Below are positions 1-56,951 of a stretch of 56,951 bases of DNA, one piece after another. This DNA comes from an uncultured Planctomycetia bacterium (GTDB lineage Bacteria; Omnitrophota; Gorgyraeia; Gorgyraeales; Gorgyraeaceae), in assembly GCA_964566255.1 (NCBI GenBank), contig CAZMID010000007.1:1-56951 (forward strand), in the 5' to 3' direction. A program made the translations under genes and the position numbers. Under the pieces are notes generated by a model. The model did not search any database, was not told the DNA's origin, and saw only the letters and a list, made by a program, of their open reading frames with translations. How positions within the stretch are numbered: the first letter of the stretch is position 1; each line of letters starts with the position of its first letter.

Positions 1-55
1 GAGCAGGGCTTTCGTAAAGCTCAGGTCGGAGGTTCAAATCCTCTCATCGGCTCCA
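1..55 (+). tRNA. tRNA-Thr(CGU), 3' part only (5' end cut by window edge)
   Basis: Anticodon arm gggct-ttCGTaa-agctc, T arm ggagg-ttcaaat-cctct, acceptor 3' strand catcggc + t + CCA ending at nt 55. Confidence 0.75.
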
Positions 56-69
56 AGAGAATTTATTTA

Positions 70-1320
70 ATGGCAAAACTCAGAGATCTCTTAAAAGATA
101 AAAATTTTTCACTACTTTGGTTTTCCCAAATAATATCTAATTTTGGAGATAGACTTAATCACATGGCCTTGATAGGCCTTATTTATGCGCGCACCCCTGG
201 TTCTACCATAGAGCTTGCAAAATTACTTTCCTTTACAATTCTTCCAGTTTTTCTTATAAGTCCATTTGCAGGAATATATGTTGATAGATGGAACAGAAAA
301 TACACCATGATAATTTGTGATTTATTAAGAGGGCTTCTGGTGTTATTAATACCCTTTGCGACTATATATTCTAAAAGTATGGTACCTATCTATATCCTTG
401 TATTTATTACTTTTTCTGTTACAAGGTTTTTCCTACCATCAAAACTTTCTATAATACCTGATATTGTAGATAGAGATAGGCTCCTTCTTGCAAATTCTTT
501 AACTTCTACCACTATGATGATAGCTACAATAGTAGGATTTGGCTTTGGAGGAATAATAGTGGCATATCTTGGAGCAAAGGGTGGATTTTATGTAGATTCA
601 GTAACGTATTTTATATCTGCTTTGATGGTTTCTTTTGTGGTAATGAAGATTAAAGGAATAAAAGGCATATCTGCTCCTAGAACAAAACTAAAGAAACTCA
701 TAAAAAAGACGGTTTTAGGGGATATAAAAGAAGGGTTCTTGTATCTTAAGAACCATAAAGATATAAGAATGGTTGCATCCACGATGTTTCTTCTTATGGC
801 AGGGGTGGGGTCTATTTACATTATAATAATAGTTTTTGTACAAGAAGCATTGGGTTCTTCGACTCAGCATATAGGGCTTTTGGCAATGTGTTTAGGATGT
901 GGATTATTTTTAGGATCTTTGGTATATGGTAGGTTTGGTACTAAGCTTTGTAAAAAGAAAGTAATAAATTGGGGACTATGTACTACAGGGTTAGTTATCG
1001 TTATGTTTGCTGTAGGACTTAAGACATGGCCACATTTTCTTGCGGCAGGGATATTATCAGCCATACTAGGTCTATCTGCAGCCCCTATAGTTGTTTCTTC
1101 TAATACGCTTCTTCATGAGGCAATGGTAGATAAGATGAGGGGACGGATTTTTAGTTCTTTAGATATAATAATGCATGTAGGATTTCTTATGTTTATGATT
1201 TTAACGTCTCTTGTTGCAGAAAGAATAGATAAGGCTTATATTCTTATAGGCGTAGGTTTGATATTTTTTGTAATAGGAGTTATGAAAGTAGTAGGAGGAG
1301 CGATAAAAAGGCGAGATTAA
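70..1320 (+). CDS. MFS-type transporter
   Basis: 416-aa ORF, hydrophobic throughout with about 12 helix-length segments; N-terminal FSLLWFSQIISNFGDRL and loop GIYVDRWNRK resemble major-facilitator (EntS/macrolide-efflux-like) proteins. Confidence 0.7.
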   Translation: MAKLRDLLKDKNFSLLWFSQIISNFGDRLNHMALIGLIYARTPGSTIELAKLLSFTILPVFLISPFAGIYVDRWNRKYTMIICDLLRGLLVLLIPFATIYSKSMVPIYILVFITFSVTRFFLPSKLSIIPDIVDRDRLLLANSLTSTTMMIATIVGFGFGGIIVAYLGAKGGFYVDSVTYFISALMVSFVVMKIKGIKGISAPRTKLKKLIKKTVLGDIKEGFLYLKNHKDIRMVASTMFLLMAGVGSIYIIIIVFVQEALGSSTQHIGLLAMCLGCGLFLGSLVYGRFGTKLCKKKVINWGLCTTGLVIVMFAVGLKTWPHFLAAGILSAILGLSAAPIVVSSNTLLHEAMVDKMRGRIFSSLDIIMHVGFLMFMILTSLVAERIDKAYILIGVGLIFFVIGVMKVVGGAIKRRD

Positions 1321-1323
1321 GAT

Positions 1324-1485
1324 TTATTTTTCTTTGTCTTTATTGATTTTTTGACATTCTTTATGATAATTACATCTGGGACAACAGATATCTTCTTCCC
1401 CCTTCTCACCTCTATACCACTTAGTATCACAGGTCCAGTATATTTGACAAGTCGTACAGCAATATCCGAAATCCCCAACACCCAT
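1324..1485 (-). CDS. unannotated 53-aa cysteine-rich protein (two CCxxCx5C motifs; putative metal-binding)
   Basis: Below the 60-aa cutoff of the ORF track. My minus-strand translation: MGVGDFGYCCTTCQIYWTCDTKWYRGEKGEEDICCPRCNYHKECQKINKDKEK. ATG at 1485-1483 preceded by AAGAGGTG with 7-nt spacing; stop at 1326-1324. Confidence 0.5.
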   Translation of the reverse strand: MGVGDFGYCCTTCQIYWTCDTKWYRGEKGEEDICCPRCNYHKECQKINKDKEK

Positions 1486-1528
1486 AGTGATTCACCTCTT
1501 ACTTTAAAGTATACGTTAATTTAAAAAG

Positions 1529-1557
1529 TTGTCAAGGAAGCTACAGTTTTGTATAAT
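1529..1557 (+). promoter_or_regulatory. sigma70-type promoter of the rnf operon
   Basis: TTGTCA (1529-1534), 17-nt spacer ending in TG, TATAAT (1552-1557); only 11 nt before the rnfC ATG (1569) and no Shine-Dalgarno in between. Confidence 0.55.
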
Positions 1558-1568
1558 AATATAAGTCT

Positions 1569-2855
1569 ATGTCTATAGTAAACTTTATCCATCCACCTGA
1601 ATTCAAAGAATCAACGAAAGATAAGAAGATAGAAAGACCTCCTTTACCTAAAAAGGTAAAACTTCTTTTATCTCAACATATAGGTGCTCCTTCAGAACCT
1701 GTTGTTAAAGTAGGAGATATTGTACAGACCGGCACCCTTATTGCTAAATCAAAAGGTTTTATATCAAGCAACCTTCACTCCAGCATATCCGGGAAAATTA
1801 CTCTAATAGACGGAAATATTTCAATAGAATCTGATGGCCAGGATTCTAAGGCATTTTCAGATTCAGGTAAAAATATATCTAATCTATCTAGAGGGGAGAT
1901 TATCTCTCTTATTAAAGATGCAGGCATTGTTGGACTTGGAGGTGCAGGGTTTCCTACGCATGTAAAATTAGGCCCTCCTATAGGGAAAAAGATAGATACG
2001 CTTGTTATAAATGGAGCAGAGTGTGAGCCGTTTCTTACATGCGACCATCGCCTTATGCTGGAAAAATCTAGAGAGATAGTCCAGGGGATTTATTTACTTA
2101 CAAAGGTGTTAGGCGTAAAAGATGTAATAATAGGAATAGAAGAAAATAAAATGGATGCGATAGAAAGTTTTGGAAGTGCCTTATTTAGAGGGGAAGATGC
2201 AGGATGTAGACTGCGTATAAAAAAGTTAAAGACAAGATATCCTCAAGGAGGAGAAAAACAGCTTATCAAGACACTTTTAAATAGAGAAGTTCCTTCTTTA
2301 GGTCTTCCGCTTGATATAGGATGCGTTGTACATAATGTTCATACAGTTTTTAGTATATATGAAGCAGTGTATTTTGGAAAACCATTGTATGAAAGGGTTG
2401 TTACTGTTACCGGAAATCTTTTAAAAGAACCAAAGAATCTTCTTGTAAAAATAGGCACTCCTATAAAGGATTTACTGGAATTCTGCGGACTTGATTTTAA
2501 GAAAGATATTCATAAGATTATTATGGGTGGGCCTATGACGGGAATAGCCCAATGCGATATAGATGCACCTATAGTAAAAACTACATCAGGAATTTTAGTT
2601 TTGGATAAAAGATTTAAAATTGGTCAGGAACTTGATTGTATAAGATGTTCAAAGTGTATTGAGGCATGTCCTGCAGGTCTTATGCCGTGCATGATTGCAA
2701 TAGGAGCTAAGAACAATAGATTTGATATTATAGATTCTTATGATCCACTTGATTGTATTGAGTGTGGTTCGTGTGGTTATGTATGCCCATCGAATATACC
2801 ACTGGTACAATTTATAAAATTAGCAAAATCAAATACTCAAAAGGCCAAAAAATGA
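1569..2855 (+). CDS. rnfC: Rnf electron-transport complex subunit C
   Basis: 428 aa; GLGGAGFPTHVK nucleotide/FMN-binding motif; two ferredoxin motifs CIRCSKCIEACP and CIECGSCGYVCP; first gene of rnf cluster. Confidence 0.9.
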   Translation: MSIVNFIHPPEFKESTKDKKIERPPLPKKVKLLLSQHIGAPSEPVVKVGDIVQTGTLIAKSKGFISSNLHSSISGKITLIDGNISIESDGQDSKAFSDSGKNISNLSRGEIISLIKDAGIVGLGGAGFPTHVKLGPPIGKKIDTLVINGAECEPFLTCDHRLMLEKSREIVQGIYLLTKVLGVKDVIIGIEENKMDAIESFGSALFRGEDAGCRLRIKKLKTRYPQGGEKQLIKTLLNREVPSLGLPLDIGCVVHNVHTVFSIYEAVYFGKPLYERVVTVTGNLLKEPKNLLVKIGTPIKDLLEFCGLDFKKDIHKIIMGGPMTGIAQCDIDAPIVKTTSGILVLDKRFKIGQELDCIRCSKCIEACPAGLMPCMIAIGAKNNRFDIIDSYDPLDCIECGSCGYVCPSNIPLVQFIKLAKSNTQKAKK

Positions 2856-3379
2856 ATAATATATTAAGGTTTGTAATGGTGTTATTTCTTGTGAATCTTG
2901 CAGCTGCATCTATTCTTGCAGGTGTGTACAATATTACAAAGCCTAAAATAGAATATCAGGAAAAAATACTAAAGGAAAATGCCTTAAAAGAGGTAATGCC
3001 TAAAAAGATAGGAGATAGCTTTGAACCTGTCGAAAAAGATGGAAATATAAAATACTGGAAGGTTTTTAAGAGTGGCAAGTTAAACGGTTATATATTTATT
3101 GCAAAAAAATATGGTTATTCAAGCGATATAGAAACAATGGTAGGGATAAAAAAAGATGGTACTATTACTGGGATAAAGGTGATTAACCAGAATGAGACCC
3201 CGGGTCTGGGTGCAAAGATAGCAGAAACTTCTTTTATGGAACAGTTTAATGGCATGGATGTAAGGGATGTAGAGCTTTCTGAAGATAAAGTACATGCTAT
3301 AACAGGTGCTACTATTTCCAGTAAGGCAGTTGTAGATTCAATAAAGAGAGAAGGATTAAAGGTATTAAATGCTAAATAA
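2852..3379 (+). CDS. rnfG: Rnf complex subunit G (FMN-binding)
   Basis: Start moved to ATG 2852 (ATGA overlap with rnfC stop; MNNILRF...). N-terminal TM helix; FMN_bind-type motif ITGATISS. Confidence 0.8.
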   Translation: MNNILRFVMVLFLVNLAAASILAGVYNITKPKIEYQEKILKENALKEVMPKKIGDSFEPVEKDGNIKYWKVFKSGKLNGYIFIAKKYGYSSDIETMVGIKKDGTITGIKVINQNETPGLGAKIAETSFMEQFNGMDVRDVELSEDKVHAITGATISSKAVVDSIKREGLKVLNAK

Positions 3380-4313
3380 TAATCTTACAGTTTCAGCTGC
3401 ACCGCATATTTCATCAGGCCGATCTACTAAAAGTATTATGTATTTGGTAATTCTGTCGCTTTTACCAGCGGGCCTTGCAGGTATTTATATATTTGGTTTA
3501 GGTAGTTTAAAGGTAATAGCCATATGTATTGTTTCATGTATTCTATGTGAATATTTATTTTTAAAATTCAGAAACAAAGATGCAAGACTTGCTTTAGATG
3601 GTAGTGCAATACTTACAGGACTACTTCTTGCATATAATCTTCCACCAGAAATGCCTATTTGGATTCTTATTATAGGAAGTGCTGTAAGCATCATCATTGG
3701 AAAACAGATCTTCGGTGGTCTAGGGCATAATATATTTAATCCTGCACTTGTAGGAAGGGTATTTTTGCAGATCTCTTGGCCTGTTTACATGACTACATGG
3801 AAAAATCCTAGATGGGTTCCTGACGCTATATCTAGTGCAACACCGCTTGCAAAAGAGGCATCAACTAATTTTAGCTATATGGATCTTTTCTTAGGGAATC
3901 ACGGAGGATGTATAGGAGAGGTCTGTATTTTAGCCCTTTTAGTAGGCGCAGCATTTTTGATATTTACTAAAATCATATCTTTTCATATTCCTTTAAGTTT
4001 TATAGGGACTACTTTATTTATTACATGGATTTTTGGAGGGGATGGATTTTTAAAAGGTGATTTATTATTTAATTTACTTACAGGGGGGCTTGTATTAGGC
4101 GCATTTTTTATGGCTACCGACTATGTAACGAGACCTCTTACAAAAAAAGGTAAAGTTATTTTTGGCATAGGATGCGGGATTTTAACTGTTTTAATTAGAC
4201 TTAGAGGTAGTTATCCAGAAGGTGTTTCATATGCAATACTTTTTATGAATGCTATGGTTCCATTGATAGATAGATATACAAAAACCAAAAAATACGGAAC
4301 TATTAAGAAATAA
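3369..4313 (+). CDS. rnfD: Rnf complex subunit D
   Basis: 314-aa polytopic membrane protein; NqrB/RnfD-type motifs AISSATPLA (flavinylation-type S-x-A-T) and FFMATDYVT. Confidence 0.85.
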   Translation: MLNNNLTVSAAPHISSGRSTKSIMYLVILSLLPAGLAGIYIFGLGSLKVIAICIVSCILCEYLFLKFRNKDARLALDGSAILTGLLLAYNLPPEMPIWILIIGSAVSIIIGKQIFGGLGHNIFNPALVGRVFLQISWPVYMTTWKNPRWVPDAISSATPLAKEASTNFSYMDLFLGNHGGCIGEVCILALLVGAAFLIFTKIISFHIPLSFIGTTLFITWIFGGDGFLKGDLLFNLLTGGLVLGAFFMATDYVTRPLTKKGKVIFGIGCGILTVLIRLRGSYPEGVSYAILFMNAMVPLIDRYTKTKKYGTIKK

Positions 4314-4900
4314 TGAAAAAAATATTCCAAGAATTCAAAAAAGGAATTACTCAGGAAAATCCAATCTTTAGATTGGCGTTAGGACTTTGTCCAGCACTGG
4401 CAGTGTCTACAAGCGTTGTAAATGGATTTGGTATGGGTGTGGCAGCTACATTCGTACTTTTAGGGTCTAATATAATAGTTTCATCTATAAAGAATTTTAT
4501 ACCAAGTAAAATAAGAATCCCTTGTTTTATTGTTATAATAGCAACATTTGTGACTATAGTAGAACTTGTTATGAAGGCATATTTTCCAGCGCTGTCAAAA
4601 TCTCTTGGAATATTTGTGCCGCTTATTGTTGTAAACTGCATTGTCCTTGGTAGGGCAGAGGCCTTTGCCTCAAGGCATGGTGTAATGCGTTCAATCTTTG
4701 ACGGCTTAGGTATGGGAATGGGTTTTACAATAGCACTTGTTCTTATATCAGCTATTAGGGAAGTTTTAGGAAATGGCACAGTGCTAGGACTTGTGATTGT
4801 AAAAAGTTTTGAACCATCTCTTTTATTTATACTTGCACCAGGTGCACTTTTAGTGATTGGAATTTTGATAGGTGTTGTAAATTATCTGACGGAGAGATAA
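4313..4900 (+). CDS. rnfE: Rnf complex subunit E
   Basis: 195 aa; NPIFRLALGLCPALAVST and GLGMGMGFT are RnfE/NqrD-like; ATGA overlap with rnfD. Confidence 0.85.
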   Translation: MKKIFQEFKKGITQENPIFRLALGLCPALAVSTSVVNGFGMGVAATFVLLGSNIIVSSIKNFIPSKIRIPCFIVIIATFVTIVELVMKAYFPALSKSLGIFVPLIVVNCIVLGRAEAFASRHGVMRSIFDGLGMGMGFTIALVLISAIREVLGNGTVLGLVIVKSFEPSLLFILAPGALLVIGILIGVVNYLTER

Positions 4901-4902
4901 TT

Positions 4903-5511
4903 ATGGAATTTAACCAGCTTTTAATGATAGCAATAAGTGTAATATTTATAAATAACTTTATACTGTCTAAGTTTTTGGGACTTTGTCCTTTTATAGGCGT
5001 TTCAAAAGAGACTCGTTCTGCATTTTATATGGGTTTGGCAGTTACATTTGTTATGACAATGTCGTCTATTATCACGTGGGCGATATATAGCTTTTTATTA
5101 AAGCCGTTTCATATAGAATATCTGAGAACTTTGGCATTTATACTCGTAATAGCAAGTTTTGTACAGTTAATAGAGATGTTTATACAAAAATTCAGCCCTA
5201 CTTTATATAGAGTTTTTGGTATATACCTTGCTCTTATTACTACTAACTGTGCTGTATTTGGTGTGGCAGTTTTAAATAGTGAGATGTTTCTTAAATCAAC
5301 GGATAATTTTATTAAAAGCCTTATATTTTGTGTTACTCAAGGGTTTTGTGCAGGAATTGGATTTACAATAGTACTTCTTTTTATGTCAGGGATACGCGAA
5401 AGGTTAGAACTTTGTGATGTACCGCGATCCATGAAAGATATGCCAATAGCATTTATTGTAGCAGCCTTAATGTCTATGGCATTTATGGGATTTAGCGGTT
5501 TTAGATTTTAA
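4903..5511 (+). CDS. rnfA: Rnf complex subunit A
   Basis: 202 aa; LSKFLGLCPFIGVS and ITTNCAVFG are RnfA/NqrE-like. Confidence 0.85.
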   Translation: MEFNQLLMIAISVIFINNFILSKFLGLCPFIGVSKETRSAFYMGLAVTFVMTMSSIITWAIYSFLLKPFHIEYLRTLAFILVIASFVQLIEMFIQKFSPTLYRVFGIYLALITTNCAVFGVAVLNSEMFLKSTDNFIKSLIFCVTQGFCAGIGFTIVLLFMSGIRERLELCDVPRSMKDMPIAFIVAALMSMAFMGFSGFRF

Positions 5512-5513
5512 TT

Positions 5514-6299
5514 ATGTTAATACCTATTATTGCGATGTCGACAATGGGAGTAGTATTTGGATTAGGCCTGGCCTTTGCCTATAAGATTTTTAAGGTAGAA
5601 ATAGATCCAAAGGTAGAAAGTATTCTTTCTTTTTTACCAGGAGCAAATTGCGGTGCATGTGGAAGGGCAGGTTGTAGTGCTCTGGCAGAAGCGATTGCAA
5701 AAGGGGACGCAAAGCTTACAAAATGCCCTGTAGTAGGAGAAGAAGGTTATAATAAAATAGCTGAAATATTAGGAGTAGAAAAAACACTTGCTACGAAAAG
5801 AATTCCTCGCGTAAGGTGTGGCGGAGGAAATAAAGCAAAAGATAAATATATATATCAAGGCGTTGAGACATGTTCTGCCGCAACATTGCTTAAAGGTGGA
5901 CAGAAACTTTGTAATTTTGGATGTCTTGGTTTTGGAGATTGCGTAAAGGTATGTCCATTTGATGCTATTCATATGGGGGAAGACAATACCCCTTTTATCG
6001 ACGAGAAAAAGTGTACTGCATGTAGAAAGTGTATTACAGCGTGTCCTAAAAATATAATATCCTTGGAAGACGCAGAAAAAAAGTATTATGTTAAGTGTCT
6101 TTCACAGGATAAAATAATTTTTGTAAAAAAAGCTTGCCAGGTAGGGTGTATTGCGTGTAAAATTTGTGAGAAACTTTCGAAAGGCGCATTTGTCTTAGAA
6201 AACAACCTATCAAGGCTAGATTATAGTAAAGTAAATGATAAAACACCGATTAAATTATGTATTGAAAAATGCCCTACAAAGTGTATTGTAGAAGATTAA
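5514..6299 (+). CDS. rnfB: Rnf complex subunit B (polyferredoxin)
   Basis: 261 aa; N-terminal TM helix, CGACGRAGC cluster motif, several CxxCxxCxxxCP 4Fe-4S motifs. Confidence 0.85.
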   Translation: MLIPIIAMSTMGVVFGLGLAFAYKIFKVEIDPKVESILSFLPGANCGACGRAGCSALAEAIAKGDAKLTKCPVVGEEGYNKIAEILGVEKTLATKRIPRVRCGGGNKAKDKYIYQGVETCSAATLLKGGQKLCNFGCLGFGDCVKVCPFDAIHMGEDNTPFIDEKKCTACRKCITACPKNIISLEDAEKKYYVKCLSQDKIIFVKKACQVGCIACKICEKLSKGAFVLENNLSRLDYSKVNDKTPIKLCIEKCPTKCIVED

Positions 6300-6316
6300 A
6301 GTAGAAAGGAGAACGT

Positions 6317-6646
6317 ATGGCAGTGGGAACAGTAGAACTTACAAAAAATAATTTTAAAGAGGAAGTATTGGACTCATCTATACCTGTAATTGTGGATTTT
6401 TGGGCAACGTGGTGTATGCCATGTAAGATGCTTGCACCTATTGTTGAAGAAGTAAGTGAAGTCTATAAAGATAGATGTAGAGTTGCAAAATTGAATATCG
6501 ACGATGCCATGGAAATAGCCACAAGATTCGGTGTTATGAACATACCTACTATAATATTTTTTAAAGGTGGCCAGGAATTTACAAGAGTTGTAGGCGTGGT
6601 TTCGAAAGATACTATAGTTGAAAAGATAGAAGAGATGCTCATATAG
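6317..6646 (+). CDS. trxA: thioredoxin (active site WCMPC)
   Basis: 109 aa; VDFWATWCMPCKMLAP and NIPTIIFFKGG thioredoxin fold signatures; AGGAG RBS upstream. Confidence 0.85.
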   Translation: MAVGTVELTKNNFKEEVLDSSIPVIVDFWATWCMPCKMLAPIVEEVSEVYKDRCRVAKLNIDDAMEIATRFGVMNIPTIIFFKGGQEFTRVVGVVSKDTIVEKIEEMLI

Positions 6647-6654
6647 GAGGTTTA

Positions 6655-7254
6655 GTGAATATTGCTATATTCTGTTCAGGAAGCGGAACAAACTTACAAG
6701 CTATAATAGATGCTAAAAAATCTGGCACTATAAAAGGCGAAATAAAACTTGTCGTCTCAGACGTTCCGACTTGTTTTGCATTAAAAAGGGCAGAAAAAGC
6801 TAATATTAAAACCTTGGTGGTTGAAAGAAAGGATTTTAAATCAAAAAAGGAATTTGAAAACGAAATCTTAACTAATCTAAAAAAAGAAAATATAGATTTA
6901 ATAGCTCTTGCTGGTTATATGAGGATACTCTCAGGAGATCTTATAAATGCATATAAGAATAAGATTTTGAATATACATCCTGCACTTCTGCCTTCTTTTA
7001 AGGGAGCGCAAGGAATAAAGGATGCATTTTCAAGCGGAGTTAAGGTAACAGGACCTACAGTACATTTTGTGACAGAAGATATGGATGCCGGCCCTATAAT
7101 ATTACAATCTCCAGTTGTAATAAAAGAGGATGACACAGAAGAAACACTCACCGAGCGCATACATAAGGAAGAACATAAAATGTACCCAAAGGCTATACAG
7201 TTATTTATAGAAGGAAAGATTAAGCTAGAAGGGTCTAGGGTAAGGATTTTATAG
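6655..7254 (+). CDS. purN: phosphoribosylglycinamide formyltransferase
   Basis: 199 aa, GTG start after AGGAGG; GSGTNLQAII, NIHPALLPSFKG, DAGPII motifs. Confidence 0.9.
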   Translation: MNIAIFCSGSGTNLQAIIDAKKSGTIKGEIKLVVSDVPTCFALKRAEKANIKTLVVERKDFKSKKEFENEILTNLKKENIDLIALAGYMRILSGDLINAYKNKILNIHPALLPSFKGAQGIKDAFSSGVKVTGPTVHFVTEDMDAGPIILQSPVVIKEDDTEETLTERIHKEEHKMYPKAIQLFIEGKIKLEGSRVRIL

Positions 7255-8481
7255 TTTATTAAGAAGGACTTTTTTATTCCTACCAAATTTTTTAAGTTCA
7301 CTCTTTGATAAAAATACTTTTTTCCCATCAGGGGTTATATCTATAAGTTCAATTCCTTCAAAATCCTCAAATGAATATCTTCGGAAGATATTTTCACATA
7401 GTTTCATGATTTTTAAAAACGCCGTTTTTTTATCTTCATCTAAGGCTTTTATTGGGGAGAGAGAGAATCGGAATTGGAATATTTTATTGTCTATTGATCC
7501 TTGAGAATTCTGAATATTGAATTTTCCCTTTAGCTTTTTATCTTCTTGGGACAACATTGTAATCCTTCTTGTAATCTGTTGAGATAAAAACCATCCAAGT
7601 TCTAGTCCTTTTTTAGGTAGACCGTCTTTACCTATATAACCTCTATCTTTATAGCTGTCAAAACTTTCTTTTAGATTTCTTTGTCTTATCTCAGTGCCTG
7701 AATAAAAATATTTTGAGGCGATTTCCTGTAGGGGATTCGGAAATTTTGTAAGATTTAAAAGTATCAGGTATTCATTATCAAATCCCGAAGGGAATATACT
7801 TGTATACACATCAAGGCCAGGAAGAGGTTTGTAATATTCTTTTGTTTTTACATAGAAAAGGGATTCCTGAATAGAGATTTCTTTAGAGAGTATACTTTGA
7901 ACTTCTATTTTTTGAGTGTCTTTTTTACCAATTGTATATATTGGATAAAAAAGAGGTTTTAATTCCTCTACTAATGGGGAATTTTCATTTAACCCATTAA
8001 AGAGTTCTTTTATTTTTTCTTCTCCTGCAACAATAGGATTAAATCTAAAGTCTTTAAGAGTTCTTTTGTGGTATTCACCTCTGGAGATATCCAAAAGCCT
8101 TACCCGTATTACATCATAGACAAAAGCTGTTAACATGAACTCTGCACCAGGCGTATTTATATCTCTTGCTGTAAGGGTATAAAATTTTAAAGGCTCATCT
8201 GTGCTCATTGTAACCCTGTGTATTGAAAGAGCTGCATCTTCTATCTTGCTCGTAGCATCAGCATTAAGTTGCAAGTTATCATCAATGAGTTTTTCTATGG
8301 GTATAAAAACACCCAGTGTGCCTTCAATGATTTTTGCTTTTACATCAAGATCGTATTCTTCTTTACAGAGATCTATTACAGATTGTTCTACTTTTTCTTT
8401 TGGATAGGTTGCTTGAGTGCAGGCATATAGTGTTAATAGAAGGAGGGGTATAGCTAAAAATCTTAATGCCCGTGTATTCAT
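7249..8481 (-). CDS. putative lipoprotein, unknown function
   Basis: 410 aa; signal peptide with lipobox-like LTLYAC; 4-nt overlap with upstream FtsH-like gene (translational coupling). Confidence 0.45.
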   Translation of the reverse strand: MNTRALRFLAIPLLLLTLYACTQATYPKEKVEQSVIDLCKEEYDLDVKAKIIEGTLGVFIPIEKLIDDNLQLNADATSKIEDAALSIHRVTMSTDEPLKFYTLTARDINTPGAEFMLTAFVYDVIRVRLLDISRGEYHKRTLKDFRFNPIVAGEEKIKELFNGLNENSPLVEELKPLFYPIYTIGKKDTQKIEVQSILSKEISIQESLFYVKTKEYYKPLPGLDVYTSIFPSGFDNEYLILLNLTKFPNPLQEIASKYFYSGTEIRQRNLKESFDSYKDRGYIGKDGLPKKGLELGWFLSQQITRRITMLSQEDKKLKGKFNIQNSQGSIDNKIFQFRFSLSPIKALDEDKKTAFLKIMKLCENIFRRYSFEDFEGIELIDITPDGKKVFLSKSELKKFGRNKKVLLNKL

Positions 8482-10106
8482 GCAGACGGTTTACAGTTAT
8501 GTGTCTTTCCGTATTCTTTAAAAATACCCTCTATTTCGTCGTATTCCAGTTCGTCTTTTTCAAGAAGCTCTTTTACAAATCTTTCTACAATAGTCCATTC
8601 TTTTTTTAGAAGTTCTTCAACTTCTTTAAGGCAGGTTTTTATTATTTTATCTGTTTCTAAGTTGAGTTTTTCTTTGACTGCATCAGAAAGCTGAGATTCC
8701 GGTATTATAGTATAATCCCCCACATAACCAGCATCACTCATCCCGACTTTCCATACCATACCATGAGCCAGTCTCATAGCTCCATTAAAATCTGCAGCTA
8801 CCCCGTCGCTTGTAGTATTAAAACGTATCTTTTCTGATACATACCCTCCAAGTTTTACCTTTACATCTGCAAGGAGTCTTTCTTTATTGCGAGTATACAA
8901 TTCTTCCCTGGGTTGTCCATAGACAGCACCTAAGGTTTCCTTGCGGGATATTATAGAAGCTTTAAATACATCTTCAGTCGGATGCAGTATGTACATGGTG
9001 ACAAGATGTCCTGTTTCATGAAAGGCTACCATTTCTCTTTCTTCTTTTGTCATTTGACGCTTATGTTTTATTCCCATGTCAATACGTTCCATGGCCTCGG
9101 ATATTTCCTTATGAGTTACTAAGTCTTTTTTATTTCTCGTCGCTATAAGGGCAGCTTCTTTTATAATATTATCAATCTCAGCAGGCGTTTTGTAGACTGA
9201 TTTTCTTGCAAGGCGCGCTATATCCATATTCTTATCGTATTTGAGTTTTTTAAGATAATATTCAAATACCTTTCGTCTTCCTTCAAGGCTGGGTCTGTCT
9301 ATATAGATTTTTCTATCAAATCTTCCAGGCCTTAAGAGTGCTTGATCTAAGACACCTTCTACAGCATTAGTAGCACCTATTACGATTACATTGAAATCTT
9401 TTTCTTTTAAGCCGTCCATTTCTACTAAGAGCTGGTTTTGAGTGCTGTTTGTTTCCTGTCCTCCGCCCATAAAACTAAATGAACGCCGTCTTCCAATAGC
9501 ATCTAACTCATCTATAAACACAATACATGCGCCGTATCCATACGCAAGGGTCCTTGCTCTTTTAAATAGCTTTCTTACGCGTGATGAACCTACGCCTACG
9601 AATATTTCAGTGAATTCGCTTCCAGACATGGAAATAAATGGAATGCCAGCTTCAGTTGCAATGGCCTTTGCAAGATATGTTTTTCCGCATCCAGGAGGTC
9701 CAACCATTAAAAGCCCTCTTAAAATTTTTCCTCCTATCTTTAAAAGGAGAGTTCTATCTTTTATTAACTGCACTACTTCCCATGCTTCTTGTTTGGCTTC
9801 GTCTATACCTATAACGTCATGCCAGTGTATGTTTACATTCTCACCTTTTATAGTTGTTTGTTTTATCCTGGTAAATCCACCTCTTAAAAATATCATATAC
9901 ATAAATACGAATATGCCTGCATGGACTCCTGAAAGTAAAAGGGTGATAGGCATTTGCGCTAAGGTAAGATGCCGATAGAAAGATTCAAGAGAAGATAACC
10001 CCCATACTGCTAATATTATGAGCGTTACAACAGCAGTGATTATGGCAAGTTTAATCCAGTGCATCATCAGGTACATCTTCATTCTACGTATGGCTAAATT
10101 ACTCAT
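8478..10106 (-). CDS. FtsH-family AAA+ zinc metalloprotease (short paralog)
   Basis: 542 aa; two N-terminal TM helices, Walker A GPPGCGKT, Walker B IVFIDELD, SRH TNAVEGVLDQALLRPGRFDR, zinc motif HETGH. Confidence 0.8.
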   Translation of the reverse strand: MSNLAIRRMKMYLMMHWIKLAIITAVVTLIILAVWGLSSLESFYRHLTLAQMPITLLLSGVHAGIFVFMYMIFLRGGFTRIKQTTIKGENVNIHWHDVIGIDEAKQEAWEVVQLIKDRTLLLKIGGKILRGLLMVGPPGCGKTYLAKAIATEAGIPFISMSGSEFTEIFVGVGSSRVRKLFKRARTLAYGYGACIVFIDELDAIGRRRSFSFMGGGQETNSTQNQLLVEMDGLKEKDFNVIVIGATNAVEGVLDQALLRPGRFDRKIYIDRPSLEGRRKVFEYYLKKLKYDKNMDIARLARKSVYKTPAEIDNIIKEAALIATRNKKDLVTHKEISEAMERIDMGIKHKRQMTKEEREMVAFHETGHLVTMYILHPTEDVFKASIISRKETLGAVYGQPREELYTRNKERLLADVKVKLGGYVSEKIRFNTTSDGVAADFNGAMRLAHGMVWKVGMSDAGYVGDYTIIPESQLSDAVKEKLNLETDKIIKTCLKEVEELLKKEWTIVERFVKELLEKDELEYDEIEGIFKEYGKTHNCKPSA

Positions 10107-10163
10107 ATTTTTCTCCTTTTTGTGAAATAGAGTATATCATAAAAATATAATAGTGTCAAATGA

Positions 10164-11779
<1,616 letters not shown>

Positions 11780-11782
11780 TCA

Positions 11783-11811
11783 TTGACACTTTAAGGATAG
11801 GTCTTTATAAT
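11783..11811 (+). promoter_or_regulatory. sigma70-type promoter of initiator tRNA
   Basis: TTGACA (11783-11788), 17 nt, TATAAT (11806-11811), 16 nt before the tRNA. Confidence 0.65.
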
Positions 11812-11827
11812 AACTTCAAGAATATAT

Positions 11828-11904
<77 letters not shown>

Positions 11905-11908
11905 AATT

Positions 11909-11943
11909 AAGGCAGTTTTGTATAATAAAACTGCCTTTTTTAT
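11909..11943 (+). terminator. rho-independent terminator
   Basis: aaggcagtttt-gtataat-aaaactgcctt followed by a T run. Confidence 0.75.
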
Positions 11944-11992
11944 TTGGCAAAAAAGACTTTTGTCAAATAACAATATATGATATAATAATAAT

Positions 11993-12196
11993 ATGAAGAA
12001 TATGTGGATACATAAGACAAATTCATTTAAAAAAGCAGGAGATTTTGATAAAGATTATTATCTTAACATGTCTAGTTCTAAGCGGTTAGAACTAGTACAA
12101 CTATTAAGGGATCAGTATTTTAAACTAAAAAAACATACAATTAATGGAGACACAAAGAGATTACGAAGATCTGTTAAAATTATTAAACAAACATAA
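11993..12196 (+). CDS. small hypothetical protein (possible antitoxin-like partner)
   Basis: 67-aa ORF overlapping the next ORF by 53 nt in another frame. Confidence 0.35.
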   Translation: MKNMWIHKTNSFKKAGDFDKDYYLNMSSSKRLELVQLLRDQYFKLKKHTINGDTKRLRRSVKIIKQT

Positions 12197-12593
12197 GGTA
12201 AAATATTGCATTATAGGTTCTTATGCAGTTGCTTTTTATGCAAGACCTAGGTACACAAAGGATATTGATATTTTAGTAGAAACGAATATAGAAAATGCCA
12301 AAAAGATTCTTAAGGCGTTAAATGAATTCGGCTTTAAAAATGTTGGACTTTCTGTTAAAGATTTTAATAAGAAAGGAAGGATTGTTCAGTTAGGATACGA
12401 ACCAGTAAGAATAGATATTTTAACTTCAATCAAAGGAGTTAGCTTTAAAAAAATATGGGATAATAAGAAGAAAGGCACATACGGAAAACAAAAGATCAAT
12501 TTTGTAGCTTTAAAGGATTTAATAAAGATAAAGAATATTTCGAAGCGTAAACAAGATATAGCAGATTTAGATATATTAAAGCGTTTAAAATAA
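12144..12593 (+). CDS. putative nucleotidyltransferase-fold protein
   Basis: 149 aa; YEDLLKLLNKHKVKYCIIGSYAVAFYARPRYTKDIDILV resembles minimal nucleotidyltransferase (MNT/AbiEii-like) N-termini with the D-x-D motif. Confidence 0.45.
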   Translation: METQRDYEDLLKLLNKHKVKYCIIGSYAVAFYARPRYTKDIDILVETNIENAKKILKALNEFGFKNVGLSVKDFNKKGRIVQLGYEPVRIDILTSIKGVSFKKIWDNKKKGTYGKQKINFVALKDLIKIKNISKRKQDIADLDILKRLK

Positions 12594-12656
12594 AGAATAA
12601 AGATTGTAAATTTAATATTAAAACCATGGGAAAAGTGGTCTTTTTATGCATTAATT

Positions 12657-14249
12657 ATGATAATGATTAAAAAACCTTACAAACTTAAGATTGTATCAAT
12701 AATGCTTGCTGTGGTGTTTTTATTTTATTCCTCACTATTTGCAGGAGAGGTGTGCCTGCGACCTAAGATAGGGGAGTATGACAGGGTAGAAGGAGCCATA
12801 TTCTCTAGATTATGTAATAGATTATCTGAAAGTAAATCTTATGACGAAATAATAGAGACACTAAAAGAGATTACTGCTTTTACTGGTGAAGAAGAAGTTG
12901 CAGAGAATTTTGCCAGTTCTTTTGGAATTTTACAATTTTTTAGGCTATTGAACGAAGTTTTATATTATACGAAACAGATGACTGAACCATATGCTGAATG
13001 GAATTCTTTTGATGGACTAAAATATTATCGTGGGAATATTAAAATAGAAGTCAGGAAAATTCTCAGAAATATTTTCGGATCTCCAGATTTATCTCAGATA
13101 ATAACTAAAGAATTGGCAATAAATGGAACAACATCAAATGAAAAGATTATATTAGACTTTTTAGATGGGGATGGTGGAGAAAGCTGTAGTTTTATGGATG
13201 AAAAGTTCCCAGAAATATTACTTCTCTTGAAAGACCCACAGAAAGTCAAAGACCTAGTTTTGGTATTAAGTTTATTCAGGTTAGTGCATTACAATCCATT
13301 TCTACCCCCTGAGCGCCATAAGGGAACAAAAGGCACACAGGAAATTGTATTAGAATACGCCATAAGAAAAGGAATATATATATCTATAGGTAATGGTTTA
13401 TATATAACTCCAATAAGTGAATCTTTCAGACGACATATAGTATTTAGAATGAATGATGAAAAAGAAATTTCAGATGCTGTTGAAATTTTTATTATTGGAG
13501 ACGATAGAAAAGTTGGAAGGTATCTTTTGTCAGATAAAAGGTTGAAATTTTGTCAAGATATGTATGAAAGTTTTGGCGACGGTTGCGGAATAATCAAGAC
13601 TCATTTAATGGCTACTTATTCAAAAGAAGTAGTGCCGCAGGTAGAAGCATATGGAGACATTTTTGATTATTCTGAAGCAAAAGAACCTTTTAGGATTTTC
13701 ATCTATGATTATTCATATCCTATTCGAGGTAGGCGGCTTGAGCGTATCGATGCTATGTATCTAGGTAGAATTGCAGGAGAAGTAGCAAGTGGAAAAATAT
13801 TAAATAGCAAGATGGCAATGCCTGAGACAATCGTAAGAGATGTTTTTGCTACAACAAAGAGATTTATTGAAAAAGGTTATACTTTTGAGGATCCCACAGG
13901 TTCAGATTTACATTCAGGAAATTTTAGGCTTTGTTTAGATGGCAGGGTGAGATTTGTCAATGATTTTGAGGCGTTTGGTAAAGGTGAAGAAGCTACTGAA
14001 GAAATTCTTAAACTATCTTTTAGAATAGATTCTGAAGCTATATTAAAGCGAGGTCTAGCTTTAGTTCTATCTTCGGTTCTTGACAATTATGGCTTTGATT
14101 ATGAGGCAATTCTTAACAGAATCACAATTCTCTATACATACTATGATATTTTAGAAGAAGAAGATTGGATTAAATTTCTGTCTCCCAATAGTAGCCTGAA
14201 AGATCTTAAAGAGAAGATTCTTAATGAAGAATCCAGAAAAGATTTATAG
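12657..14249 (+). CDS. signal-peptide protein with C-terminal APH/kinase-like catalytic motif, function unknown
   Basis: 530 aa; N-terminal hydrophobic signal/anchor (IVSIMLAVVFLFYSSLFAG); DLHSGNFRLCLDGRVRFVNDFEAFG matches the D-x4-N ... D-F-x pattern of the aminoglycoside/choline-kinase-like fold. Confidence 0.5.
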   Translation: MIMIKKPYKLKIVSIMLAVVFLFYSSLFAGEVCLRPKIGEYDRVEGAIFSRLCNRLSESKSYDEIIETLKEITAFTGEEEVAENFASSFGILQFFRLLNEVLYYTKQMTEPYAEWNSFDGLKYYRGNIKIEVRKILRNIFGSPDLSQIITKELAINGTTSNEKIILDFLDGDGGESCSFMDEKFPEILLLLKDPQKVKDLVLVLSLFRLVHYNPFLPPERHKGTKGTQEIVLEYAIRKGIYISIGNGLYITPISESFRRHIVFRMNDEKEISDAVEIFIIGDDRKVGRYLLSDKRLKFCQDMYESFGDGCGIIKTHLMATYSKEVVPQVEAYGDIFDYSEAKEPFRIFIYDYSYPIRGRRLERIDAMYLGRIAGEVASGKILNSKMAMPETIVRDVFATTKRFIEKGYTFEDPTGSDLHSGNFRLCLDGRVRFVNDFEAFGKGEEATEEILKLSFRIDSEAILKRGLALVLSSVLDNYGFDYEAILNRITILYTYYDILEEEDWIKFLSPNSSLKDLKEKILNEESRKDL

Positions 14250-14316
14250 CTTTAATACTACATACCCCTCTTTTCTATTGACTACTTAAATCTATATATG
14301 GTATAGTAACTCTGCT

Positions 14317-15609
14317 ATGATAGCTAGATATTCACTTCCAAAGATGACCAGTATCTGGTCTGAAGAGAATAAATTTCAGAAGATGCTGGATATTGAGATC
14401 CTTGCCTGTGAGGCAATGGCAAATCTTGGCAAGGTGCCCAGGAAAGAACTACAAAAAATAAAATCAAAAGCCAAATTTAACGTAAAACGCATAGAAAAGA
14501 TAGAACAAAAAACCCGCCACGATGTAATAGCATTCCTACATAATATAGCAGAACATGTTGGATCTAGTTCAAGGTTTGTACATCAGGGGCTTACTTCAAG
14601 TGATGTCTTAGATACTGCTTTATCAATCATGATGAAAGAATCAGCTGATATTATCTTAGATGATCTTAAAAAACTAAAATCTATATTAAGAACTAAAGCA
14701 AAAAAATATAAAAATACCATAATGGTAGGTCGTAGTCATGGAGTACATGCAGAACCTACTACATTTGGTTTAAAGCTTAGTCTATATTTTGATGAAGTGA
14801 ATAGGTGTATTAAAAGGATAGAATCAGCAAAGAATATAATCAGTGTTGGTAAAATCTCAGGTCCTGTAGGTACATATTCAAATGTAGATCCTTATGTTGA
14901 AAATTATGTCTGTAAAAAATCAGGGCTTAAACCGGCCAATATATCTACTCAAGTTTTACAGAGAGATCGTCACGCAGATTACCTTTCACAAGTTGCCATT
15001 GTAGGAACTACCTTAGAAAAAATCGCAGTGGAAATTAGAAACTTACAAAAAACAGAGGTTAGAGAAGTAGAAGAACCTTTTTCTAAAGGACAGAAGGGTT
15101 CTAGCGCTATGCCTCACAAACGAAACCCTGTAATGTGTGAAAGAATTACGGGTCTAGCAAGAATCTTACGTGCAAATGCTACTGCTTCAATGGAGAACGT
15201 TGCATTATGGCACGAAAGAGACATAAGCCACTCATCTGTTGAAAGGGTGATTATACCTGATAGCATGATTTTACTGGATTATATGCTGAATCAGATGATA
15301 TTTATCATGAAGAATCTTTTGGTCTACCCTGGAAATATGCGCAATAATTTAGCAAAGACAAAAGGTCTTATATTTTCAGCAAGGATATTGGTAGAACTTG
15401 AAAAAAGAGGAGTCGAAAGAAGAAAAGCCTATGATATTATCCAGAGGTGTGCAATGAAGGTCTGGAAAGAAAATATAAATTTTAAAGAATCCCTCTGGAA
15501 TGATAAAGATTTTATGAAAATAGTAAAACCAAAGGAAATAGAGAGCTTTTTTAAATTAGGGTATTATACAAAACATGTAAACAGGATCTTCAAAAAAGTC
15601 GGTATTTAA
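14317..15609 (+). CDS. purB: adenylosuccinate lyase
   Basis: 430 aa; GLTSSDVLDT, GSSAMPHKRNP signature. Confidence 0.92.
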   Translation: MIARYSLPKMTSIWSEENKFQKMLDIEILACEAMANLGKVPRKELQKIKSKAKFNVKRIEKIEQKTRHDVIAFLHNIAEHVGSSSRFVHQGLTSSDVLDTALSIMMKESADIILDDLKKLKSILRTKAKKYKNTIMVGRSHGVHAEPTTFGLKLSLYFDEVNRCIKRIESAKNIISVGKISGPVGTYSNVDPYVENYVCKKSGLKPANISTQVLQRDRHADYLSQVAIVGTTLEKIAVEIRNLQKTEVREVEEPFSKGQKGSSAMPHKRNPVMCERITGLARILRANATASMENVALWHERDISHSSVERVIIPDSMILLDYMLNQMIFIMKNLLVYPGNMRNNLAKTKGLIFSARILVELEKRGVERRKAYDIIQRCAMKVWKENINFKESLWNDKDFMKIVKPKEIESFFKLGYYTKHVNRIFKKVGI

Positions 15610-15621
15610 CCGGGAGAGGGC

Positions 15622-16332
15622 ATGAACGTGAAAAAGACCAAAAAAATCTACGAGGGTAAGGCAAAAAAGTTATACGATACGGATAAAGCAGATCTAGTGA
15701 TACAAGAATTCAAGGATGATGCAACAGCCTTTGATGCTACAAAAAGAGGCACTATACAGGAAAAAGGCATCATGAATAATGAAATATCTTGTTCTTTATT
15801 TACGCTTCTTGAATCAAAAGGTATCCCAACTCACTTTGTAAAGAAGCTAAGTGATAGAGAGATGCTTGTTAAAAAATTAGATATAGTCTTAGTAGAAGTT
15901 ACTATTAGGAATATTTCAGCAGGAGGGCTTTCAAAGCTTTTAGATATTGAAGAGGGTAGAGTTTTAAAGTCACCTGTCCTTGAATATCATTATAAAAGTG
16001 ATAGGCTTCATGACCCACTTATAAATGATTATCATATAGAGATGCTTGGACTTGCTACTCATAAAGAGATGCAGAAGATAAAAGATTATTCTTTTAGTAT
16101 TAATCAGATATTGAAGGATTTTTTCAATAAGGTCGGACTTAAGCTTGTTGATTTTAAGCTGGAGTTTGGAAGACATAAAGGAAAGATCCTATTAGGGGAC
16201 GAAATATCTCCTGATACCTGTAGACTCTGGGATAAAAAGACAAATCAAAAGCTTGATAAAGACCGTTTCAGACGTGATCTCGGGAAAATAGAAGAAGCCT
16301 ACCAGGAAGTTCTTAAAAGGGTAAAATCTTAA
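15622..16332 (+). CDS. purC: SAICAR synthase
   Basis: 236 aa; YEGKAKKLY, LVDFKLEFG, DEISPDTCRLWD motifs. Confidence 0.92.
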   Translation: MNVKKTKKIYEGKAKKLYDTDKADLVIQEFKDDATAFDATKRGTIQEKGIMNNEISCSLFTLLESKGIPTHFVKKLSDREMLVKKLDIVLVEVTIRNISAGGLSKLLDIEEGRVLKSPVLEYHYKSDRLHDPLINDYHIEMLGLATHKEMQKIKDYSFSINQILKDFFNKVGLKLVDFKLEFGRHKGKILLGDEISPDTCRLWDKKTNQKLDKDRFRRDLGKIEEAYQEVLKRVKS

Positions 16333-16347
16333 AAGGGTTGAGGTAAA

Positions 16348-19236
16348 GTGGAATGTAAGATTGAGATAAAGAATAAAAGGGGTGTTTTTGATCCCTTTGG
16401 TACTGGGATCAAAAAGGATATAAAAGACCTGGGAGTAACTGGAGTTAAAAAAGTTACTCAATCTCAGGTCTTTATTATTTCTGGGGATATATCCAGCTCC
16501 GAGGTAGAAAGGATTACTAAGGAATTATTGGTAGATCCTGTTACACAAGAATCTATTCTAGGAAATTCTATCCAGAAAAAATCAAATTGTAGGGTTGTAG
16601 AGATTGCTTATAACCCAGGTGTAATGGATCCTGTAGAAGATTCCACTAAAAAGGCAATAAAGGATCTAGGTATCACAGGAGTTAAATCTATTAAAACAGA
16701 GAAAAAATATTTTATAGAAGGCAAAATCACAGAAAAAGAATTTAAAAATATATGTGAGAAGCTTCTTTATAATAAAGTTATACAGCATGTTGTAAAAGGA
16801 AAAAAATCTCATCAAGAATCCCCTCACGATTATAATTTTAAGCTAATAACAATTGATATTCTTAATGCAAGCGATCAAAAGCTTAAAAAAATTAGTAAAA
16901 AGGGTCAATTATTTTTAAATCTCCAGGAGATGAAGGAAATAAAAAAATATTTTAAGAAAATAAAACGAAATCCCACAGACTGTGAACTTGAAACCATTGC
17001 TCAAACTTGGTCAGAGCATTGCGCTCATAAAACCTTTAAGGGAAACATAGACTATAAAGAGTCTAAAAATGGTAAAAATATAAAAGCTATAGGAAATAGA
17101 AAAATAACCAACCTCTTAAAAAATACCGTGATGAAAGTAACAAAGGATTTAGATAAATCATGGTGTGTATCAGTCTTTAAGGACAATGCAGGCATAATCA
17201 AGTTTGATGATAAAGATAATATTTGTTTTAAGGTAGAGACCCATAATCATCCTTCCGCACTTGAGCCCTATGGAGGAGCAGGTACTGGTATAGGAGGGGT
17301 AATACGTGACATATTAGGAGTTGGTTTAGGTGCAAAGCCAATTATGAATACAGATATATTTTGTTTTGGGGAACCTGATACACCACAAAGTAAAGTCCCT
17401 AAAGGAATGCTGCATCCTAAAAGGATAATGAAGGGCGTTGTAAGCGGCGTAAGAGACTATGGAAACCGTATGGGGATTCCTACTGCAAATGGAGCGGTTT
17501 TATTTGATGAGCGTTATATTGGAAACCCTCTTGTTTATTGCGGGACTGTAGGAATTATGCCAAAGGAAAAGTCTTTTAAGGCTGCAAAGACCAGGGATTA
17601 TATAGTTGTTGTAGGGGGCCGTACTGGAAGGGACGGGATACATGGTGCGACTTTTTCTTCAGGAGAACTTACTCATGAGTCAGAAGAAGTTTCTGGTGGA
17701 GCAGTCCAAATCGGAAACCCCATAACAGAAAAAAAAGTTACTGATACATTGTTAAAGGCGCGTGATAAAAATTTATATAACGCTATTACTGATTGTGGTG
17801 CAGGCGGACTTTCAAGTGCTGTTGGAGAGATGGGCGAGGATTTGGGGGCAGAGGTAGATTTAGAAGAAGCCCCCTTAAAATATCATGGACTCAATTATGC
17901 AGAGATATGGATATCTGAGGCTCAGGAAAGAATGGTTTTATCTGTTCCTGAAGATAAGATAGATGAATTATTAAATATTTTTAGAAAAGAAAATGTTGAA
18001 GCAGTTGTAATAGGACGTTTTACTAAAGACAAGAGATTACGTTTAAGATACAAAGGAAATCTTGTCTGTGATCTTGATATGAAATTTTTACATAAAGGGA
18101 TTCCAAATTTTAAACGTAAGGCTATATGGTCAAAACCGAAGTTTAAAGAATTGAAAAAAGCATGTCCAAAGAATCTTACGGATAGCTTATTAAAGATACT
18201 TTCTAGCTGGAATGTATCAAGCAAGGAATGGGTTATAAGGCAGTACGATCATGAAGTACAAGGTCAAAGTGTTTTAAAACCTTTAGTGGGTGTAGCAAAT
18301 GATGGGCCGGGCGATGCTACTATAATAAGGCCAAAATTCGATTCTAAAAAAGGTATTGTTATTTCAAATGGCATAAATCCAAGGTATGGCTTGATAGATC
18401 CTTACTGGATGTCCGCATCCTGTATAGATGAAGCATTGCGGCAGACAATAGCTGTAGGTGGATCTTTAAATAGAACTGCTTTATTAGATAATTTTTGTTG
18501 GGGCAATACTGATAAACCAGATAGATTAGGCGATTTAGTAAGGGCAAGTTTTGGATGTTATGATATTGCTAAGGGATACGGAATTCCTTTTATATCAGGC
18601 AAAGATAGTTTAAACAATGAATATTCTGTGCACGGTAAATCCATTTCCATTCCTCCGACGCTTTTAATATCAGCAATAAGCGTCATGGATGATGTAGGAA
18701 ATGCTATTTCAATGGATTTGAAAGAACCCGGGAATTTAATATATGTTATTGGCATGACTTATGATGAATTAGGCGGCTCTCATTATAATATGATAAATGG
18801 TTTAGTTGGAAATAGCGTTCCAAAAGTAGATATTAATTATGGAATAAAGGTTTTTAGTAAGTTGAATGGTGCTATAGCATCTGGTTTTGTAAAATCCTCT
18901 CATGACTGTTCAGAAGGAGGGATAGCTGTGGCATTAGCTGAGATGAGTTTTGCAGGTTCTTTAGGCATAGAAGCATTTTTAAAAGAAATTCCTACTAAAA
19001 ATATAAAAAGAGACGATTTAGTTTTATTTTCAGAATCTAATACACGTTTTATAGTAGAAGTTAGGAAAAAGGATAAGAAAAAGTTTGAGAATACAATGAA
19101 GGGTATTCCTATAGGACTTTTAGGATGCATATCAAATAAGCCATATTTTAAGATTTATGGGTTGGATGATAGAAAAATCATAGACATCGGCATAGATAAG
19201 TTAAAAGAGGCGTGGCAGAAGCCTTTACGCTGGTAA
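16348..19236 (+). CDS. purL: FGAM synthase II (PurL) with two N-terminal PurS-like repeats
   Basis: 962 aa, GTG start; repeats GVFDPFGTGIKKDIKDLGVTGVKKV... and GVMDPVEDSTKKAIKDLGITGVKSI... followed by the PurL core (SEHCAHKTF, ETHNHPSALEPYGGAGTG). Confidence 0.85.
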   Translation: MECKIEIKNKRGVFDPFGTGIKKDIKDLGVTGVKKVTQSQVFIISGDISSSEVERITKELLVDPVTQESILGNSIQKKSNCRVVEIAYNPGVMDPVEDSTKKAIKDLGITGVKSIKTEKKYFIEGKITEKEFKNICEKLLYNKVIQHVVKGKKSHQESPHDYNFKLITIDILNASDQKLKKISKKGQLFLNLQEMKEIKKYFKKIKRNPTDCELETIAQTWSEHCAHKTFKGNIDYKESKNGKNIKAIGNRKITNLLKNTVMKVTKDLDKSWCVSVFKDNAGIIKFDDKDNICFKVETHNHPSALEPYGGAGTGIGGVIRDILGVGLGAKPIMNTDIFCFGEPDTPQSKVPKGMLHPKRIMKGVVSGVRDYGNRMGIPTANGAVLFDERYIGNPLVYCGTVGIMPKEKSFKAAKTRDYIVVVGGRTGRDGIHGATFSSGELTHESEEVSGGAVQIGNPITEKKVTDTLLKARDKNLYNAITDCGAGGLSSAVGEMGEDLGAEVDLEEAPLKYHGLNYAEIWISEAQERMVLSVPEDKIDELLNIFRKENVEAVVIGRFTKDKRLRLRYKGNLVCDLDMKFLHKGIPNFKRKAIWSKPKFKELKKACPKNLTDSLLKILSSWNVSSKEWVIRQYDHEVQGQSVLKPLVGVANDGPGDATIIRPKFDSKKGIVISNGINPRYGLIDPYWMSASCIDEALRQTIAVGGSLNRTALLDNFCWGNTDKPDRLGDLVRASFGCYDIAKGYGIPFISGKDSLNNEYSVHGKSISIPPTLLISAISVMDDVGNAISMDLKEPGNLIYVIGMTYDELGGSHYNMINGLVGNSVPKVDINYGIKVFSKLNGAIASGFVKSSHDCSEGGIAVALAEMSFAGSLGIEAFLKEIPTKNIKRDDLVLFSESNTRFIVEVRKKDKKKFENTMKGIPIGLLGCISNKPYFKIYGLDDRKIIDIGIDKLKEAWQKPLRW

Positions 19237-19237
19237 A

Positions 19238-20014
19238 ATGAAACCAAAAGTAATAGTTTTAAGGACGGCTGGAACAAATTGTGATGTAGAGACTGCATTT
19301 GCATTTACTATGTCTGGGGCAGTATCAGACTTAGTACATATAAATGAACTTGCACGTGGTGAAAAATCTCTTGAGGATTATCATATACTTGCTCTTCCTG
19401 GAGGATTTACATACGGAGATGACATTGCATCAGGAAAAATCCTTGCCAATGAGATTAAATATAGGCTTAAGGAAGAACTGGAAGATTTTATAAAAGTCGG
19501 AAAACTCGTAATAGGTATATGTAATGGTTTTCAGGTTCTTGTCAAGTCAGGCACTCTCCCTGGATTAGATACCAATGGCTTAGAGGCAAGTCTTAGTTTT
19601 AATAATTCAGGTAAGTTTGAAGATAGATGGACGTATCTTAAGGGATCTAGCAAGTGCGTGTGGACAAAAGGTATAAAAAAAGTAATTTATTTACCTATTG
19701 CTCATGGAGAAGGTAAGTTTATTCCAAAGAATAAAAAGGTATTAGAGTCTCTGAAGAGAAAATCTAGAATTGTATTCCAATATGTTGATGAAAAAGGTAA
19801 GTTTGGTTCATATCCAGTTAATCCAAATGGCTCTATTGAAAATATCGCTGGTATATGCGATGATACAGGCAGAATATTAGGCATGATGCCTCATCCAGAA
19901 AGACATATTTTAGGTACGCAGCATCCTAGATGGACGCGAGAAGGCCTTAAAAAGTTCGGTGATGGCTTAGATATCTTCAAAAATGGCGTCAGATACGTAA
20001 AGGAGAGATTATGA
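19238..20014 (+). CDS. purQ: FGAM synthase glutaminase subunit
   Basis: 258 aa; LPGGFTYGDD, GICNGFQ (catalytic Cys), MMPHPER. Confidence 0.9.
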   Translation: MKPKVIVLRTAGTNCDVETAFAFTMSGAVSDLVHINELARGEKSLEDYHILALPGGFTYGDDIASGKILANEIKYRLKEELEDFIKVGKLVIGICNGFQVLVKSGTLPGLDTNGLEASLSFNNSGKFEDRWTYLKGSSKCVWTKGIKKVIYLPIAHGEGKFIPKNKKVLESLKRKSRIVFQYVDEKGKFGSYPVNPNGSIENIAGICDDTGRILGMMPHPERHILGTQHPRWTREGLKKFGDGLDIFKNGVRYVKERL

Positions 20015-21000
20015 TAGATTATAAACGTTCAGGCGTTGACATAGATAAATCAAATAAATTCATAAAGGATATTAAAGGGATGGTTTCAAGTTCCAAACGC
20101 AAGGAAGCAATAGGAAATATCGGTGGATTCAGCAGTCTCATGAAAATCCCTAAAAAATATAAAGAGCCTGTACTTATTTCATCTACTGATGGGGTAGGTA
20201 CAAAACTTATGCTTGCAGAATTATTAAAAAAACACACTTCCATTGGTGTAGATTTAGTCGCAATGTGCGTAAATGATATTATTGTTACAGGGGGAGAACC
20301 ACTTTTCTTTTTAGATTATTTTGCAACTGGGAAATTAAATAATAAAAAAGCAAAAGATATTATAAGTGGGATTGTAAGAGGCTGTAAAGAAGCAGGATGC
20401 TTTCTTATAGGTGGTGAAACAGCAGAGATGCCTGGTATGTATAAAAAAGATACGTATGATTTGGCTGGCTTTTGTGTGGGAGTAGCTGAAAAAAAGAATA
20501 TTATAGACGGTAGATCAGTAAAAGAAGGCGATATCATTATAGGCATTTCTTCGAGCGGCCTACACTCAAATGGATTTAGTTTAGTAAGAAAAGTCTTTAA
20601 TAAGAATGAATTAAAATATTCTATTGGAAAAACTCTTCTTACGCCAACTATAATATATGTTAATGTTATAAAGAATCTTCTAAAAAAGATTAAAATAAAG
20701 TCCATGGCACATATAACAGGTGGCGGGTTTTATGATAATATACCGCGCGTACTACCAAAAGGAAAATCTGCATTGATATACAAGGAAGCCTGGCCTATAC
20801 CTAAGATATTTGATACAATTCAGAAAAAAGCCAGACTAAGTAATAAAGAAATGTTTCGTACATTCAATATGGGTATTGGTATGGTAGTTGTAGTAAGTAA
20901 AAAAGATGTAAAAAAATCACAAGATATAATAAAAAAATCCGGTTTAAAATCCTGGAAGATAGGTAAAATTATAAAAGGCAAAAAAGAGGTAATTATATAA
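20011..21000 (+). CDS. purM: AIR synthase
   Basis: 329 aa; STDGVGTKL, DLVAMCVNDI, GGETAEMPG. Confidence 0.92.
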   Translation: MIDYKRSGVDIDKSNKFIKDIKGMVSSSKRKEAIGNIGGFSSLMKIPKKYKEPVLISSTDGVGTKLMLAELLKKHTSIGVDLVAMCVNDIIVTGGEPLFFLDYFATGKLNNKKAKDIISGIVRGCKEAGCFLIGGETAEMPGMYKKDTYDLAGFCVGVAEKKNIIDGRSVKEGDIIIGISSSGLHSNGFSLVRKVFNKNELKYSIGKTLLTPTIIYVNVIKNLLKKIKIKSMAHITGGGFYDNIPRVLPKGKSALIYKEAWPIPKIFDTIQKKARLSNKEMFRTFNMGIGMVVVVSKKDVKKSQDIIKKSGLKSWKIGKIIKGKKEVII

Positions 21001-22274
21001 TGAAGATTTTAGTAGTTGGTTCAGGTGGAAGGGAGCATACTTTAGCCTGGAAGATATCACAGAGTAAAAGAGTAGATAAACTATTCTGCGCTCCTGGTAA
21101 TGGAGGGATGAATAATATTGCAGAATTAGTTAATATAAAACCAGATGATATAGATAGCCTTTTAGATTTTGCAAAAAAGAACAAGATAGATTTAACTATA
21201 GTAGGACCTGAGGTACCGCTTGTTAATGGAATTGTAGATAGGTTTGTAAAAGAGGATTTAAGGGTATTTGGGCCGACAAAAGAACTTGCAATGCTTGAAG
21301 GAAGTAAGATTTTTTCAAAAGAAAGTATGAAAAGATTCAATTTACCAACAGCAGATTTTAAAGTATTTACTGATCCAAATAAAGCCAAGGAATATTTAAA
21401 AGAAAAGAGAGTTCCTATCGTTATAAAAGCAGATGGCCTTGCAGCTGGAAAAGGTGTAATAGTGGCTCAAGATATTAAAGAGGCTGAAGATGCAATAGAT
21501 AATATGCTAGTTAAAAAGATCTTTGGTCCAGCCGGAGAAAAAATTATCTTAGAAGATTGCCTCCAAGGAGAAGAGGCGTCCATACTTATTTTTACAGACG
21601 GTAAAACTATTATTCCACTTGTTTCTTCGCAGGACCATAAAAGGATCTTTGATAATGATAAAGGACCTAATACGGGAGGTATGGGGGCATATTCTCCAGC
21701 ACCAATTGTAACTAGCGAGATGTTAACTGATATTATAAATGATATCTTTAAGCCTCTTATAGATGGATTTAGAAAAGAAGGTAAATCTTATAAAGGAGTG
21801 TTGTACGCAGGCTTAATGATTACAAAAAATGGACCTTTTGTTTTAGAATTTAATGTGAGATTTGGTGATCCTGAAACACAATGTATTATCCCAAGATTAA
21901 AGTCAGATTTAATAGATGCAATAGAAGCATGTATAGATGGAAATCTTGATAAGATAAAGCTTAGCTGGGATGATCGAGCTTGTATATGTACAGTTTTGGC
22001 ATCCAAAGGATATCCATGTTCATATGAAAAACATAAAGAGATTTTTGGATTGGATGAAGCTAGTAAAATAAAGGATGTTTTGGTGTTTCATGCAGGCACA
22101 GTATGTAAAGATGGAAAGATTTTTACAAATGGCGGTAGAGTTCTTGGTGTAGCAGGTTTTGGTAATGATATAAAACTGGCTAAAAAAATTACTTACGAAG
22201 CAATAGATAAAATAAAGTTTGATGGTGTATACTATAGGAAAGACATAAGTGACAAAGCCTTAAGGAGGAAATAA
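21000..22274 (+). CDS. purD: phosphoribosylamine-glycine ligase
   Basis: 424 aa; [40 protein letters not shown]. Confidence 0.92.
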
Positions 22275-22275
22275 T

Positions 22276-22683
22276 ATGGCTAAGGTTTTAGTGGGTATTT
22301 TGATGGGAAGTAAATCAGATAGTGACACAATGCACGAAGCAGAAAAGATTTTAAAGGAACGAAAGATTCCGTGTGAAGTGAATGTACTTTCAGCACACAG
22401 GACTCCTGATGAGGTCCGTAAATATGCAAAGTCTGCCAAAAAAAGAGGCATTAAAGTTTTAATATGCGGCGCAGGAGGCGCAGCTGCTTTGGCAGGGGTA
22501 GTAGCTTCACATACGGATCTACCGGTAATAGGAGTTCCTATAGAAACAAAGGCGTTGAAGGGGTTAGATTCGCTTTTATCGACGGTACAAATGCCTTCAG
22601 GTGTTCCTGTTGCGAGTATGGCCATAGGAAAATCCGGGGCCAAGAATGCAGCTATTTTTGCTGCAAAGATTTTAAGTATATAG
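22276..22683 (+). CDS. purE: PurE (CAIR mutase/AIR carboxylase family), short 135-aa form
   Basis: [29 protein letters not shown] motifs; ends right after [12 protein letters not shown], lacking the usual C-terminal helix. Confidence 0.8.
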
Positions 22684-22697
22684 ATAAACCAACTTTT

Positions 22698-23750
22698 ATG
22701 CAGGCTAAAGTTATAAAAGTAAATCCTACTTTTCCAGATAAGGCTTTGATAGAAGAAGCGGCTATTATTTTACGTAAAGGCGGACTTGTTGCGTTTCCTA
22801 CAGAGACTGTCTATGGAATAGGAGCTAATTATTTGGATAAAAAGGCAATAGATAGGTTGTATAAAATAAAAAAACGCCCTAAAACCAAACCTTTTACTAT
22901 ACACATTGCAGATTTTAAGGCATTGGGCAAACTAGGAATAGTTTTATCAAAAGAGTCTGAAAGGGTTATTCATAAATTTTGGCCAGGGCCTTTGACTATT
23001 ATTACCTTTAATAAGAAAAAGGAAAAAATAGGCCTTCGCATGCCTAGGAATAGAGTGGCTTTAGCCCTTATACATGCAACAGGAGTTCCTATAGTTGCAC
23101 CCAGTGCAAATATATCAGGTAAAAAGCCTCCGATTTCAGCTAAAGAGGTTTCTTCTGGAATGAAAGGTCTTGTAGATATAATATTAGACGGAGGTACTAC
23201 AGAAGTAAAAAAAGAATCTACTATTTTAGATGTGACAAAGAATCCTTTCAAGGTATTAAGAGAAGGTGCAATATCAAAAGAAGATTTACTAGCTGAACGT
23301 TATATACTTTTTGTATGTACGGGTAATAGCTGTAGGAGTGTTATGGCGAAGGCCATGCTTGAGAAGTTCTTAGAGCAGGCAGGACTTTCTAAGAAAGTAA
23401 AAGTTGATTCTGCAGGAACCTCTTCATATTCTGGTATGGTTGCAGCACAAAATACCATAGATGTCATGAAAGAAATCGGAGTGGATGTTTCAAAACATAG
23501 AGGAAAAGGTATTACACCAGAACTTTTAAGAAAAGTAGATACTATATTTGTAATGGGCCGGTCTCATAGAAGCGCTGTTTTAGGTATATTTCCCGGATCT
23601 GATTCAAAATTGAAGCTTTTAAAGGAGAATCAAGATATCCCAGACCCAATAGGAAAATCTATTGAGGAATATAGGCGTATCCGTGATATGATAGAGAATG
23701 AGATAGAGAATATATTTTTAGAGTTATTTAAAAAGGAGAAGAATAAATGA
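22698..23750 (+). CDS. tsaC: fusion: L-threonylcarbamoyladenylate synthase (TsaC/YwlC, YrdC domain) + low-molecular-weight protein phosphatase (YwlE-like)
   Basis: Start moved to ATG 22698 (the track ORF from 22464 overlaps purE). N-terminus has GGLVAFPTETVYGIGAN and SANISG; C-terminus has the LMW-PTP P-loop FVCTGNSCRS and DIPDP. Confidence 0.75.
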   Translation: MQAKVIKVNPTFPDKALIEEAAIILRKGGLVAFPTETVYGIGANYLDKKAIDRLYKIKKRPKTKPFTIHIADFKALGKLGIVLSKESERVIHKFWPGPLTIITFNKKKEKIGLRMPRNRVALALIHATGVPIVAPSANISGKKPPISAKEVSSGMKGLVDIILDGGTTEVKKESTILDVTKNPFKVLREGAISKEDLLAERYILFVCTGNSCRSVMAKAMLEKFLEQAGLSKKVKVDSAGTSSYSGMVAAQNTIDVMKEIGVDVSKHRGKGITPELLRKVDTIFVMGRSHRSAVLGIFPGSDSKLKLLKENQDIPDPIGKSIEEYRRIRDMIENEIENIFLELFKKEKNK

Positions 23751-24190
23751 AGATCGCGATAGGTGCAGACCACGGCGGTTATAAACTAAAAGAGTCCTTA
23801 AAGAGTTTTCTTAAGAAAAAAGGCCATACATTAAAAGATTTTGGGACATTTTCTAAAGAATCATGCGATTATCCTATTATAGGATATGAGGTTGCAAAAG
23901 CAGTAGGATCCAGAAAATATCCACGGGCTATACTTATATGTAAAACAGGCGTTGGTATGTCAATGATTGCAAATAAAGTTAAAGGTGTAAGAGCTGCATT
24001 ATGTGATAGGGTAGATATTGCACGATCAAGTAGAGAGCATAATGATGCTAATATTTTAGTTTTAGCAGCGAATGTTGTACCAAGTGCAAAAGCAAAAAAG
24101 ATTGTAGCAGTTTGGCTTTCTACGCGTGTAGCTGGCGGAAGACATAAAAGGAGAGTAGATCAGATTAAAAGAATAGATAGATTACGTTAA
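23747..24190 (+). CDS. rpiB: ribose-5-phosphate isomerase B
   Basis: 147 aa; MKIAIGADHGGYKLK, CKTGVGMSMIANK, EHNDANIL. Confidence 0.88.
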   Translation: MKIAIGADHGGYKLKESLKSFLKKKGHTLKDFGTFSKESCDYPIIGYEVAKAVGSRKYPRAILICKTGVGMSMIANKVKGVRAALCDRVDIARSSREHNDANILVLAANVVPSAKAKKIVAVWLSTRVAGGRHKRRVDQIKRIDRLR

Positions 24191-24205
24191 ATTTTCGGAG
24201 GAGAA

Positions 24206-25453
24206 ATGGATTTTCTAAAAAATATTGACCCAGAGATTTTTAAATCAGTCCAAAAAGAATTAAAGCGTCAGCAGAACAATATTGAATTGATAGCAAGTGA
24301 GAATTTTGTAAGTTCAGCTATCTTGGAGGCACAAGGATCTATCTTGACCAATAAGTATGCTGAAGGCTATCCATCAAAGAGATGGTATGGTGGATGTGAA
24401 TGCGTTGATGAGGCAGAGGAAATAGCGATCAAAAGAGCAAAAAAACTTTTTAAAGTAGATCATGCTAATGTACAGCCTCATTCAGGGACACAAGCGAATA
24501 TGGCAGTATATTTTGCTTTGCTTAAACCAGGCGATACAGTTTTAGCAATGGACCTTGCTTGTGGTGGACATCTTTCACATGGACACCCTCATAATTTTTC
24601 TGGAAGATTTTTTAATATAGCGCCCTATGGAGTGAGCAAAAAGGATGAAAAACTCGACTATGATGAAATATTTTCTTTAGCAAAGAAGCATAAGCCAAAA
24701 ATGGTTCTTGCAGGAGCTTGTGCATATCCACGTATTATAGATTTTAAGAAATTTAGAGAAATCGCAGATTCTGTAGGTGCTTATCTTTTTGTGGATATGG
24801 CACATATAGCAGGACTTGTAGCAACAGGTCTTCACCCAAGCCCTGTACCTTATGCAGAAATAATAACAACTACTACACACAAAACGCTACGTGGTCCAAG
24901 GGGAGGTATGATACTTTGCCGGAAGGAATTTGCCAAAAAAATAGATAGAGAAATCTTTCCTGGAATTCAGGGTGGACCATTAATGCATGTAATAGCAGCT
25001 AAAGCAGTAGCATTTAAAGAAGTAGAAGATGCTGGTTTTAAAGAATATCAGAAACAGGTTGTAAAAAATTCTCAGGTCCTTGCTAGTAGTTTAGGAGCAA
25101 CAGGTCTTAGAGTAGTATCAGGTGGTACAGATAATCATCTTTCTTTAATAGATGTAGGACCAAAAGGAGTAACAGGTAAAGAGGCATCTTCTATAGTCGG
25201 TAAAGTAGATATAACTGTTAATAAAAACCTTATACCTTTTGACAAAAAGAGTGCGTTTCTTACGAGTGGTATAAGGCTTGGTACACCTGCTGTTACTACA
25301 AGAGGCATGAAAGAATCTCAGATGCAGGAAATAGGGGATATTATAAACCTTGCGCTTACAAACAAAAAAGATTCATCTACTTTAGAGGAATGTCATAAGA
25401 GAGTGGCTAATCTTACTAAAAAATTTCCTCTTTATCCAGAGATAGGAGCCTAG
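24206..25453 (+). CDS. glyA: serine hydroxymethyltransferase
   Basis: 415 aa; [22 protein letters not shown] (PLP lysine). Confidence 0.95.
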
Positions 25454-25454
25454 T

Positions 25455-25910
25455 ATGAAATGTCCATTCTGTGGCCATGATGAAGATAAGGTAATTGATT
25501 CTCGCGCTTCTGAAGAAGGACGTTCTATCAGAAGAAGGAGGGAGTGTCTAAATTGTGAAAAACGCTTTACAACATATGAAAATATAGAAGAGACATCTTT
25601 AATGGTAATTAAAAAAGATGGCCGTCGCGAGTCATTCGACAGGAAAAAGATTTTAGCTGGTATTACAAAGGCTTGTGAGAAAAGACCTATAAGTATACAG
25701 CAGATTGAAGAGCTTACAAATAAGATAGAGTATACTCTTCAGAGTAAGTTTGAAAAAGAAGTAGAATCAAGACAGATAGGTGAATTATTAATGGAACTTT
25801 TATATGATTTGGATGAGGTTGCGTATGTAAGGTTTGCTTCTGTTTATAGGCAGTTTAAAGATATAAATCAATTCATGAAAGAACTAAGAAGCCTTCTTAG
25901 TCAAAAATAA
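25455..25910 (+). CDS. nrdR: transcriptional repressor NrdR
   Basis: 151 aa; MKCPFCGH...[12 protein letters not shown] zinc ribbon + ATP-cone. Confidence 0.92.
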
Positions 25911-25912
25911 CT

Positions 25913-27313
25913 CTATTCTAAAGTATAAGCTACAAATTTCGCTTCTTTCTTCAAACCCTCAAACCATATATTAAATTGAATCTCTTTTTTTGTTGAAAGG
26001 AGAGTTTCTTTAAGGCTTTCCTTTTCTTCAGCGAATTTATCTTCGTCTATGCCTTCATATTCATCTAGTTTTGCTATAACCCAGCTTTCCTGCATCTTTA
26101 TGGGACTAGTCAAATCAGTTTCTTCTAAAGATAGGCATTGTTCGACAAATTCACTTGCAGGACCCAATCCAGATATATAGCCGTTTCTTGCTATAAAAGG
26201 AGTTTGTTCTATTTCTAATTTCGTCTTTTTTACTATGCGATTGAATCTTTTACCAGTTTTTATTTTATTCGTTATCTTAAGATATAATTTCGTTGCCTTT
26301 TTTTCAGAAAGTTTTATTGATATATCTTTTGTATATGAAGTTATCACGTCTTCTTTTATATCTTTAAACTCAGGAATATAAGATGATCTTTTTTCTTTTA
26401 GCTGGATAACGTAGAATTTTTCTCCAGCTTTTATAAGGGTATCAGATATTTGATTATCTTCCAGTTCAAACGAGCGTTTTGTAAATTCAAAAGACCAACC
26501 AATACTAGGAACTTCTTCTTGCATACTGAAAAAACCAGTTTCTTTTGTTTCCAGTTCAAACGAGTGGGCAATTTTATCAAGATTCTTTTTATGGTGGGTT
26601 GTATCTAATACCTTGTAAGATAAATCTTCGTCCAAAGTTTCTATGTACTTTACATTTACTGCCTCAGGTTTTTCGAAAGCGCCTTTATTTTTTTCGTAAA
26701 ATTCAGTAAGGTCTTTTTCTTCGTAGGTAACATCTTTTTCAAAATCACTAAAAGGAACTGATATATAGGAAGATTTTATTTTTTCATTTTTCTTTTTGTA
26801 ATCTTCTAATACTTCTTCATCAGTTAAGGAGATTTTATCTATAATTTGTTCTCTGAGTCTTGATATCCGCATATCGTCTCTTAAGCGTTCTTCAAAGCCT
26901 TTTGCAGCAGTTCCCAAAAGAGACTTATATAGTTTTTTATCGAATTTACCATCTTTTTGAAATACAGGAAAAGATGAAATTCTTATAGCTAGTTCAGCAT
27001 TTTTTACATCGATGTCTCTTCTTTTTGCCTCATCTAATAGTATGATACGATTCCATGCCATCTGGTCTATAAATTCAGGAGGAATATTGTCACCCATATC
27101 TTTTACAATATAATCCCTTGTAACTCTCCACATATCCAGATATTCTTCGAAAGAGACTTTTCTATTAAATATCTTTCCTGCGTAATTCGGACCTTTACCT
27201 TTATTTCTTGAGGCACCTGCACCCCATAATACAAATGCAGGGATTATTAGAATAGCTAGCCCCCAGATTATAAGCTTCATATTCTTTTTTTTGCGTAGGA
27301 ATTTTAATAACAT
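25913..27313 (-). CDS. membrane-anchored periplasmic chaperone, PpiD/SurA-like
   Basis: 466 aa; N-terminal TM anchor, SurA-N-like region (EYLDMWRV..., DQMAWNRIILLDEAKRRDI); no clear parvulin signature seen. Confidence 0.5.
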   Translation of the reverse strand: MLLKFLRKKKNMKLIIWGLAILIIPAFVLWGAGASRNKGKGPNYAGKIFNRKVSFEEYLDMWRVTRDYIVKDMGDNIPPEFIDQMAWNRIILLDEAKRRDIDVKNAELAIRISSFPVFQKDGKFDKKLYKSLLGTAAKGFEERLRDDMRISRLREQIIDKISLTDEEVLEDYKKKNEKIKSSYISVPFSDFEKDVTYEEKDLTEFYEKNKGAFEKPEAVNVKYIETLDEDLSYKVLDTTHHKKNLDKIAHSFELETKETGFFSMQEEVPSIGWSFEFTKRSFELEDNQISDTLIKAGEKFYVIQLKEKRSSYIPEFKDIKEDVITSYTKDISIKLSEKKATKLYLKITNKIKTGKRFNRIVKKTKLEIEQTPFIARNGYISGLGPASEFVEQCLSLEETDLTSPIKMQESWVIAKLDEYEGIDEDKFAEEKESLKETLLSTKKEIQFNIWFEGLKKEAKFVAYTLE

Positions 27314-27391
27314 CGCTTACACCTTTTCTATTTAGGACTTATTTATTATATCCTTTATGATGCGAAAAATCTATGGTAAAATACTTTTATT

Positions 27392-29101
27392 ATGAAAAAT
27401 CAAGGGATTGCTAATATATTTAGAGAGATTGCCCAGATCTTAGAAATAAAGGGTGAGAATCCGTTCAGGATCCGTGCGTACGAAAAAGCTGCCCAGAATA
27501 TAGAATCTATCCCAGAAGATATAGAGGTTTTTGTGAAAGATGAGACTCTTAAGACTATACCAGGTATAGGAAAAGACCTTGAAGAAAAGATAAAAGAGAT
27601 TTGTTCTAAAGGAAAGCTTCAATATCTGGAGGATTTAAAGAAAGAAATCCCGCAGGGCCTTCTTGATGTGTTGTCCATACCAGGTGTAGGACCTAAGATG
27701 GCGAAGATGTTACATGAAAAATTAGAAATACGGGATGTCGTGATGCTTGAGAGGATGGCTCATGCCGGGAGAGTCAGGGAACTTCCAGGCATGAAGAAAA
27801 AAACAGAAGAGAATATATTAAGGGGTATAGAACTTTTAAAAAGAGGCCGGGACAGGATGGATTTAAAGACGGCAACAGAAGCCAGTAATTTATTTATAAA
27901 AGAACTCAAAAGATTAAAAGAAATAAAAAATATAAGCCCAGCAGGGAGCTTAAGAAGAAAAAAAGAGACAGTTAGAGATATTGATATATTAGCTTCATCA
28001 AAAGATCCCAAAAAGGTAATGGATAGATTTACGAAGTTACCTGATGTAAAAAATGTTTTGGCAAAAGGTGCTACCAAATGCTCAATAGTTACTAGTGACG
28101 GTATACAGGTAGATTTAAGAGTTATTGAAGAATCTACATATGGAGCAAGTTTAATGTATTTTACTGGCTCAAAGGCTCATAATATAAGACTAAGACAACT
28201 TGCAATAAAAAAAGGTCTGAAACTTAGTGAATATGGACTTTTTAAGAAAGATAAAATCATAAAAGGTAAAACTGAAAAAGAAATCTATAAAGCATTAGGG
28301 CTTTCTTACATTGAGCCTGAGTTAAGAGAAGATAGGGGAGAGATAGAAGCTAGTTTAGAAGGAAAACTTCCAGATTTAGTAAAATTAAATGATATAAAAG
28401 GTGATTTACACATTCATTCTGTCTGGTCTGATGGAGGAAGTTCTACACAAGATATTGTTTTAAAGGCAAAAGAATTAGGATATGAGTATATTGCTATTAC
28501 TGATCACTCTCAAGGATTAAAGATTGCAGGAGGACTTAATAGGGAACAACTAAAAATAAAAAGAAAAGAAATAGAAAGTCTGAATAGAAAATATAAAGAT
28601 ATAAAGATTTTATTCGGGACAGAAGTAGATATTCATTCAGATGGAATCCTGGATTATCCCGACGATATCTTAAAGGAAATGGATATTGTTATAGCTGCTA
28701 TCCATGCAGGATTTAAACAATCTAAGGAACAATTGACAAGACGTATTATAAAGGCATGCCAGAATAAATATGTCCATATTATAGCTCATCCTACTGGAAG
28801 GTTATGGGGGGCAAGAGAAGAGTATGAAGTGGATTTTGAAGAGATTTTTAAGGTAGCAAAAGATACTAATACTAGCATGGAGATTAATAGTTTTCCTCAG
28901 AGGCTTGATCTGAATGATATTTACTCTCGCATGGCCAAGGATTTTGGGGTGAAAATAGCAATAAATACAGATGCACATATTGCAGAACAGCTAGATACAA
29001 TGAAGTTTGGGCTTTCCTGTGCTCGCAGAGGATGGCTTGAGAAAAAAGATGTTTTAAATACCCTATCTTTGAACAAATTAAAGCAAGCTTTAAAGCGTTA
29101 A
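27392..29101 (+). CDS. polX: family X DNA polymerase with C-terminal PHP phosphoesterase domain
   Basis: 569 aa; HhH motifs (IPGIGKDL, IPGVGPKM), GSLRRKKETVRDIDIL nucleotidyltransferase motif, PHP motif DLHIHSVWSDG ... ITDHS. Confidence 0.88.
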   Translation: MKNQGIANIFREIAQILEIKGENPFRIRAYEKAAQNIESIPEDIEVFVKDETLKTIPGIGKDLEEKIKEICSKGKLQYLEDLKKEIPQGLLDVLSIPGVGPKMAKMLHEKLEIRDVVMLERMAHAGRVRELPGMKKKTEENILRGIELLKRGRDRMDLKTATEASNLFIKELKRLKEIKNISPAGSLRRKKETVRDIDILASSKDPKKVMDRFTKLPDVKNVLAKGATKCSIVTSDGIQVDLRVIEESTYGASLMYFTGSKAHNIRLRQLAIKKGLKLSEYGLFKKDKIIKGKTEKEIYKALGLSYIEPELREDRGEIEASLEGKLPDLVKLNDIKGDLHIHSVWSDGGSSTQDIVLKAKELGYEYIAITDHSQGLKIAGGLNREQLKIKRKEIESLNRKYKDIKILFGTEVDIHSDGILDYPDDILKEMDIVIAAIHAGFKQSKEQLTRRIIKACQNKYVHIIAHPTGRLWGAREEYEVDFEEIFKVAKDTNTSMEINSFPQRLDLNDIYSRMAKDFGVKIAINTDAHIAEQLDTMKFGLSCARRGWLEKKDVLNTLSLNKLKQALKR

Positions 29102-29109
29102 ACTCCCCC

Positions 29110-29138
29110 TTGACCTATAAAGATAGGTTTGTTATAAT
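29110..29138 (+). promoter_or_regulatory. sigma70-type promoter
   Basis: TTGACC (29110-29115), 17 nt, TATAAT (29133-29138). Confidence 0.55.
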
Positions 29139-29166
29139 ACCCCTTGATAAGAAAAAGAGGTGCTAT

Positions 29167-29397
29167 ATGACAAAAGCTTCATGGTTTTTGATGCTTTTGA
29201 TAGTGTTAGTAATCTCTCTGGGATTTTTTACCCTTAAAGGCTTTGGTAGAGAAGAAAAATCAATAAGGGGATACGATACAAGGATTATCTCAGGGAAACT
29301 AGACGAAGTCTTAAAGAATCAGCAGGATATAATAGTGCGGCTTAAAGATATAAGAAGTCAACAGGATATAATAAGGATTAGGGCTTCGCGTAGATAG
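29167..29397 (+). CDS. small single-pass membrane protein, unknown function
   Basis: Start moved to ATG 29167 behind AAGAGGTG, because the track start 29110 lies inside the promoter; 76 aa with one TM helix then a charged tail. Confidence 0.4.
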   Translation: MTKASWFLMLLIVLVISLGFFTLKGFGREEKSIRGYDTRIISGKLDEVLKNQQDIIVRLKDIRSQQDIIRIRASRR

Positions 29398-29417
29398 ATT
29401 AAAATAGGAGGAATACT

Positions 29418-30134
29418 ATGAATAATATAAGCGAAGTCTCTATCGTTATATCTTTTGTAGCTGGCATCCTAACGTTTCTTTCTCCATGCATCTTACCTCT
29501 TTTTCCCTCTTATATAGCTTATATAACTGGTAGATCTTTTAATGAGATAAAAGATCAGTCTTCTTCTAGCATTAGAAGAATCACTCTAATACATTCGTTA
29601 TTTTTCATACTTGGATTTTCAATAGTATTCGTCCTTTTAGGTATAACCTTTACATATCTTGGAAGTTTTTTTGGCATAAGAAAGATATGGCTTGAGAGGG
29701 TAGGCGGGATATTTATAATCTTATTTGCCATACATTTATTAGGTTTTTTAAAGATAGGGTTTTTGAGTCAGGAAAAAAGATTGACATACCATAAAGGAAA
29801 AACTGGTTATATTAGTTCTTTATTAATAGGTATGGCATTTGCTGTAGGATGGACGCCTTGTGTAGGGCCAATACTTTCAAGTATATTAATATATGCATCT
29901 ACTTTAGAGAGTTTACCCAGAGCAGTAATACTTTTATCATCTTATTCACTTGGCGTAGGAGTGCCGTTTTTAATAGCAGGACTTTTAATAAATCAGTTTC
30001 TATTTGTGTTTAATAAATTTAAGGCCTTTATGAGATTTATTCCCATTGTTACAGGTATATTTTTGATGCTTATAGGACTGGTGTTATTTTTCGGGCAATT
30101 TTCAAGGCTTACTGGTATTATTATGGGAGGATAG
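29418..30134 (+). CDS. ccdA: cytochrome c biogenesis / thiol-disulfide electron transporter CcdA (DsbD core)
   Basis: 238 aa; six TM helices; LSPCILPLFP and GWTPCVGPIL conserved Cys motifs. Confidence 0.82.
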   Translation: MNNISEVSIVISFVAGILTFLSPCILPLFPSYIAYITGRSFNEIKDQSSSSIRRITLIHSLFFILGFSIVFVLLGITFTYLGSFFGIRKIWLERVGGIFIILFAIHLLGFLKIGFLSQEKRLTYHKGKTGYISSLLIGMAFAVGWTPCVGPILSSILIYASTLESLPRAVILLSSYSLGVGVPFLIAGLLINQFLFVFNKFKAFMRFIPIVTGIFLMLIGLVLFFGQFSRLTGIIMGG

Positions 30135-30656
30135 ATGAAGAATAAACTATTCTTTATTATATTGATTGCAATAGTTATTGCGGTTATATTTGGTGTGTCA
30201 AAATTTACATCTTCCAGCAAGGTAGAAGAAGTTAATGCTGAAGATATTAAGACAGCACCTGAATTTACACTGTTAGATATGGATGGAACCAGAACCAGTT
30301 TATCTGATTTTAAAGGTAAGGTAATAATATTGGATTTTTGGGCTACATGGTGCCCGCCATGTAGAGCAGAAATACCGCATTTTGTAGAGCTTTATAGCGA
30401 ATATAGAAAGAAGGGGCTTGAGGTGATTGGTGTAAGTTTAGATTCAAATCCAGAAAAGGCCTTACTTCCTTTTATAGAGGAATATAAAATAAATTATACT
30501 ATGTTGATTGGAAATAGAGATGTTACTGATTCTTACGGCGGGGTAATTTCAATTCCTACTACATTCGTAATTGATAGGGAAGGTAATATAAGAAAAAAAT
30601 ATCTAGGATATAGAGATAAGAGTGTGTTTGAGAAGGATATAGAGGAGTTACTATGA
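30135..30656 (+). CDS. membrane-anchored thioredoxin-like protein (TlpA/ResA family)
   Basis: 173 aa; signal anchor; ILDFWATWCPPCRAEIP active site; directly after ccdA. Confidence 0.78.
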   Translation: MKNKLFFIILIAIVIAVIFGVSKFTSSSKVEEVNAEDIKTAPEFTLLDMDGTRTSLSDFKGKVIILDFWATWCPPCRAEIPHFVELYSEYRKKGLEVIGVSLDSNPEKALLPFIEEYKINYTMLIGNRDVTDSYGGVISIPTTFVIDREGNIRKKYLGYRDKSVFEKDIEELL

Positions 30657-31309
30657 TACTTACCCAGAAAAAGACAATTGAGGATATATTAGAAGTTTTA
30701 GGTAAAAGAAAGAAGATTTTTATAATAGGTTGTGGAGAATGTGCTACAACGTGTAAAACTGGCGGAGAAAAAGAGGTGTTACAAATAAAAAAGCTTCTTG
30801 AAGAAAAAGGAAAGGTTGTTACAGGTTGGGTAATTCCAGATGCACCATGTGTTGCAAGTCAGATAAAAATGGCACTTGTTAAGAAGAAAAAATCTGCCGA
30901 TGAAGCAGACGCATTTTTAGTGCTTGCCTGCGGGTTAGGGGCACAGTCTTTACTCGAAAATGATAGATCAAAGAAACCTGTTTACATAGGCTGTGACACT
31001 ATGTTTGGAACTATTGTTGATAAGACAGGCATTGGATTTTCTGAAAGATGTGCTATGTGCGGTGAATGTGTTTTAAATATTACAGGTGGGATTTGTCCTA
31101 TGACCAGATGTGCAAAAGGTCTTTTAAATGGACCATGTGGTGGTTCAGATAAAGGCAAGTGTGAAGTAGATAAGAATAAAGACTGTGCGTGGATACTGAT
31201 ATATAATCGCCTCAAAGAACTTAATATGCTTGAAAATATGAAAAAGGTAAAACCAACGAAGAATTATTCTAAATTAACTAAACCAAGAGAAGTTACTTTG
31301 GAAGGATAG
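30653..31309 (+). CDS. MetV-like Cys-rich protein (methylenetetrahydrofolate reductase C-terminal-domain family)
   Basis: 218 aa; CAMCGECVLNITGGICPMTRCAKGLLNGPCGGSDKGKCEV matches my memory of the MTHFR_C/MetV signature; 4-nt overlap with the tlpA-like gene. Confidence 0.6.
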   Translation: MILTQKKTIEDILEVLGKRKKIFIIGCGECATTCKTGGEKEVLQIKKLLEEKGKVVTGWVIPDAPCVASQIKMALVKKKKSADEADAFLVLACGLGAQSLLENDRSKKPVYIGCDTMFGTIVDKTGIGFSERCAMCGECVLNITGGICPMTRCAKGLLNGPCGGSDKGKCEVDKNKDCAWILIYNRLKELNMLENMKKVKPTKNYSKLTKPREVTLEG

Positions 31310-31322
31310 TGAGGAATAAAAA

Positions 31323-31715
31323 ATGGATGCTTCTAATGCTCAGTACAGTGAAAAAGTAATGGGACACTTTAAAAATCCAAGAAACGTTGGTGATATTCCT
31401 AATGCCAGTGGTATTGGTAATGTCGGGAATCCAGTTTGCGGCGACATCATGAGACTTTATATAAAAGTAGAAAATAATATAATAGTCGACGCTAAATTTA
31501 AAACCTTCGGGTGCGGCGCAGCTATCGCCACAAGCAGCATGGTTACAGAGCTTGTTAAAGGAAAGACTGTTGAAGATGCACTTAAAATTTCTAATAGGGC
31601 TGTTGCTGAAGCTTTAGGAGGACTTCCTCCTATAAAGATGCACTGTTCTCTTTTAGCAGAACAAGCACTTCGTTCAGCAATAGAGGATTACTTGAAGAAA
31701 AAGGAGAAAAAATAG
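31323..31715 (+). CDS. iscU: Fe-S cluster scaffold IscU/NifU N-terminal type
   Basis: 130 aa; GNPVCGDIMRLY, FKTFGCGAAIATSS, HCSLLAEQAL. Confidence 0.88.
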   Translation: MDASNAQYSEKVMGHFKNPRNVGDIPNASGIGNVGNPVCGDIMRLYIKVENNIIVDAKFKTFGCGAAIATSSMVTELVKGKTVEDALKISNRAVAEALGGLPPIKMHCSLLAEQALRSAIEDYLKKKEKK

Positions 31716-33373
31716 TGGCAAGAGAATTAATTTTTGGATTAATGGGAGGGTTAGGATTACTTTTATTCGGTATGATGCTTATGTCTGAAGGCCTTCAGAA
31801 GGTTGCAGGCCCTAAGCTAAAGCAGGTCTTGAAGTTTTTGACTGATAAATCTATCGTTGGAGTTTTAGTAGGCACATTTGTTACTGCAATAATACAATCT
31901 TCAAGTGCGACTAGCGTGATGATGATAGGTTTTGTCAATGCAGGTTTAATGACTCTTCGTCAGGCAATAGGCGTAATAATGGGTGCTAATATCGGTACTA
32001 CTATTACTGCTCAGTTAATAGCATTCCAGCTAGATAAATACGCCCTTCCTGCAATAGGTGTTGGTTTTGCTTTTATGTTTTTTGGGAAACAGAAAAGGAT
32101 TAAATTCTGGGGACAGGTGCTTTTAGGCTTTGGACTTTTGTTTTTCGGACTTGTAGTAATAAAGCAGATATTTGCTCCATTGAAAGAAATACCGCAAGTC
32201 GCAGATTTTTTTGTCAGATTCAGCACAAATCCTTTATTGGGCATCCTGGCAGGATTTTTGATAACATTGGTTCTGCAGTCATCAAGCGCCGTCGTGGGTT
32301 TTATAATGGCGTTGGCCCTTGTGGGTGTAATAGATTTTACAACTGCTATATCAGCTATGCTTGGTAGTAATATTGGTACTACTGTTACGGCACAACTCGC
32401 TTCTATAGGTACGAGCATTCCCAGTCGCAGGACAGCCATGGCACATACTATAGAGAAGACAATAGGGGTGTTGATTATAATACCTTTTGTCTATACGGGT
32501 GCGTTTCAGAGGTTGGTAGATGTTGTAACGCCCGGGGTTGTAACTGATGGCAACATAATGAGACATGTTGCAAACGCCCACACTATATTTAATGTTTCCT
32601 GTACCATGATATTTTTACCTTTTATACCTTTGATTGCAAAGGTAGCTACTTTTTTAGTTCCAGGAGAAGTAGAGCTGGATCATGGCCAGCCAAAATATCT
32701 GGAAGAGCATTTATTAGATACTCCTTCTATAGCACTTGATCAATCTGCTAGAGAAATCGTAGGTATGCTTGAAGTTTCAAGGCTTGCAGTTAAAGAAGCA
32801 ATGGATGGGTTTTTTGATAAAGATCCAAAAGTACTAAAAAAGGTGAGTAAAAAAGAAGATGCAATAGATAATTTACAGACAGAAATAACAAATTATGTAG
32901 TTAAGATTTCGCAGAGGAATTTAATGCCTGAGGAGTCTGAGAAATTACCGGTTCTATTACATTCAGTAAATGATGTAGAAAGAATAGGTGACCATGCAGA
33001 GAACCTTGCAGAGCTCGCAGAAAGGGCAATTGAGGAAAAATTACCTTTTAGCGATGCGGCAATCGGAGAATTAAAGTCTATTTACAACGAAGTTAATTCT
33101 ATGATGGAAGATGTAAAAGAGGCTTTTCTTTCACAAAAACCAGACTGTGCAAAACAGGCACTAGCTAGAGAAGATAAGATAAACAAACTTCAATTGCAGC
33201 TGAGAGGAAATCATATCCGTAGGCTTAATGAAAAAGGGTGTACACCACTTTCAGGTGTGATATTTTTAGATTTTGTCAATAACCTTGAAAAAGTCGGGGA
33301 TCACCTTACAAATGTTGCACAGGCAGTATGTGGTTCGCTTCGATATAATAAGGTAACCAAGACAGTAGTATGA
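31715..33373 (+). CDS. Na/Pi cotransporter family protein with PhoU-like domain
   Basis: 552 aa, GTG start; repeated QSSSA motifs (IIQSSSATSVMM, VLQSSSAVVGF) and C-terminal PhoU-like ERIGDHAENL / EKVGDHLTNV. Confidence 0.8.
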   Translation: MARELIFGLMGGLGLLLFGMMLMSEGLQKVAGPKLKQVLKFLTDKSIVGVLVGTFVTAIIQSSSATSVMMIGFVNAGLMTLRQAIGVIMGANIGTTITAQLIAFQLDKYALPAIGVGFAFMFFGKQKRIKFWGQVLLGFGLLFFGLVVIKQIFAPLKEIPQVADFFVRFSTNPLLGILAGFLITLVLQSSSAVVGFIMALALVGVIDFTTAISAMLGSNIGTTVTAQLASIGTSIPSRRTAMAHTIEKTIGVLIIIPFVYTGAFQRLVDVVTPGVVTDGNIMRHVANAHTIFNVSCTMIFLPFIPLIAKVATFLVPGEVELDHGQPKYLEEHLLDTPSIALDQSAREIVGMLEVSRLAVKEAMDGFFDKDPKVLKKVSKKEDAIDNLQTEITNYVVKISQRNLMPEESEKLPVLLHSVNDVERIGDHAENLAELAERAIEEKLPFSDAAIGELKSIYNEVNSMMEDVKEAFLSQKPDCAKQALAREDKINKLQLQLRGNHIRRLNEKGCTPLSGVIFLDFVNNLEKVGDHLTNVAQAVCGSLRYNKVTKTVV

Positions 33374-33930
33374 ACAAAAAAGAAATACTAAGAAAAAAGA
33401 TGAAAAAGATGTTGAAATCTCAAAAACAATCAGAAAGGAGAAATAAAAGTACCACTATACAGAAAAAATTATTTAAACAAAAAGAATTTTTGACGTCAAA
33501 GTGTGTAATGCTTTACGTTTCTAAGGGGACGGACGAAGTAGAGACCGGCTCTATAATAAAGAAAGCCCTTTATATGGGCAAGAAGGTAGTTTTACCAGTT
33601 ACTTTGGAGAGAGAAAAAAAGATGAAACCTGTACGTTTTAAAAATTTTAAGCAGGGTTTTAAAAAAGGTTCTTATGGTATTTATGAACCCAAAGAATCTA
33701 AGTCAGAAAGACCTATCAGAATAAAAAATATAGATTTAGTAATAGTACCTGGCCTTGCATTTGATAAAAAAAATAACCGGCTTGGCCGTGGATGTGGCTA
33801 TTACGATCGTTTTTTGAAAAAGTTGCCTAAGGATACACCAAAGATAGGACTTGGATTTAGATTCCAGTTGTTTAAAATTGTACCTACCACAGGAAGAGAT
33901 ACCTCTCTTACCAGAGTTATTACAAACTAG
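33370..33930 (+). CDS. 5-formyltetrahydrofolate cyclo-ligase
   Basis: 186 aa; VPGLAFDKKNNRLGRGCGYYDRFL. Confidence 0.8.
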   Translation: MNKKEILRKKMKKMLKSQKQSERRNKSTTIQKKLFKQKEFLTSKCVMLYVSKGTDEVETGSIIKKALYMGKKVVLPVTLEREKKMKPVRFKNFKQGFKKGSYGIYEPKESKSERPIRIKNIDLVIVPGLAFDKKNNRLGRGCGYYDRFLKKLPKDTPKIGLGFRFQLFKIVPTTGRDTSLTRVITN

Positions 33931-33973
33931 GTAATTCGCCTTCCTTTTAATATATACTCAGGAGGTGTTTTGT

Positions 33974-35545
33974 ATGGATTCCACTTTAAAGGCAGTAGTA
34001 TCTATTGTAGAAGTACTATTTTTTATCCTGATATTCTTTGCAGGGTATTTTATAAGGAAGTTTTTCTCCGAGAAGCATCTTAAGGAGAAAGAGGAAAGTG
34101 CTAAAAGGATAGTTGAAGAGTCAAAAAGAGAATGGAGTAATAGGAAAAAAGAACTTGAACTAGAATCAAAGGACTTAAAGTTCAAGATGCGTTCAGATTT
34201 TGAGCGAGAAACAAAGGATAAGAGACAAGAACTTTCTAATCTTGAGAAAAGATTAGTCCAGAAGGAAGAGAATATAGAGCGCAAGGTAGATATACTGGAT
34301 AAAAAAGACAAAGATATCTCAAGAAGAGAAGGTCTTTTGGTAGGTAAGGAAAAGTCAATTGAAACCCGCCAGAATGAACTTTCAAGACTCATTACAGACG
34401 AGAAGCAGAAGCTTCAGAGGATTTCTGGTTTGAGCGTCGAAGAGGCCAAGAGATTATTCTTAAAAAGAGTAGAAGATGATGCCCAGCGCGAGGCACAGAG
34501 TCTTTTTAATGATACCTTGGCTAGGGCCAAGGAGTCTAGTGATAAGAAGGCGAAAGAAGTACTTTCTATTGCTATGCAAAAGTGTGCCGCAGAACATGTG
34601 GTGAATACCACTGTGTCTGTAGTACCGCTTCCAAATGATGAGATGAAAGGTAGGATTATTGGAAGAGAAGGAAGGAATATACGCGCACTTGAGATAGCAA
34701 CGGGTATTGATGTAATTATTGATGATACACCAGAGGCAGTTATACTTTCAGGTTTTGATAAGGTAAAACGCGAAGTCGCCAGGATAAGCCTTGAAAGACT
34801 CATACAGGATGGAAGAATTCATCCTGGTCGTATAGAAGAAGTAGTAAACAAAGTAAAACAGGAGATGGATAAGAGTATAAAAGAAGAGGGTGAGCATGCT
34901 ATTTTTGAAAGGGGCTTACAGAGAGTACACCCTGAGATTATAAAACTGGTAGGAAGATTAAAATACAGAACCAGTTATGGTCAGAATGTATTACAGCATA
35001 TGAAAGAGGTCAGTATTATTATGGGTGCAATGGCTGGAGAATTGAATCTTGATGTAAATCTGGCAAAAAGAATCGGGCTTTTGCATGACTTAGGAAAAGC
35101 AGTTACACATGAACAAGAAGGTCCTCATGCAAAAATCGGAGCAGACCTTGCAAAAAAATACGGAGAGTCTCCAGTAATTGTCAATGCAATAGTTTCTCAC
35201 CATGAGGAAGAAGAACCGACTTCTATTTATGCAATACTAGTACAAGCTGCTGATGCAGTGAGTGCTACTAGACCCGGTGCCAGACGGGAAACGCTTGAAA
35301 ATTACATAAAACGCCTTGAAAAGTTAGAATCAATAGCAGATTCATTCAAGGGCGTTGGGAAGGCGTATGCTATACAGGCCGGCAGAGAAATAAGGATTAT
35401 TGTTCAGCCGGATAAGATAACTGACCTTCAGTCAATGGGTCTTGCAAGAGAAATAAAAAGGAAGATAGAAGAAGGCCTTGAGTATCCAGGACAGATAAAA
35501 GTTACAGTCATCAGAGAAACTAGAGCAATAGAGTATGCAAAGTAG
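33974..35545 (+). CDS. rny: ribonuclease Y
   Basis: Start set to ATG 33974 (AGGAGG 8 nt upstream; the track uses GTG 33965). TM anchor, coiled coil, KH ([15 protein letters not shown]), HD (LLHDLGKA). Confidence 0.9.
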
Positions 35546-35557
35546 AAAGGAATACTT

Positions 35558-36355
35558 TTGAAGATTTTATTAATTGGAGATGTAGTTGGATCGCCAGGCA
35601 GGGATGCTGTTAAGAAAATAGTACCGAACTTACGAAAAGATAAAGTAATAGATTTTGTAGTATGTAATGCTGAAAACGCAGCAGGCGGCTCAGGCATAAC
35701 GCCTGCAATTGCTGATGAATTAATTAATGCTCAGGTAGACGTATTGACTTCAGGAGATCATATCTGGAAGAAAAAAGAAATGTTCGAAAGGTTAGAAAAA
35801 GATAAAAGGATCTTAAGACCTGCAAACTATCCAGAATCTTGTCCAGGAAGAGGTTCAAGTATTATCAAATCAAGTTCAGGTAAAGCTGTAGGTGTAGTAA
35901 ATGTCCTTGGTAGAGTTTTTACAAGGAATATCAATGAATGCCCATTTATGACTGCAGAAAAAGAAATTAAAAAACTATCAAAAGATACAAAAATAATTTT
36001 ACTAGATGTACACGCAGAGGCAACGAGTGAAAAGATTGCTATAGGAAGGTTCTTGGATGGAAGGGTAAGTGCAGTATTTGGAACTCATACGCATGTTCAA
36101 ACTGCAGATGAAAAGATTCTTCCATTAGGGACTAGTTATATAACAGATTTAGGGATGACAGGACCTCAGGATTCAGTAATAGGCCGCAAGGTTGAGACGA
36201 TAATAGAGCATTTTGTTACGTGTATGCCTGCAAAATTTGATTTAGCAGAAAACGATATAGAACTTCAAGGTGCGATAGTTGAAATAGATGAAAGAACAGG
36301 AAAGGCTATTTCAATAGAAAGACTAAAAGAAAAATTAAACTCTTACCTAAAGTGA
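35558..36355 (+). CDS. ymdB: YmdB-family metallophosphoesterase (2',3'-cyclic-nucleotide phosphodiesterase)
   Basis: 265 aa, TTG start; MKILLIGDVVGSPGR, NAENAAGG, DVHAEATSEK, GTHTHVQTADE; follows rny as in Bacillus. Confidence 0.85.
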   Translation: MKILLIGDVVGSPGRDAVKKIVPNLRKDKVIDFVVCNAENAAGGSGITPAIADELINAQVDVLTSGDHIWKKKEMFERLEKDKRILRPANYPESCPGRGSSIIKSSSGKAVGVVNVLGRVFTRNINECPFMTAEKEIKKLSKDTKIILLDVHAEATSEKIAIGRFLDGRVSAVFGTHTHVQTADEKILPLGTSYITDLGMTGPQDSVIGRKVETIIEHFVTCMPAKFDLAENDIELQGAIVEIDERTGKAISIERLKEKLNSYLK

Positions 36356-37500
36356 TGAATGACGGAAGATACATATACAAAGTAAGTGAACTTACTTCCA
36401 GCATAAAAGTTATATTGGAAGATTCTTTTCCTAGTATATGGGTTGAGGGTGAGATTTCAAATTTCAAGAATCCATCAACTCTAGGACACTTTTATTTTAC
36501 ATTAAAAGATTCTAGAAGCGAGATTAAATGTGTCTTTTTTAAAAGCCATAATGAAAAGATAAAGTTTGAAGTTAAAGATGGTATGCAGGTAGTTTTATCA
36601 GGTAGAGTAAGCATATATGAAAAAAGAGGAGAATATCAATTATATGTAATGAAGATGGAGCCCAAGGGTATAGGGGCACTCCAACTTGCATTTGAACAAT
36701 TGAAAGAAAGGCTTTTCAAGGAAGGACTTTTTGATGAGTCCCGAAAGAGAGCCATTCCAGTATTACCTAAAAGAATAGGGATTATTACTTCTCCTACGGG
36801 TGCTGCTATAAGAGATATGCTCCATGTATTAGAGAAGAGATTTTCTAACGTAGAGATTGTTATAAATCCTGTTAAGGTACAAGGCGATAATGCCAAACAA
36901 GAAATCGCAGGAGCTATAGAAGATTTTAATAAACTTAAAAATATAGATGTACTTATAGTTGGAAGAGGTGGAGGGAGCCTTGAAGATTTATGGCCGTTTA
37001 ACGAAGAAATAGTCGCAAGGGCTATATACAATTCAAAGGTTCCTGTTATAAGTGCAGTAGGCCACCAGATAGATTGGACGATAAGTGATTTTGTAGCAGA
37101 TTTAAGGGCTCCCACACCATCTGTTGCAGCAGAAGTTGTTATTGTAAATAAGAAAGAGCTTATTGATAGATTAAATGATTTTGAAAATCGACTTAAGACA
37201 GCACCCTTAGATATTGTAAAAGAATATGGGGAGCGTTTAGATGAAATAGAAAATAGTTTAAATTTACACTTCAGACATTACATTGAACTAAAAGAGGAAA
37301 ATTTTAAACTGCTTTCTGAAAAACTTGAGATATTGAGTCCTTTGGGTATTTTAAATAGGGGGTATAGCATTAGTTTTAAACTGCCTGAAAAAAGAATGCT
37401 TAAAAGTGCAAGATCTCTTAAAAAAGGTGATTTAGTTGAAACAATGCTTTCTAACGGGAGTTTTAAAAGTAGAGTTGAAGGATTTAATACTGGAGGGTGA
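36352..37500 (+). CDS. xseA: exodeoxyribonuclease VII large subunit
   Basis: 382 aa; OB fold N-terminus (VWVEGEISNF), IGIITSPTGAAIRD, GRGGGSLEDLW. Confidence 0.9.
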   Translation: MMNDGRYIYKVSELTSSIKVILEDSFPSIWVEGEISNFKNPSTLGHFYFTLKDSRSEIKCVFFKSHNEKIKFEVKDGMQVVLSGRVSIYEKRGEYQLYVMKMEPKGIGALQLAFEQLKERLFKEGLFDESRKRAIPVLPKRIGIITSPTGAAIRDMLHVLEKRFSNVEIVINPVKVQGDNAKQEIAGAIEDFNKLKNIDVLIVGRGGGSLEDLWPFNEEIVARAIYNSKVPVISAVGHQIDWTISDFVADLRAPTPSVAAEVVIVNKKELIDRLNDFENRLKTAPLDIVKEYGERLDEIENSLNLHFRHYIELKEENFKLLSEKLEILSPLGILNRGYSISFKLPEKRMLKSARSLKKGDLVETMLSNGSFKSRVEGFNTGG

Positions 37501-37501
37501 T

Positions 37502-37723
37502 ATGGCAAAAGAGATGAAATTCGAAGATATGATGACGAAATTAGAAAAAATCGTAGAGACTCTAGAAAGTGGCGGGATGAATGTTGAAGAATCGTTAAAA
37601 AAATACCAAGAAGGAGTAAAACTTCTTACTCTTTGCAGGAAGCGCCTGGATGATACAAAGCGTAAAGTAGAAGTACTTATTAAAAAAGGTGGCAAAATCG
37701 CCTTAGAGCCTTTTAAGGAATGA
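37502..37723 (+). CDS. xseB: exodeoxyribonuclease VII small subunit
   Basis: Start moved to ATG 37502 (MAKEMKFEDMMTKLEKIVETLESG), 1 nt after the xseA stop. Confidence 0.85.
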   Translation: MAKEMKFEDMMTKLEKIVETLESGGMNVEESLKKYQEGVKLLTLCRKRLDDTKRKVEVLIKKGGKIALEPFKE

Positions 37724-38535
37724 TGAATATAAAAGATTATATTGTAGCTAGAAAAAAAATTATTGATAAGGCATTGGATAAATACCTCCCTCCTATAAAT
37801 ATCAGGCCCAAGGAACTTCATAAGGCAATGAGGTACGCTGTATTTTCAGGGGGCAAGAGGATAAGGCCAATCCTTACGCTTGCGAGCTTTGAGGCATGTG
37901 GCGGAAAAGATAAATCTATTATACCGGTTGCTTGTGCAATAGAACTTATTCAGTCTTATACTCTTATTCATGATGATCTTCCGTGTATGGATGATGATGA
38001 TTATAGACGAGGAAAATTAAGCTGCCATAAAAAATTCGGAGAAGCACTTGCACTTTTAACAGGAGATGCACTTCTAACCTTAAGTTTTAATCTTCTTTCA
38101 AAATCACGTAATGTTGAACTTGTAGAAGATGTTTCAAGGGCTATAGGTAGTTTAGGTACTGTAGGTGGTCAGGTCATAGACATAGAAAGAGAGAAATCAA
38201 AATTAAAAACAAAAAAACAAGACTTAGATTATATTACAGCTCATAAGACAGGTTCTCTTTTTGAAACGTCAATAAAAAGTGCAGGCATATTTAAAGGTGT
38301 AAATAGGAAAAAACTATCAAGCCTTAGTAATTTTGGTAAATGTATTGGTTTTTCATTTCAGCTTGTTGATGATTTGATTGATAAGGATGGGTATGTTGCT
38401 CTTTATGGAGAGACGTATGTTAAAAAGATGGCACACCTTTTAACAGAAAGAGCAAAAAATCATTTAAATATTTTTGGGAAAAAAGCCGATAAGTTAAAGG
38501 CAATAGCAACCCTTATTTTAAATAGAAAAACCTAA
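37720..38535 (+). CDS. ispA: polyprenyl (farnesyl/geranylgeranyl) diphosphate synthase
   Basis: 271 aa; FARM LIHDDLPCMDDDDYRRG and SARM FQLVDDLID. Confidence 0.85.
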   Translation: MMNIKDYIVARKKIIDKALDKYLPPINIRPKELHKAMRYAVFSGGKRIRPILTLASFEACGGKDKSIIPVACAIELIQSYTLIHDDLPCMDDDDYRRGKLSCHKKFGEALALLTGDALLTLSFNLLSKSRNVELVEDVSRAIGSLGTVGGQVIDIEREKSKLKTKKQDLDYITAHKTGSLFETSIKSAGIFKGVNRKKLSSLSNFGKCIGFSFQLVDDLIDKDGYVALYGETYVKKMAHLLTERAKNHLNIFGKKADKLKAIATLILNRKT

Positions 38536-38540
38536 TTAAA

Positions 38541-40445
38541 ATGACTCTATTCTTGAATAATATAAATACACCAGATGATTTAAAAAAGCTTGGCGTAGAT
38601 AAACTACCTCTTTTAGCACAAGAACTAAGGGATATTATTATAAAAACGGTTTCATCTTCAGGTGGACACTTGGCATCAAGTCTTGGTGCAGTTGAACTTG
38701 TAATAGGCCTACATTATTGTTTAAACGCACCAAAAGATAAGATTATCTGGGATGTGGGACACCAGGCATATGCACATAAACTTTTAACTGGAAGAAGGGA
38801 TAGATTTAATACATTACGAAAGATCAATGGTCTGAGCGGCTTTCCAAATAGATTTGAAAGCGAATATGATGTTTTTACAACAGGGCATGGTTCTACGTCT
38901 ATATCTACTGCACTTGGTATGGCAATGGCTAGGGATCTTAAAAACGAATCATATAAAGTAGTCAGTATTATAGGTGACGCTTCTTTAGGAGGCGGGATGG
39001 CATTTGAAGCACTTAATCACGCAGGTCATCTGAATAAAAAAATTCTCGTAATACTTAATGATAATGAAATGAGTATTTCCAAAAGCGTCGGGGCATTAAG
39101 TAAGTATCTTAATAGAATCATTGCTGCACCTGTTTATAATAAGATCAGAAAAGACGTAGAAGGCCTTTTAAAGAGGGTACCATGGTTTGGATTTAGAGTT
39201 GTACGTTCAGCCAGACGTTTAGAAGAAGGACTGAAAAGTCTTTTAGTGCCAGGTATGCTTTTTCAGGAGATGGGATTTAGATATTTTGGTCCTATAGATG
39301 GTAATGATATAGAAGCAGTTGTTAGTATGTTAAAAAACATCGTTGATATGGAAGGACCAGTACTTTTACATGTAGTTACGAAAAAGGGAAAAGGTTACCG
39401 GCATGCAGAAGATATCCCTGAAAAATTCCATGGCGTAGGATCATTTGATGTTTCTACTGGAAAGAAGAAAATTCCTAATGAAGAAAAAGATCTAGAAGGT
39501 AAAACTACCTTTACGAATGCATTCAGTGAGGTAATTATTGAAGCAGCAAAGAGTGATAAAAGGATTATAACTATAACTGCTGCAATGCCAGAAGGAACAG
39601 GTCTTGACAAATTTGCAAAACTTTTTCCAGATAGATTCTTTGATGTTGGTATGGCAGAGCAGCATGCAGTAGGTTTTGGAGCAGGTCTTGCAAATTCAGG
39701 ATTAAAGCCAGTAGTTGCAATTTATTCTAGTTTTTTGCAGAGGTCTTATGATCAGATAATACACGATGTATGCCTTCAGAATCTAAATGTGATATTTATG
39801 TTGGATAGGGCTGGTTTAGTCGGAGAAGATGGGCCTACGCATCATGGTGTATTTGATATAGCGTATCTGAGAAGCCTGCCTAATATGGTAGTGATGGCAC
39901 CAAAAGACGAAGAAGAATTAAAAGATATGTTTAAATTCAGCATTTCTTACAATAAAGGTCCTATTGCTATAAGGTATCCTCGAGGTGAAAGTTTTTCTTC
40001 TAGGAAGAATGAAATAAAAACACCTACAGCTTTAGGAAAATCAGAATTATTAAAACAAGGTAAAGATCTTACAATTTTAAGCGTTGGATATATGTCTGGT
40101 ATTTCTTTAGAAGTAGCTAATTTACTTTTAGAAGAAGGATTGGACTGCGAAGTTATAAATGCCCGTTTTATTAAACCGCTGGATATGGATATGATAATAA
40201 ATTCTATTTTAAAGACAAAAAAGTTATTTACGATTGAAGAGGGCGTAGTTACGTCTGGATTTGGGTCATTTGTCTTAGAATCAATTATTGATAAAGTGCC
40301 AAAAGATATTATAATAAAGAATATAGGACTACCAGATAAATTTATAGAGCATGGAGAAAGAAGTATTCTGCTCGATAGATATGATCTTTCGGTAGAAAAA
40401 CTTAAAGAAAAAGTAAAAACCATTTTTAACTTATGCCGAAAATAG
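38541..40445 (+). CDS. dxs: 1-deoxy-D-xylulose-5-phosphate synthase
   Basis: 634 aa; GGHLASSLG, DVGHQAYAHK, GDASLGGGMAFEALN, DGPTHHG. Confidence 0.95.
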   Translation: MTLFLNNINTPDDLKKLGVDKLPLLAQELRDIIIKTVSSSGGHLASSLGAVELVIGLHYCLNAPKDKIIWDVGHQAYAHKLLTGRRDRFNTLRKINGLSGFPNRFESEYDVFTTGHGSTSISTALGMAMARDLKNESYKVVSIIGDASLGGGMAFEALNHAGHLNKKILVILNDNEMSISKSVGALSKYLNRIIAAPVYNKIRKDVEGLLKRVPWFGFRVVRSARRLEEGLKSLLVPGMLFQEMGFRYFGPIDGNDIEAVVSMLKNIVDMEGPVLLHVVTKKGKGYRHAEDIPEKFHGVGSFDVSTGKKKIPNEEKDLEGKTTFTNAFSEVIIEAAKSDKRIITITAAMPEGTGLDKFAKLFPDRFFDVGMAEQHAVGFGAGLANSGLKPVVAIYSSFLQRSYDQIIHDVCLQNLNVIFMLDRAGLVGEDGPTHHGVFDIAYLRSLPNMVVMAPKDEEELKDMFKFSISYNKGPIAIRYPRGESFSSRKNEIKTPTALGKSELLKQGKDLTILSVGYMSGISLEVANLLLEEGLDCEVINARFIKPLDMDMIINSILKTKKLFTIEEGVVTSGFGSFVLESIIDKVPKDIIIKNIGLPDKFIEHGERSILLDRYDLSVEKLKEKVKTIFNLCRK

Positions 40446-40639
40446 AAATCAATACAAAAACTTGTAAAGGGTGTGAACTATGTATTTTATATTGTCCTAA
40501 GGGATGTATAAAACAGGATAATTTTTTTAATAAAAAAGGCATAAAGCCTATTTTATTTTTAGACGAGGATAATAAATGTACAGGATGTAGTTTTTGTGCA
40601 ATTGTATGTCCAGATGTTTGTATAACAGTATATAAATAG
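40433..40639 (+). CDS. korD: 2-oxoacid:ferredoxin oxidoreductase delta (2x4Fe-4S ferredoxin) subunit
   Basis: 68 aa; CKGCELCILYCP and CTGCSFCAIVCP; heads a D-A-B-C cluster like oorDABC/korDABC. Confidence 0.7.
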   Translation: MPKIEINTKTCKGCELCILYCPKGCIKQDNFFNKKGIKPILFLDEDNKCTGCSFCAIVCPDVCITVYK

Positions 40640-40642
40640 ATT

Positions 40643-41680
40643 ATGAAAAAGATCTTAATGTGTGGAAATGAAGTTTTGGCTGAAGCCGCTATAATGGCAG
40701 GCTGTAAATTCTATGCAGGATATCCTATTACCCCGCAGAATGAAATCCCAGCCTATATGTCACGACATATGCCAGAAGTGGGAGGCGTTTTTTTACAGGC
40801 AGAAAGCGAAATATCTGCTATAAATATGGTTTTTGGTGCATCCCTTATGGGTGTAAGGTCAATGACGTCTTCTTCTAGCCCAGGCATAAGCCTTAAACAG
40901 GAAGGGATTTCGTATCTTGCAGCGTGCGAACTTCCTGCAGTTATAGCAAATATGATGAGGGGTGGCCCAGGTCTTGGAAATATAGCCCCTAGTCAGAGTG
41001 ATTATTTTCAGGCAACAAGAGGAGGTGGCCATGGTGATTACCGTCAGATAGTTTTAGCCCCTGCATCTTTACAGGAAATAGTGGATTTGACAATGCTTTC
41101 ATTTGATCTGGCAGATAAATATAGAACGCCTACTATGATTTTAGGAGACGGCATTTTAGGACAGATGATGGAGCCTGTAGAATTAAAAGAGAGTAATAAA
41201 AAGTCTAACATAAAAAAAGATTGGGTTTTAGATGGTTGTAAAGGTAGAAATCCCAGGGTGATAAAGTCACTTTTATTAGGAGAGCGTGAATTAGAGATAT
41301 TGAATGAAAAGTTGCAGAAAAAATATAATCAGATTAAAGATAAAGAAGAGCGTTTTGAGGTTTTATACCCGGATGATAGTGAAATAATGTTAGTAGCCTA
41401 TGGTACTGTCAGTAGAATTTGTAGAAATGTCGTTGAAAGACTTCGTAAGGATGGAAAAAAGATCGGCATGTTCAGGCCTATAACACTTTGGCCGTTTCCG
41501 GAAAGAGAACTTAAAAAAATATCTAAGAAAGTTAGTAAATTTTTAGTAGTAGAGATGAGTTGTGGTCAGATGATAGAAGATGTTAGGCTAAGTATAGACT
41601 GTAAAAAACCAGTTTCTTTTTATGGACGTTCAGGCGGAGAAGTGCCGACAGAGGAAGAGATATTAAAAGAACTATTATGA
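40643..41680 (+). CDS. korA: 2-oxoacid (probably 2-oxoglutarate):ferredoxin oxidoreductase alpha subunit
   Basis: 345 aa; GNEVLAEAAIMAGCKFYAGYPITPQNEI, SEISAINM. Confidence 0.8.
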   Translation: MKKILMCGNEVLAEAAIMAGCKFYAGYPITPQNEIPAYMSRHMPEVGGVFLQAESEISAINMVFGASLMGVRSMTSSSSPGISLKQEGISYLAACELPAVIANMMRGGPGLGNIAPSQSDYFQATRGGGHGDYRQIVLAPASLQEIVDLTMLSFDLADKYRTPTMILGDGILGQMMEPVELKESNKKSNIKKDWVLDGCKGRNPRVIKSLLLGERELEILNEKLQKKYNQIKDKEERFEVLYPDDSEIMLVAYGTVSRICRNVVERLRKDGKKIGMFRPITLWPFPERELKKISKKVSKFLVVEMSCGQMIEDVRLSIDCKKPVSFYGRSGGEVPTEEEILKELL

Positions 41681-42405
41681 ATAAGATATTTTCAAAACCA
41701 AAAAGCCTAAAGGACGTACCTACTCATTATTGCTCTGGGTGTGGTCACGGAGTAGTACATAGAATTATCTGTGAAGTTATCGATGAATTGGATATAAGAG
41801 AGAAGACCGTAGGTATAGCACCAGTAGGATGCGCTGTTTTGGGATATGATTATTGGAATTTTGATGTAACTGAAGCTGCACATGGTAGGGTTCCTTCAGT
41901 TGCAACAGGAATAAAAAGGACCTCACCTAAAACTATAGTGTTTGGATATCAGGGTGATGGAGATTTAGCAGCCATAGGAACAGCAGAAATAATCCACGCT
42001 GCCAATAGAGGTGAAAATATCACTATTATATTTGTCAATAATGCAGTCTATGGCATGACAGGGGGCCAAATGGCACCTACGACGATGTTTAATCAGAAAA
42101 CAGCCACTACGCCATATGGACGCACTAAGGAAAGAGAAGGTTTTCCATTAAAGGTATGCGAGTTGTTATCTGTTCTACCGGGAGTTTTTTATGCAGAAAG
42201 GACATCGATCCATTCACCTCAGAATATCTTAAAGGCAAAAAAGGCAATAAAGCATGCTTTTAAGAATCAGATAGATGGTAAGGGTTTTTCTATTGTAGAA
42301 GTACTTTCGCAATGCCCTACTTATTTAGGCCTTTCGCCTAAAGAATCTATTAAGTGGGTAGCTGAAGATATGATAAAGGAATATCCTTTAGGAGTTTTTA
42401 AGTGA
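41677..42405 (+). CDS. korB: 2-oxoacid:ferredoxin oxidoreductase beta (TPP-binding) subunit
   Basis: 242 aa; YCSGCGHG, GDGDLAAIG, NNAVYGMTGGQ. Confidence 0.8.
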   Translation: MNKIFSKPKSLKDVPTHYCSGCGHGVVHRIICEVIDELDIREKTVGIAPVGCAVLGYDYWNFDVTEAAHGRVPSVATGIKRTSPKTIVFGYQGDGDLAAIGTAEIIHAANRGENITIIFVNNAVYGMTGGQMAPTTMFNQKTATTPYGRTKEREGFPLKVCELLSVLPGVFYAERTSIHSPQNILKAKKAIKHAFKNQIDGKGFSIVEVLSQCPTYLGLSPKESIKWVAEDMIKEYPLGVFK

Positions 42406-42941
42406 GAGAAGATATTATTTTTGCAGGGTTTGGGGGACAAGGCATAATGCTTATGGGAAAGGTTTTTTCTTACGCTGCAATGAAAAAAGATTTGTTTGTA
42501 ACATGGATGCCTTCATATGGTGCAGAAGTAAGAGGCGGTACAGCTCACTCGATGGTTGTTATATCAGATTCACCTATCGCTTCTCCGGTTGTAAGAGAGC
42601 CGAGTATATGTGTAGTAATGAATAAGCCATCTTTAAATAAGTTCGAGAATAAAGTTAGAAAGAATGGTCTTTTAGTTATAAATAAATCTCTTGTAGAAGT
42701 TAATCCATCGAGAAGTGATATAGATATTTTAGAAATTCCAGTAACAGATATGGCATCTACCCTTGGAAATTCTCGTATTGCCAATATGATTGCACTAGGT
42801 GCAGTTTTAGCAAAGAGGAATATTTTAGAAGTTCAAACTTTAATAGATTCCTTAAAAGATGTGATCTCAAAGAGTCGTAAGAATATGATACCCATAAATG
42901 AAGATGCAATAAAGAAAGGTTATGAGTATGGTTCGTGTTAG
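42402..42941 (+). CDS. korC: 2-oxoacid:ferredoxin oxidoreductase gamma subunit
   Basis: 179 aa; FAGFGGQGIMLMGK, YGAEVRGG. Confidence 0.8.
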   Translation: MREDIIFAGFGGQGIMLMGKVFSYAAMKKDLFVTWMPSYGAEVRGGTAHSMVVISDSPIASPVVREPSICVVMNKPSLNKFENKVRKNGLLVINKSLVEVNPSRSDIDILEIPVTDMASTLGNSRIANMIALGAVLAKRNILEVQTLIDSLKDVISKSRKNMIPINEDAIKKGYEYGSC

Positions 42942-44187
42942 ATTTGCACCAAGTCCGACAGGTAGTTTACACATAGGAAGCGTAAGGACTGCGCTTTTTA
43001 ACTGGTTGTATGCAAGAAATCAATCCGGGAAATTCATTTTAAGAATAGAAGATACGGATAAAAAACGTTCAAGTGAAGAGCATCTAAAAGAGATCACCTC
43101 AAGCCTTAAGTGGCTTGGTTTAAATTGGGATGAAGGTCCATACTTTCAAAGTAAACGTCAAAAGATATATTTATCTTATGCAGAAAAGTTAGTTACACAA
43201 GGTGTAGCTTATAAAGATGGCGAGGCAGTTATATTTAAGGTGCCTGCTGAAAAAGTAAAGATGTATGACCTTGTTCACGGAGAGATAGAAGTAGATAATA
43301 CCCTTATAGGGGAACTTGTTTTAATAAAGTCAGATAAGACTCCCGCATATAACTTTGCATGTGTTATTGATGATATTGATATGAAGATATCGCATGTTAT
43401 AAGAGGGGATGATCATATCTCAAATACAAATAAACAGATCGCTTTATATAATGCTTTATCTGTAAAACCACCAAAGTTTGTTCATATTCCATTGATACTT
43501 GGGCCAAATAAAGCTCCTCTTTCTAAAAGATTTGGGGCAGTTTCAATTGCTGAATATAAGGAAAAAGGATATTTGCCAGAAGCAATGGTAAATTATCTAT
43601 CTCTTTTAGGCTGGGCGCCAGGAGATAATAAGGAATTTATGGAGATTAAAGAAATAATAAAGAAATTTTCTATAAAACGTATAAATAAAAGAGGCGCAGA
43701 GTTTGATGAGAATAAGTTGCGTTGGATAAATGGAGAACATATAAGAAAATTAGATGTAAATAAATTTATAGAAATAGCAAAGAATTTTGTAGACGGTAAA
43801 TTTCCAAAAGGATGGTTTGAAAAATTCTCTAAACTTTACCATGGAAGGGTAAAGACTTTAGTCGAATTCAAAAATGAACTTGATATATTTATAAAGGAAG
43901 ACGTGATTTACGATAAAGAAGCGCAAGAGAAGTTTTTAAACAAAAAAGAAACTTTTGATATGTTAAAATTGGTCAAAGGTAGATTTAATAAATTAAAAGA
44001 CTTTACACCTGAAGCGATAGAAGCTGAAGCAAGATCTATTATAGAAGAATTAAACCTTAAAGGTGCAGATTTAATACATCCTTTAAGAGTAGCTGTAACA
44101 GGAAAAAGTGTATCAGCTGGAATATTTGAAGTATTAGCTCTTTTAGGAAAAGAAAAAACTATAAAAAGACTAGAGAAGATTATATAA
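42922..44187 (+). CDS. gltX: glutamyl-tRNA synthetase (compact, 421 aa)
   Basis: RFAPSPTGSLHIGSVRTALFNW (HIGH), PLSKRFG (KMSKS-like), C-terminal HPLRVAVTGK...LGKEKTIKRLE; 20-nt overlap with korC (or start at ATG 42928). Confidence 0.9.
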   Translation: MSMVRVRFAPSPTGSLHIGSVRTALFNWLYARNQSGKFILRIEDTDKKRSSEEHLKEITSSLKWLGLNWDEGPYFQSKRQKIYLSYAEKLVTQGVAYKDGEAVIFKVPAEKVKMYDLVHGEIEVDNTLIGELVLIKSDKTPAYNFACVIDDIDMKISHVIRGDDHISNTNKQIALYNALSVKPPKFVHIPLILGPNKAPLSKRFGAVSIAEYKEKGYLPEAMVNYLSLLGWAPGDNKEFMEIKEIIKKFSIKRINKRGAEFDENKLRWINGEHIRKLDVNKFIEIAKNFVDGKFPKGWFEKFSKLYHGRVKTLVEFKNELDIFIKEDVIYDKEAQEKFLNKKETFDMLKLVKGRFNKLKDFTPEAIEAEARSIIEELNLKGADLIHPLRVAVTGKSVSAGIFEVLALLGKEKTIKRLEKII

Positions 44188-44203
44188 GAGGGTATTTTTT
44201 ACT

Positions 44204-45004
44204 ATGTTGATGTGTCCAATATGCAGTGAAAAATTTAAAAAGCTAACAGGATCACACTTTAGATATAAACATCATTTAAGTAATACTGAGTTTGTAAAAA
44301 GATACCCTAATGTTGATAGAGGTATGATTCCTTGGAATATAGATAAGACAAAGCTCACCCACCCTAGTGTATTGAAAATATCAAAGACTATGGCAGCGAA
44401 GCCAATATCGAATTTTGCTAATTGGCATAAATTGAGAAAACAATCATCGAATTATAATATAAAAAAGTCTAAAAATCTTGCTGAGTTAATAGGTATTATT
44501 TTAGGAGATGGATCTATGCAGAGATTTCCAAGAACCGAAAGACTTGTTATTACTTGTAATGCTTCCGAAAAGCAATATGTTAAACATATATACAATTTGA
44601 TTAAAAAGGTATTTTCTAAAAATCCCTCATTAACTGTTAGAAAGCGAGAAAAGGCTATTGATATATCTTTGTATCAATGTAATATCAGCAATAGATTAGA
44701 GATACCTTTTGGTAATAAGATTAGAAATGCCGTTAGTATTCCTGAGTGGATATATAAGACTAAAATATACACAATAGCTTGCCTGAAAGGTTTATTTGAA
44801 ACAGACGGTTGTTTTCAAAGAGATGATAGTAACTATGCACAATATATAGAGGTTAAGAGTTATTGTAAACAATTAAGAAAAGATATCTACAAGAGTCTTT
44901 TATTGTTAGGATATAATCCTCAATTAGGCAAAAAATATGTAAGACTTGCAAGGAGAGATGAAGTCCATAGGTTTAAAAAATCTATAAAATTCAGAGAATA
45001 TTAA
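44204..45004 (+). CDS. free-standing double-motif LAGLIDADG homing-endonuclease-like protein with N-terminal CCHH zinc-finger-like motif
   Basis: 266 aa; motif 1 LAELIGIILGDGSM, motif 2 IACLKGLFETDGCF; N-terminus CPICSEKFKKLTGSHFRYKHH. Confidence 0.7.
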   Translation: MLMCPICSEKFKKLTGSHFRYKHHLSNTEFVKRYPNVDRGMIPWNIDKTKLTHPSVLKISKTMAAKPISNFANWHKLRKQSSNYNIKKSKNLAELIGIILGDGSMQRFPRTERLVITCNASEKQYVKHIYNLIKKVFSKNPSLTVRKREKAIDISLYQCNISNRLEIPFGNKIRNAVSIPEWIYKTKIYTIACLKGLFETDGCFQRDDSNYAQYIEVKSYCKQLRKDIYKSLLLLGYNPQLGKKYVRLARRDEVHRFKKSIKFREY

Positions 45005-45006
45005 AT

Positions 45007-45080
45007 TGGAGGATCGTCTAATGGTAGGACCCGGGTCTCTGGAACCCGTTGTGATGGTTCGAATCCATCTCCTCCAGCCA
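45007..45080 (+). tRNA. tRNA-Gln(CTG)
   Basis: Acceptor tggagga/tcctcca, anticodon arm cgggt-ctCTGga-acccg, T arm gatgg-ttcgaat-ccatc, G73, encoded CCA. Confidence 0.85.
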
Positions 45081-45181
45081 CTTTGATGTTCAGGTGAATC
45101 ACGGATGGGAAGCGTTAAGGTATACTGATCGAGAAAAAATTTTTATACTAATTGTTGTATGATCGATTAATAAGGAGAAAA

Positions 45182-45703
45182 ATGAACACCACAAAAGTAA
45201 TAATCGAAAACTGGCCCAAGACAAATTACATACCTATAATTATCGCGATAATTGCTTTAATGGCATCATTATATTCTCTTTATTTAACAAGAAAATCTTT
45301 CATTGCCTCGCATCGTCCTTATGTTTGGGCTAGTAGTTATGTTGTAAACGATACTGGTTACAGACCAATTCCTTCCCAGGTAGCTTGCCGCGTAAAAAAT
45401 TCACCCGCAAGAATATTACGAATGGAAGTTAAAATAAATCTAAATGGAGAAAGATTATTTGATTACACAGAAGAAAATTTAGTGAGATTTCCAGACGAAA
45501 AATCCGAATGGTATTTTACAATTGGCAAGAAAAGTTTTGATAAAATAATGCAACGGCCCGACGAAGACAAATCTAAACTTGTTAGAATTATTTCATTAGA
45601 GTATTCTTCTCTTGACGGTGGGAAAATATACCGCTATAAACTAGAACAATCATTTAGTCCTAATGAGAATCAGTGGAAAGATAACAATGAAGAAGCGAGT
45701 TAA
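45182..45703 (+). CDS. single-pass membrane protein, unknown function
   Basis: Start moved to ATG 45182 behind AAGGAG (MNTTKV...); one TM helix (YIPIIIAIIALMASLYSLYL); no recognisable motif. Confidence 0.4.
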   Translation: MNTTKVIIENWPKTNYIPIIIAIIALMASLYSLYLTRKSFIASHRPYVWASSYVVNDTGYRPIPSQVACRVKNSPARILRMEVKINLNGERLFDYTEENLVRFPDEKSEWYFTIGKKSFDKIMQRPDEDKSKLVRIISLEYSSLDGGKIYRYKLEQSFSPNENQWKDNNEEAS

Positions 45704-45718
45704 TTTTTACGTCTAAGG

Positions 45719-47536
45719 GTGTACAAAAGTAATAAAGCTACATTAATGCTTAACCTGCCAAAAGACAATTTTGTTTTCCTTGAGACTAATAGATTCGATA
45801 AAGATAATTCTCGAACATTTCTTTTTTCAAATCCCATCAGAGTAATATCCTGTTATAAATTAAAAGATGTAAAATCAGCTTTTTCTGAATTAGAAGAGTA
45901 TATTTCAAAAGGATATTATGCAGCTGGATTTATATCCTATGAAGCTGGGTTTTCATTCGAGGAACAGTTAAAAGATTTAGATATAAATTCTACTTTCCCA
46001 CTATTGTGGTTTGGTATCTATAAAAATCCTACTATTCTTACACATAAAGAAAGAATAGGATTATTACAAAATAAAAAATTTCCTTACGCAGTTAAAAATA
46101 TAAATTCCAATATATCTAAGGAAGAATACGTTGATAATATAAAAAAGATCAAATCCTTTATAAGGAAAGGTGATACTTATCAGGTAAATTATACATTTAA
46201 GTATAAATTTGATTTTTCTGGATCCTTATGTAGTTTTTATGAGGATTTAAAGGAAAAACAGAGTGTTTCTTATTCAGCTTTAATAAAAACATCAGAGGTT
46301 TCCATATTATCTTTATCGCCAGAACTATTTTTCAGAAAAGATAAAGATGCCATAGAAGTAAGACCTATGAAAGGTACTATTGATAAAGGCAAAAATCTTG
46401 AAGAAGATAATCTTAACAGGAAGATTTTAGGAGAAAGCCTTAAAAATAGAAGTGAAAACGTAATGATAGTGGATTTATTAAGGAATGACCTTGGAAGGAT
46501 TTCAAGATCAGGGACAGTTAAGACAAAAAAGTTATTTGAGGTTGAAAAGTATGAAACGCTTTTACAGATGATATCAATAGTTAAAAGTTCTCTTAAGAAA
46601 AATGTTACGCCTTATGATTTATTTAAAGCAATATTTCCGTCTGGTTCAGTAACAGGTGCGCCAAAGATAAGTACAATGAAGATAATAAATTCTCTTGAAA
46701 AAGAATCAAGAGGTGTTTATACAGGAGGAATTGGATTTTTTGCACCGAATAAAGAAGCTATTTTTAATGTCGCCATAAGAACAATCCTTATAGATAATAA
46801 GAAAAATAAAGGTGAGATGGGCGTAGGAAGTGGTATCGTATATGATGCAGATCCATATAATGAGTTTGATGAATGTAAATTAAAAGTGGATTTTCTTACA
46901 AAAAAGAAAAATAATTTTAAACTTATTGAAACTATCTTACATCATCCAAAAAAGGGATATTTTCTATTAAAATTTCATTTAGATAGGCTTTTATCATCAG
47001 CAGAATATTTTAATTTCAAATGTGATAAAAAATATATCCTTAAAAAACTCAAAAAACTAGAAACTCATTTTAAAAGTGGATTTTCTTATAAAGTAAGACT
47101 TCTTCTTGATAGAGCTGGAAAAATAGATTTAGGTTTTTCAAAAATAAATATGAATGGAAAGTTGGCAAAAGTAAGATTTTCTACCAAAAAGACCTCTAAA
47201 GAGGATCTATTTTTGTATAATAAGACTACAAATAGAGATCTATATGATGAAGAGCATAAAAAATGGAGCAAAAGAGGATATTTTGACATTATTTTTACAA
47301 ATAAAGAAAATCAGATTACAGAAGGGGCTATTTCTAATATAATAATAAAAAAGAATGGCTATTTTTATACTCCTTCTGTCGAATGTGGGCTTTTAAATGG
47401 TGTATTCCGAAGGTCTTTATTGAAAAATGGTAAGTTTCCTATAAGGGAGAGGGTGTTATATAAAGGTGATATTGAAAAAGCAGATGAAATCTATATGGTA
47501 AATTCAGTACGTGGAATGGTAAAGGTAAAGCTATGA
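45719..47536 (+). CDS. pabB: fusion: aminodeoxychorismate synthase component I (PabB) + aminodeoxychorismate lyase-like class IV aminotransferase (PabC)
   Basis: 605 aa, GTG start (alternative ATG 45746); chorismate-binding motifs SPELFF, RPMKGT, GSVTGAPK, RGVYTGGIGF; C-terminal about 200 aa with class-IV fold features (NKTTNRDLY, EGAISNI, GLLNGVFR). Confidence 0.75.
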   Translation: MYKSNKATLMLNLPKDNFVFLETNRFDKDNSRTFLFSNPIRVISCYKLKDVKSAFSELEEYISKGYYAAGFISYEAGFSFEEQLKDLDINSTFPLLWFGIYKNPTILTHKERIGLLQNKKFPYAVKNINSNISKEEYVDNIKKIKSFIRKGDTYQVNYTFKYKFDFSGSLCSFYEDLKEKQSVSYSALIKTSEVSILSLSPELFFRKDKDAIEVRPMKGTIDKGKNLEEDNLNRKILGESLKNRSENVMIVDLLRNDLGRISRSGTVKTKKLFEVEKYETLLQMISIVKSSLKKNVTPYDLFKAIFPSGSVTGAPKISTMKIINSLEKESRGVYTGGIGFFAPNKEAIFNVAIRTILIDNKKNKGEMGVGSGIVYDADPYNEFDECKLKVDFLTKKKNNFKLIETILHHPKKGYFLLKFHLDRLLSSAEYFNFKCDKKYILKKLKKLETHFKSGFSYKVRLLLDRAGKIDLGFSKINMNGKLAKVRFSTKKTSKEDLFLYNKTTNRDLYDEEHKKWSKRGYFDIIFTNKENQITEGAISNIIIKKNGYFYTPSVECGLLNGVFRRSLLKNGKFPIRERVLYKGDIEKADEIYMVNSVRGMVKVKL

Positions 47537-47977
47537 ATAAAGACGAATTTTATATGAGAGAGGCTCTTCGGGAGGCAAAAAAGGCTTTTACTAAAGATGA
47601 GGTACCTGTAGGGTGTGTGATTGTCCATAAAAACACTATAATCGCTAGAGCGTACAATCAGATAAAGATGTTAAAGGATCCCACTGCTCATGCAGAGATG
47701 ATAGCTATCACACAAGCCTCTAATAGCCTACAGAATGAAAGATTGATAGATTGCTCACTCTATGTTACAATTGAACCCTGTAGTATGTGTGTAGGTGCGA
47801 TGACTCTTGCGCGGATAAAGAGCCTATGTTACGCAGCAGAAGATCTAAAATCTGGAGCCTGTGGCTCAGCATTAGGTGTAATTAACCATAAAAAGTTAAA
47901 TCATAAGATTAATATAAAAAAAGGTATTTTAGAAGAAGATTCAAGTTTTTTAATAAAGGAGTTTTTTAAGAAAAAAA

Positions 47978-48000
<23 letters not shown>
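47533..48000 (+). CDS. tadA: tRNA-specific adenosine deaminase
   Basis: 155 aa; VPVGCVIV, HAEMIAI, PCSMCVGA; the last 23 nt overlap the tRNA-Ser gene. Confidence 0.9.
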
Positions 48001-48071
<71 letters not shown>

Positions 48072-48076
48072 TTAAT

Positions 48077-49762
48077 ATGACATATTTACCTTTTGCCCGC
48101 AAGTGGCGACCCCAAGATTTTGATGAAGTAGTAGGTCAATCCCATATTACTACTACACTTAAAAATGCGATAACACTTAATCGCGTACACCACGCCTATT
48201 TATTTACAGGTCCACGAGGCATAGGAAAAACTTCAACTGCTCGCATATTCTCTAAAGCCCTAAACTGTGAAAAAGGCCCTTCTCCAAAACCATGCAATAA
48301 ATGCACTTCTTGCCAGGAGATAAATAACTCTTCAAGTATAGATGTCATAGAAATAGACGGTGCATCAAATCGCGGTATAGATGAGATACGTAATTTAAGA
48401 GAATCTGTAAAATTTGCCCCTTCAAAAGGTCAATATAAGATATATATCATAGATGAAGTACATATGCTTACTACAGAGGCATTTAATGCGCTTTTAAAGA
48501 CCCTAGAAGAGCCTCCTAAGCATGTAAAATTCATATTTGCTACTACAGAGCCACATAAACTTCTTCCAACAATACTTTCAAGGTGTCAAAGATTTGATTT
48601 TAGAAGAATCCCTCTAAAAGATATTGTGTTAAAACTTCAGGAAGTCGCAAAAGAAGAAAAATTAGATATTGAAAAGGATGTATTTTTATATATTGCTAAG
48701 TCTGCTGATGGAAGCATGCGTGATGCCGAAAGCATCTTAGATCAAGTTACTTCTTTTTCAAAAGGCAAGGTTCACTTAAAAGACGTTATTGAATCTTTAG
48801 GTATGATAGAAGAGGAAGTGCTTTTTAGAGCTAGTGATTTAATTATTAAAAAAGATACAAAATCTTCACTTTACTTAGTAGATGAATTATTTAATTCAGG
48901 CAAAGATGTAAAACAATTTTTAAATGAACTTTTAGAACATTTCAGGAACATAATGGTTGCTAAGGTATCGTCTTCAGCGGAAGAATTAATAGATCTTCCT
49001 AAAGAATCTGTAGAACGTATAAAAAAATTATCGCAGTCTCTTTCTAAAGGAGATATTTTTTATATAATAAGTGTAATTTCAAATAGCCTGAGGATGATAA
49101 AACAACTCCTTCCTGAAAGAGTTGTACTGGAGCTTTGCATGATTAAGCTTACTTCACGAGATTCTATCTCTTCAATAGAAGAGATACTTTCAAAGTTACC
49201 TGATATTCCAAAGCCTTCTCAGAAAATATCTTCAAAACCTGTGATAAATACATCTACAAAGCCTGCTATAAATCCACATCATGGTTTTGTCCAGAAGATC
49301 CAGGAAAGCGTAAAACACGTTATAAAGCATGAAAAACCTATAAAAGTAGATTCACATGATAAGAAGCCTAGTGTAGACATATCCAGAGTAAAAGATGCAT
49401 GGCCAATCCTTGTAAAAACAATGGCTGTTAAAAAGATGTCTATATCTAGTTATCTTTCAGAAGGGGAACCAGAATCCATTAAAGGTAATATTATTCTTGT
49501 CGGATTCCCTAAAGAGCTTAATTTTCATAGAGAGGTTCTTGAAGAAAAACGTAATAAACTTCCTATAGAGCAAGCCCTTTCACAGATATTGGATGTAAAA
49601 GTGCTCTTACAATTTATTCTTACTGATAGGAAAATAGAAAAAATTACCCCCCAGGTTCAACTAACCAAGATTACAAAGGAAGAATTGAAAAAGAAAGAAC
49701 CAGCAATAGACGCTGCATTAAATATATTTAATGGAAAGATTTTAAGGACGCAAGGTACATAG
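48077..49762 (+). CDS. dnaX: DNA polymerase III subunit gamma/tau
   Basis: 561 aa; GPRGIGKTS Walker A, IIDEVHMLT, zinc module CNKCTSCQEI, SRCQRFDF. Confidence 0.9.
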   Translation: MTYLPFARKWRPQDFDEVVGQSHITTTLKNAITLNRVHHAYLFTGPRGIGKTSTARIFSKALNCEKGPSPKPCNKCTSCQEINNSSSIDVIEIDGASNRGIDEIRNLRESVKFAPSKGQYKIYIIDEVHMLTTEAFNALLKTLEEPPKHVKFIFATTEPHKLLPTILSRCQRFDFRRIPLKDIVLKLQEVAKEEKLDIEKDVFLYIAKSADGSMRDAESILDQVTSFSKGKVHLKDVIESLGMIEEEVLFRASDLIIKKDTKSSLYLVDELFNSGKDVKQFLNELLEHFRNIMVAKVSSSAEELIDLPKESVERIKKLSQSLSKGDIFYIISVISNSLRMIKQLLPERVVLELCMIKLTSRDSISSIEEILSKLPDIPKPSQKISSKPVINTSTKPAINPHHGFVQKIQESVKHVIKHEKPIKVDSHDKKPSVDISRVKDAWPILVKTMAVKKMSISSYLSEGEPESIKGNIILVGFPKELNFHREVLEEKRNKLPIEQALSQILDVKVLLQFILTDRKIEKITPQVQLTKITKEELKKKEPAIDAALNIFNGKILRTQGT

Positions 49763-50359
49763 ATGGTTGCTTATACTAAATCAATGCAGGAATTAATAGA
49801 TCACTTTAAGAAGATGCCAGGAATAGGTGCAAAGACTGCAGAAAGAATGGCATTTTATATATTAAAGTCTACTAAGGATGAGATGATGAAGTTTTCTTCA
49901 GCAATAAATAGGGTAAAAGAGACAGTAAAATTCTGTAAAAAATGTGGTAACTTAAGTGAAACCGAATTTTGTCAGATTTGTAGTGATGTTCGTCGGGATA
50001 AGACAGTTGTATGCGTTATAGAAGAACCAAAGGATCTGATTTTAATAGAAAAATCAGGTCAGTTTAAAGGGACTTATCATGTATTATTTGGTGCGATTTC
50101 GCCATTAGACGGAATAGGACCAGAAGATTTAAGGATAAAGGAACTTTTAAATCGAATCAAAGAGGATAAAGTAAAAGAAGTGATATTTGCTACTAATTCC
50201 AATGCTGAAGGAGAAACCACTGCACTTTATCTCTCAAAAGAACTTAAAGGAAAAGTTAAAACAAGCCGTATTGCATATGGTATACCAGTAGGGGAGAATC
50301 TGGATTATATAGATCAGGCTACTATTGTAAAGGCCCTTGAAGGTAGAAGGTCTATGTGA
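49763..50359 (+). CDS. recR: recombination protein RecR
   Basis: 198 aa; LPGIGAKTAERMAF HhH, CKKCGNLSETEFCQIC zinc finger, Toprim VCVIEEPKD. Confidence 0.95.
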   Translation: MVAYTKSMQELIDHFKKMPGIGAKTAERMAFYILKSTKDEMMKFSSAINRVKETVKFCKKCGNLSETEFCQICSDVRRDKTVVCVIEEPKDLILIEKSGQFKGTYHVLFGAISPLDGIGPEDLRIKELLNRIKEDKVKEVIFATNSNAEGETTALYLSKELKGKVKTSRIAYGIPVGENLDYIDQATIVKALEGRRSM

Positions 50360-50366
50360 AGTTACC

Positions 50367-50395
50367 TTGACAAATAACAACTAGGACTATACAAT
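50367..50395 (+). promoter_or_regulatory. sigma70-type promoter of por operon
   Basis: TTGACA (50367-50372), 17 nt, TACAAT (50390-50395). Confidence 0.6.
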
Positions 50396-50427
50396 AATAT
50401 AACATTTTGTTATAGAGGGTATTTCTT

Positions 50428-50997
50428 ATGGGAATGATAGAGATCAGATGGCATGGTAGAGGCGGACAAGGCGCAAAGACAGCTTCACAGTTTTTAGGGG
50501 AAGCTGCGCTTGATACAGGCAAATTCATTCAGTCTTTTCCTGAATATGGGCCTGAAAGAGCAGGCGCTCCAATGAGAGCCTTTAATCGTATAAGTGAAAA
50601 GAATATAACTATACATAGCTCTGTTACAAGTCCTGATATTGTAGTGGTAATAGATCCTACACTTGTAGGCGCTATTGATGTGACAGAGGGCATGGATGAT
50701 AAAGGTATACTTTTAGTAAATACAGATAAATCTCCTGAAGATATACGAAAGATAACGAATTTCAAAAAAGGAAAAGTTGGTACAGTAGATGCTACAAAGA
50801 TTGCACTTGAAACTTTAAAACTTCCGATGCCAAATATGCCAATGCTTGGAGCGCTATTAAAAGCAAATTCGCTTGTTACAGTAGAGCAACTTTCTGAGAG
50901 GGTAAAGGGAAAGTTTTTGAAAAAGATAGGTGAACAAAAGACAAATGCTAATTTAGAAGGTATAAAAAGGGCATATAACGAGGTAAAGATAAATTAA
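50428..50997 (+). CDS. porG: pyruvate (2-oxoacid):ferredoxin oxidoreductase gamma subunit
   Basis: 189 aa; IRWHGRGGQGAKTAS, GPERAGAP; G-D-A-B order typical of four-subunit POR/VOR. Confidence 0.8.
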   Translation: MGMIEIRWHGRGGQGAKTASQFLGEAALDTGKFIQSFPEYGPERAGAPMRAFNRISEKNITIHSSVTSPDIVVVIDPTLVGAIDVTEGMDDKGILLVNTDKSPEDIRKITNFKKGKVGTVDATKIALETLKLPMPNMPMLGALLKANSLVTVEQLSERVKGKFLKKIGEQKTNANLEGIKRAYNEVKIN

Positions 50998-50999
50998 TC

Positions 51000-51287
51000 A
51001 TGGTAGAAAAGAAAAAATCCTGGAAAGAAATCCCAATAGGCGGAAAGATTATAGAAGCAGGTAATGCTGATAAATATAATACAGGTTCCTGGCGTACATT
51101 CAGGCCTGAGAAGAATAAGATAAAGTGTATAAATTGCCTTTTCTGCTGGATATATTGTCCTGATTCTTCAATAAAGGTAGCTGACGGCAAAATGACTGGA
51201 TTTGATTATGATCATTGTAAGGGATGTGGTATATGTGCTTCAGTATGTCCTGTAAAATGTATTGATATGAAGAAGGAAGAAAAATAA
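51000..51287 (+). CDS. porD: pyruvate:ferredoxin oxidoreductase delta (ferredoxin) subunit
   Basis: 95 aa; CINCLFCWIYCP and CKGCGICASVCP. Confidence 0.8.
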   Translation: MVEKKKSWKEIPIGGKIIEAGNADKYNTGSWRTFRPEKNKIKCINCLFCWIYCPDSSIKVADGKMTGFDYDHCKGCGICASVCPVKCIDMKKEEK

Positions 51288-52471
51288 TGACAAAAGTTAA
51301 AAGAGTCCCATTAACAGGAGATCAGGCAGTTGCATTTGCCATGAAACAAATAGAGCCAGATGTTGTGGCTGCTTATCCTATTACGCCTCAAACAGAGATA
51401 GTAATGAATTTTTCAAACTATGTGGCTAATGGAGACGTCTCAACAGAGATGGTTCCTGTAGAGTCTGAGCATAGTGCAATGAGCGCATGCGTAGGTGCTC
51501 AAGCAGCAGGAGCTCGTACAATGACTGCAACTTCTGCAAATGGTCTTGCTCTTATGTGGGAAATAGTTTACATTGCTGCTTCCACAAGACTTCCTATTGT
51601 AATGCCTGTTGTAAATAGGGCTTTATCTGGTCCTATAAATATACATTGTGATCATTCTGATACAATGGGTGCAAGGGATTCTGGATGGATTCAAATTTAT
51701 TGTGAAAGCGCTCAAGAAGCCTATGAAAAAACAATCCTTGCAGTAAGGATTGCAGAACATAAAGATATACTTTTACCTGTAATGGTTTGTCAGGACGGGT
51801 TTATTACAAGTCATGGCGTAGAAGGAATAGAACTTTTTGATGATAATAAGGTTAAGAAATTCATAGGAGAATATAAAGCGCAAAATCCACTTTTAGATGT
51901 TGAAAATCCTGTAACTTACGGACCATTAGATTTACAGGATTATTATTTTGAACATAAACGCCAGGAATCAGAGGCAATGAAAGATTCCTTAAAGAAAATC
52001 CCTGAAGTATTAAAAGAATTTGAAAAAACCTTTGGTAAAAAGTATGATTTTATAGAGACTGATAAACTGGAAGATGCTGAGATCGCAATAGTAGCGCTTT
52101 CATCTACAGCAGGCACTGTAAAATTTGTCATAGATGAATTAAGAGAAAAAGGAATAAAGGCAGGACTTTTAAAACCAATATTTTTTAGACCTTTCCCAAA
52201 AGAAAAAATCTTAAATGCCCTAAAGAATGTAAAAGGTATAGCTATCCTTGATAGGAGTGAGAGTTTTTCAGCAGAAGGTGGTCCTCTTTATACTGAAATT
52301 AAATCAGCTTTATACGATTCAAGTATAAAACCTAATACATTAAATTATATCTATGGGCTTGGCGGAAGAGATATCTATCCAGAGGATATAAAGAAGGTGT
52401 TTGAGGATTTAAAGAGTTCTATTTCAGGAAAAAATATACCCAAAGTAAATTATTTAGGTTCAAGGGAGTAA
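51287..52471 (+). CDS. porA: pyruvate:ferredoxin oxidoreductase alpha subunit
   Basis: 394 aa; LTGDQAVAFAMKQIEPDVVAAYPITPQTEI, ESEHSAMSA. Confidence 0.82.
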   Translation: MTKVKRVPLTGDQAVAFAMKQIEPDVVAAYPITPQTEIVMNFSNYVANGDVSTEMVPVESEHSAMSACVGAQAAGARTMTATSANGLALMWEIVYIAASTRLPIVMPVVNRALSGPINIHCDHSDTMGARDSGWIQIYCESAQEAYEKTILAVRIAEHKDILLPVMVCQDGFITSHGVEGIELFDDNKVKKFIGEYKAQNPLLDVENPVTYGPLDLQDYYFEHKRQESEAMKDSLKKIPEVLKEFEKTFGKKYDFIETDKLEDAEIAIVALSSTAGTVKFVIDELREKGIKAGLLKPIFFRPFPKEKILNALKNVKGIAILDRSESFSAEGGPLYTEIKSALYDSSIKPNTLNYIYGLGGRDIYPEDIKKVFEDLKSSISGKNIPKVNYLGSRE

Positions 52472-52472
52472 A

Positions 52473-53408
52473 ATGGCCAATATAAAAGAACTTTCAAAAC
52501 AACCGGAGCGTTTATCAGGTGGTCATAGGCTTTGCGCTGGATGCGGAGCATCTATAGTAGTGCGTCAGGTCTTAATGGGAACAAAAGATCCTGTAGTAGT
52601 TGGTGCTTCTACCGGATGCTTGGAAGTAGCAACTACCATTTATCCATATACTGCATGGAAGACACCTTTTATTCACAATGCATTTGAGAATGTTGCAGCT
52701 ACTATAAGCGGCGTTGAAACAGCTTATAGAGCCTTAAAGAAAAAAGGAAAGATTAAAAAAGAAATAAAATTCGTTGCGTTCGGTGGCGATGGCGGCACAT
52801 ATGATATAGGTATTCAGGCGCTTTCAGGAGCATTGGAAAGAGGCCATAATTTTGTGTATGTTTGTTATAATAACGAAGCTTATATGAATACTGGGACTCA
52901 GCGTTCCGGCGCTACTCCTAAAGGCGCATCTACTACGACGGCACCTTCTGGAAAGGCAAGTTATGGTAAGGCCCAATTCAGAAAGGATCTTACTGCAATA
53001 GTAGCTGCCCACAAAATTCCTTATGTAGCTCAAGGTTCAGCTTCTCATTGGAATGATCTTATTACAAAGTCAGAAAAGGCTTTTAAGGTAGATGGCCCTG
53101 CATTTTTAAATGTAATTTCCATGTGTCACAGGGGATGGAGATTTCCTCAGGAAAGAACCATAGAGATATCAAAATTAGCAGTTGAGACAGGATTTTGGCC
53201 TTTGATAGAAATAGAAAACGGCCAGTGGAAATTTACATATAAACCTAAACAAAGAAAACCAGTCATAGAATTCCTAAAACCCCAGGGTAGGTTTAAGCAT
53301 CTTTTTAAGGAAGAAAATAAGCATATCCTCGAAGAAATTCAGAAAGATATAGATGATAATTGGGCTCGCTTAGAACATATGTGTGAAGCGAGTTGTAAGG
53401 TTGTATAA
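52473..53408 (+). CDS. porB: pyruvate:ferredoxin oxidoreductase beta (TPP) subunit
   Basis: 311 aa; GHRLCAGCG, GGDGGTYDIGIQALSG, NNEAYMNTGTQRS. Confidence 0.82.
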   Translation: MANIKELSKQPERLSGGHRLCAGCGASIVVRQVLMGTKDPVVVGASTGCLEVATTIYPYTAWKTPFIHNAFENVAATISGVETAYRALKKKGKIKKEIKFVAFGGDGGTYDIGIQALSGALERGHNFVYVCYNNEAYMNTGTQRSGATPKGASTTTAPSGKASYGKAQFRKDLTAIVAAHKIPYVAQGSASHWNDLITKSEKAFKVDGPAFLNVISMCHRGWRFPQERTIEISKLAVETGFWPLIEIENGQWKFTYKPKQRKPVIEFLKPQGRFKHLFKEENKHILEEIQKDIDDNWARLEHMCEASCKVV

Positions 53409-53419
53409 AAATATAGCGT

Positions 53420-53691
53420 TCCCCTGTAGCTCAGTTGGTAGAGCGCGTGGCTGTAAGTTAGCAGCCTCTAGAGGAAACTCTAGAGTGGAAAAGCGTGTAA
53501 ATTCAGGGAAAGCCCAGAATGCTGGGTCAATCCTGAGCCAAGCCCATGAATATGCTGGGAAGGTGCAGAGACTAGACACACGCTGCCTAAAACCAGAAAT
53601 GGTTATGGCAAAGGTATAGTCCGACTCTCCGAGTAATCGGAGTCAGATCGTAACCACGTTGTCCGAGGTTCGAGTCCTCGCGGGGGAGCCA
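53420..53691 (+). tRNA. tRNA-Asn(GTT) interrupted by a group I intron (exon 1 53420-53454, exon 2 53651-53691)
   Basis: Joined exons give a 76-nt cloverleaf: tcccctg / gctc-agttggta-gagc / cgtgg-ctGTTaa-ccacg / ttgtc / cgagg-ttcgagt-cctcg / cggggga-G-CCA. U1-A72 and G73 as in E. coli tRNA-Asn. Confidence 0.85.
53455..53650 (+). ncRNA. group I intron (196 nt, IC3-like, no ORF) in the tRNA-Asn anticodon loop
   Basis: Guide sequence gtta-gcagcc (53457-53466) pairs with exon 2 taac (P10) and exon 1 ggctgt (P1, terminal U.G). P2 tctagag-GAAA-ctctaga; P3 agcgtgt (53492-98)/acacgct (53578-84). Core strings gtaaattcagggaaagcc, gagccaagc and gaaggtgcagagactagac closely match the Azoarcus/cyanobacterial tRNA introns as I remember them. 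Terminal G at 53650. Confidence 0.85.
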
Positions 53692-55042
53692 AGTTGAACG
53701 ACGCCTCATCAAAAGTGGGGCGTTTTTCTTTTAAAGTGTATCTTGAAATATCAGTGGTCGGGTGGGGGCGACCACTGATATTTTCTGTGAAATCTTTTTC
53801 TTCGAAACTCCTTTTATAATATAGTGTTATAAAAATCTCTTCTTTTGAGTAAATAATCTTTTTTATAAAATTTTTTACCCAGATATTTCTGTCTATTCCT
53901 TTTCTTTCATAAAGGCCTTTTACAAAGAGGCGGAGGGTTTGCTCGAAAATTTCTGCTGAAATTTTCGGGGACTCGACTGAAAGTTCGAGTCCTATGCGGT
54001 CACCCAAGTCTGAATTATTGAGCTTGAAGACCAAACTATCAATGTAGTGCTTATCGGCGGAGATTCTTTCTAAGTTTTGGAATATGTAGTTCTCTAATCT
54101 ATTAGCATTTATCTGTTTTATATTACAGCTATTCCAATTTTCTTTAAATGTTTTTGTACAGCGATAATAGTAGTAGTGTTTAGTTCTCCCTTTTCTTTTT
54201 TTGTTAGTATGGCACGGGGTCATATATGAGCCACATTCTTTACAATGTAGAAGGCTGGCTAGAGAATATTCTTTATATATTCTCATTTTACGGTATTTTT
54301 CTTTATGCATTTCTTGAGTTTGATTAAAAGCTTCCTCTGATATAATTGCTTCATGATTTCCTTGATATATTTTATCTATATATTTAATTTTTCCAGTGTA
54401 TATGATGTTTCTTAGGATATAAGCGATTCTGCTTTTTGATACACCTGTTTCTTTATAGATTTTAAAGATAGAGCCATGCTGTAAATAGGAGTCATAAATT
54501 TGTTTTACAATTTTTACCTCATTTTCATTAAAGGACAATTTTTTATTTTCTACTTTATACCCAAAAGGCACAAGCCCGCCATTCCACATACCTTTGCTGG
54601 CTCTTTCAAGCATTTTGTCTTTAGTTCTTTCACTTGCAAGTTCTCGTTCAAACTGCGCAAATGTGAGCATAATATTGCGTAAGAGCCTGCCTGATGGGGT
54701 AGAGGTATCAAATCTTTCGGTAACGGATATAAAATTCACCCCATGTTTATCAAATAATTCAATAAGCTGATAAAAATCTTTAGGAGATCTTGTAAGACGG
54801 TCTATCTTATAGGAAATAATCAGATTGATTTTATGTTCTTTTATGTCATTAAGTAATTCTTGTAAGGCAGGCCGATTAAGGTTGGCACCAGTAAAGCCAG
54901 GGTCACAATAAACCTTAAAAACCTTCATATCTTCCTGACTTTTAATAAAGGACCTGATTTTTGCCTCTTGCGCTTCGCATGAATTAAACTCTACTTCTGC
55001 CTGATTATCCGTACTTACCCTTACATAAATAGCACAGTTCAT
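53603..55042 (-). CDS. large serine recombinase (resolvase/invertase catalytic domain + recombinase domain + zinc ribbon)
   Basis: 479-aa ORF; CAIYVRVSTDNQ (nucleophile Ser), KIDRLTRS, FAQFERELASERT, GGLVPFGY, zinc ribbon CKECGSYMTPC...YYYYRCTK; GGAGG RBS. The last roughly 95 codons are encoded by IR-L, the terminator, tRNA exon 2 and the intron 3' end. Confidence 0.88.
   Translation of the reverse strand: MNCAIYVRVSTDNQAEVEFNSCEAQEAKIRSFIKSQEDMKVFKVYCDPGFTGANLNRPALQELLNDIKEHKINLIISYKIDRLTRSPKDFYQLIELFDKHGVNFISVTERFDTSTPSGRLLRNIMLTFAQFERELASERTKDKMLERASKGMWNGGLVPFGYKVENKKLSFNENEVKIVKQIYDSYLQHGSIFKIYKETGVSKSRIAYILRNIIYTGKIKYIDKIYQGNHEAIISEEAFNQTQEMHKEKYRKMRIYKEYSLASLLHCKECGSYMTPCHTNKKRKGRTKHYYYYRCTKTFKENWNSCNIKQINANRLENYIFQNLERISADKHYIDSLVFKLNNSDLGDRIGLELSVESPKISAEIFEQTLRLFVKGLYERKGIDRNIWVKNFIKKIIYSKEEIFITLYYKRSFEEKDFTENISGRPHPTTDISRYTLKEKRPTFDEASFNLAPPRGLEPRTTWLRSDSDYSESRTIPLP
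53701..53732 (+). terminator. rho-independent terminator of tRNA-Asn (inside left repeat arm)
   Basis: acgcctca-tcaaaag-tggggcgt followed by ttttctttt. Confidence 0.7.
53746..53783. repeat. 38-bp palindrome in IR-L (15-bp arms, 8-nt asymmetric spacer ggtggggg): candidate recombinase site
   Basis: aaatatcagtggtcg-ggtggggg-cgaccactgatattt. Confidence 0.6.
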
Positions 55043-55061
55043 AATACCTCCTAGTATATCT

Positions 55062-56267
55062 TCACCGATTTTTCATCTGTCTTCGAATAAAACCCCCAAG
55101 AAGTGGAACAGCGAATGAATATTTGCCATGTCTATTTTTATATATAAGACCAGCATCACTAAGTGAACTAAGCATCTGGCTGACATGACTATTGCTAAAA
55201 GGTTTTTTCATAGTTTTTTTCGCTAATTCAACAACTTCTTGTACGGCGAATTCTTCCTCACAATTTTCTAGCTGTGCAATTACTAAAAGAAGTTCTCTTT
55301 GACGATCAGTGGCTCTGGACCACCTGCCTGTAAAGAAATCTGTATCTAATTTTCTGGTGATTTCGGTTAATGGAACAGATGGTTCTTGTCCTGCAGCTAT
55401 TTTTGGAAGAAATGCATCATATACTTCCCTACATATGAATTGTATAAAGTAAGGGTAGCCACCAGAATGTTGAATAATAAGATTTACTGATTCATCGTTT
55501 AACTTAAGCGGGTGTTTTTCTATAGGTTTGAGGATAGCATCTCGACTATCGCTTTCATTTAAACGTTTCAAAGTTACAACTCGAAACATTCGCTCTGCGA
55601 ATGTTCTAGAATCTACAAGTTTAGGAAACAATGTGGGAAGTCCTGTTAGAGTTAGCATAAACGGAATGTCTTTTTTCTGAATAGATTGAAATGTATCTAA
55701 TAAAACCCCTAAAGGATATTGTTCCTTACTAGCTTGATCTGATAAATTCTGAGCTTCATCGTAAGCGAAAATTAAACCTTGAATTTTTAAAGGTTTTAAG
55801 CAATTCCATACAAATTCAAGTACATATTTTAGCTTATCTATTACTAATCCGGGAGTATGACTATATAAATTAATTAAGGAATTGAAACCAAGCTTTATTT
55901 CTACTTCTTCGTGATCCGGCTTGAATCCAATTCGCGAAATTTGTTCTTTAGAGATAGTGATGTTGGAGGTTACAACAGATAGATCCGTCAAAAGTCTAAT
56001 TACAAGATTTTCTTCACTTACGCTAGCGGACTCTGAAAGATCAGTGCCAACCCATAGCCATGCTTTTTTAACAGCAATTGGTTTGAATATATCAAGCAGG
56101 ACAGTTTTTCCTACTCCTCGTAGTCCAGTAAGCACCATATTTTCAAGAATAGTTTTTTGTGTAATTAGACGGAGAAATTCTTTTTTTTCAGCTTCTCTGC
56201 CAGCCAAATATGGCGGCATATGACCTGCACCAGGTCGAAATGGATTGGAAATAGAAGGATTCGACAT
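55062..56267 (-). CDS. P-loop ATPase (Orc1/Cdc6- or Arch_ATPase-like AAA+) with C-terminal winged-helix domain
   Basis: 401 aa; NPFRPGAGHMPPYLAGREAEKKEF N-terminus, Walker A GLRGVGKTVLL, Walker B LIFAYDEAQN, C-terminal wHTH-like QRELLLVIAQ...VSQMLSSLSDAGLIYKNRHGKYSF; 19 nt upstream of the recombinase gene. Confidence 0.65.
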   Translation of the reverse strand: MSNPSISNPFRPGAGHMPPYLAGREAEKKEFLRLITQKTILENMVLTGLRGVGKTVLLDIFKPIAVKKAWLWVGTDLSESASVSEENLVIRLLTDLSVVTSNITISKEQISRIGFKPDHEEVEIKLGFNSLINLYSHTPGLVIDKLKYVLEFVWNCLKPLKIQGLIFAYDEAQNLSDQASKEQYPLGVLLDTFQSIQKKDIPFMLTLTGLPTLFPKLVDSRTFAERMFRVVTLKRLNESDSRDAILKPIEKHPLKLNDESVNLIIQHSGGYPYFIQFICREVYDAFLPKIAAGQEPSVPLTEITRKLDTDFFTGRWSRATDRQRELLLVIAQLENCEEEFAVQEVVELAKKTMKKPFSNSHVSQMLSSLSDAGLIYKNRHGKYSFAVPLLGGFIRRQMKNR

Positions 56268-56324
56268 TAAATTATCTCCTTTTAGTTTCTGTTAGTTATA
56301 TTACTAAATTTAGCTTTTGATATA

Positions 56325-56353
56325 AATTTACATTATAAAATAAGAGTTGTCAA
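56325..56353 (-). promoter_or_regulatory. possible promoter of the ATPase-recombinase operon
   Basis: Minus strand TTGACA (56353-56348), 17 nt, TAAATT (56330-56325); about 58 nt upstream of the ATPase ATG, which has an AAGGAG RBS. Confidence 0.4.
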
Positions 56354-56433
56354 GAAAAAAATGAAATTTTTTCTTAGAATAGTTCCAATACAGAACTTTT
56401 TAATGTAGAGATAATGGGCTATATTGATAAAGC

Positions 56434-56635
56434 TATCTGGGTAAAAAAATTTTATAAAAAAGGTAGGTTATTCTAAGGAAGAGATTTCTATAACGCTTTA
56501 TTATAAAAGGAGTTTCGAAGAAAAAGATTTCACAGAAAATATCAGTGGTCGCCCCCACCCGACCACTGATATTTCAAGATACACTTTAAAAGAAAAACGC
56601 CCCACTTTTGATGAGGCGTCGTTCAACTTGGCTCC
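56434..56635. repeat. right inverted-repeat arm (IR-R), includes a decayed copy of the recombinase 3' end
   Basis: Reverse complement of IR-L. The inner 65 nt carry a 1-nt insertion (A7 versus A6) and in-frame stops relative to the recombinase C-terminal coding sequence. Confidence 0.9.
56537..56574. repeat. 38-bp palindrome in IR-R (inverted copy of 53746-53783)
   Basis: aaatatcagtggtcg-cccccacc-cgaccactgatattt. Confidence 0.6.
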
Positions 56636-56721
56636 AGACTTAAAGTTTACTCGAACTATAGATATAATCTTACCAAATACAATTCATGCCTGCAAGAAGA
56701 AAAATCTCTCGTAGCACAACG

Positions 56722-56859
56722 TATAGCTCGGCACTCATCTAGCGGTTTGACCCTACCCAAACCAGCAGATGAGTGTGTCCGCTTGCACTTCCTTAACTCA
56801 TAGTTAGGCGGCCACTATCCCGCTTGTTTATATAATCCAAGTAGCGGGATACCGAGCTA
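56722..56859. other. structured non-coding region (four-helix junction), unidentified RNA candidate
   Basis: 9-bp closing helix atagctcgg (56722-30)/ccgagctat (56851-59). Hairpin cactcatct...agatgagtg (56731-74) with inner gc/ggtttg pairs. Hairpin tatcccgct...agcgggata (56815-50). No ORF of 60 aa or more; higher GC than surroundings. Confidence 0.35.
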
Positions 56860-56951
56860 TTTAATGCCAAAATCCTGCCTAAAACTAGTATTTTGAGCCT
56901 ATTAGTACATATATTTACCATAGGAAAAATTGAGGCGGGAGGTATTGAAAA

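Follow-up and report, generated by a model that had tools for sequence, protein, structure and literature searches.

A tRNA-Asn gene split in its anticodon loop

The window, by which we mean the whole 56,951-nt stretch of DNA that was analysed, is bacterial chromosome of ~35% G+C with genes for Rnf, purine synthesis, DXS, GluRS, DnaX, RecR, and a 2-oxoacid:ferredoxin oxidoreductase. We rejected a phage origin: megablast of the region against phage genomes gave no match, and distant blastn returned only short core-motif matches in phage introns. Eleven nucleotides 3′ of the oxidoreductase beta-subunit gene (porB, 52473-53408), on the forward strand, lies a tRNA-Asn(GUU) gene (53420-53691) in which a 196-nt group I intron separates nucleotides 35 and 36. 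In the 11 nt between porB and the tRNA we saw no sigma-70-like promoter, and a terminator-like hairpin (53700-53724) with a T-run (53700-53734 as a whole, forward strand) lies directly 3′ of the tRNA. Two metagenome contigs contain the identical locus, and one of them ends within exon 1.

Exon 1 (53420-53454) comprises nucleotides 1-35 and ends with C32, U33, G34, and U35; its final letters are CGTGGCTGT (CGTGG-CUGU). The intron (53455-53650), identified by Rfam RF00028, MFE z-score, and covariation in 14 relatives, begins AAGTTAGCAGCC (in RNA, AAGUUAGCAGCC) and ends CAGATCG. Exon 2 (53651-53691), whose first letters are TAACCACG (UAA-CCACG), extends from U36 through the encoded CCA. When joined, the exons form a canonical 76-nt cloverleaf with a U1-A72 pair, discriminator G73, and the encoded CCA. 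ARAGORN names this product tRNA-Asn(gtt), with the GUU anticodon in a 7-nt loop, and every feature by which a bacterial tRNA-Asn is recognized is present. Run on the unspliced DNA, ARAGORN's intron mode, which the initial annotation had proposed as a check, reports tRNA-Asn(gtt) i(36,196). The boundaries agree, and the exon and intron coordinates, the 76-nt product, and its U1-A72, G73, and CCA were all reproduced to the base. By inspection of the sequence, 53454/53650 is the sole register in the anticodon loop that places a U at position -1 and a G at omega. Both default ARAGORN and the Rfam tRNA model missed the split gene in the window.

The intron has the structure of a group I ribozyme

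A covariance search with Rfam Intron_gpI (RF00028), by which the initial annotation had suggested that a group I intron be verified, matched 53445-53643 across the full model (1-253) with 86.5 bits (E=1e-20). The gathering score of this model is 50 bits, and the match is far above chance level. The splice-site pairings that had been read from the letters, a contiguous P10 and P1 with a U·G wobble and a terminal G, are present at the positions proposed. P1 (53449-53466) joins exon GGCUGU (53449-53454) to the guide GCAGCC (53461-53466), and its last pair, at the 5′ splice site, is the U35·G53461 wobble; 14 of 14 relatives keep this U·G pair. The adjoining guide GUUA (53457-53460) pairs with exon-2 UAAC (53651-53654) to form P10, with 96% of cells paired in 14 sequences. 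The final intron nucleotide, G53650, is the omega-G, and a G occupies omega in every Asn-split locus among the matches listed.

The remaining helices, all on the forward strand, could be mapped across the intron. P2 (53467-53484; UCUAGAG-GAAA-CUCUAGA, 53467-73 with 53478-84 and a GAAA loop) shows two-sided changes in relatives at 7 of its 7 pairs, and P3 (AGCGUGU/ACACGCU, 53492-53498 with 53578-53584), which is present in the MFE fold, covaries at 3 of 7. P4 (53503-08 with 53531-36) encloses P5 (53512-16 with 53523-27); both agree with the Rfam alignment, P4 being invariant in 14 of 14 relatives and P5 covarying. Helix mapping on the relatives' alignment placed P6 (53537-39 with 53562-64), and beyond it P6a (53543-46 with 53556-59) covaries and carries L6a insertions of variable length in relatives. 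P7, the pseudoknotted, guanosine-binding helix, consists of a 5′ strand G(A)GACUA (53568-53574) with a bulged A53569 and a 3′ strand UAGUCC (53617-53622), and all 6 of its pairs are invariant in 14 of 14 relatives. The two further GNRA hairpins that had been noted, together with P2 and P3, are P8 and P9. P8 (53585-53609) has a basal stem GCC/GGC (53585-87 with 53607-09), which in the alignment is ACC/GGU in relatives, and an upper hairpin AACCA-GAAA-UGGUU (53591-95 with 53600-04). P9 (53627-53642; CUCCGA-GUAA-UCGGAG, 53627-32 with 53637-42) covaries at 4 of 6 pairs, and 100% of its cells are paired.

The intron's MFE fold (-72.8 kcal/mol, z=-4.5) recovered P1, P2, P3, P4, P5, P6, P8, and P9 independently. 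In an alignment of 14 related introns with 59 pairs and 808 pair cells, 95.5% of cells held standard pairs, compared to 32-45% when partners were slid by 1-3 columns. Two-sided changes occurred at 25 of the 59 pairs, compared to 3-8 when slid, and none of 500 column shuffles reached the observed covariation score. The covarying helices were P2, P3, P5, P6a, P8, and P9, while P1, P4, P7, and P10 never varied. P1 and P10 are invariant because their sequence is fixed by the tRNA exons; P4 and P7 are invariant because both form the catalytic center. The conserved core topology, with P3 around P4-P5-P6 and the P7 pseudoknot flanking P3′ and P8, is present, and every sequence and structural feature required of a group I ribozyme is found and is under purifying selection. 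Judged by helix inventory and by core strings shared with IC3 seeds, the intron is IC3-like, having a P2, a simple P5 that lacks P5abc, and no P7.1/7.2. The Azoarcus/cyanobacterial type of core that had been recognized at the outset is supported.

The intron belongs to a known and widespread class

The initial annotation had supposed that a tRNA-Asn host and an insertion between positions 35 and 36 might be unreported. Both had been catalogued in 2020, when the four classical types of bacterial tRNA intron were expanded to 21 (K. P. Williams, bioRxiv 2020, doi 10.1101/2020.01.27.920355). The seed alignment of that study contains "Pam37.Asn.4Ug," an intron in tRNA-Asn at site 4 (nt 35/36), with U-1 and omega-G (doi 10.1101/2020.01.27.920355). 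The Asn.4Ug class is defined by a tRNA-Asn host, insertion between the fourth and fifth anticodon-loop nucleotides (35/36), a U at -1, and a G at omega, and the window's intron has each of these features. In the literature, we found no peer-reviewed description of the class and no experiment on it.

We scanned 185,579 species-representative genomes for a pattern built around exon 2, the 3′ splice site, and P7′. In genomes of different species, at least 87 tRNA-Asn genes are split after CUGU and before UAA by an intron ending in G (87 of 120 loci among the matches listed); of these Asn-split loci, again among the matches listed, 85 of 87 have U1 and 87 of 87 have G73. The host labels among the matches listed include Patescibacteria (Saccharibacteria, Parcubacteria, and others), Omnitrophota, Binatia, Cyanobacteria (Microcoleus, Phormidium, Floridaenema, and Hormoscilla), Acidobacteriota (Pyrinomonadaceae and Blastocatellia), and others. 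Of 18 loci sampled, 14 exceed the gathering score of Rfam Intron_gpI. ARAGORN in intron mode names most of the Asn-split loci among the matches listed tRNA-Thr, because introns that start with G and end with GUG permit an alternative split, and we reassigned isotypes with stem pairing, U1, and G73 as the rule. Thus, the class is known and common, being widespread in uncultured bacteria, and the window's instance adds a member that is notable only as compact and ORF-less.

Two other search patterns were dropped. The exon-1 pattern TAGYTCAGTYGGTAGARCNNNNNNCTGTV, intended for any intron after nucleotide 35, was swamped by ordinary tRNA-Tyr(GTA) genes. A core-plus-P9 pattern was unspecific, giving 115 viral matches that were mostly outside tRNAs.

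Syntenic relatives carry HNH-bearing, ORF-less, and intron-less alleles

In a genome scan, three relatives among the matches listed (L298, L318, and L350) shared the gene order tadA-dnaX-recR-porGDAB-tRNA with the window, at 70-91% amino acid identity. In all three, the exons of tRNA-Asn match the window's with 100% identity and the intron is inserted at the same site. In a complete "Candidatus Omnitrophota" chromosome (L255), the same split tRNA follows a porB that is 79% identical. Metagenome-assembled genomes (MAGs) closer than L255, including L298, are labelled "Planctomycetia"; as Omnitrophota are in the PVC group, the label of L298 fits. Judged by these similarities to labelled MAGs, the window probably comes from an Omnitrophota-like bacterium.

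The introns at this locus differ in the loop of P1. Those of L298 and L350 are 550 and 541 nt long and contain an ORF there. This ORF starts with TTG, is preceded by a strong ribosome-binding site (AAAGGAGGTGA), contains the motif CxxC...CANCHRE(L/I)H, and stays open in frame through the guide and ribozyme core up to a TAG within P7′. It matches PHROG 2255, "HNH endonuclease," with E values of 3e-27 to 4e-30, and its match to Pfam HNH is weak. An HNH ORF occupies L1 not only in L298 and L350 but also in L263, L315, L089, L286, and L323; among these, L089 is an IMG/VR contig, and L263 and L315 are Omnitrophota- and "Planctomycetia"-labelled genomes. The 254-nt intron of L318 retains only a remnant hairpin in its P1 loop, and the loop is minimal in the introns of L255 (~190 nt) and the window (196 nt). 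As had been noted from the letters, we found no credible ORF in the window's intron, which thus lacks the homing endonuclease that would mark a mobile intron.

A survey for intron-less alleles, suggested in the initial annotation, was also fruitful. By scanning metagenomes with the ligated-exon sequence, we found tRNA-Asn genes that have no intron and match the spliced product without mismatch. They immediately follow porB orthologues that are 81-92% identical, in L361, L362, L366, L367, L368, and L371. These alleles represent the orthologous locus of other, equally related organisms rather than a second tRNA-Asn copy seen in the window's genome. In a porB tree, a single-gene neighbor-joining tree without support values, the HNH-intron, ORF-less-intron, and intron-less alleles interleave within a clade of 88-92% identity. 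Such a pattern would be expected if a homing intron cycles through gain, ORF loss, and intron loss. Set against syntenic relatives that are HNH-bearing, shorter and ORF-less, or intron-less, the window's intron is an ORF-less, probably immobile derivative.

We considered whether the intron could still be mobile, driven in trans by a free-standing LAGLIDADG endonuclease. The gene to which the initial annotation had drawn attention does exist 9 kb upstream of the intron, as a two-domain ORF (44204-45004) that matches Pfam LAGLIDADG_3 (E=8.6e-10). However, this ORF sits between gltX and tRNA-Gln, unlinked to tRNA-Asn, and every ORF-bearing member of the intron lineage has an HNH enzyme in its own P1 loop. 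We saw no link between the LAGLIDADG gene and the intron, and we give its involvement almost no credence.

A serine recombinase gene overlaps the split tRNA

A reverse-strand ORF (53603-55042) that converges on the tRNA encodes a large serine recombinase of 479 amino acids, with matches to Pfam Resolvase, Recombinase, and Zn_ribbon_recom. Within its own element the frame meets no stop codon, and the 3′ tail continues in antisense across a hairpin (53748-53781), the terminator of the tRNA, exon 2, and 48 nt of intron sequence. On inspection, the antisense of exon 2 has no stop codon in any of the three frames, so the overlap may be incidental. The same tRNA-recombinase layout occurs in L364, with a 57%-identical recombinase and an intron-less tRNA-Asn, and in L089, with a 27%-identical recombinase.

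The convergent, overlapping arrangement and its recurrence in L089 and L364 could mean that the split tRNA, or its 3′ half plus the intron, was imported by the adjacent recombinase element and is not a resident chromosomal gene. We consider this highly improbable, since L298, L318, and L350 have the same intron and porB-tRNA locus with no recombinase match in 0.5-1.3 kb of downstream flank, while the recombinase of L364 adjoins a tRNA-Asn that has no intron. The intron and the recombinase therefore occur independently, and the recombinase ORF plays no part in intron function.

A tRNA gene that is very probably functional, with a probably immobile intron

Loss of the endonuclease gene might also have left the intron a dead relic within a tRNA pseudogene, with the ribozyme inactive and another tRNA-Asn serving the cell. 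The lack of an ORF in the window's intron and the intron-less alleles of related organisms are compatible with such decay, and the metagenome contig that has the same flanking gene and breaks inside exon 1 could reflect a second copy or allele. However, the helices of the catalytic core are all intact, with P1, P4, P7, and P10 invariant in 14 relatives, and changes outside these invariant helices are compensatory. Moreover, uninterrupted orthologues that look functional share 100% identity with the exons, and the Rfam score of 86.5 bits is level with those of ORF-bearing relatives (82-89 bits). We therefore regard a pseudogene as very improbable.

We conclude that the locus is very probably a functional tRNA-Asn(GUU) gene with an IC3-like ribozyme at U35/U36 that has lost its HNH gene, is probably immobile, and is vertically inherited. 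For the window's intron we infer catalysis from conservation. The proposed splicing steps are those of standard group I chemistry. P1 would form between the guide GCAGCC and exon GGCUGU, so that the U35·G wobble comes to lie at the 5′ splice site, the point of attack for an external guanosine bound in P7. The terminal G53650 would then replace the external guanosine in the P7 site; with exon 2 (UAAC) kept in place by the guide GUUA through P10, the 3′-OH freed on U35 would ligate the exons to give a normal 76-nt tRNA-Asn. Fuller members of the lineage encode an HNH homing endonuclease in the P1 loop, an ORF that appears to have been wholly lost from the window's copy. This copy probably has no self-driven mobility and is likely to be inherited vertically at its conserved locus, directly 3′ of the 2-oxoacid:ferredoxin oxidoreductase beta-subunit gene.

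An insert in the tRNA-Asn D-loop of some relatives

Several loci outside the window revealed a different interruption. In L363, L365/L370, and L369, the anticodon loop is intact and tRNA-Asn is broken between nucleotides 20 and 21 by 315-333 nt; the insert of L369 lies at the orthologous porB locus. A group I intron fold can be drawn for the insert, with P1 GUCGGU/GCCGAC, including a U20·G pair, P3 around P4-P5-P6, P7 G(A)GACUA/UAGUCC, P8, P9, P9a, P9b, and a terminal G. For the L363 insert (232-548 of that locus), the predicted ligated junction joins CAGUCGGU to AGAGCG. In this model, 98.9% of pair cells are paired, compared to 34-51% when slid, and there are 8 two-sided pairs in what are three sequences only. 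RNAalifold on its own gave the same nested helices.

Searches with known models returned little. The whole loci had no Rfam match at the gathering score or at E<=1, the insert alone scored 15.2 bits (E=0.18), and a nhmmer profile of 27 bacterial tRNA introns did not match it. The D-loop exon-intron junction was not found in a scan of viral contigs, and we found no report in the literature of a group I intron at nt 20/21 of any bacterial tRNA. The insert is thus a candidate divergent group I intron. We suggest tentatively, with doubt somewhat outweighing confidence, that tRNA-Asn in this clade is a multi-site target of mobile elements and that a second and highly divergent group I intron sits in the D-loop of some close relatives. 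If this is true, group I introns of bacterial tRNAs also occur outside the anticodon loop, and intron-aware tRNA finders, which search only that loop, would miss those in the D-loop.

As a separate observation, L089 and L368 contain a decayed copy of the tRNA-Asn 5′ half, followed by a small GIY-YIG ORF and then a complete tRNA-Asn.

Implications

For specialists aware of the 2020 catalogue, a split tRNA-Asn is unsurprising in itself. The window's own intron is ordinary, and the greatest novelty lies with the D-loop insert, which is not in the window. The porB-tRNA locus provides a clean natural series of HNH-bearing, ORF-less, minimal, and intron-less alleles in which the life cycle of a homing endonuclease in tRNA genes can be studied. 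With its 196 nt, the ribozyme matches the small size of the Azoarcus model intron and may prove useful as a minimal system. The class also bears on annotation. By its own statement, tRNAscan-SE 2.0 is not designed for group I intron detection (PMC8450103). Given this limit and those of default ARAGORN and the Rfam tRNA model, MAGs of Omnitrophota and Patescibacteria can therefore seem to lack tRNA-Asn.

Comparison with known introns

The window's intron resembles the Azoarcus pre-tRNA-Ile(CAU) intron, also IC3, in being small and ORF-less, in lying in the anticodon loop, and in its P1, P2, P3-P8, P4-P6, P7, and short P9, with GNRA loops on P2 and P9. The initial annotation had described core strings as nearly identical to those of the Azoarcus and cyanobacterial introns, and comparison with the seeds agrees: GAGCCAAGC is identical in both, and GAAGGUGCAGAGACUAGAC is identical in the Synechococcus tRNA-Leu intron and one base off in that of Azoarcus, where GAAGGUG(U/C)AGAGACUAGAC differs by one base. 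The insertion sites differ, as the Azoarcus intron follows nt 36 or 37 of tRNA-Ile and the window's lies at 35/36 of tRNA-Asn, and details of P5, P6, and P8 are also different. Moreover, the Azoarcus intron, unlike the window's, has been characterized experimentally and structurally.

The Synechococcus tRNA-Leu(UAA) seed has both CAAUCCUGAGCCAAGC and GAAGGUGCAGAGACUAGAC in forms identical to the window's. The tRNA-Leu(UAA) intron of cyanobacteria and plastids is, like the window's lineage, patchily distributed among relatives. However, it lies between nucleotides 34 and 35, has a longer P9 region, and does not have the AUAGUCCGAC / short GNRA-capped P9 signature that is common to the window's lineage. 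The Synechocystis tRNA-fMet intron offers a further likeness, that of a bacterial tRNA group I intron lineage in which some members have a homing-endonuclease ORF and others do not. The window's lineage differs from it in that its enzyme is a P1-loop HNH protein with a frame open through the ribozyme core, and the window's copy is one without the ORF.

A further counterpart is Pam37.Asn.4Ug, the seed of a class defined by computation only. It shares with the window's intron the tRNA-Asn(GUU) host, site 35/36, the U at -1, the omega-G, and the guide motif UAGCAGCC. The Pam37 seed is longer, spanning 276 aligned nt between the P1 5′ strand and omega-G, and also contains P2.1-like and P7.1/7.2-like inserts that the window's compact intron lacks. 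Its identity to the window's intron, ~75% over aligned columns, is no higher than that of seeds from other tRNAs; pairwise identity to 13 published seeds gave values of ~70-80% throughout and did not discriminate among lineages, so we dropped it as a means of assignment. From their sequences, the Pam37 seed and the window's intron may represent different sub-lineages that occupy one site.

A candidate group I intron in the D-loop of related tRNA-Asn genes

In several relatives, the tRNA-Asn gene is interrupted at a different position. A 315-333-nt insert separates nucleotides 20 and 21 of the D-loop at loci L363 (232-548, + strand), L369 (225-539, − strand), and L365 (1117-1449, − strand; the split gene at L370 is identical), and the anticodon loop is uninterrupted in all of them. 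By its sequence, the insert is compatible with a group I layout from P1 through P9, making it a candidate group I intron. P1 is GUCGGU/GCCGAC with a U·G pair; P3-P9 can be drawn, with G(A)GACUA/UAGUCC as P7; compensatory changes are seen in the helices; and the last nucleotide is G. Neither Rfam nor a sequence profile recognized the insert (best score 15.2 bits, E=0.18), and our literature search turned up no description of a group I intron between nucleotides 20 and 21 of a bacterial tRNA. Approximately 0.8 kb downstream of the split tRNA-Asn, L363 also carries a c-di-GMP-I riboswitch (1358-1437, + strand; Rfam, 55.8 bits), which is probably unrelated to it.

Endonuclease genes near and within the tRNAs

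Two loci, the IMG/VR contig L089 (494-822, + strand) and L368 (720-1083, − strand), contain a decayed copy of the tRNA-Asn 5′ half upstream of the complete gene. The copy, which spans nucleotide 1 to about 30-33, has a small insert at nucleotides 20/21; after it comes an ORF of roughly 86-88 amino acids that encodes a GIY-YIG domain (Pfam E-values, 3e-15 to 7e-15). This arrangement looks like an endonuclease cassette that supplied a replacement tRNA 5′ half.

The longer anticodon-loop introns (L298, L350, L263, and L089) encode an HNH protein. Its ORF starts at a TTG codon preceded by AAAGGAGGTGA in the P1 loop, remains free of stops across the guide sequence, P2, and the entire ribozyme core, and terminates at a TAG within P7′. 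Conservation at the protein level is limited to about the first 95 residues. In the window, a free-standing two-domain LAGLIDADG ORF (44204-45004, + strand) is wedged between gltX (42922-44187) and tRNA-Gln(CUG) (45007-45080), ending 2 nt before the tRNA.

A serine recombinase converges on tRNA-Asn

Large serine recombinase ORFs converge on tRNA-Asn in the window (53603-55042, − strand) and in L089 (1416-3014, − strand). These ORFs lack their own stop codon. In the window, the reading frame continues, antisense to the tRNA, across a hairpin (53748-53781) whose GGGTGGGG loop is conserved, then across the tRNA terminator and exon 2 into the intron. Since a 57%-identical recombinase adjoins an intron-less tRNA-Asn in the same layout (L364), an integrative-element family sitting at this tRNA is suggested. 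Contig L001, from a metagenome, has identical flanking genes and breaks off within exon 1 (6948-6977), 6 nt short of the intron insertion site. Alleles with and without the intron may coexist in that sample, or the tRNA may be repeated there, which could explain the break.

Identity and distribution of the tRNAs

Among the genome-scan matches listed (L238-L357), ARAGORN in intron mode labelled the majority of the tRNA-Asn genes in this class as tRNA-Thr(UGU/CGU), because an intron that starts with G and ends with GUG is just as compatible with a split two bases upstream. U1 and G73 indicate that these loci are tRNA-Asn. Two MAGs labelled Pacearchaeota and Woesearchaeota (L242 and L284) contain bacterial-type tRNA-Asn with this class of group I intron (91 bits in Rfam for L284). 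Either these contigs were mis-binned, which is what Williams suspected in a comparable case (doi 10.1101/2020.01.27.920355), or the class is also present in DPANN archaea.
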